A stretch of DNA of 32,000 nucleotides from an uncultured Erysipelotrichaceae bacterium (GTDB taxonomy: Bacteria > Bacillota_I > Bacilli_A > Erysipelotrichales > Erysipelotrichaceae), in contig OW818653.1 of the NCBI GenBank assembly GCA_942492995.1, positions 360,001 to 392,000 of the forward strand, given 5' to 3'. Position 1 is the stretch's first letter. Every line of letters starts with the position of its first letter. The position numbers were made by a program, and so were the translations under genes. Of the stretch, positions 1 through 32,000 are shown piece by piece. Under the pieces are notes generated by a model, which saw only the letters and a program-made list of their open reading frames with translations, did not search any database and had not been told where the DNA came from.

Positions 1-519
1 GATTCTTCTTTCATGTTCGTTTAATTCACTTAATCCAGATAAACTCATTTGATAAAGTTCAATCGCCGAATCAAAATCATTTAACTCACGATATATTTCT
101 CCGATATTACTTAATATCGTAGATTTCATGTATTCATTGTTTTTATTAATCGATAATTGTAATCCTATTTGATAATAGGTATAAGCTGAATCATACACTT
201 GTAAATCAAGATATACGTTTCCCAAGGCATTTAAAATCTCAACCTCAATTAATGGGCCTTCAATGTCTTTTGTCATTTGGTCTGCTTCATGAAGATAATC
301 TAGAGCTTCAAATAACTGACCCAATCGCCAATGGGCAATACCCAATTGGAATTGACTCATACATATACCACTCGCATAATCAATCGCTAGTGATGCATGA
401 AACGCTTCTTGAGCTATTTCGAGTGCTTCTTCAGGATTTCGACTTAGAACTTGTTTCGCTTTTTGGTTCAGTTGATTTATTCGTATTATTTCATTTTCAA
501 CCGATGAAATTTGTTCCAT
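1..519 (-). CDS. TPR-repeat protein, N-terminal 173 codons (3' end lies beyond the window start)
   Basis: Open minus-strand frame from ATG (519-517) down to position 1, with a GGAGAA Shine-Dalgarno at 528-523. Translation begins MEQISSVENEIIRINQLNQKAKQ and contains repeated TPR-like helical hairpins (GNVYLDLQVYDSAYTYYQIGL; SNIGEIYRELNDFDSAIELYQMSL). It is absent from the ORF track because it runs off the edge. Confidence 0.6.
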   Translation of the reverse strand, partial: MEQISSVENEIIRINQLNQKAKQVLSRNPEEALEIAQEAFHASLAIDYASGICMSQFQLGIAHWRLGQLFEALDYLHEADQMTKDIEGPLIEVEILNALGNVYLDLQVYDSAYTYYQIGLQLSINKNNEYMKSTILSNIGEIYRELNDFDSAIELYQMSLSGLSELNEHERRI

Positions 520-605
520 AAGTTCTCCTATTTTTTACCTTTTTTTATCATAGCACTTATTCTTATAAACTATTGAAAAAAATTTAATAAATTTACTAAT
601 TTTAC

Positions 606-623
606 TTGTTAATATATTAACAA
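606..623. promoter_or_regulatory. Rex-type operator 1 (TTGTTAATATATTAACAA), overlapping the hydrogenase promoter
   Basis: Perfect 18-bp palindrome matching the TTGTTAA-N4-TTAACAA variant of the Rex box (20 bp with the flanking C/G). An extended -10 (TGaTATACT, 628-636) lies immediately downstream. Confidence 0.6.
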
Positions 624-650
624 GTTGTGATATACTCATTTTAGCGGTAT

Positions 651-668
651 TTGTTAAAATATTAACAA
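651..668. promoter_or_regulatory. Rex-type operator 2 (TTGTTAAAATATTAACAA)
   Basis: Second palindrome with the same half-sites, 45 bp downstream of the first. It sits between the putative -10 and the AGGAGG RBS (675-680) of the first hydrogenase gene. Confidence 0.6.
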
Positions 669-684
669 GATAATAGGAGGTTGT

Positions 685-1194
685 ATGAGCCATTTGAACG
701 CAATGAGCTTAGATACGATTAAACGCATCATTGAAACGCATAAACACAAAGAAGGTCCAGTAAAACTAATGTTACAGGAAATTCAAAAAGAACTAGGCTA
801 TATTCCTTTTGAGGCAATGAAAGAAATATCGGCTGCGATTGATGTCCCAATTGCGGAAGTCTATAGTGTTGTGAGTTTTTATACCCAATTTACGTTGGAA
901 CCAAAGGGTAAACATGTATTGAATATTTGTATGGGTACAGCATGTTATGTCAAAGGTGCACAAGCACTAATTGTTAAATTTGAAGAATTGACCGGTGCGA
1001 AACTCAATAACACAAGCGCGAATGGACTGTTTTCACTTGATAGTACACGATGCCTTGGGGCATGTGGTTTAGCTCCCGTTGCCGTATTAGATGGAATTGT
1101 TTATGCGAATGCGGTTAATAATCCAAGTTTAGAATATAAAGTTCGTGATATTTTACATCAAGAAGAACGAAAGGTGAGTGAAGCACATGCTTAA
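685..1194 (+). CDS. hydC: NuoE-like [2Fe-2S] subunit of NADH-dependent [FeFe]-hydrogenase (HydC type)
   Basis: 169 aa with an AGGAGG RBS. It carries the NuoE/thioredoxin-like ferredoxin cysteine pattern (CMGTACYVKG ... CLGACGLAP) and is the first gene of an overlapping four-gene hyd cluster. Confidence 0.85.
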   Translation: MSHLNAMSLDTIKRIIETHKHKEGPVKLMLQEIQKELGYIPFEAMKEISAAIDVPIAEVYSVVSFYTQFTLEPKGKHVLNICMGTACYVKGAQALIVKFEELTGAKLNNTSANGLFSLDSTRCLGACGLAPVAVLDGIVYANAVNNPSLEYKVRDILHQEERKVSEAHA

Positions 1195-1564
1195 TCTACA
1201 TTCTTTAAAAGACATTCAAAGTAGAACACTAAAACAAATGAATTTAATCGAAACGATTGAAACACATCGTATTCTGATTGGACTTGGGACGTGCGGAATT
1301 GCGGCAGGTGCTAAACAGGTTTTTAATTATCTAACTGAAATGAAAGAAGAATATAATTATCCAATTCAGATATGTCCAACCGGATGTATTGGAATGTGCG
1401 TGTTAGAACCGATGGTTGAAGTCATTGATCGTAGTGGCCAACATACCATGTATGTACAAGTGGATGAACAGAAAATGAAGGAAATCTTACATCAACACAT
1501 TAAAAATAATGTCGTTCTTGAACAATATACCTTAACAGGAATGGGGCAAGATGATGAAAGCTAG
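1187..1564 (+). CDS. Small thioredoxin-like [2Fe-2S] ferredoxin subunit (HydD-like)
   Basis: About 125 aa with the motifs GLGTCGIAAGA and CPTGCIGMCVLEPMVEV, typical of the 2Fe-2S domain often fused to the N-terminus of NuoF-like HydB. I prefer the ATG at 1187 (AGGTGA about 11 nt upstream, ATGCTTAA overlap with the hydC stop) over the track's GTG at 1178. Confidence 0.7.
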   Translation: MLNLHSLKDIQSRTLKQMNLIETIETHRILIGLGTCGIAAGAKQVFNYLTEMKEEYNYPIQICPTGCIGMCVLEPMVEVIDRSGQHTMYVQVDEQKMKEILHQHIKNNVVLEQYTLTGMGQDDES

Positions 1565-3332
1565 AAGAATTCACTTATTGATTAAAGATGAAGAGAATAA
1601 CGCAGCGATTAATCATTTAAAGAGTATTTTAAAACGGAATCATTGTGAATCGTACATTGAAGTATATTGTCATACCGTAAAGGATGCGGAGAAATCAGTG
1701 TGTGCAATTTATCCGGATGAAATCTTTTATGAGAATTTAAATGAGAATTTAATGCGTTTATTGGTGGAAGTACAGATTCTAAAGGATAAGAAGTTGGATC
1801 AATTTGAAGTTAAACATGTTAATCCAGAGATTAAACACAAATTTGATCAATGGGATAATGATCGTTTTTTCTATAAACAAACACGTGTAGTATTACGCAA
1901 TAATGGAAGAATTAATCCTGAATCAATTGATGAATATATTGCGATTGATGGGTACCAAGCCATTGCGAAAGTACTTTTCGATAAAACGCCTCAAGATGTA
2001 ATTGATGAAATTAGTGCATCAGGTTTGAGAGGTAGAGGCGGTGGTGGTTTCTCTACCGGCATGAAATGGCAACTAGCTAAAAACTCTATCTCAAAGGAAA
2101 AATATGTTATCTGCAATGCGGATGAAGGTGATCCCGGCGCATTTATGGATCGGTCCGTACTAGAAGGTGACCCGCATTCAATTATAGAGGCAATGATGAT
2201 TGCGGCGTATGCGATTGGGGCACATCATGGGTATATTTATATTCGTGCTGAATATCCAGTTGCGGTAGAACGTTTAAAAATCGCAATTAATCAAGCACAT
2301 GAATATGGATTATTGGGCAAAAATATTCTTGATTCAGAGTTTAATTTTGATATAGAGATAAGACTTGGGGCTGGCGCATTTGTGTGTGGAGAAGAAACAG
2401 CTCTAATCGCATCCATTGAAGGTAAACGTGGTACACCTAAACCGCGACCTCCATATCCAAGTGTAAGTGGTGTTTGGGGTAAGCCAACGATTATTAATAA
2501 TGTGGAAACATTTGCGAATATAACACCGATTATATTGAAAGGTGCGAAGTGGTTTAGAACGATTGGATCAGAGAAATCACCTGGTACTAAAGTATTTGCG
2601 TTAGGTGGAAAGATTAAACAAACTGGTTTAGTTGAAGTTAGTATGGGGATTACATTAAAAGAAGTTGTTTATGATATTGGTAAAGGATGTCCGAATAATA
2701 AGAAATTTAAGGCGATGCAGACGGGTGGACCGAGCGGTGGTTGTATTACTGAAGAAAATCTCGATACACCAATCGGATTTGATGAATTAGTCCAATTAGG
2801 TTCCATGATGGGATCGGGTGGCATGATAATCCTAGATGAGGATAACTGTATGGTAGATGTGGCACGTTTCTATATGGATTTTATTGTGGATGAATCATGT
2901 GGTAAATGTACGCCATGTCGTATTGGCACTAAACGATTACTTGAGATGTTGAATCAAATTACTGAAGGGAATGGAACGCTAGAATTACTCGATGAAATGG
3001 AAGAGTTGGCTTATTATATTAAAGAAAACTCATTATGTGGTTTAGGTCAAACAGCTGCGAATCCATTCTTATCAACCTATCATAATTTTAAACATGAATA
3101 CATTCGTCATGTTGTCGATAAAAAATGTGATTCGAAAGTATGTAAAGCATTGCTTGATTACACAATTAAAGTTGATCTATGCAAGAAATGTGGTATTTGT
3201 GCGCGTGGATGTCCTACGTATGCGATTAGCGGAACAGTTGGTAAAGATCCATTTGTGATTGATCCAGAGTTATGTATTCGTTGTGGTGCATGTGTATTAA
3301 ATTGCAAATTTGATGCGATTGTGAGGGCATAA
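1551..3332 (+). CDS. hydB: NuoF-like FMN/NADH-binding subunit of [FeFe]-hydrogenase (HydB type)
   Basis: 593 aa. Motifs seen: GRGGGGFSTGMKW and CNADEGDPGAFMDR (NuoF FMN/NADH site), ESCGKCTPCRIG (N3-type 4Fe-4S), and a C-terminal 2x[4Fe-4S] ferredoxin (CKKCGICARGCP, CIRCGACVLNC). The N-terminal ~90 aa resemble a thioredoxin-like domain but lack a full cysteine set. Confidence 0.9.
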   Translation: MMKARRIHLLIKDEENNAAINHLKSILKRNHCESYIEVYCHTVKDAEKSVCAIYPDEIFYENLNENLMRLLVEVQILKDKKLDQFEVKHVNPEIKHKFDQWDNDRFFYKQTRVVLRNNGRINPESIDEYIAIDGYQAIAKVLFDKTPQDVIDEISASGLRGRGGGGFSTGMKWQLAKNSISKEKYVICNADEGDPGAFMDRSVLEGDPHSIIEAMMIAAYAIGAHHGYIYIRAEYPVAVERLKIAINQAHEYGLLGKNILDSEFNFDIEIRLGAGAFVCGEETALIASIEGKRGTPKPRPPYPSVSGVWGKPTIINNVETFANITPIILKGAKWFRTIGSEKSPGTKVFALGGKIKQTGLVEVSMGITLKEVVYDIGKGCPNNKKFKAMQTGGPSGGCITEENLDTPIGFDELVQLGSMMGSGGMIILDEDNCMVDVARFYMDFIVDESCGKCTPCRIGTKRLLEMLNQITEGNGTLELLDEMEELAYYIKENSLCGLGQTAANPFLSTYHNFKHEYIRHVVDKKCDSKVCKALLDYTIKVDLCKKCGICARGCPTYAISGTVGKDPFVIDPELCIRCGACVLNCKFDAIVRA

Positions 3333-3333
3333 T

Positions 3334-5103
3334 ATGAAACTAATTAAATGTGAAATCAATCGAAGAGAAATACAAGTAAGAGAAGATTTAACTATTCTAG
3401 AGGCATGTCGATTAAATAATGTGAATATACCAACCTTATGTCATCTTGTAGGATGTCCAGTTAAAGGGGCATGTCGCATTTGTGTTGTGGAAGTTGAAGG
3501 TAAGAAGAATTGTGTTCCTGCATGTGTATCTAAAGTTGAAGAGGGTATGAAGATTCAAACGCATTCTAAACGAGCAATCGCATCGCGTAAAATGACATTA
3601 GAATTACTTCTATCGAACCATAGTCAAGATTGTTTAAGTTGTATTCGAAATCAGAAATGTGAATTACAGAGTTTAGCGCAAGAATTGAATATTAGACAAA
3701 TAAATCAAAGTGGATCTAAAACAGAAGTGCATTTTGATGATTTATCGAATGGTATCATACGTGATTCAAGTAAGTGTATTTTGTGTGGTCGCTGTATCGA
3801 TACATGCAAGAGTATCCAAGGTCTCGGCGTATTAAATTATATGCATCGTGGATTTGAAACACGTGTTGGTCCAGTACTTGATTTGAGTTTATCGCAAGTC
3901 AATTGTATTCAATGTGGTCAATGTATCCTTAATTGTCCGGTTGGGGCTTTAAGTGAAAAAGAAGAAATACATGACGTAATTGAGGCATTAAATGATCCGT
4001 ACAAACATGTCATCGTTCAAACCGCACCTGCAGTTCGTGCATCGCTTGGAGAAGAATTTGGATATCCAATAGGGACACGCGTTACAGGTAAAATGGTTTC
4101 CGCATTAAAACGTGTTGGATTCGATAGAGTATATGACACTGATTTTGCGGCAGATTTAACGATAATTGAGGAAGGGCATGAATTACTTCATCGTTTAGAA
4201 AAAAATGAGAATTTGCCACTTATTACATCATGTAGTCCTGGTTGGATTAACTATTGTGAAAAAGAATATCCAGAAATTCTTAATCATCTATCATCGTGTA
4301 AGAGTCCACATATGATGTTTGGCGCAATCTTGAAAACGTATTACGCAAAAACGCATTTCATTGACCCAAAAGATGTCATAGTTGTAAGTATTATGCCGTG
4401 TACAGCTAAAAAAGATGAAAAAAATCGTGAAGAAAACAGAGGAACATATGGAAAAGATGTCGATCATGTACTCACAACCCGCGAATGTGCACGTTTAATT
4501 AAACTTTATGGAATTGATTTTACTCGTTTAGAAGATGAACCATTTGATCAAGATATGTTTGGGGAATCAAGTGGAGCTGGTGTAATATTCGGTGTTAGTG
4601 GTGGTGTCATGGAAGCTGCACTTAGAACAGTGAGTGAAATTGTGACGGGTAAAACACTTGAAAAATTAGAATTTGAAACGTTACGTGGATTTAAAACAAT
4701 TCGTGAAGCAGAACTGGATTTAAATGGGGCTAAGGTAAAAGTAGCGGTTGTGTACAGTATGAAAGAAGCTAAACAAGTGTGTGAAGCCATCAAGAATCAT
4801 ACGTCACCGTATACGTTTATTGAAATCATGGCATGTCCTGGTGGTTGTATAAATGGTGGAGGACAATCGATTATTGATAAGAGTCATGCCCATATTAGTA
4901 AAGATGATCTTATGAAACTAAGAGCACAAGCACTCTATACTGAAGATCGATTTAATCCATTACGTAAATCACATGATAATGTATTGATTAAATCACTTTA
5001 TATGAACTTCTTAGGCAATGCGGGTGGTCCATTAGCCCATGAATTATTGCATACGCATTATAATTTAAAAGAAAAATTCAATTATTACCCAGATGAGGCA
5101 TAA
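3334..5103 (+). CDS. hydA: [FeFe]-hydrogenase catalytic subunit, M3-type architecture
   Basis: 589 aa. N-terminal 2Fe-2S, a His-ligated cluster motif (HSQDCLSCIRNQKC) and two ferredoxin motifs (CILCGRCIDTC, CIQCGQCILNCP). H-cluster motifs: L1 TSCSPGW (variant), L2 MPCTAKKDE, L3 EIMACPGGCINGGGQ. Confidence 0.92.
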   Translation: MKLIKCEINRREIQVREDLTILEACRLNNVNIPTLCHLVGCPVKGACRICVVEVEGKKNCVPACVSKVEEGMKIQTHSKRAIASRKMTLELLLSNHSQDCLSCIRNQKCELQSLAQELNIRQINQSGSKTEVHFDDLSNGIIRDSSKCILCGRCIDTCKSIQGLGVLNYMHRGFETRVGPVLDLSLSQVNCIQCGQCILNCPVGALSEKEEIHDVIEALNDPYKHVIVQTAPAVRASLGEEFGYPIGTRVTGKMVSALKRVGFDRVYDTDFAADLTIIEEGHELLHRLEKNENLPLITSCSPGWINYCEKEYPEILNHLSSCKSPHMMFGAILKTYYAKTHFIDPKDVIVVSIMPCTAKKDEKNREENRGTYGKDVDHVLTTRECARLIKLYGIDFTRLEDEPFDQDMFGESSGAGVIFGVSGGVMEAALRTVSEIVTGKTLEKLEFETLRGFKTIREAELDLNGAKVKVAVVYSMKEAKQVCEAIKNHTSPYTFIEIMACPGGCINGGGQSIIDKSHAHISKDDLMKLRAQALYTEDRFNPLRKSHDNVLIKSLYMNFLGNAGGPLAHELLHTHYNLKEKFNYYPDEA

Positions 5104-5106
5104 TAT

Positions 5107-5135
5107 TTGATTATTTAGTACACAAAGACTAAACT
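5107..5135 (+). promoter_or_regulatory. Candidate sigma-A promoter of the rib leader (TTGATT-17 nt-TAAACT)
   Basis: -35 TTGATT at 5107-5112 and -10 TAAACT at 5130-5135 with a 17-nt spacer, located just upstream of the FMN aptamer. Confidence 0.4.
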
Positions 5136-5147
5136 TTGATTAATCAA

Positions 5148-5262
5148 AAACCAACTTCAGGGCAGGGTTCAATTCCCGACCGGTGGTATACCCCACGGGC
5201 ATTTAATGCATGAATCTGTGAAACTCAGATGGCGACAGTATAGTCTGGATGAAAGAAGTCTT
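5148..5262 (+). promoter_or_regulatory. FMN riboswitch (RFN element) aptamer
   Basis: Contains the conserved RFN core strings CUUCAGGGCAGGGU..AAUUCCCGACCGGUGGUA, GCGACAGUAUAGUCUGGAUGAAAGAAG and the P1 pairing ACUUC/GAAGU. It lies directly upstream of the rib genes. Confidence 0.92.
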
Positions 5263-5268
5263 TTATCG

Positions 5269-5296
5269 AACCCTGTGAGATATCAGGGTTTTTATT
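5269..5296 (+). terminator. Riboswitch expression-platform terminator
   Basis: Hairpin AACCCTG (5269-5275) / CAGGGTT (5284-5290) followed by TTTATT. It sits between the aptamer and the ribD RBS (AGGTGAG), consistent with transcriptional attenuation. Confidence 0.8.
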
Positions 5297-5306
5297 AGGT
5301 GAGAAA

Positions 5307-5990
5307 ATGAAACCATTCGTATTTATTAAAGCCGCTATGAGTTTAGATGGAAAAATTGCCACAAAAACAGGTGAAAGCCAATGGATATCAAATACTAAGT
5401 CGAGAGCGTATGTACATCAACTAAGATCAGAATATGACGCAATATGTGTTGGGGTCCAAACAGTTATCTTAGATAATCCAAGACTTACCATTCGTAAAGA
5501 AGGGACGGAAAGTTGTCACTATCGCTTAATTCTTGATAGTAAAGGACGTATTCCGTTAGACAGTAATGTACTAAATGATGTATATAAAAATAAGACAATC
5601 GTGTTTAGTACAAACGCAATTGATAAGATTGTTGAAAATGAACTATTGAATCGTGGTATAAAACTGATTAAACTGAAATCAAAGGATGGTCGAATCGATT
5701 TAAACGATTGGATTCGTCAATGCGAGAAATTAAATATAAAATCAATTTTTGTGGAAGGCGGAGGTGAAGTAATTGCGTCGATGTTAAAGGAAGAGATTGT
5801 CGATAAGATAGCCGTTGCGATAGCGCCAATCATAATTGGTGGTCAACAGGCAAAAAGCTTTGTGTCAGGAGATGGAATTGAACATTTAAAAGATGCGATC
5901 CAGTTAGAAAAGCCATCAATAAAATGGTTTGATGACGATTGTGTTATAGAGTACACCATAAAACGAGGGAAACAAGATGAAAACAACTAG
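5307..5990 (+). CDS. ribD: Stand-alone RibD-type pyrimidine reductase (no deaminase domain)
   Basis: 227 aa that align along their length with the C-terminal reductase half of bifunctional RibD/RibG ([54 protein letters not shown]). No CMP/dCMP-deaminase zinc motif is present, and the 5' side is occupied by the riboswitch. Confidence 0.85.
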
Positions 5991-7173
5991 CATAAAAGAA
6001 GCGATTGAAGCGATTTCAAAAGGTAAGATTATTGTCGTATTAGATGATACAAGTGTTGATAGTAAAGCACATTTTGTGATGGCCGCAGAAAAAGTAACGC
6101 CAGATACATACGCATTACTCAAAAAATATGGACATAAAACAATCCACGTCGCACTTGAGGCATCTCGTTTAATTGATTTGGGATTCCAAGCGAGTTATGA
6201 AGATAACAGTTATCAAGTCGTTAATACTGTTTCAGTTGATTTTAAAGGGAATCTTGAGACTAAGAGTATCGAGTCAGAAATTAAAACAATTGAAGCACTA
6301 GTTAATCCAAATCTAAGTTTACTCGATTTTAAACAACCTGGAGATGTATTCATTACTCAAGCGAGTTATGGTGGAGTCTTAAAAAGAGCAGGTCATATCG
6401 AAGCTGCAGTTGATTTAGCGCGACTTGCGAAACTTAAACCGATTGGACTTGTTAGTGAAATAGCGGATGAAAAAGGTATACGTTTAAATAAAGACGCATT
6501 GTGTGCAGTTGTAGAAGATTGTGACATGTGTTTTGTGACAGTGGAAGATTTAATTGCGTATCGTCGACAAACTGAGTCAATGGTTAAACGTGCATCATCT
6601 GCTAAAATGCCTACACGTTATGGAGAATTTACGATTGTTGGATATGAAAATATTCTTACCAAGGAACATCATGTAGCCCTAGTTAAAGGGGATATTTCGG
6701 ATGGTACACCCGTTTTAATTCGTGTTCATAGCGAATGTTTAACAGGCGATGCGTTTGGATCTCTACGTTGTGATTGTGGCCAACAATTTGATGCGGCAAT
6801 GAAGATGATTGAAAAAGAAGGTCGTGGAATTCTACTGTACATGCGTCAAGAAGGAAGAGGCATCGGCTTAATCAATAAGATTCGTGCGTACAATCTTCAA
6901 GACCAAGGATTGGATACAGTCGAAGCGAACTTAGCACTTGGCTTTGGGGCAGACTTACGTGATTATGGGATTGGGGCAGAAATACTTGCGGATCTAAATG
7001 TATTTAAACTACGTTTAATGACAAATAATCCGCGTAAATTAGTTGGTTTATCAGGTTATGGAATTGAAATAACCGAACGTGTACCAATTCAATTGAATCA
7101 TAATGAAAAGAATGAACATTACTTAAAAACTAAACAGAATAAACTTAGTCATATGTTAAAATTTGAAGAATAA
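5977..7173 (+). CDS. ribBA: RibBA-like fusion: intact GTP cyclohydrolase II half, degenerate DHBP-synthase half
   Basis: 398 aa. The C-terminal half has canonical GCH II motifs ([35 protein letters not shown]). The N-terminal half has the RibB fold signature ([16 protein letters not shown]), but the acidic RENEGD loop reads SVDSKAH and PGH reads PGD. Confidence 0.85.
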
Positions 7174-7174
7174 T

Positions 7175-7870
7175 ATGAAAAATTCATGGTTTTTAACAGT
7201 AAAGAAATATTACTGGAAAGTATTAATTGGACTTGTCTTAGGCTTAACAGCTGGATTCTTTTGGTATGTGAATGATTTCTATCGAGCTGAACCGAACGCA
7301 TTAGCTGTTTTAAATGAAATCGATGTAATTGATCAAAAGGATTATATCGAATTAAAGGCAGAATCGAATATTGGACTAATCTTTTATCCTGGCGCAAAAG
7401 TAGAACCGAGTGCATATCTTGTATTGTTTAATCTATTAAAAGAAAATAATATTAATGTTTTTATTGTAAAAATGCCATTTAATCTTGCGGTTCTTAAAAT
7501 AAATGCGGCAGATTCAATTATTAATCAATACCCAGATATCAATCATTGGTATATATCTGGACATTCTCTAGGTGGCGCAATGGCTTCGAGTTATCTTGAA
7601 GATAATGCGGATTTATTTGATGGCTTAATTCTATTAGCCGCATATCCATTAAACGAGAGTGAAGAGAATGTTTTAACTCTGTATGGAAGTAATGATAAAG
7701 TACTCGATTTAGAGAAACTTGAACCATTTGAAACAACCTCCATTATGGGGGGGAATCATGCGTATTTTGGAGATTATGGTGAACAAGCAAGGGATGGCGT
7801 TGCGTCTATTTCACGCTCTGACCAACAAGCTGAAACAATAAAGTATATTCTTGAATTTATTCGTAAATAA
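7175..7870 (+). CDS. Membrane-anchored alpha/beta-fold hydrolase
   Basis: About 231 aa with one N-terminal TM helix (VLIGLVLGLTAGFFWYV), a nucleophile elbow GHSLGG, and candidate Asp (SNDKV) and His (GGNHAYF). The ATG at 7175 follows the ribBA stop (7171-7173) by 1 nt, and I prefer it over the track's TTG at 7163. Confidence 0.7.
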   Translation: MKNSWFLTVKKYYWKVLIGLVLGLTAGFFWYVNDFYRAEPNALAVLNEIDVIDQKDYIELKAESNIGLIFYPGAKVEPSAYLVLFNLLKENNINVFIVKMPFNLAVLKINAADSIINQYPDINHWYISGHSLGGAMASSYLEDNADLFDGLILLAAYPLNESEENVLTLYGSNDKVLDLEKLEPFETTSIMGGNHAYFGDYGEQARDGVASISRSDQQAETIKYILEFIRK

Positions 7871-7928
7871 GCTAAGTTCGTGAATTTTAGATTATATTCT
7901 ACGACTTATCGACATCGATTTTTAGAAT

Positions 7929-7942
7929 TCACGATATCGTGA
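7929..7942. promoter_or_regulatory. Perfect 14-bp palindrome TCACGATATCGTGA (possible operator)
   Basis: Seen directly in the sequence. It is nested in a larger imperfect inverted repeat, TCGTGAATT (7878-7886) / AATTCACGA (7927-7935). Confidence 0.35.
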
Positions 7943-7960
7943 TATTAGTCGTAATTAGGT

Positions 7961-7996
7961 TTGAAAGTTTTCAGTAATCGTATTGAAAATTTTCAG
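7961..7996. promoter_or_regulatory. Tandem direct repeat of a palindromic 14-mer (TTGAAAGTTTTCAG / TTGAAAATTTTCAG), 22-bp period
   Basis: Copies at 7961-7974 and 7983-7996. The second contains the perfect palindrome TGAAAATTTTCA and overlaps the -35 of the downstream promoter. Both resemble CodY-box halves (AATTTTCWG). Confidence 0.45.
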
Positions 7997-8010
7997 GTAT
8001 TTGATATAAT
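7983..8010 (+). promoter_or_regulatory. Sigma-A-type promoter (TTGAAA-16 nt-TATAAT) for the 565-aa gene
   Basis: -35 TTGAAA at 7983-7988 and consensus -10 TATAAT at 8005-8010, about 25 nt upstream of the ATG at 8036. Confidence 0.55.
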
Positions 8011-8035
8011 AGGTAAAAATTGAACGGAAAACACT

Positions 8036-9733
8036 ATGAAAGACGCAATCTATATAAATAAACAAACCGCAGTATTAAATTTTTCAACCTTCTTCCCAAC
8101 CACATCAGAAGAATTTTTAAGTTCTGATGCGTTTAAGGTTATTGCCAAACATTATCTTCTTGATCTACAGAAACGAGATCAAACGAATTTTGATTGGTTA
8201 GTAGAAGGTACATCAATCGATAGCTTCATCCCGAAAATGGTTCGATTTTTAAAACTATTACTTGTTTTAGATCTTAATGAGTTTACGCAAAATGAACAAA
8301 GAGATATTTATCGCGTAGGTCGACTCGTAGAAGATTTTTATAACTACTGGCGTAATTTACAACGTGTTTCGACGATTAAACTATCATCAAACTCAAGTGG
8401 TCAAGTATCGAACTTTATTGATGCGGATACACGTTTCAATAGTTTAATTATTTCAACGTATCGTGCATTTCAAGAAAAAATTCAAGGGTATAAAAACAAA
8501 GTATATCGTCAACTTCAAGCAGGTACAAATGCCTCTATGGTATTGCGAGATGTTAAATGGGAAATGGCTGATGGGTATGAAACATTAAAGGGAATTCCTT
8601 TTGTGGATTCGATTTTACTTAGAACACCATTATTGTTACATCCAGAAGGAACGAAACGCTATGGATCTTTTGTCTATAACGATGTTAATCCATTTGATCA
8701 ATTAAAGCTAAACCGACATGAATGGTTCTGTTATCCTGCAAAAGTAGGAGAACTATTGATTTTCATCTATGTACATTTTGATTTTAGTTTCTCAGGTATT
8801 ACAAATGCGAACTTATTCGAACTTGCGAGTCCATCAGAAATTGTAAACCGTAAACCGGATGGAATCATCTTGTTTGGATTAAACGATAAAACTGAAGAAT
8901 CAACGTATGCATATGATGCCAACAGTGATCTATGGGTCGCAAAAGTTCCTTATATGACTAAGATTGAATACTATGGTTATATGAAGAAGATGGTATTAAC
9001 CATGCATAATGCGATTATGATTAAGAAGAAATGGCTACCAATTCATGGATCAATGATTAATATTCACTTCAAAGGTAAAGCACCAATTGGGGTTGTCTTT
9101 ATGGGTGATTCAGGAGCTGGTAAATCAGAAACAATCGAAGCGATGCAGTTATTAAATCATCCAGAATTAATCTCAATGGATGTAATATTTGATGATATGG
9201 GTTCTTTCCATATCGAAAATGGTAAATTAGTCGCACAAGGTACAGAAATTGGCGCATTTATACGTTTAGATGACCTTGATAAAGGTTCACCATACAAAAC
9301 GATGGATCGTTCAATCTTCATGAATCCAGAAAGTGTTAATGCGCGTGTTGTAATTCCGGTAAGTCCTTATTCAATGATAGTTGAAAATCATCCTGTTCAT
9401 TACTTCTTCTATGCGAATAACTATGTGAATGAAATTGGTCTAAAAACCGTTGAACATGCGAATGAACTTAAATCTGTGTTTGTCGAAGGTAAACGTATGG
9501 CGCTTGCGACAACGCATGAAGTAGGGCTATCTACAACATATTTCGCTAATCCATTTGGACCAATGCAAGATCAAGTAAATTGTGATCCACTCATTGATTT
9601 CTATTTTGAACAACTTGATAAATCCAATGTAATCGTTGGTGAAGTCTATACAGGTTTAGGTGTTAAACAATCTGCAGAAGATCATCTAACCCAAACCGCT
9701 ACCGTATTACTCAATACACTATTAAAAAAGTAA
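8036..9733 (+). CDS. Uncharacterised protein with a PEPCK/HPr-kinase-superfamily P-loop domain
   Basis: 565 aa. The C-terminal half carries LPIHGSMINIHF..GVVFMGDSGAGKSETIEAM (compare MHCSAN..FFGLSGTGKTT of ATP-PEPCK and GDSGIGKSE of HprK), then VIFDDMGSF (kinase-2-like DD) and GTEIGAFIRL (compare FEGGCYAK). I recognise no motif in the N-terminal ~330 aa. Confidence 0.55.
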   Translation: MKDAIYINKQTAVLNFSTFFPTTSEEFLSSDAFKVIAKHYLLDLQKRDQTNFDWLVEGTSIDSFIPKMVRFLKLLLVLDLNEFTQNEQRDIYRVGRLVEDFYNYWRNLQRVSTIKLSSNSSGQVSNFIDADTRFNSLIISTYRAFQEKIQGYKNKVYRQLQAGTNASMVLRDVKWEMADGYETLKGIPFVDSILLRTPLLLHPEGTKRYGSFVYNDVNPFDQLKLNRHEWFCYPAKVGELLIFIYVHFDFSFSGITNANLFELASPSEIVNRKPDGIILFGLNDKTEESTYAYDANSDLWVAKVPYMTKIEYYGYMKKMVLTMHNAIMIKKKWLPIHGSMINIHFKGKAPIGVVFMGDSGAGKSETIEAMQLLNHPELISMDVIFDDMGSFHIENGKLVAQGTEIGAFIRLDDLDKGSPYKTMDRSIFMNPESVNARVVIPVSPYSMIVENHPVHYFFYANNYVNEIGLKTVEHANELKSVFVEGKRMALATTHEVGLSTTYFANPFGPMQDQVNCDPLIDFYFEQLDKSNVIVGEVYTGLGVKQSAEDHLTQTATVLLNTLLKK

Positions 9734-9752
9734 GCAAATTTTGCTTACTTTT
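9726..9752. terminator. Bidirectional terminator between convergent genes
   Basis: Palindrome AAAAAGTAAGCAAA/TTTGCTTACTTTTT. The hairpin GTAAGC..GCTTAC is flanked by an A-run and a T-run, and the stop codons of both convergent genes lie inside it. Confidence 0.7.
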
Positions 9753-10530
9753 TAATGTATCCTAGTTTTTCTAGAGCGTTGTATATTCCATCTTTATCGA
9801 CATCATCTGTAATTATCATCGCAATATCTTTCAATTTAGGGTCCGCATTTCCCATCGCAACAGAAAGTGTGGATCCTTTTAACATTTCCATATCATTTTG
9901 GGAATCCCCAAATGCGGCATATTCAGTTGGTAAATCAAGGGCAGTACACAATTCTTGGATTGCACTGTGTTTAGAAATACCAGTAGTCGCTAAATCTGCA
10001 TATGTACTTACAGAGATGAATGTACTTAATCCATCGATTGCTTTAAATGGTGCATAATCATATCCTTTTGGTGCATAGACGAGTATTTTATCGATGGGTT
10101 GATTCGTATATACATCAATCTTTGGGATTGGTTCATTAAAGAAATTATGTGCTTCGAATACATATTCGTTTGGTTCTTCCATCAAGAAATCATTCCCAAG
10201 AGAACTAAAGAATAGATTAAAGCCTAATTTCTTCGCAATCTCAATCGTTTCAAGAATCTTATCATGCGGTAATGTATGATGATGAATAAATTCTTCTTTA
10301 CCATTCATAACGACTTGACCATTGTTTAAACAATAGCCACTCCATGGTACAAGTTCACATACACCTGTTAATTTTAACAAAGGATAACTTCTTCCAGACG
10401 CAATCGCTATTTTATATCCATTCGCTACGACTTGTTTTAAAGCTTCTATTGCGGAAGCTGGGATGGTGTGGGTTTTATTATCGACTAATGTATTGTCGAA
10501 ATCAAAGAATAAAATTTTAGGTAGGTTCAT
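9745..10530 (-). CDS. Cof-type HAD-IIB phosphatase
   Basis: 261 aa with HAD motif I FFDFDNTLVD, motif II ASGRS and motif IV GDSQNDMEM, plus a cap domain of Cof/YbiV size. Confidence 0.8.
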   Translation of the reverse strand: MNLPKILFFDFDNTLVDNKTHTIPASAIEALKQVVANGYKIAIASGRSYPLLKLTGVCELVPWSGYCLNNGQVVMNGKEEFIHHHTLPHDKILETIEIAKKLGFNLFFSSLGNDFLMEEPNEYVFEAHNFFNEPIPKIDVYTNQPIDKILVYAPKGYDYAPFKAIDGLSTFISVSTYADLATTGISKHSAIQELCTALDLPTEYAAFGDSQNDMEMLKGSTLSVAMGNADPKLKDIAMIITDDVDKDGIYNALEKLGYIKK

Positions 10531-10576
10531 AGTTGTTCATTACTCCAAGCAATAGTATAACAGAATGTTCGTTTTA

Positions 10577-10585
10577 TGGTAAAAT
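10577..10585 (+). promoter_or_regulatory. Extended -10 element (TGgTAAAAT) 6 nt upstream of the HAD gene ATG
   Basis: TG at 10577-10578, TAAAAT at 10580-10585, and the ATG at 10592 with no Shine-Dalgarno in between. This suggests a leaderless or near-leaderless transcript. Confidence 0.35.
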
Positions 10586-10591
10586 GTTCAA

Positions 10592-11401
10592 ATGATAAAA
10601 TTATTTGTAAGTGATATCGACGGAACGATATTTGACCACACAACAGGGGTCCCAAAAGAGAATATTGAGCAAATTAAGAAACTCCAAGCTCAAGGTGTAA
10701 AAATTGTATTAGCGAGCGGAAGAGCCATTCCAGCTATGATGGAAATAGCCAATCAACTTAATTTGACAGAAAATGGCGGATACATTATTGCGAGTAATGG
10801 GGCAGAAGTACTTGATTTGAGTACAGGTGACTTTATACATCAAGCAAAAATGCCGTTAAGTGATGTAAAAGATATATACCATTTTGCGATAAAGCATAAT
10901 CTATATTTCTCGTGCGTCCAAGATGACATCTTGTATTATTCCTATTATGATCAAGCTATTGAACATGAAAAGTATCATGGTAACTTCAAGATTAAATGGA
11001 TTAGTCATGTGGATGATTTACATTTGGATAGTTCAAAATGCTCACTGAATATTCCAGTAGATGCGAAAATCAACGGAATGGATGCGTTTGTTCGAGAATT
11101 TGAATCAAAACTAAGCATTGAACGATTATTACCATGGTATATGGATGTTCAAACAAAAGGACAATCTAAATTACTCGGTTTAACCAAGTTATGCGAAACT
11201 TTGAATATACAACTTACTGAAGTTGCGGCTATTGGCGACGGAAGTAATGACTTAACGATGTTAGAAGCTGTTGGACTATCTGCAAGTCTAGAAGAATCAA
11301 ATAAAGAAGTATTAGCGATCGTAGATCATATTATGCCAAGCGCACGTGATGCAGGAGTTGCACATTTTGCGAAATTAATCTTAAAAAAGAATGCACTTTG
11401 A
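10592..11401 (+). CDS. Cof-type HAD-IIB phosphatase
   Basis: 269 aa with motif I FVSDIDGTIF, motif II ASGRA and motif IV GDGSNDLTM. Confidence 0.8.
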   Translation: MIKLFVSDIDGTIFDHTTGVPKENIEQIKKLQAQGVKIVLASGRAIPAMMEIANQLNLTENGGYIIASNGAEVLDLSTGDFIHQAKMPLSDVKDIYHFAIKHNLYFSCVQDDILYYSYYDQAIEHEKYHGNFKIKWISHVDDLHLDSSKCSLNIPVDAKINGMDAFVREFESKLSIERLLPWYMDVQTKGQSKLLGLTKLCETLNIQLTEVAAIGDGSNDLTMLEAVGLSASLEESNKEVLAIVDHIMPSARDAGVAHFAKLILKKNAL

Positions 11402-11411
11402 TAAGTGCATT
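11390..11411. terminator. Bidirectional terminator hairpin
   Basis: AATGCACTT (11390-11398), loop TGAT, AAGTGCATT (11403-11411), flanked by an A-run 5' and TATTTT 3', between convergent genes. Confidence 0.65.
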
Positions 11412-12724
11412 TATTTTCGATTCATCGATTCTAACATTGATTCATGTTCATTTTCACTAAATTTAAACCAAAACATTGGAATAATCGCCAAGAGACTTGC
11501 GATAGCAGGGAAAAGAGATATTAATGAGAATATTCCATTTAGGGCAATCGGTGTCTGTTGGATATTTTCAATAAACCCAACTTGGCTTAAAACAATCCCA
11601 ATCCAGAATAAACCAAAGGCAGATTGTAGTTTAGTCGTAAAGGTGTGGAGTGAAAAACTTAGACCCTCAGTACGTATTCCTGTTTTATATTCAAGGTAAT
11701 CAACACAATCTCCAACTAATGTGTACGTAATAACATCATTTAATCCCAAGGATAACCCAGACACAAACAATAAAATATAGTTGATTATCATATTCTCAAA
11801 TCCCAATATAAACATTAGCAAATGACTCACAAAACCCAATAGTAATGAAAAATTATAGAGTTGTTTCTTCGAAAACATTCTCTTCAAATAAGGTGTAACT
11901 AACATCGCCACAATCATTGCGGCAATTAATAAACCACCTAATATCGAAAATGCGGCTTCATCGTTCATATTATATTTAGCGAAATATAATCCAGCTGTTG
12001 CGATAACCATTCTAAATGCTTGTAAGAAACGCGATAATTGTAAATAGATTAATGGTTTATTCTTTAGAAGTATGGTGATTGGCGCAACTTCTTGATTCTC
12101 TACAGTCGTTCTTTCTTTAGCGTACAATCCAACTAAACTAAAGAGCAAACTTCCCACAATAGCCATAACACAAGCTGTAATAAAATACGCTAACGCGCCA
12201 CCTCCCAAAGCTGAAATCATTAATGGAGGTATTACAATGGATACAGCTAAACCAATATTACATAGAATTCGAGCTAAACTAATTAACTTTAAACGTTCAC
12301 CAGGATTTGGTGTTATCGCAACTGATAACCCCCAATATGGCACATCACTTACAGTGTACATAATATCCCATAAGATAAAACTCACATACGCATAAACTAA
12401 GCGCAGGGTATAACTCATATCTGGCACAAAGAATACGAGAATAGTGAATACAGCCATTGGGACTGGAATCGCTTTTAAATAAGGAATGAGTTTACCTTTT
12501 TTTGTATGTGTACGATCAATAATTGACCCCATTATTGGATCATTTATCGCATCAAATACACGTGCTATTAACATTAAAGTCCCTACAGCGACCGGCAATA
12601 ATTTTACTACATCGGTATAAAATACCATTATGTAAGCAGTCGCATAATTATATACCATGTTTTGACCTAAACCAGCTAATCCAAAGGAAAGGCGTTCTTT
12701 TAATGATAGATGATTGTCTTGCAT
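11411..12724 (-). CDS. GPH-family (MelB/YihO-like) glycoside-pentoside-hexuronide:cation symporter
   Basis: 437 aa, about 12 TM. N-terminal signature LSFGLAGLGQNMVYNYATAYIMVFYTDV...ARVFDAINDPIMGSIIDRT is typical of the GPH family. AAGGAG RBS is present. Confidence 0.8.
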   Translation of the reverse strand: MQDNHLSLKERLSFGLAGLGQNMVYNYATAYIMVFYTDVVKLLPVAVGTLMLIARVFDAINDPIMGSIIDRTHTKKGKLIPYLKAIPVPMAVFTILVFFVPDMSYTLRLVYAYVSFILWDIMYTVSDVPYWGLSVAITPNPGERLKLISLARILCNIGLAVSIVIPPLMISALGGGALAYFITACVMAIVGSLLFSLVGLYAKERTTVENQEVAPITILLKNKPLIYLQLSRFLQAFRMVIATAGLYFAKYNMNDEAAFSILGGLLIAAMIVAMLVTPYLKRMFSKKQLYNFSLLLGFVSHLLMFILGFENMIINYILLFVSGLSLGLNDVITYTLVGDCVDYLEYKTGIRTEGLSFSLHTFTTKLQSAFGLFWIGIVLSQVGFIENIQQTPIALNGIFSLISLFPAIASLLAIIPMFWFKFSENEHESMLESMNRK

Positions 12725-12780
12725 ACAAACTCCTTTTTTATTAGTATACTATTTTAAACAAGATTTTAAAGGAGCTATAT

Positions 12781-12948
12781 ATGGAAAAAAAGTTAAATGA
12801 GCGATTAATAAAAGAAATAGTTATTGAAAGTAATAATTTGTTAGAACTTGTTCAATGGAATGATCAAAAAGAAGATATTGATAAGATGAAAATACATTTA
12901 GATAGATTAATCCTTAAATGTGAAACATTAAAAGAAAAATTAGGATAA
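12781..12948 (+). CDS. Small hypothetical protein (55 aa, predicted helical, soluble)
   Basis: Not in the ORF track because it is below the size cut-off. ATG preceded by AAAGGAG 6 nt upstream and a TATACT -10 at 12745-12750. Translation: MEKKLNERLIKEIVIESNNLLELVQWNDQKEDIDKMKIHLDRLILKCETLKEKLG. Confidence 0.45.
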   Translation: MEKKLNERLIKEIVIESNNLLELVQWNDQKEDIDKMKIHLDRLILKCETLKEKLG

Positions 12949-12985
12949 AGTGTAACACTACGATATATAAGAGTGGAGGTATTTT

Positions 12986-13111
12986 ATGGCCACATCATCG
13001 CTTTTACTCTATGTCGCAGTCGCTGCCGGTGTCGCAGCAATCTTCAAAATTTTGACATCAACACGTGGAAGAGTTAGTATTCCTGGTATTCAAATGACAT
13101 GGGGGAAATAG
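12986..13111 (+). CDS. Small hydrophobic peptide (41 aa, one predicted TM helix, basic tail)
   Basis: Not in the ORF track. GGAGGT RBS 6 nt upstream of the ATG. Translation: MATSSLLLYVAVAAGVAAIFKILTSTRGRVSIPGIQMTWGK. Locally GC-richer than its surroundings, and followed immediately by a hairpin. Confidence 0.45.
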   Translation: MATSSLLLYVAVAAGVAAIFKILTSTRGRVSIPGIQMTWGK

Positions 13112-13129
13112 AGGACAGTGTCCTCTTTT
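13111..13129 (+). terminator. Short hairpin plus T-run (weak terminator or structure abutting the radC start)
   Basis: GAGGAC (13111-13116), loop AGT, GTCCTC (13120-13125), then TTTT. The hairpin ends 4 nt before the radC ATG at 13134. Confidence 0.4.
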
Positions 13130-13133
13130 CTAT

Positions 13134-13811
13134 ATGAAAATAAAAGATACGAATTTAGAAGATCGTCCACGTGAAAAAGTTAAAGAATTTGGTATACGTG
13201 CATTAAGTCATCGTGAATTATTAGCGCTTGTATTAAGATCAGGGATTAAAGGAAAATCAGCTTTGGAACTAGCGGATGAGTTATTAAAAAAAGCAAATGG
13301 AATTAATGGATTAATTGGAATAGAGTATGAAGATTTAATCAAAATAAATGGAATTAAAAGTGCTAAAGCATCAGAAATATGTGCCATTACAGAACTATCA
13401 CGAAGAATGTCACTTTATCAAAGTATGGAAATTGATATTGTGGATCAACCTTCACGACTCGTACAATGGCTAAAGAAAGAGATGGGTTCGCTTAAACAGG
13501 AACATTTCTTAGTCGTATTCTTAAATACGAAAAATCACATTATTGGATATCGACCTTTATTTATAGGCGGATTAGATCGCTCAATTGTTCATCCACGTGA
13601 AGTGTTTAAACAAGCAATCTCACATTCAGCAGCGCGAATTGTTGTTGTACATAACCATCCAAGTGGTGATGTGACACCAAGTGAAAACGATTGGACGGTT
13701 ACACAAGTTCTTGAAGAAGCCGGTCAAACTATGGGAATACCACTTTTAGATCACATCATTATATCTGAAAGAGGGTATACCAGTTTAAGAGAGGTCTTGA
13801 GAAAAGATTGA
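13134..13811 (+). CDS. radC: RadC-family JAB/MPN-domain protein
   Basis: 225 aa. N-terminal DRPREKVKEFGIRALSHRELLALVLRSG (HhH region) and C-terminal JAMM motif VVHNHPSGDVTPSENDW. Confidence 0.9.
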   Translation: MKIKDTNLEDRPREKVKEFGIRALSHRELLALVLRSGIKGKSALELADELLKKANGINGLIGIEYEDLIKINGIKSAKASEICAITELSRRMSLYQSMEIDIVDQPSRLVQWLKKEMGSLKQEHFLVVFLNTKNHIIGYRPLFIGGLDRSIVHPREVFKQAISHSAARIVVVHNHPSGDVTPSENDWTVTQVLEEAGQTMGIPLLDHIIISERGYTSLREVLRKD

Positions 13812-13848
13812 ACTTATTGAGAATGCTCTTTATAATAGGGGTACAACT

Positions 13849-14700
13849 ATGAAACAAATGACCCCGATTCAAAAAGCTTTAGCAATTATTGCCAGTATTT
13901 TACTGGTTTTAACAATAAGTTTAAATGTTATACAAATGACTGCCCCTAAATTAGGACAAGACCAAAAGTCCTATAATTTCTTTGCGCAACTTCAATATGC
14001 GCTTATTTCACGACCTGCAACTGCAGTCACAAGTTTTATCTATGATTTAAGTTCACTTTGGAAAGTCATGGATGAAAATAAAGTATTACGTTCTCAAGTA
14101 GAGTTAATTGCCATTTATCAGGCGAAATTAGAAGAAGCGTATCGTGATATTGATGAACTTAAGAAATTCAATGAGTTACTTTTAAGTATGAGTGAATCTA
14201 ATACGATTTCCGCAACTGTAATTCAACGTAGCTTAGAGAGTTTTACCCATACATTAGTATTAAATATTGGGACAAATGATGGGGTTGAACTTGGAGATGC
14301 GGTTATTAGTAGTAAAGGTTTAATTGGTAAAGTAAGTAGTGTAAGTGATAATACATGTGTTGTATTACTTCTAACAACAGAACTTGATATCAATAAAATT
14401 ACTGTAAAAATACAAGTTGATGAAGTTAAAACATCTGAAGCAATTTTAGAGAATTACGATCCAAATACACAGAGCTATACATTGAAGTTGCTTGATACAA
14501 ACTCATCGATTACTGAAGGTATGAAAGTTATATCCAGTGGATCGGGTGGATTGTTTCCAAGTGGTCTATTAGTTGGGACAGTTAATCTTGTTGAGAATCT
14601 ACCGAATGCGATTGGTTTAAAAATTCTTGTATCTCCAGCCGCTGATTTTTATCATTTAAATTATGTGGCAGTTGTTAAACGAGGCTCAATCAATGAGTAA
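13849..14700 (+). CDS. mreC: Rod shape-determining protein MreC
   Basis: 283 aa with an N-terminal TM, a coiled coil (ENKVLRSQVELIAIYQAKLEEAYRDIDELKK), and beta-barrel domains with GDAVISSKGLIGKV and GLFPSGLLVGTV. Confidence 0.85.
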   Translation: MKQMTPIQKALAIIASILLVLTISLNVIQMTAPKLGQDQKSYNFFAQLQYALISRPATAVTSFIYDLSSLWKVMDENKVLRSQVELIAIYQAKLEEAYRDIDELKKFNELLLSMSESNTISATVIQRSLESFTHTLVLNIGTNDGVELGDAVISSKGLIGKVSSVSDNTCVVLLLTTELDINKITVKIQVDEVKTSEAILENYDPNTQSYTLKLLDTNSSITEGMKVISSGSGGLFPSGLLVGTVNLVENLPNAIGLKILVSPAADFYHLNYVAVVKRGSINE

Positions 14701-15250
14701 ATTCATCTATTTACTCACATGTTTTATCATAGATACATTTCTTAATAGTATATTCCCAATCGATTATGCGAATATTCGTATGAGTTTTGTGTCTAGTATG
14801 GGAATTGTTGGATTAATGTTCATTAGTCGAGATCTTGATTTCAAGAATTCATTACTCTTAGCACTTGCGTTTGGATTGTTAACTGATGTGACACATTATG
14901 CGTATTTCTTACTTTTTGCGGTAAGTTTTACCATCACAATTTGGATAATACGTGTTTGGTCTAATCAATTAAATGAATCACTGCCGGAGTTTATTATTTT
15001 AGGTGTACTAACAATATTTGTTAAAGAATCGATCATATTTATCATTATGCGGAGTATGGGATTAAGCTCGATGTCATTTGTGACATGGTTTACGTTTAGA
15101 CAATTCCTAAGCTTAATTGGAAACATTCCTTTAATTGTGATCGCATATTATGGCTATGCATTTAAGAATCAATTTGAACATAAGAAAGATATTATTCGTC
15201 GTAGAAATGAAAAAACACTTTGGATGAAGGTCTCTAATCCTTTTGAATGA
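14693..15250 (+). CDS. mreD: Rod shape-determining protein MreD (polytopic membrane protein)
   Basis: About 185 aa, roughly 5 TM, directly after mreC. I prefer the ATG at 14693 (GAGG 8 nt upstream, overlapping the mreC stop) over the track start at 14663. Confidence 0.65.
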   Translation: MSKFIYLLTCFIIDTFLNSIFPIDYANIRMSFVSSMGIVGLMFISRDLDFKNSLLLALAFGLLTDVTHYAYFLLFAVSFTITIWIIRVWSNQLNESLPEFIILGVLTIFVKESIIFIIMRSMGLSSMSFVTWFTFRQFLSLIGNIPLIVIAYYGYAFKNQFEHKKDIIRRRNEKTLWMKVSNPFE

Positions 15251-15280
15251 GTATGATATAATATCAAAGGATGGTACAGT

Positions 15281-16237
15281 ATGAAAAAAATTATACTCAT
15301 ATTTATTAGTTCAATACTCATATTAACTAGCTTAACGGCTTGTAAACTATCGGTTTTAAATGTTGGGGTTACAACGTATCCTATCCAATATTTAGTTAAT
15401 CGTATTGCGCAAGATAAAGTAAATGTTATTCAATTTAGTGAAGGACAAACGATTTCGCGAGCTCAGATTGTGGCGGACTATAAAGATAAACTCGAGACGA
15501 CAGATGTCGTATTCTATTTTGGCAAACTTGAACCTTATTTTTCTGTTTATTTAAATGAATTTCAAAACTCAAGTACTCAATTAGTTGATTTAACAAGCAA
15601 TGCGGGAGTTTATCGTTTCCAAAGATACACTGTCACAAACGTTGGAAATACTCAAGTGACACTTGAGAATACATATTATGATTCTAATTTATTCGATAAT
15701 GTGAATACATACGATACCGATCCAATGTTGTGGTTAGATCCAATCACGATGATATCAATGGCAGGAACAATTAAAGATTGGTTAATTGAAAAATTCCCTG
15801 AAGAAAAGAATTTATTTACATCTAACTATGATGTACTCAAACAAGAATTAGCTCGACTAGATGCGGATTATCAAGAATTATGGCACCAAGATATTAGCCT
15901 AGTATCAGTAACTCCAAGTTTTGGGAACTGGCAAAAAGCATACGGTGTTCAAGTTTATCCATTAATACTATCGAGATATGGTGTACTTCCTTCAGCTGAA
16001 CAATTAGCGGCAATAAAAGAAAAGATTAAAACAGATGGCGTTAAATTAATCGTTCATGAACCTAATTTAACAGAAGACATGGAAGCACTCTATAATACGA
16101 TTAAAAAGGATTTAGAGCTTGAATCAATTGAGTTACATAGTTTATCGTTCTTAAGTGAATTGGATGTGACAAATAATAAGAATTATATGACAATCATGTT
16201 TGAGAATCTTAATACATTAGAAGGATTAGCACCTTAA
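15281..16237 (+). CDS. ZnuA/TroA-fold (cluster A-I) solute-binding lipoprotein with a degenerate metal site, orphan
   Basis: 318 aa with lipobox LTSLTAC. Family landmarks are present (TTYPIQYLV, DPMLWLDP, EPNLTEDM), but the usual His ligands are absent (DPHxWLDP reads DPMLWLDP; HxAFxY reads PSFGNW). No ABC permease or ATPase gene is adjacent. Confidence 0.6.
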   Translation: MKKIILIFISSILILTSLTACKLSVLNVGVTTYPIQYLVNRIAQDKVNVIQFSEGQTISRAQIVADYKDKLETTDVVFYFGKLEPYFSVYLNEFQNSSTQLVDLTSNAGVYRFQRYTVTNVGNTQVTLENTYYDSNLFDNVNTYDTDPMLWLDPITMISMAGTIKDWLIEKFPEEKNLFTSNYDVLKQELARLDADYQELWHQDISLVSVTPSFGNWQKAYGVQVYPLILSRYGVLPSAEQLAAIKEKIKTDGVKLIVHEPNLTEDMEALYNTIKKDLELESIELHSLSFLSELDVTNNKNYMTIMFENLNTLEGLAP

Positions 16238-16262
16238 CCAAAGTTTGACTTTGGTTTTTTTA
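16237..16262 (+). terminator. Rho-independent terminator
   Basis: ACCAAAGT (16237-16244), loop TTG, ACTTTGGT (16248-16255), then a T7 run. Confidence 0.8.
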
Positions 16263-16299
16263 TACCACTTGTATGTTAAAATAGTGAAGTGAGGTTCCT

Positions 16300-18831
16300 A
16301 TGAAAAAAATGTTACTTGTAGATGGTAATTCGCTCTTCTTTAGAGCGTATTATGCGACTGCTTATACGCGTATGACTACGACATCTTTTGGTGTCCCAAC
16401 CAATGCAGTATTTGGCTTTGCGACCATGTTAAATAAAGCGATAGAATTAGTTTCTCCCCAAGCAATGGTAATTGCGTTTGATAGTGGGAAGAAAACATTT
16501 AGACATGATAAATTTGAAGACTATAAAGGTACACGTAAAGAACTACCAACTGAGCTTGTTCAACAATTTCCAATCGTACGTGAATATTGTGAAGCACAGG
16601 GGTATTGTTACTACCAACACGATGGATTAGAAGCCGATGATATTATTGGTTCACTCGTAAAACGATATCCAGATTGGGATATCAATGTATTAAGTAGTGA
16701 TAAAGATTTATTACAACTAATCGATAAAACAACGTCTGTTTGGTTAATGAAAAAAGGTCTAACAGAAATTGAAAAAATGGATGAAGCTGCACTAAAAGAA
16801 ATGTGGAACTTAAGACCGGATCAAATTCCTGATTTAAAAGGGTTAATGGGAGACGCGTCCGATAATATTCCAGGTTTACCAGGTGTTGGTGAAAAAACTG
16901 CTCTTAAACTATTGGATGAATATGGAAGTGTTGAAAATGTTATTGCGAATTCGAGTCAATTAAAAGGAAAACTTAAATTAACAGTTGAAGAGTTTTATGA
17001 AAAAGCGACTTTCTCAAAATGGCTAGCAACCATCAAAACAGATGCGGAATTTGAACTTAATTTAAATAGTGCATTATTTCAACCAAACATCTTTACAGCG
17101 AATGAATTCTTTATTAAATATGAAATGAAGACGTTAATTAAAGAAGCGAATGTAAATAATGGACATACGTCTGAAAATATGAGCTTCCATGATTTGAATC
17201 TATCTGGAATGATTAGTATTTTTGCGCACTATCGACTTGATCAAGATTGGCCTCATCCAATTCTTGGTTTAGCATTTTCGGATGGAGAAAGAAGTTGTTA
17301 CTTAAGTTATGAAGAATTAGTTACACATCCTAGTGCACTAGAGATGTGTGAAAATAAGAAAGATTTAATTACATACGATATAAAGAGTTTAATGCATGCG
17401 CAAACGGATGAATTCAAAATAAACACAAATGTTTGGGATTGTATGATCCTTGGTTTTACTGTCGATAGTAACTTAAATACATATCAAAAATTAGCAGATC
17501 AATACCAATGGCCATCCTATCCAGTTGCTAAGTTAGATGAAGAAAATACAGGATTAGCTCGTCAAATAGCGCTTAAGATGCATACTAGTTTTAAACAAAT
17601 GAAAGAAACATGTGAACAAGAAGGATTACTCGAAGTCTATACAGACATTGACTATCCTTTAGTGACTGTTTTATATGAAATGGAAAAAGATGGAATACGT
17701 GTTAATGGCGCAATCTTAGATGAAATTGCGGAATCAAGTCTAGCAAATTTAAATCGTTTGGCAAAAGACATCTATGGTTTTGCGGGTAAAGAATTTAATA
17801 TCAATTCACCGAAACAATTAGGCGAAATATTATTTACGCATTTAAACTTAAGTGCAAATCGTAAACTTTCGACATCCATTGAAGTGCTAGAAAGTTTAAG
17901 AAATGATCATCCAATTATTGAACCATTAATTGAGTATCGTAAGTATCAAAAAATATACTCTACGTATGCGGTAGGATTAAAGAAATTTATCTTAGCTGAC
18001 CAAAAAATACATACTGTGTATAATATGACAACTGCACAAACAGGACGATTATCATCAACGGATCCAAACCTTCAGAATATATCGATAAAAGACGAAGAAG
18101 CTCGTGAAATACGTAAAGCATTCTTGCCAAGTGAAAATAATGTACTATTCGCCTGTGATTATTCACAAATTGAGCTACGTGTTTTAGCTCACATGGCAGA
18201 TGAAAAATCGTTAATTGAAGCATTTACACATAATATCGATATTCATACTAAAACCGCAATGGATGTCTTCGGCTTAAAAGAAGAAGAAATAAATTCGAAA
18301 GTAAGACGTCAAGCTAAAGCAGTTAACTTTGGAATTATCTATGGTATCTCTGATTTTGGCTTAGCAGCTCAAATTGGAACAGATCGATATACGGCAAAAA
18401 CATTTATTGAACAATATCTTAAAACGTATAGTGGCATAAAAGGGTATATGGATTCTACAATCGCATTCTGTCAAGCGAACGGATATGTAGAAACATTATT
18501 CAAACGTAGAAGAAGTATTCCTGAAATAAATTCTAGCCAATATCAAGTCCGTGAGTTTGGTAAGCGTGCCGCAATGAATGCGCCTATTCAAGGTACAGCG
18601 GCAGATATTATAAAAATTGCGATGATTAAAATTTATCAAAAGTTAAAAGAAAATGATTATAAAACACGTATGTTAATTTCGGTACACGATGAATTGGTTT
18701 TTGATGTACCGAAAAATGAATTAGAAGAAGTACGTAAACTTATTGAAGACACAATGATTCATGCGGTTGATTTAAATGTACCAATGGATGTATCAAGTAG
18801 TCATGGTAATAACTGGTACGAGGCTAAATAA
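16300..18831 (+). CDS. polA: DNA polymerase I
   Basis: 843 aa. 5'-nuclease domain (LLVDGNSLFFRAYYA, GDASDNIPGLPGVGEKTA) and pol motifs A (DYSQIELRVLAH), B (RRQAKAVNFGIIYG) and C (SVHDELVF). The central 3'-5' exo-like region lacks an obvious DxE Exo I motif, as in other Bacillota PolA. Confidence 0.95.
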   Translation: MKKMLLVDGNSLFFRAYYATAYTRMTTTSFGVPTNAVFGFATMLNKAIELVSPQAMVIAFDSGKKTFRHDKFEDYKGTRKELPTELVQQFPIVREYCEAQGYCYYQHDGLEADDIIGSLVKRYPDWDINVLSSDKDLLQLIDKTTSVWLMKKGLTEIEKMDEAALKEMWNLRPDQIPDLKGLMGDASDNIPGLPGVGEKTALKLLDEYGSVENVIANSSQLKGKLKLTVEEFYEKATFSKWLATIKTDAEFELNLNSALFQPNIFTANEFFIKYEMKTLIKEANVNNGHTSENMSFHDLNLSGMISIFAHYRLDQDWPHPILGLAFSDGERSCYLSYEELVTHPSALEMCENKKDLITYDIKSLMHAQTDEFKINTNVWDCMILGFTVDSNLNTYQKLADQYQWPSYPVAKLDEENTGLARQIALKMHTSFKQMKETCEQEGLLEVYTDIDYPLVTVLYEMEKDGIRVNGAILDEIAESSLANLNRLAKDIYGFAGKEFNINSPKQLGEILFTHLNLSANRKLSTSIEVLESLRNDHPIIEPLIEYRKYQKIYSTYAVGLKKFILADQKIHTVYNMTTAQTGRLSSTDPNLQNISIKDEEAREIRKAFLPSENNVLFACDYSQIELRVLAHMADEKSLIEAFTHNIDIHTKTAMDVFGLKEEEINSKVRRQAKAVNFGIIYGISDFGLAAQIGTDRYTAKTFIEQYLKTYSGIKGYMDSTIAFCQANGYVETLFKRRRSIPEINSSQYQVREFGKRAAMNAPIQGTAADIIKIAMIKIYQKLKENDYKTRMLISVHDELVFDVPKNELEEVRKLIEDTMIHAVDLNVPMDVSSSHGNNWYEAK

Positions 18832-19637
18832 TGCCAGAGCTTCCAGAAGTAGAAACCGTAGTACGGATACTTTCAACACAAATCATTCATCAAACCATTC
18901 ACAGTATTACTGTGAAATGGGTTAAAACCGTTGAGAATAAAGACGTATTTATTAAAGAAGTTGTTGGACAAACAATTCAATCGATAACACGTCGGGGTAA
19001 ATACATCTGTGTTAATTTAGATCGAGGCACAATCCTTATCCATCTTAGAATGGAAGGAAAATTCTATATTCGAGAAAAAAATGAATTACCATTTAAACAT
19101 ACGCATGTCATTCTACATCTTGATGCATATAACTTAGAATTTAATGATACGCGTAAATTTGGTAGAATGATGTATAAAGAAGATGCGCAAACATATCTCA
19201 ACACAAAGCTTGGATTAGAACCATTTGATCAAAATTTAACAGTTGATTATTTACGGAATAAGGCAAAAAATAGAAAAGTAGCGCTTAAAACATTTTTACT
19301 AGATCAATCCGTCATAGCTGGAATAGGGAATATCTATTCTGATGAGATCTGTTTTAAAATGATGAGAAATCCGCATACTTCAGTCGCAAAATTAACTAAA
19401 AAAGATTGGGTAAATTGTATACTATATACACGCGCTATTTTACAATCCGCTATTGAAGCGGGAGGAACGAGTGTTAGATCGTATACTTCAAGTTTAGGCG
19501 TCACTGGTTTATTTCAACTCAATATACTGGTCTATGGTCAAGCAAATCAACCTTGTCATAACTGTCAAACACCATTAGTTCGAGCGGTTATCGGTCAAAG
19601 ATCCAGTGTATATTGTCCAAACTGTCAAAAGAGGTAA
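18831..19637 (+). CDS. mutM: Formamidopyrimidine-DNA glycosylase
   Basis: 268 aa with the N-terminal MPELPEVETV catalytic motif, H2TH (GIGNIYSDEICF), and a C-terminal zinc finger CHNC...CPNC. Its start overlaps the polA stop (TAATG). Confidence 0.95.
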   Translation: MPELPEVETVVRILSTQIIHQTIHSITVKWVKTVENKDVFIKEVVGQTIQSITRRGKYICVNLDRGTILIHLRMEGKFYIREKNELPFKHTHVILHLDAYNLEFNDTRKFGRMMYKEDAQTYLNTKLGLEPFDQNLTVDYLRNKAKNRKVALKTFLLDQSVIAGIGNIYSDEICFKMMRNPHTSVAKLTKKDWVNCILYTRAILQSAIEAGGTSVRSYTSSLGVTGLFQLNILVYGQANQPCHNCQTPLVRAVIGQRSSVYCPNCQKR

Positions 19638-19640
19638 ACT

Positions 19641-20234
19641 ATGAGAATTGCGATAACAGGTTCAATGGGTACAGGAAAATCAACAGTTGCACAAATTATT
19701 CGTGAAATGGGCTATACCGTACATGATGCGGATCAAATAGCCAAGCAACATCTCGAAAGTGAATGTGTTAAGAATGTTCTGTTACATCGCTATGGACAAA
19801 GTATATTGAACATTGATAATACAATTGATAAAGCATATTTATCATCACGAATATTCAATTATCCTGGCGAGAAAAAATTATTAGAAGATTTACTCTATCC
19901 ATATGTGTATAGTGAATTAACACGTAGAACGGATGAACCAATCGTATTTAGTGAAGTCCCATTACTCTATGAAAGCAATGGTGAACATTATTTTGATGAA
20001 GTATGGGTTGTCGTAAGTGATGAAGCAAAAATGATAGAACGATTAAAAGTAAATCGGAATTATACCGATCAAATGATACACGAACGACTTCAACACCAAA
20101 TGTCCCAACATGATAAAGTGTTATTAGCTGATCGAATCATTGATAATAATTCGGATGTAGAAAATATAAAGAAACAAATTCAAGATAACTTGAATCGGAT
20201 AAAAAAAGAGTATGAACTTAAAAGCACAGGATAA
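19641..20234 (+). CDS. coaE: Dephospho-CoA kinase
   Basis: 197 aa with P-loop ITGSMGTGKST. Size and the conserved polA-mutM-coaE order match Bacillota. Confidence 0.85.
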   Translation: MRIAITGSMGTGKSTVAQIIREMGYTVHDADQIAKQHLESECVKNVLLHRYGQSILNIDNTIDKAYLSSRIFNYPGEKKLLEDLLYPYVYSELTRRTDEPIVFSEVPLLYESNGEHYFDEVWVVVSDEAKMIERLKVNRNYTDQMIHERLQHQMSQHDKVLLADRIIDNNSDVENIKKQIQDNLNRIKKEYELKSTG

Positions 20235-21378
20235 ATTTATTGTCGAAAATACACTTGAATGTGTAGATTTTAAACCACTATTCAAAGTATATCAAAGGAT
20301 TATCGGACCATCCGCATTAACCTTATATGGGTATCTTTTTTATGATAATAGTCCTAAGAATGAAAAAACACATCAAGATTTGTGTAATGATTTAAACATT
20401 ACACTTGCTAAATTAGATCAAGATTTTGAACGTTTAGAACAGTTTAACCTAATTGATATTTATATTAAGTACGCTAGTGAAAATCATTATGTGTATAAAG
20501 TAAATGCACCATTAACAGTCCTTGAATTCTTAAAGAATGATGTGTTTGGACGATTATTCTTAAAATTAGTTGGTTCAAGTCAATATGAATTGCATCTTGA
20601 AGAAGCGAGTACTCAATGTATATCAATCGATGGGTATGAACCAATTAAACATGCGTTGGATAAGACATTTATGCAAACATGGAGTGCACTTGAAGAGAAT
20701 AGTTTCAATGGTCAAACAGAACAGGTTAAAACACGAACGGATTTAAACTTTGATATACGTAATTTCTTAAGTGAATGTAGCCAATTACTCTTTCCTAAAC
20801 GCTATCGTACTGAATTAGCGATTGAATCAATTAAAGAAATTGGAAGTATTTATGGAATTAGTGTATCGCGTATGATTGAACTTGTTGGTAAGTGTTATAC
20901 CGAAAATGAAACAAGTCTAAACATTAAGAAACTACGGAAAATGGCGTCAAACGAGATGGTCCAAGAGTATCCAAGTGTTGAATCCGTTTATGATTATCCG
21001 CCAGTTTTATTCTTAAAGAAATTAAGAAAAGATATTGAACCAACAGCACTTGAAAAGTACTTATTAAATCAATTAATTGGATCAATGGGACTTAGTCCTA
21101 ATGTAGTAAATGTTTTAATTGAATCAAGTTATAAAGCGAATCATCAAACGATTAATACGCGTAATGTTGAGATGATTGGTATGCAATGGGCAACACTCAA
21201 TATAAAGACAGTTGATCAAGCTAAGAAACAAGCTGGTTTAAACTTTAAATCAGGAAGTACTAGCACAAAACGAAGAGTTGAAAAGGTAAGCGATTATACT
21301 GCAGTTGAACAAAAGGCATTGAGTTTCGAAGAAGAGAATGCGATTAAAGAAGCATTTATGAAACTTGGAGAAGAATAA
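20212..21378 (+). CDS. dnaB: Replication initiation/membrane attachment protein DnaB (Bacillota DnaB/DnaD family, not the helicase)
   Basis: 388 aa located immediately upstream of, and overlapping, dnaI. N-terminal winged-helix-like region (YQRIIGPSALTLYGYLF) and DnaD-like repeats. The call rests mainly on synteny plus weak motif similarity. Confidence 0.65.
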   Translation: MNLKAQDKFIVENTLECVDFKPLFKVYQRIIGPSALTLYGYLFYDNSPKNEKTHQDLCNDLNITLAKLDQDFERLEQFNLIDIYIKYASENHYVYKVNAPLTVLEFLKNDVFGRLFLKLVGSSQYELHLEEASTQCISIDGYEPIKHALDKTFMQTWSALEENSFNGQTEQVKTRTDLNFDIRNFLSECSQLLFPKRYRTELAIESIKEIGSIYGISVSRMIELVGKCYTENETSLNIKKLRKMASNEMVQEYPSVESVYDYPPVLFLKKLRKDIEPTALEKYLLNQLIGSMGLSPNVVNVLIESSYKANHQTINTRNVEMIGMQWATLNIKTVDQAKKQAGLNFKSGSTSTKRRVEKVSDYTAVEQKALSFEEENAIKEAFMKLGEE

Positions 21379-22292
21379 TGCAAAAGTTAAATATCAATGT
21401 CAGTTTAACGGATAAACAATTGGAAGATCGTAAAATACTAGCTGATAAGCTAATAAAAGATAAACGTGTTCAACTATTTTTAAATGAAAAGAAACAGACA
21501 AATGATTTAGTGTTAGAGAAAGTATCAATGTTTGAAACATGGTGCCATAACTTAGATAAATGCATTGGATGTCCAGGCTTACATGCATGTAAACAAGATG
21601 AGAATGGATATGTTTTATCACTTGATATCGATCCACTCTTAAACTTTGAACTCAAACCATGCCGTTATCAAAAAGATAAACTTGAACAAACTGCACATAA
21701 GAAATACTTCGTTATGCAAGATATTCATGATGAATATCTCTTAGCGGATGTACGTAAATTGCTTGATGTAAAAGCGGATGCTGGATATCTTGAATCCGTG
21801 AAAAAAATACCCGTTTGGTTAACAGACACTAAAAAAGGTTTATATCTATTTGGAAGTTTGGGAACGGGTAAAACGTATTTAGCGATGGCAATCTTAAACT
21901 ATTTTGCCAAACAAAATAAAAAAGTAGCGTTTGTGAATTGTCCAAACTTTGCGTATCAATTCTATAGTTCATATACAGAAGATGATAAACGGGAAGTTAA
22001 ACTTGAACAATTACGTAATGCCTACTGTATTGTATTGGATGATATTGGGGCTGAAACATATTCTTCATACTTCAGAGATGAAATATTATTCCCATTATTA
22101 AATGATCGGATGGAGAAACATAAATTAACAATCTTCACGTCAAATCATGATTTGAGTGCATTATCAAATCACTTTAGGTATAACCAAAAAGGCGATGATG
22201 AGGCATTAAAATCTAAACGTTTAATTGAACGGATAGAACGATTGTCAGATGCACACCTTATAGGTGGATTAAATCGAAGAATATCACGCTAA
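21378..22292 (+). CDS. dnaI: Primosomal helicase loader DnaI
   Basis: 304 aa with an N-terminal Cys-rich zinc module (CIGCPGLHAC...C), AAA+ Walker A GSLGTGKTYL and Walker B IVLDDIGAE. Confidence 0.85.
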   Translation: MQKLNINVSLTDKQLEDRKILADKLIKDKRVQLFLNEKKQTNDLVLEKVSMFETWCHNLDKCIGCPGLHACKQDENGYVLSLDIDPLLNFELKPCRYQKDKLEQTAHKKYFVMQDIHDEYLLADVRKLLDVKADAGYLESVKKIPVWLTDTKKGLYLFGSLGTGKTYLAMAILNYFAKQNKKVAFVNCPNFAYQFYSSYTEDDKREVKLEQLRNAYCIVLDDIGAETYSSYFRDEILFPLLNDRMEKHKLTIFTSNHDLSALSNHFRYNQKGDDEALKSKRLIERIERLSDAHLIGGLNRRISR

Positions 22293-22361
22293 ATATGTGC
22301 TAAAAATTACACAAATACAGTGTAAAATGGTATCATTTTACTGGATTAAGGAGGCGTGTCT

Positions 22362-23324
22362 ATGCTTAAACGCATTGGAGTACTAACATCAGGTGGAGAT
22401 TCACCTGGTATGAATGCGGCCATACGAGCTGTTACACGTTCTGCGTTATCGCAAGGCGTAGAGGTTGTAGCAATTGAAGATGGTTTCAAAGGTATGGTTG
22501 AGGGCAAGATGTATTTGATGAATTCAAAGTCTGTCAGCGATATCATGTTTAGAGGGGGAACGATTTTAGGTTCTGCTCGATTACCGGAATTTAAAGACAT
22601 TGAAGTTCGCAAAATTGCGATTTCAAAACTAGAAGAATTTGGCGTAGAAGCGGTTGTGGTGATCGGTGGAGATGGTTCTTACCGAGGCGCAATGGCATTA
22701 ACAAACATGGGGATTAATTGTATCGGGTTACCTGGTACGATTGATAATGATATTGTGTCGTCTGAATATACGATCGGGTTTGATACTGCACTAAATACTG
22801 TAATCCAGAACATTGATAAACTACGTGATACGAGTTCTTCGCATCATCGTTGTTCAGTTGTGGAAGTTATGGGGAATAAATGTGGTGATTTAGCACTATA
22901 TTCTGGTTTAAGCTGTGGAGCTGAAATGATTATTACAGCAGAAACAGGTTATGATGAGCAAGAAGTTTTAAGACGTTTAAGAGAATTAGATGAGACAAGA
23001 CATAAGAAACACGCCATCGTTGTGATCAGTGAAAAGATTACAGATGTAGAGATGTTAGCGAATAAGATTAGTAAAACAACTAGTTTTTCGGGTCGTTCTA
23101 CCGTGTTAGGTCATATTCAACGTGGTGGATCACCAACCGCATTCGATCGAGTATTAGCGACTCGGATGGGGGATTACGCTGTTGAATTGCTTGTTAAGGG
23201 AATTGGTGGGCATTGTGTTGGAATGGTAAATAACAAGATTACATCGTTTCCAATTGAAGAGGCATTATCATTACCTAGACCATCTCGCAAACAACTCTTT
23301 GAGTTACACCAACGATTAATTTAA
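22362..23324 (+). CDS. pfkA: ATP-dependent 6-phosphofructokinase
   Basis: About 320 aa: MLKRIGVLTSGGDSPGMNAAIRAV, GGDGSY, PGTIDND, MGNKCGDLAL, LGHIQRGG. I prefer the ATG at 22362 (AAGGAGG 7 nt upstream) over the track's GTG at 22356. Confidence 0.95.
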   Translation: MLKRIGVLTSGGDSPGMNAAIRAVTRSALSQGVEVVAIEDGFKGMVEGKMYLMNSKSVSDIMFRGGTILGSARLPEFKDIEVRKIAISKLEEFGVEAVVVIGGDGSYRGAMALTNMGINCIGLPGTIDNDIVSSEYTIGFDTALNTVIQNIDKLRDTSSSHHRCSVVEVMGNKCGDLALYSGLSCGAEMIITAETGYDEQEVLRRLRELDETRHKKHAIVVISEKITDVEMLANKISKTTSFSGRSTVLGHIQRGGSPTAFDRVLATRMGDYAVELLVKGIGGHCVGMVNNKITSFPIEEALSLPRPSRKQLFELHQRLI

Positions 23325-23341
23325 ATAAGAGGAGAAATAAA

Positions 23342-24766
23342 ATGAAACAAATTAGAAAAACAAAAATTATATGTACGTTAGGACCTGCGTCCGAAACACC
23401 AGAAATGATTACTAAATTAGCAGAAGCTGGTATGAATATCGTAAGATTAAACTTTTCACATGGTGATCATGAAACCCATGGTGCACGTATTAAAATGGTT
23501 CGTGAAATCTGTGAAACAGCTGGATATAATTTAGGTATTATGCTTGATACAAAGGGTCCTGAAATCCGTTGTGGAGAAATGACTGGTGGCGTATTGACCT
23601 TTACTAAAGGCGATACTGTTAAAGTTGTTAAGGAAGTTGTACTTGGTACAAATGAACGTTTCCATGTCGATTGTCCTGAAATGTATGCGGATGTAAAACC
23701 TGGTAATTACTTACTTATTGATGATGGTAAAATGCGTTTAACCATTACAGATGTTCAACCGGGTGTATTAACATGTCGTATTGAAAACTCAGGTATTATC
23801 AAAACTCGTAAGGGTGTAAATGTACCGAATGTTAAATTATCAATGCCATTTATCTCAGAAAAAGATGAAAGTGATATCCGTTTTGGATGTCAAATGGATG
23901 TGGATTTCATTGCGGCAAGTTTTGTACGTCGTGGATCTGATGTTCTTGCGATTCGTAAAATCTTATTATCTGAAGGTAAGACAAATATCCAAATTATTGC
24001 TAAGATTGAAAACCAAGAAGGATATAACAATCTTGATGAAATCTTAGAAGTTGCGGATGGAGTAATGGTTGCGCGTGGTGACTTAGGTGTTGAAGTAAGT
24101 ACACAACTTGTTCCTATTTACCAAAAGAAGATGATCAAGCGTGCAAATGAAGTTGGTAAACCAGTTATTACTGCAACTCATATGTTAGAGTCTATGATGG
24201 CTAATCCACGTCCTACACGTGCTGAGGCAAGTGATGTTGCGAATGCAGTATTAGATGGTAGTGATGCGATTATGTTAAGTGGTGAAACAGCTGCAGGGGA
24301 ATATCCTTTAGAAGCTGTTAAAACAATGGATACAATTGCGTTAGCGATGGAAGAAATCCTTCCTTACCGTGAACGTTTAGACCAAGCGATTAAAACATCA
24401 CGTAAAACAATTCAAGATGCGATTGGTATTTCCGTTGCGGATTCTGCTTTACAATTAGACAAAGTTAAAGCGATTGTCGCATTTACACAAGGTGGATCAA
24501 CTGCTCGACGTATTAGTAAATTCCGTCCTACAGTTCCTATATTTGCAGTAACGTTCACAAAATCTGTGCAACGTAAATTAGAATGTCATTGGGGAGTAAT
24601 TCCTATCTTGTCTGATATCAAGAATGAAATGACAAATGATGATGAACTTGCGACTATAATTGCGAAAGATCGCGGACTTGTTCGTGGAGATTATGTCATT
24701 ATTACAGCTGGATATCCTACAGGTGAGGGTACTGCTAATATGATGAAGATTGTTGAAATAAAATAA
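23342..24766 (+). CDS. pyk: Pyruvate kinase (no C-terminal PEP-utilizer extension)
   Basis: 474 aa: KTKIICTLGPAS, NFSHG, MLDTKGPEIR, MVARGDLGVE, SGETAAGEYP. Confidence 0.95.
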   Translation: MKQIRKTKIICTLGPASETPEMITKLAEAGMNIVRLNFSHGDHETHGARIKMVREICETAGYNLGIMLDTKGPEIRCGEMTGGVLTFTKGDTVKVVKEVVLGTNERFHVDCPEMYADVKPGNYLLIDDGKMRLTITDVQPGVLTCRIENSGIIKTRKGVNVPNVKLSMPFISEKDESDIRFGCQMDVDFIAASFVRRGSDVLAIRKILLSEGKTNIQIIAKIENQEGYNNLDEILEVADGVMVARGDLGVEVSTQLVPIYQKKMIKRANEVGKPVITATHMLESMMANPRPTRAEASDVANAVLDGSDAIMLSGETAAGEYPLEAVKTMDTIALAMEEILPYRERLDQAIKTSRKTIQDAIGISVADSALQLDKVKAIVAFTQGGSTARRISKFRPTVPIFAVTFTKSVQRKLECHWGVIPILSDIKNEMTNDDELATIIAKDRGLVRGDYVIITAGYPTGEGTANMMKIVEIK

Positions 24767-24785
24767 TAATAAATAGAGGAAAGAA

Positions 24786-25685
24786 ATGAAAACGGTAATT
24801 GGGATTGATTTAGGTGGTACGAATGTACGTGTTGCCAAAGTTAGTGAAGATGGTCAAATTTTACAAGTTGTAACAGGTCCTTCATATGCTTTAGAAGGAA
24901 CAGATAAAGTTATGACAAATCTTAAATCATTAATTCGCCAAATTGATGGTTTTAATGAAGTTGTTGGGATTGGGATTGGGGTACCGGGTCCAGTTGATAC
25001 TGTAAAAGGTGTTATGACGATGGCTACCAATTTACCGGGTTTTGAAAACTATCCTATGGCTCAAGAAATTGAGCGTGAATTTAATTTACCGACATACGTT
25101 GATAATGATGCGAATGTGGCTGGTTTAGCAGAAGCACTTGTTGGCGCAGGTAAAGGGTATAAGATTGTTTATTACATTACGCATTCGACAGGTGTTGGCG
25201 GAGCTTTAGTTGCGGATGGAAAAGTTATATCAGGCAAGAATGGTTATGCAGGTGAAGTTGGAAATATCATCGTTACGAGTGAAGGTGAAAAGATTAATCA
25301 TTTAAATGTTGGGGCTGCAGAGAATGTGTTTAGTGGTACAGCTTTAGTAAAAGATGCTAAAGAAAAACTAAATCCAAACATTACTTCCGCTAAAGCGATT
25401 TTCGATTTAGCTAAAGAAGGTAATGTTGTAGCACAAAAAATGATTGATGATATGGCATATCATTTTGCGGTCTTATGTTCCGCAATTGGGCATGTTGTAG
25501 ATCCACATGTATTCGTTATCGGTGGTGGTGTTTCAAAATCACATGAAGCATATTTCGATAAAATTTTAGAAAATTACAATAAACTAGTGCATGTTGGTAT
25601 GCGCAATCCACTATTTAAACGTGCTGAATTATCAGAACCTGGAATTGTTGGGGCCGCAATGTTACCTATTTCACATGGACAATAA
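24786..25685 (+). CDS. ROK-family sugar kinase (glucokinase-like), lacking the ROK zinc motif
   Basis: 299 aa with the N-terminal ATPase motif IGIDLGGTNVRVA, DNDANVAGLAE and YAGEVGN. The usual GH-x(9-11)-CxCGxxGCxE reads GN...INHLNVGAAE. Confidence 0.75.
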   Translation: MKTVIGIDLGGTNVRVAKVSEDGQILQVVTGPSYALEGTDKVMTNLKSLIRQIDGFNEVVGIGIGVPGPVDTVKGVMTMATNLPGFENYPMAQEIEREFNLPTYVDNDANVAGLAEALVGAGKGYKIVYYITHSTGVGGALVADGKVISGKNGYAGEVGNIIVTSEGEKINHLNVGAAENVFSGTALVKDAKEKLNPNITSAKAIFDLAKEGNVVAQKMIDDMAYHFAVLCSAIGHVVDPHVFVIGGGVSKSHEAYFDKILENYNKLVHVGMRNPLFKRAELSEPGIVGAAMLPISHGQ

Positions 25686-25693
25686 GGAGATTT

Positions 25694-26929
25694 ATGCCAA
25701 GTAAGAAATTGTTACATAAATACGCAGAAGTCGCTGTTAAAGTAGGTGCTAATGTTCAAAAGGGTCAACCTTTGATGATTAGTGCTAATGTTGATACCAA
25801 AGAATTTATTCGTATATTAGTTGAAGAAGGGTATAAAGCCGGCGCATCTCATGTATTCGTACGATACAATGATGAAATTGTTAATCATCATCATTATGAA
25901 TATTGTGATTTAGATGTATTGGGTAATGTACCAAATTACATGGTTGAACAATTCAATTACTTCATTGAAAAAGGATATGCATTAATTTCAGTTCATGCAG
26001 AAACACCTGGTTTGATGGCTGATATTGATCCAATTAAAATTCAAACGTCCGCAATCGCTATGAATAAAGCACTTAAATCATGGCGTGAACATACCATGGG
26101 TAATCGTACTCAATGGTGTGTTATCTCAGTCCCTACTTCTGGTTGGGCGAAACGTGTATTCCCTGAATTTACAGAAGAATTAGCTGTCGATGCATTATGG
26201 GAAGCAATCTTAAATGCTGTGCGTGTTCATGATGATAATAATCCTGTTCTTGAATGGGAAAAACATAACGAAACATTGCATAAACACAATGAAGCATTAA
26301 ATACGTATAACTTTAAATCATTACACTTTAAGAATAGTGTTGGTACAGACTTGGTTGTTGAACTTGTTCAAAACCATGTATGGGCGGGTGGTAACGAAAA
26401 GAGTACTAAAGGAATCGTATTTAATCCAAATATGCCTACTGAAGAATCATTCTCAATGCCGTATAAATTTGGTGTGAATGGTAGAGTCTATGCGACTAAA
26501 CCACTTAACTACAATGGTAACTTAATCCGTGATTTCTGGTTAGAATTCAAAGATGGTAAAGTTGTCGATTATGATGCGAAGGAAGCGAAAGATGCACTTA
26601 AGAGTTTACTTGAATTTGATGATGGATCATCCTATTTAGGTGAAGTTGCGCTAATCTCTCATGATTCACCGATTTCAAACAGTAATATTCTATTCTTAAA
26701 TACATTGTTTGATGAAAATGCATCATGTCACTTAGCTCTTGGTCGTGCTTACCCTATGAATGTTAAGGGTGGTAATGATATGACTCAAGAAGAGTTAGAT
26801 AAAGTTGGTTCTAACAACTCTATGGAACATGAAGACTTCATGTTTGGTAGTGCTGATATGTCCATTATCGGTTTAACTCAGGATGGAAAAGAAGTTGTTG
26901 TATTTAAAGACGGTAATTTCGCGTTTTAA
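25694..26929 (+). CDS. M29-family aminopeptidase (AmpS/PepS-like)
   Basis: 411 aa. N-terminal LLHKYAEVAVKVGANVQKGQ, SYLGEVAL, and the C-terminal ...CHLALGRAY...EHEDFMFG pattern are typical of thermophilic-metalloprotease M29 enzymes. Confidence 0.8.
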   Translation: MPSKKLLHKYAEVAVKVGANVQKGQPLMISANVDTKEFIRILVEEGYKAGASHVFVRYNDEIVNHHHYEYCDLDVLGNVPNYMVEQFNYFIEKGYALISVHAETPGLMADIDPIKIQTSAIAMNKALKSWREHTMGNRTQWCVISVPTSGWAKRVFPEFTEELAVDALWEAILNAVRVHDDNNPVLEWEKHNETLHKHNEALNTYNFKSLHFKNSVGTDLVVELVQNHVWAGGNEKSTKGIVFNPNMPTEESFSMPYKFGVNGRVYATKPLNYNGNLIRDFWLEFKDGKVVDYDAKEAKDALKSLLEFDDGSSYLGEVALISHDSPISNSNILFLNTLFDENASCHLALGRAYPMNVKGGNDMTQEELDKVGSNNSMEHEDFMFGSADMSIIGLTQDGKEVVVFKDGNFAF

Positions 26930-26942
26930 TTAATTAAGTAAT

Positions 26943-26977
26943 ATAGCAGGAGTTGTAATGACTCCTGCTATTTTTTT
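26943..26977. terminator. Strong (probably bidirectional) terminator
   Basis: ATAGCAGGAGT (26943-26953), loop TGTAATG, ACTCCTGCTAT (26961-26971), then a T7 run, between convergent genes. Confidence 0.85.
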
Positions 26978-26989
26978 GTACTATTTTGA

Positions 26990-27358
26990 TTAAATAGTAA
27001 CTAATTTTTCGTTTGGTAACCAACCTTCATCTAGTTGATTAATCTTCTTACACCATGTCCAGCCATTAAGTTCAATCGTGCCTTCAACAGTTTCGTCTTT
27101 TTGAACATCTAACTCTACTGCAGAATAATCTTCTAATACAGTTCCATATGCACCTTCGATTTGAATGATTTGGATTGGTGTCCATCCTTCGCCATTTTCA
27201 TCGCTATAACAGTAAATCCAATTTGGCCAATTCCCATTACTATTCGATTTTTCTCCAAGTCTTACTTTTGAACCTTTTGTAATAATAATTGGTGTAGTGT
27301 TATCATTTTTATGATCATCTATTGTTTTGTACATCATAAGCATTTCCTGCCTTTTCAT
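26990..27358 (-). CDS. Small cytoplasmic protein with two SH3-like repeats
   Basis: 122 aa with two segments that end in SH3-like GW-x-P motifs (ENGEGWTPIQII and LDEGWLPNEKLV). No signal peptide. Confidence 0.45.
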   Translation of the reverse strand: MKRQEMLMMYKTIDDHKNDNTTPIIITKGSKVRLGEKSNSNGNWPNWIYCYSDENGEGWTPIQIIQIEGAYGTVLEDYSAVELDVQKDETVEGTIELNGWTWCKKINQLDEGWLPNEKLVTI

Positions 27359-27428
27359 TTATATATATAATATGTTAAGTATATAATATGCTTAATCGAT
27401 TTACACATCTCTTTCAGAAAGGAATCAT

Positions 27429-28007
27429 ATGAAAACACTTTATCTAATGCGCCATGGACAAACTTTATTTAATCAAAGACATAAAGTACAAGGTTTTTGT
27501 GATTCACCGCTTACAGAACTAGGAATTAATCAAGCTAAAATAGCACGTAGGTACTTTGATAAGAATTCAATTACATTTGATCATGCGTATTCATCCACAT
27601 CAGAACGTGCAAGTGATACGTTAGAACTTATAACTGATATGGATTATAAACGTTTAAAAGGACTAAAAGAATGGAATTTTGGATCATTTGAAGGGGAAAG
27701 TGAAGATTTAAATCCTAAGTTACCGTATGGTGATTTCTTTGTGTCATATGGAGGAGAAGGTGAGTTAGATTTTCAAAAACGAGTATCTGATACAATTCTA
27801 GAGATTATGCAAAAAGAGGATCATGATACTGTTTTAATGGTAAGTCATGGGGCATCATGTCGTACCTTCATGCGTTATTGGGGACATAAGAGTTCTGTGG
27901 ATCATATCGGTAGAATTGGGAATTGTTGCATATTAAAGTTTGCGTTTGAGAATAATGAGTTTACATTACTTGAAGTAATTAACCATAATTTTGATGAATT
28001 AAAATAA
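27429..28007 (+). CDS. Histidine-phosphatase (phosphoglycerate-mutase-like) family protein
   Basis: 192 aa with the catalytic RHG motif (LYLMRHGQTLFN), ERASDT and a second His in VSHGA. Confidence 0.85.
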   Translation: MKTLYLMRHGQTLFNQRHKVQGFCDSPLTELGINQAKIARRYFDKNSITFDHAYSSTSERASDTLELITDMDYKRLKGLKEWNFGSFEGESEDLNPKLPYGDFFVSYGGEGELDFQKRVSDTILEIMQKEDHDTVLMVSHGASCRTFMRYWGHKSSVDHIGRIGNCCILKFAFENNEFTLLEVINHNFDELK

Positions 28008-28025
28008 AAAGAGCAACGCTCTTTT
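28008..28025. terminator. Short bidirectional terminator hairpin
   Basis: AAAGAGC (28008-28014), loop AAC, GCTCTTT (28018-28024), flanked by an A-run and a T-run, between convergent genes. Confidence 0.55.
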
Positions 28026-29274
28026 AGGCAAACATTGACATAATTTGTGTCACAAATAATGTCGTTGTAAGTGAAATTATAAATAATACAGTTAATGTTG
28101 ATACGATATTTTGGAATCGATTATTTACCATAGTTCCCATTATATTGCGATCATTAATTAATAGAATCATGAATATAAGGATTACTGGAACAAGGATACC
28201 TGCAATTTGTTGAGTACGTAAAATAAGTGGAATTAAATTTAAGTTTGGGATCAATACTAGACTTGCTGTAATCCCGATAATTCCAAATAATATTGTGAAG
28301 AATGCTTTTGCCTCGGAAGGGGTATTATTAACACCGTTTTCCCAACCAAATGCTTCACAAATCGCATAGGCTGTTGATAATGGAATAATTGCACATGCTA
28401 ATACGGATGCACCAAATAATCCAGCTCCGAAAAGTATAAACGCATAATCACCGGCTAATGGTTTAAGTGCTAACGCAATACTTGAAACACTATCGGCTTG
28501 AATACCAGCTTTATGTAACGTTGCTGCCGTCACAACGATTACGAAGAACGAAATAATAGCTCCCCAAACAGCACCTAAATAGACATCCAATTTTTCATAC
28601 TTATAATCTTTTAAACTTAAGTTCTTATCTACAATCGCAGCTTGTAAATAAAACTGCATGTAAGGAGAAATTGTTGTACCAATTAAACCAATAAAGGTTA
28701 AGAGATATGCACTATTCATTTCGATACTCGGTGATACAACAGCTTTAAATACTTCTGGCCAATCTGGTTTAATAATAATGGCTGAGAAAATATAACTAAA
28801 GAACGCAAAACTAAACATTAAGAATATTTTTTCAACTTTATTGTAACTTCCATGGCTAACAAGATATGAAATAAGGATCGCTACAACCGGCACTGATATG
28901 TATTTTGTAATACCAAATAATTCTAAACTTGCCGCAACACCCGCAAAATCTCCGAGTGTTACTCCGAAATTCGCAACCAATAATACAATCATTGCGAAGA
29001 ATGTCCATTTAACGCCGAATTTCTCGCGAATTAAATCAGATAAACCCTTACCACTAACAACTGCCATACGTGCATTCATTTCTTGGATGATTGCTAATGC
29101 AAAGGTAAGAAGTAATAAGCCCCATAACATACTATATCCATACTTAGCTCCAATACTTGCGAAGGTTGAAATACCACCTGCATCATTTCCAGCATTTACG
29201 GTAATCAATCCTGGCCCAACAATTGCGAGTACGTAGCTAATCTTAGCCCAACGTTTTTTAAGCATTTCTTTCAT
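28024..29274 (-). CDS. NRAMP-fold cation transporter with a non-canonical metal site (NRMT-like, possibly Mg2+)
   Basis: About 416 aa, about 11 TM. TM1 reads GPGLITVNAGNDAGGISTFASIGAKYGYSMLW, so DPGN is replaced by DAGG (nt 29184-29173). TM6 reads GTTISPYMQFYLQ, so the Mn/Fe-selecting Met and the following His are replaced by Ser and Tyr. The ATG at 29274 overlaps the upstream stop (ATGA); an alternative ATG lies at 29286. Confidence 0.8.
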   Translation of the reverse strand: MKEMLKKRWAKISYVLAIVGPGLITVNAGNDAGGISTFASIGAKYGYSMLWGLLLLTFALAIIQEMNARMAVVSGKGLSDLIREKFGVKWTFFAMIVLLVANFGVTLGDFAGVAASLELFGITKYISVPVVAILISYLVSHGSYNKVEKIFLMFSFAFFSYIFSAIIIKPDWPEVFKAVVSPSIEMNSAYLLTFIGLIGTTISPYMQFYLQAAIVDKNLSLKDYKYEKLDVYLGAVWGAIISFFVIVVTAATLHKAGIQADSVSSIALALKPLAGDYAFILFGAGLFGASVLACAIIPLSTAYAICEAFGWENGVNNTPSEAKAFFTILFGIIGITASLVLIPNLNLIPLILRTQQIAGILVPVILIFMILLINDRNIMGTMVNNRFQNIVSTLTVLFIISLTTTLFVTQIMSMFA

Positions 29275-30530
29275 ATTAAATCCCATTCCTTACCAAATTC
29301 ATTCACTAAATCATTGGTTGATGTTATACCGATTAAGATTTGATTCGAATCCAATACCGGTAATATCATCAGGTTATACTTTAATAACCATTCCATAGCT
29401 TTTTCAACAGAATCATTGTCATTTAAATAGACGAGTTGTTGATTTTTATCAATGACGTCACTAATCATCATATTCAAATCAGAACGGATAAGTTCCATTA
29501 ATGATACAACACCTTGAAGTTGATAATCATGATTCACAATGTAGATATAATGTGATGTTTCTTCTGTATATTCAGTATTTTTTAGTAAATCTAATATATC
29601 TTTTACTTTCATTTCTTCACTAAACGCTAAGAAATCGATCATCATTAAACTACCAACTGTTTTATCTTTATATTTTAATAACTCTCGAATTTCTAATGAA
29701 TTGTCTTCATCCATATCATCAAGTAATCGATTAACTTGTTCTGTTTCCATCTCTTCCAGAATATCGGCAACTTCATCAGATGGCATTAATTCCAATACAT
29801 CTGTTGCTTGTTCAATGGTTAGATTCTCAATTAAACTAACTTGTGTTTCAGATTCAATTTCTTCTAATACATCAGCCGCTAATTCAGCATCTAAACTTTG
29901 GAATAATGTAACTTGAGCTTTTTTATCTAAATCTTCTAAGATGTCGGCTAAATCCGCCACGTGTAATGTATTTAATTTATGCACAGAAGAGTTTAATTGT
30001 AGATTATCTTTTCCATGGGTTAGGGATTGAACATCATCCCATGCGACTAAACTATTTCTAAATGTTTTATTTAACTTAGTTGATATAAATATACCTAAAT
30101 ACTCAACACCTAAACGACGCATTAATCCTCTAAATCCGATATCAACTGCGATTAATACCCATTTACCATCAACTAATGCGATACGTACATCATTTACGCG
30201 TTCTACTTTCTTACCCTCTATATCGATGATTTGTTTATCTAAGAAATCACGTGCTAAGAATACATCCGTTTCTGGGATTGGTACAAATGATAAATTTTGT
30301 GAGTTTAGTTTAATATGATAGCGTTCTTTATTATCATGCGTTACGACAAGTGATTGCATCATGATAAAAAAGTCGCGTTTACCATTTTTTACGACAATGG
30401 CTCGTACGACTGGTAATGGTAAACTAAAATCAACGACTAAGTCGTGTAGATTACCTATGATTGAATTATCAATGTTGTAGATATGTTTGTACAATATCTT
30501 ACTAAAAAAGAAATGTGTGGATGTGATCAT
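29271..30530 (-). CDS. Soluble MgtE-N-domain + CBS-pair protein (no membrane domain), with an N-terminal beta-rich (PRC-barrel-like) region
   Basis: 419 aa. Residues ~190-290 match the acidic helical MgtE N-domain (LHVADLADILEDLDKKAQVTLFQSLDAELAADVLEEIESE...MPSDEVADILEEME), followed by a tandem CBS pair (TVGSLMMIDF...; MMISDVIDKNQQLV...LMILPVLD). The protein ends right after CBS2. AGGAG RBS at 30540-30536. Confidence 0.8.
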   Translation of the reverse strand: MITSTHFFFSKILYKHIYNIDNSIIGNLHDLVVDFSLPLPVVRAIVVKNGKRDFFIMMQSLVVTHDNKERYHIKLNSQNLSFVPIPETDVFLARDFLDKQIIDIEGKKVERVNDVRIALVDGKWVLIAVDIGFRGLMRRLGVEYLGIFISTKLNKTFRNSLVAWDDVQSLTHGKDNLQLNSSVHKLNTLHVADLADILEDLDKKAQVTLFQSLDAELAADVLEEIESETQVSLIENLTIEQATDVLELMPSDEVADILEEMETEQVNRLLDDMDEDNSLEIRELLKYKDKTVGSLMMIDFLAFSEEMKVKDILDLLKNTEYTEETSHYIYIVNHDYQLQGVVSLMELIRSDLNMMISDVIDKNQQLVYLNDNDSVEKAMEWLLKYNLMILPVLDSNQILIGITSTNDLVNEFGKEWDLI

Positions 30531-30731
30531 GATTGCTCCTTAAATAGGAACAATCACCCTGAATAGTTCCTAATTATTTATCCATTTTGGATGGAATGAT
30601 TAAATTTTTACGATACTGGTTCAGGTCTATGTCCATATAGTTATCTCCATGCTAGTTTATTTTAGTCTTTTATCAATAATATTTCCACATATTTCGAATT
30701 AATTAAGTATTATCAACTTTTTACATTAGTT

Positions 30732-30761
30732 TATTAACTTCGAATCCATTTCAGTTGACAA
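30732..30761 (-). promoter_or_regulatory. Candidate promoter for the MgtE-N/CBS + NRAMP operon (TTGTCA-18 nt-TTAATA)
   Basis: On the minus strand, -35 at 30761-30756 and -10 at 30737-30732. This would give a leader of roughly 190 nt. The hexamers are weak, and other AT-rich candidates exist. Confidence 0.3.
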
Positions 30762-30783
30762 AAATCATTGAAATAATTAAACT
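30755..30783 (+). promoter_or_regulatory. thrS leader promoter (TTGACA-17 nt-TAAACT)
   Basis: Consensus -35 TTGACA at 30755-30760 and -10 TAAACT at 30778-30783, just upstream of the T-box Stem I. Confidence 0.5.
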
Positions 30784-30789
30784 ACTACT

Positions 30790-30998
30790 ATAGCCAAAGC
30801 TTAAGACATGATGTTAAGTATTTCGTTAAGAGAGAAAGTGGTTGGTGTAAACTTTCCTTAATGCTTAATTATTACCACTTGAGGGGTGAATCTTAGAAAA
30901 GATTCCGTTTAGTCAACGTTAACGATGAAGTGCAAGGCTTATATAGCTTTGAATTAAGGTGGTACCGCGAACTCTCGTCCTTTGGATGGGAGTTTTTT
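30790..30998 (+). promoter_or_regulatory. T-box leader (threonine, ACC specifier) with terminator
   Basis: Stem I elements AGAGAGAAAGTGGTTGGTGTAAAC; candidate specifier ACC followed by A at 30874-30877; conserved T-box sequence AATTAAGGTGGTACCGCG (30952-30969); terminator AACTCTCGTCC / GGATGGGAGTT (30970-30994) with a T-run. Confidence 0.88.
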
Positions 30999-31020
30999 GT
31001 TTCTAAAAAGGAGAAAGAAA

Positions 31021-32000
31021 ATGATTAATGTAAAAGAGAATGCTGAATTAAATGTATTGAATCATTCATGTGCACATTTAATGGCGCAAGCGATTAAACG
31101 TATACATCCCCATGCTTTATTTTGGGTAGGACCTGTAATTACAGAAGGGTTTTATTATGACATTGATTTAGGTGATACAGTTTTAAGTGAAAGTGATTTC
31201 CCTAAGATTGAGGCTGAAATGAAGAAGATTTCTAAAGATGGTAAACGTATTATTCGTGAAGAAATCTCTAAAGAAGAAGCGTTAGAACGTTTTAAGAATG
31301 ATCCATATAAATTAGATCTAATTAATAATATGGAAGGTGTCACAATCACTACATTCAAACAAGGTGAATTTGAAGATTTATGTCGTGGACCACATGTTGA
31401 AAGTGTTAAAGAATTAAAGTTCTATAAACTACTTAAAGTATCCGGTGCTTATTGGAAGGGTGATGCCAACAATAAGATGTTACAACGCGTATACGGTATT
31501 TGTTTCGATACTCAAGAGGCTTTGGATCAACACCTATATTTACTTGAAGAAGCGAAGAAACGTGACCATAAGAAGCTAGGCAAAGAATTAGGCTTATTCA
31601 TGATGAGTGAATTTGGCCCTGGATTCCCATTCTGGTTGGATAAAGGGATGATTCTACGTAATATCTTAGAAAACTTCTGGTATGAAGAACATACTAAAGA
31701 AGGCTACCAATTCATTAAGACACCGATTATGTTGTCTCAAGAACTATGGGAAGTATCAGGTCACTGGTTCAACTATAAAGAAAATATGTATATCTCAGAT
31801 GTGGATGATCGTCAATTTGCGATTAAACCAATGAACTGTCCAGGTGGAATGTTAGTGTATAAGAATGATTTACATTCCTATAAAGATCTTCCATTAAGAG
31901 TTGGAGAACTTGGTTTAGTTCATCGTCATGAAGCATCGGGCGCATTGAATGGTTTATTCCGTGTTCGTACATTTACACAAGATGATGCACATCTATATAT
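31021..32000 (+). CDS. thrS: Threonyl-tRNA synthetase, 5' part (continues beyond the window), apparently without the N-terminal TGS domain
   Basis: AAAGGAGA RBS. Translation begins MINVKENAELNVLNHSCAHLMAQAIKR..., which is the editing (N2) domain HxxxH motif at residue ~15. Later motifs: CRGPH, GAYWKGD, KKRDHKKLG, and class II motifs up to FRVRTFTQDDAH. Confidence 0.92.
   Translation, partial: MINVKENAELNVLNHSCAHLMAQAIKRIHPHALFWVGPVITEGFYYDIDLGDTVLSESDFPKIEAEMKKISKDGKRIIREEISKEEALERFKNDPYKLDLINNMEGVTITTFKQGEFEDLCRGPHVESVKELKFYKLLKVSGAYWKGDANNKMLQRVYGICFDTQEALDQHLYLLEEAKKRDHKKLGKELGLFMMSEFGPGFPFWLDKGMILRNILENFWYEEHTKEGYQFIKTPIMLSQELWEVSGHWFNYKENMYISDVDDRQFAIKPMNCPGGMLVYKNDLHSYKDLPLRVGELGLVHRHEASGALNGLFRVRTFTQDDAHLY

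Follow-up and report, generated by a model that had tools for sequence, protein, structure and literature searches.

NRMTs form a fourth class of bacterial Mg2+ importers, and most genes for these transporters (NrmTs) adjoin a gene for the cytoplasmic domain of MgtE, in operons that were named mgtE-nramp operons (Shin et al. 2014, PLoS Genet, PMC4072509) and that number in the hundreds. The same authors speculated that the MgtE-like protein exerts cytoplasmic feedback regulation (PMC4072509). EleNRMT from Eggerthella lenta, an NRMT of solved structure, requires neither a partner nor H+ coupling to transport Mg2+ and Mn2+, and while Mg2+ transport depends on its residue T224, Mn2+ transport does so to a much lesser extent (PMC8806188). 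Uptake that is driven by the membrane potential alone needs a brake. In CorA and MgtE this brake is a built-in cytosolic Mg2+ sensor, and MgtE closes when Mg2+ binds to its cytosolic sites (PMC5882242), a closure that is abolished by D226N/D250A. NRMTs, by contrast, are without a cytosolic domain, and for them this role would most obviously fall to the conserved MgtE-like partner.

The operon and its carrier

The window, i.e. the whole stretch of 32,000 nucleotides that was analyzed, contains, on its minus strand, a two-gene chromosomal operon that belongs to the known mgtE-nramp (NrmT) type (28024-30530). The upstream gene (29271..30530, minus strand), identified from its ORF, Pfam, AF2 and Foldseek, encodes a soluble, MgtE-derived partner of 419 aa, while the downstream gene (28024..29274, minus strand), identified from its ORF, Pfam and the match to EleNRMT, encodes a 416-aa carrier of the NRMT clade of SLC11/Nramp. 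We consider the identity of both genes nearly certain. Reading of the sequence located an AAGGAG ribosome-binding site just ahead of the partner ATG, in the intergenic region upstream of the operon (30531..30787, minus strand). This region is shared with a divergent T-box/thrS unit, its sigma-70-like matches are weak and no more numerous than expected by chance, and a riboswitch was not detected there. The TGA of the partner and the ATG of the carrier overlap as ATGA (29271..29274, minus strand), just as the initial annotation had read it (29274-29271). An earlier in-frame ATG is present at 29286, but the ATGA start is favored because most of the carrier homologs with at least 93% identity, among the matches listed, are called at 416 aa. 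A terminator-like hairpin followed by a T-run (28007..28025, minus strand) is situated right at the NRMT stop codon.

The carrier has about 10-11 hydrophobic segments and matches the Pfam Nramp family (PF01566) with an E-value of 1.1e-92. It shares the LeuT-type fold, PF01566 and the TM1 Asp with the canonical MntH/Nramp H+-symporters of Mn2+ and Fe2+, e.g. DraNramp, ScaDMT and EcoDMT, but differs from these at the metal site, where neither their DPGN in TM1 nor their A-x-x-M-P-H in TM6 is found. According to sequence and alignment, the TM1 motif is instead D31-A-G-G34 (29173..29184, minus strand), with DxxG replacing DPGN, and the TM6 motif is T200-T-I-S203-P-Y205 (28660..28677, minus strand), with TxxS replacing AxxM and Tyr replacing His. 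The DAGG and Ser-Pro-Tyr readings of the initial annotation are thus borne out, as is the rule it had given, namely that NRAMP-related Mg2+ transporters keep the Asp and lose the Asn and Met, which is the published NRMT signature (DxxG / TxxA/T, PMC8806188). DxxG in TM1 is common to all 80 related loci, and T200 occupies an invariant alignment column with Thr in 80 out of 80. Ser203, which sits at the position of the lost binding-site Met, is a rare variant of the published A/T consensus: besides the window carrier, TISPY was found in three of 66 partner-adjacent sequences, the others having TIAPW or TITPY/W. The positions of the two alpha-6b histidines, which belong to the proton pathway, are Y205 and L210 in the carrier, and W and N in EleNRMT. 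No difference in the metal-site motif was found between NRMTs without a partner and those linked to one.

Among the proteins of solved structure, EleNRMT (7qia) was the best relative, matched over the full length with 348.7 bits (E 5.6e-103), against at most 99.4 bits for canonical Nramp chains; ordinary MntH proteins gave E-values of about 1e-23 to 1e-27, and the NCBIfam MntH model reached 116.6 bits with a cutoff of 430. Judged by its sequence, the carrier is a clear NRMT and does not cluster with MntH.

The soluble partner and its relation to MgtE

The partner consists of, in order, PRC barrel 1, PRC barrel 2, a linker, an MgtE N-domain and a CBS pair. The first barrel (aa 1-80; 30291..30530, minus strand) is recognized by Pfam PRC (PF05239) at residues 6-59, with an E-value of 2.1e-7 and 31.3 bits (cutoff 21.2), and in the AF2 model it is beta-rich and predicted with confidence. 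Matches to the PRC fold of the model include the tandem-PRC proteins CdpB1/B2, the reaction-centre H subunit and RimM. The second barrel, together with two helices (aa 85-170; 30021..30278, minus strand), scores slightly under the Pfam PRC cutoff (E 8.5e-4, 19.7 bits) and was also assigned on the basis of conservation; the homolog at locus L058 has two PRC stretches. Together, PRC barrel 2, with 14 residues conserved to at least 90% across 66 partners from multiple phyla, and MgtE_N are the part of the partner that is conserved best, and KVERVND, within this barrel, was picked as the most conserved peptide. Tandem N-terminal PRC barrels are always present in the partners. The MgtE N-domain (aa 186-289; 29664..29975, minus strand) was identified by Pfam at residues 189-289 (E 2.4e-26) and by alignment, and the net charge over residues 186-290 is -24. 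It is followed by the CBS pair (aa 290-411; 29298..29663, minus strand), also supported by alignment and by two Pfam stretches (E 9.8e-12). A transmembrane segment was not found in the partner, where Kyte-Doolittle means over 19 residues reach 1.43 at most, compared to a cut-off of 1.6 for TM-like segments. The initial description of a 419-aa protein with an acidic MgtE N-domain and a CBS pair, lacking TM helices, is therefore confirmed.

The AF2 model of the partner has a mean pLDDT of 81.7, and Foldseek places the cytosolic domains of MgtE at the top of its matches (8gpv, E 7e-19); in sequence, the partner matches the cytosolic domain of Thermus thermophilus MgtE with an E-value of 1.8e-24. 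Several observations nevertheless show that it is not an MgtE channel: in addition to the missing TM segment, the protein ends 12 residues past the conserved CBS2 Asp (D407), the five-helix MgtE pore domain (PF01769) was not found anywhere in the window by tblastn, and the NCBIfam mgtE model (TIGR00400) gave 127 bits, below its cutoff of 232.75, covering only profile positions 24-249 of 450. The plug helix, which bears Mg2/Mg3, is absent as well. Using the N-terminal 185 aa of the partner alone as query, we retrieved full-length PRC-MgtE channels of about 600 aa (e.g. P0292, P0331 and P0356), and in L058 such a channel (ORF 3154-4992) occupies the slot of the partner, between an M-box, which is a Mg2+ riboswitch, and an NRMT gene. 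The partner is a pore-less version of this PRC-MgtE channel subclass.

These data also bear on whether the locus is an artefact, i.e. an ordinary MntH whose metal site has decayed, or an MgtE gene interrupted by a frameshift, a reading whose probability we put close to nil and regard as refuted. No point in its favor was found. Against it stand the MntH score far below the cutoff, the metal-site signature common to all 80 related loci, and homologs at 100% (rounded) identity in other assemblies. Furthermore, 66 out of 68 partners terminate at most 25 aa past CBS2, and the tblastn search revealed no frameshifted pore domain downstream of the partner.

With respect to the metal ligands, four out of six MgtE cytosolic ligands (E59, D91, D95, D226, D247 and D250) are retained in the partner. 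D220, D252 and D256 align with E59 (Mg7), D91 (Mg4) and D95 (Mg6), respectively, and D407 aligns with D247 (Mg4), while the Mg5 ligands D226 and D250 are replaced by N386 and N410. Among 68 partners, the E59, D91, D95 and D247 positions are acidic or Asp in 51-65, and the Mg5 positions are Asn or variable. As far as alignment can tell, ligand retention in the partner extends to sites Mg4, Mg6 and Mg7, whereas Mg5, Mg2/3 and the ATP site are not kept. The MgtE ATP-site residues Y170, R187, D188, N203 and F227 correspond to Y328, M345, E346, D361 and L387, and 116 out of 118 close homologs have Leu at the position of F227. The idea of the partner as an ATP sensor is weakened since these residues, R187 and F227 in particular, are not kept.

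Conservation of the gene pair and the transported metal

The partner gene was found directly upstream of NRMT in 65 out of 76 evaluable loci, and conversely NRMT directly downstream of the partner in 57 out of 74 partner loci. As the same order recurs in many bacterial phyla, and also in DPANN archaea, the pairing is not due to chance; conservation in related genomes, on which the initial annotation had staked its interpretation, thus holds. The junctions are tight: of 64 related loci, 12 have overlapping genes (eight of them by 4 nt) and another 31 have gaps of 0-30 nt, i.e. 43 with an overlap or at most 30 nt. Seven of the 76 NRMT loci are without the partner.

In the opposite direction, the downstream DNA covered (about 0.5-4 kb) is without an NRMT gene for 17 of the 74 partner-like genes. 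Such orphans would be in line with a partner that senses cytosolic Mg2+ independently and has other or additional targets, and that adjoins NRMT only because of co-regulation. An M-box accompanies one orphan (L124), another (L099) sits 11 nt 3' of a CorA gene, and some RNA-metabolism and cell-division proteins contain PRC barrels. We nevertheless find this very unlikely, given the tight adjacency, often with overlapping genes, in most evaluable loci of the sampled phyla and in both search directions, the greater distance of the orphans (33-38% identity in the best tblastn segment), and the fact that no DNA-binding, RNA-binding or enzymatic domain was detected in the partner by Pfam.

A conserved membrane protein of about 200 aa was observed near orphan partner-like genes. 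As a candidate for a split MgtE pore it was rejected, having no Pfam match even at E<=10. In several loci it lies about 3 kb from the orphan, with opposite-strand ORFs in between (L151, L153 and L155). Due to this distance and the missing Pfam match, it probably represents lineage synteny.

The initial annotation had also proposed that the system takes up cations, probably Mg2+. The Mg2+ assignment of this locus is weaker than was assumed, for three reasons: the locus has no M-box, the pair of A. capsulatum acted as a Mn2+ system, and EleNRMT carries both metals. An M-box was found neither in the whole window with Rfam at the gathering threshold, nor at 30300-31200 with Rfam at E<=10, nor in the window with a purpose-built nhmmer profile, and none was found in the nearest relatives, L001 and L025. 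Among 160 related loci, 20 have an M-box just 5' of the partner gene, three of which were confirmed by Rfam. According to Shin et al. 2014, only a subset of NrmTs, often linked to an M-box, are high-affinity Mg2+ transporters, and the M-box, present in a subset of the operons, served there as a marker of Mg2+ specificity and not as a defining trait of the operon type (PMC4072509).

The operon might mainly serve Mn2+ uptake, with a partner responding to Mn2+ or something else, in a regulatory architecture that may be the same. Apart from the missing M-boxes and the dual specificity of EleNRMT (PMC8806188), the A. capsulatum pair speaks for this. It behaved as a Mn2+ system: its NrmT, which is likewise encoded next to a partner and lacks an M-box, fully rescued a Mn2+-transport mutant, and rescued a Mg2+ mutant at millimolar Mg2+ only (PMC4072509). 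Ser in place of the Met is moreover an uncharacterized variant. On the other hand, the carrier has T200, the equivalent of the Mg2+-critical T224, its closest relatives with an M-box (L002 and L005) are 57-67% identical, compared to 44-48% for the more distant Acidobacteriota-type loci (best tblastn segment), and the partner retains most of the Mg2+-site ligands. All in all, a primary role in Mn2+ uptake appears unlikely.

A possible feedback mechanism and its known counterparts

Taking the whole mechanism into account, we lean, by a small measure, towards feedback regulation of the carrier by the partner. By analogy with EleNRMT, the enlarged metal site of the carrier, which lacks Met and Asn, would admit largely hydrated Mg2+, and also Mn2+, without H+ coupling. 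The partner would be made together with the carrier and form a complex at its cytoplasmic face, docking probably via the highly conserved PRC barrel 2. The acidic clamp of N-domain and CBS pair would bind cytosolic Mg2+ as in MgtE and, closed at replete Mg2+, would restrain the carrier, i.e. a post-translational feedback inhibition of an otherwise uncoupled uptake route driven by the membrane potential.

This regulatory model draws on the recurrent pairing with its tight junctions, the upstream M-boxes in 20 out of 160 loci, the retained MgtE ligands, the MgtE-like fold and the conserved PRC barrel 2. It also draws on the full-length PRC-MgtE channels, including the one in the position of the partner in L058, as well as on EleNRMT transport, the closure of MgtE by Mg2+ and the same role having been proposed by Shin et al. 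We count against it the Asn or variable Mg5 ligands, in the light of the D226N/D250A effect, the missing plug helix, the NRMTs and partners that occur without each other, and the missing M-box. Furthermore, the only published test, in which transporter and partner of A. capsulatum were co-expressed in B. subtilis, gave an unchanged rescue (PMC4072509), and NRMTs are active without a partner in complementation assays and liposomes (PMC4072509, PMC8806188). The readout of that test was rescue at low Mg2+ only, on which an inhibitor should bring no improvement.

A non-gating partner, i.e. a metal chaperone or buffer, or a factor for NRMT assembly or stability, seems quite unlikely to us. Metal chaperone activity was named as an alternative by Shin et al. 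(PMC4072509), the partner is very acidic (net charge -38 over aa 186-419), and many orthologs end in a short basic tail, which might touch the membrane or the carrier; EleNRMT, for its part, proved rather unstable in detergent and difficult to reconstitute (Ramanadane et al., PMC8806188). Yet conservation falls on the specific ligands that bind Mg2+ between the domains of the MgtE clamp rather than on a general acidic surface, a stoichiometric protein is on general grounds implausible as a buffer for millimolar Mg2+, and NRMTs fold and function without it (PMC4072509, PMC8806188).

A more far-reaching version of the feedback model, which we offer tentatively and would not bet on, is that the PRC-MgtE_N-CBS protein acts as a detachable Mg2+-sensing gate, docked via PRC, that closes the carrier when Mg2+ is replete and is possibly portable between pores. 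If true, SLC11/NRAMP transporters would thereby gain their first known regulatory subunit. A portable gate would serve MgtE in cis (the forms of about 600 aa and L058), NRMT in trans, and perhaps CorA as well (L099).

The statement in the initial annotation that it knew of no functional description for such a pairing has to be corrected, since both the pairing and the feedback idea were described by Shin et al. 2014 (PMC4072509), while the assignment of the transporter family is firm. A later functional study of the partner was not found in the literature searched, nor were publications in which the PRC-barrel is connected to MgtE/Nramp, or to CBS plus magnesium. What is added here are the tandem PRC barrels, the PRC-MgtE origin, the pattern of ligand retention and the absence of an M-box at the locus.

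Among the known systems, the operons of Shin et al., namely Clostridium acetobutylicum Ca_c0685 and Ca_c3329 and the A. capsulatum pair, have the same gene pair as the one in the window, with the MgtE-like gene upstream, a carrier of the NRMT/outgroup branch and the same proposed feedback role. Ca_c0685 and Ca_c3329 differ from our locus in having an M-box, and the partner of Ca_c0685 is split in two genes, whereas ours is a single gene. Our locus is further set apart by the ATGA overlap, the TM6 TxxS and the Erysipelotrichaceae-type host, and the PRC barrels of the partner were not mentioned by Shin et al. 2014 (PMC4072509).

EleNRMT (PDB 7qia, 7qic, 7qji and 7qjj; Ramanadane et al. 2022) is 42% identical to the carrier over the whole length. 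The TM1 segment AGNDAGGIST is identical in both, D31, G34, T200 and Q355 match D55, G58, T224 and Q379, the E133 position is also acidic in the carrier (D109), and neither protein has the alpha-6b histidines. The two differ at the Met position (Ser203 versus Ala) and in Tyr205 versus Trp. EleNRMT was studied alone, and a partner is not discussed in that paper (PMC8806188).

The cytosolic domain of MgtE (T. thermophilus 2yvy/2yvx; 8gpv) is homologous to the partner in its N-domain and CBS pair, in both sequence and predicted fold. Compared with MgtE, the partner has no plug helix and no pore, Asn at Mg5, Met and Leu at R187 and F227, and an extra PRC pair. The PRC-MgtE channels share the entire module of PRC, MgtE_N and two CBS with the partner, but keep the pore domain PF01769, and thereby hold in cis the sensor and the pore.

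The carrier and its operon

The unit occupies 28024-30530 on the minus strand and consists of two open reading frames, that of the soluble 419-aa partner (29271-30530) followed by that of the 416-aa carrier (28024-29274), with the partner's TGA and the carrier's ATG overlapping as ATGA at 29274-29271, just as initially read. A second candidate carrier start is an in-frame ATG further upstream at 29286; among the matches listed, most carrier homologues of at least 93% identity have a called length of 416 aa, in keeping with the ATGA start. Since an AAGGAG ribosome-binding site precedes the partner gene and a hairpin with a T-run lies at the carrier gene's stop, the unit looks like a self-contained bicistronic operon. 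It is surrounded by housekeeping genes (pfk, pyk, ROK kinase, M29 peptidase, histidine phosphatase), and thrS, under T-box control, is divergent from it. The T-box leader (96.4 bits) is situated at 30788-30985 on the plus strand, with a terminator-like hairpin at 30969-30995, and the threonyl-tRNA synthetase gene downstream of it (31021-32000, plus strand) continues beyond the window end. Elsewhere, an FMN riboswitch (5149-5264, plus strand, 89.9 bits) was found upstream of an ORF at 5307-5990, and a minus-strand ORF at 26990-27358 specifies a small protein of 122 aa containing a variant SH3 domain (SH3_2, E 1.5e-7); it is flanked by the M29 aminopeptidase and histidine-phosphatase genes, which are both on the plus strand.

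The carrier matches Pfam Nramp (E 1.1e-92), and about 10-11 hydrophobic segments were identified by hydropathy. In a search of all PDB sequences its top match, over the full length, was EleNRMT, the structurally solved Nramp-related Mg2+ transporter (NRMT) of Eggerthella lenta (E 5.6e-103, 348.7 bits). The next-best chain reached 99.4 bits, and MntH chains of DraNramp scored 83-87 bits. The NCBIfam MntH model, which has a cutoff of 430 bits, gave 116.6. NRMTs are defined by DxxG in helix 1 and TxxA/T in helix 6, as opposed to DxxN and A/CxxM in canonical Nramps (Ramanadane et al. 2022, PMC8806188). The carrier has D31-A-G-G34 in TM1 and T200-T-I-S-P-Y205 in TM6. Its TM1 stretch AGNDAGGIST, including the DxxG signature, is identical in EleNRMT; T200 corresponds to EleNRMT T224, mutation of which abolishes Mg2+ transport (PMC8806188), Q355 to the conserved Q379, and D109 to E133, both acidic. 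At the alpha-6b positions occupied by His in canonical Nramps, EleNRMT has W and N and the carrier Y205 and L210; the proton-pathway His is absent from both. Only Ser203 departs from the NRMT motif, this position being Ala or Thr in the published consensus. DxxG together with T-x-x-(A/T/S/C) occurs in 80 out of 80 related loci, and the Ser form in three out of 66 partner-adjacent sequences. Given the family motif, the likeness to EleNRMT and the sub-cutoff MntH score, the metal site that the initial annotation called rewired, naming DAGG and Ser-Pro-Tyr correctly, is the signature of the known NRMT clade, with a minor variant.

A conserved, often overlapping operon

A scan of a single genome from each species, with an NRMT alignment as query, gave 80 loci, distributed over Bacillota, Syntrophales and other Deltaproteobacteria, Nitrospirota, Chloroflexota, Acidobacteriota, Omnitrophota, Patescibacteria and DPANN archaea. 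These were searched with our own HMMs, one per partner half, and the partner was upstream-adjacent, as in the window, in 65 of the 76 evaluable loci. It was placed otherwise in four (overlapping, downstream, or about 1.1-1.2 kb upstream), and the HMMs found no partner in seven. The PRC region is present in 63 of the 65 adjacent partners, the remaining two being cut by the contig end. In the reverse search, with the partner alignment against metagenome contigs, an NRMT was downstream-adjacent in 57 of 74 evaluable loci, with no other placements, and no NRMT was found in 17 (about 0.5-4 kb of downstream DNA examined). Out of 64 partner/NRMT junctions, 12 overlap (eight by 4 nt) and 31 lie at 0-30 nt. 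The partner stops at most 25 residues past CBS2 in 66 of 68 orthologues, and the MgtE pore domain is encoded nowhere in the window. As the pairing is conserved, the carrier NRMT-like and no pore domain present, the objections of an unconserved pair, an ordinary MntH or a frameshifted fusion to a membrane domain do not apply, and an artefact is hardly credible.

The 17 orphan partner-like genes are all distant homologues (32-38% identical over the best tblastn segment), and that the partner is an independent sensor with other targets is very unlikely. A similar downstream ORF layout was seen in 11 of them (L104, L123, L135, L136, L140, L143, L144, L151, L153, L154 and L155). Those scanned with Pfam (L123, L151, L135, L104) have a cysK-like PALP gene downstream, in L123 accompanied by a cysE-like hexapeptide transferase and queG. 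A conserved protein of about 200 aa, which has 5-7 TM segments and lacks a Pfam match, is encoded immediately upstream in four loci; in five others it is also upstream, but at a distance of about 3 kb. The shared neighborhood is probably synteny within one lineage.

Among the other orphan loci, two have different surroundings. In L099 (2944-5227), an orphan PRC-MgtE_N-CBS gene (3965-5227) with no NRMT nearby lies 11 nt downstream of the gene for a Mg2+ transporter of the CorA family (2944-3954; Pfam CorA E 4e-52), a single case of the module adjoining a different Mg2+ transporter family. In L124 (967-2470), a stand-alone PRC-MgtE_N-CBS gene (1139-2470) comes right after an M-box-like element (967-1124, nhmmer E 1e-36), and the genes beyond it (gluconolactonase-like and gyrB) are unrelated; a Mg2+ riboswitch can thus control the soluble protein even where it stands alone.

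Architecture of the soluble partner

Pfam domains identified in the partner were PRC (aa 6-59, E 2.1e-7), a weaker second PRC (aa 89-134, E 8.5e-4), MgtE_N (189-289, E 2.4e-26) and two CBS (E 9.8e-12). The initial description of a soluble protein with an acidic N-domain, ending shortly after CBS2, was borne out: no 19-residue stretch exceeds a mean hydropathy of 1.43, against a cut-off of 1.6 for TM-like segments, the net charge over residues 186-290 is -24, and the C-terminus lies 12 residues past the conserved CBS2 aspartate. Residues 186-410 align with the cytosolic domain of T. thermophilus MgtE (E 1.8e-24). In an AlphaFold model (51 sequences, mean pLDDT 81.7), aa 1-170 are predicted to form two beta-barrels; a disordered linker (169-185) leads from these to a helical N-domain, which is followed by the CBS pair. 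By Foldseek, the C-terminal half resembles MgtE cytosolic domains (8gpv, E 7e-19). The N-terminal 185 aa, modelled separately, resemble PRC-barrel proteins, namely CdpB1/B2 (tandem PRC), the H subunit of the reaction centre, and RimM.

When these 185 aa alone were searched against 1.84 billion representative proteins, 1172 clusters were recovered at E<=1e-3, 340 of them also at E<=1e-10. Of the top 150, many have lengths of 400-440 aa, many others are shorter and apparently partial, and about 10 are roughly 600 aa long; eight of these 10 also have the MgtE pore domain PF01769. Judging by these longer relatives, the partner represents the pore-less form of an MgtE-channel subclass with two N-terminal PRC barrels. 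One such gene occurs in L058 (Coriobacteriia MAG DASXUP010000019.1, 2737-6200), where, downstream of an M-box (2737-2907), a gene at 3154-4992 encodes a protein of about 600 aa with two PRC, MgtE_N and two CBS domains, a plug-like acidic helix and 4-5 hydrophobic segments, its tail matching PF01769 weakly (24.5 bits, just below cutoff). The NRMT gene begins about 8-15 nt after it. With this gene between M-box and NRMT, a full-length PRC-MgtE channel is in the soluble partner's usual place, an arrangement that may be an evolutionary intermediate.

In 66 orthologues, 14 residues in PRC barrel 2 and the two following helices (aa 85-170) are at least 90% conserved, comparable to the 13 in MgtE_N, and this conservation marks a functional surface there. 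Past CBS2, most orthologues finish with a short basic tail, e.g. RKKRRKL, WKKRLPRLYR or, in close Clostridia, RLRR; that of the window partner (FGKEWDLI, 29271-29297) is not basic.

Mg2+ ligands, riboswitch link and the proposed brake

The cytosolic Mg2+ ligands of MgtE, as catalogued by Maruyama et al. 2018 (PMC5882242), were mapped onto 68 multi-phylum partner orthologues. The inter-domain ligands are retained: E59 (Mg7) is D220 in the window partner and acidic in 60/68, D91 (Mg4) is D252 (Asp in 54/68), D95 (Mg6) is D256 (Asp in 65/68) and D247 (Mg4) is D407 (Asp in 51/68). At Mg5, D226 is N386 (Asn in 41/68, Asp in only 7/68) and D250 is N410, a variable position across the 68. The plug-helix ligands E258/D259 (Mg2/Mg3) have no counterpart, the protein having already ended. 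The ATP site of MgtE (Tomita et al. 2017, PMC5529423) is not retained, with R187 replaced by M345 and F227 by L387, the latter position being Leu in 116 of 118 close homologues. In 20 of 160 related loci the partner gene is directly preceded by an M-box (nhmmer profile; three reach the Rfam gathering score), linking relatives to a Mg2+ riboswitch; Rfam and nhmmer profile searches found none in the window or its nearest relatives. EleNRMT transports both Mg2+ and Mn2+ without H+ coupling (PMC8806188), and the A. capsulatum transporter behaves mainly as a Mn2+ importer (PMC4072509). A system centred on Mn2+ is unlikely, though worth keeping in view; it concerns the substrate and is compatible with the brake mechanism.

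The initial annotation knew of no functional description of the pairing, which did not hold. The NrmT class goes back to Shin et al. 2014 (PLoS Genet, PMC4072509), who named it, speculated that the MgtE-like fragment acts in cytoplasmic feedback regulation or as a chaperone, and co-expressed the A. capsulatum fragment with its own transporter, without improved rescue. This result counts only weakly against a brake, because rescue was scored at limiting Mg2+, where an inhibitor is not expected to improve it. NRMT carriers function alone (PMC8806188), and a chaperone, buffer or assembly role for the partner seems distinctly improbable. Our literature search found no treatment of the partner in later structural or phylogenetic papers, no later functional study of it, and no mention of PRC barrels in this context in Shin et al. 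or elsewhere.

The operon type is thus already described, and the clade already has a solved structure. The initial annotation's reading of a sensor acting in trans is reasonable but restates a hypothesis published in 2014. The peculiarities of this locus (no M-box, TxxS in TM6, the ATGA overlap and the non-basic tail) are minor. Added here are the universal occurrence of tandem PRC barrels, the partner's descent from PRC-MgtE channels, the ligand sites it has kept and lost, and figures for the linkage; they sharpen the question posed by the partner while leaving the category of the locus unchanged. We somewhat favor a partner that docks on the carrier and restrains transport in a Mg2+-dependent manner. 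It would bind the carrier's cytoplasmic face, most plausibly via PRC barrel 2, close upon Mg2+, as MgtE does once its N and CBS domains are bridged by Mg2+ (PMC5882242), and then restrain transport, providing NRMT with a feedback brake of the kind built into CorA and MgtE.
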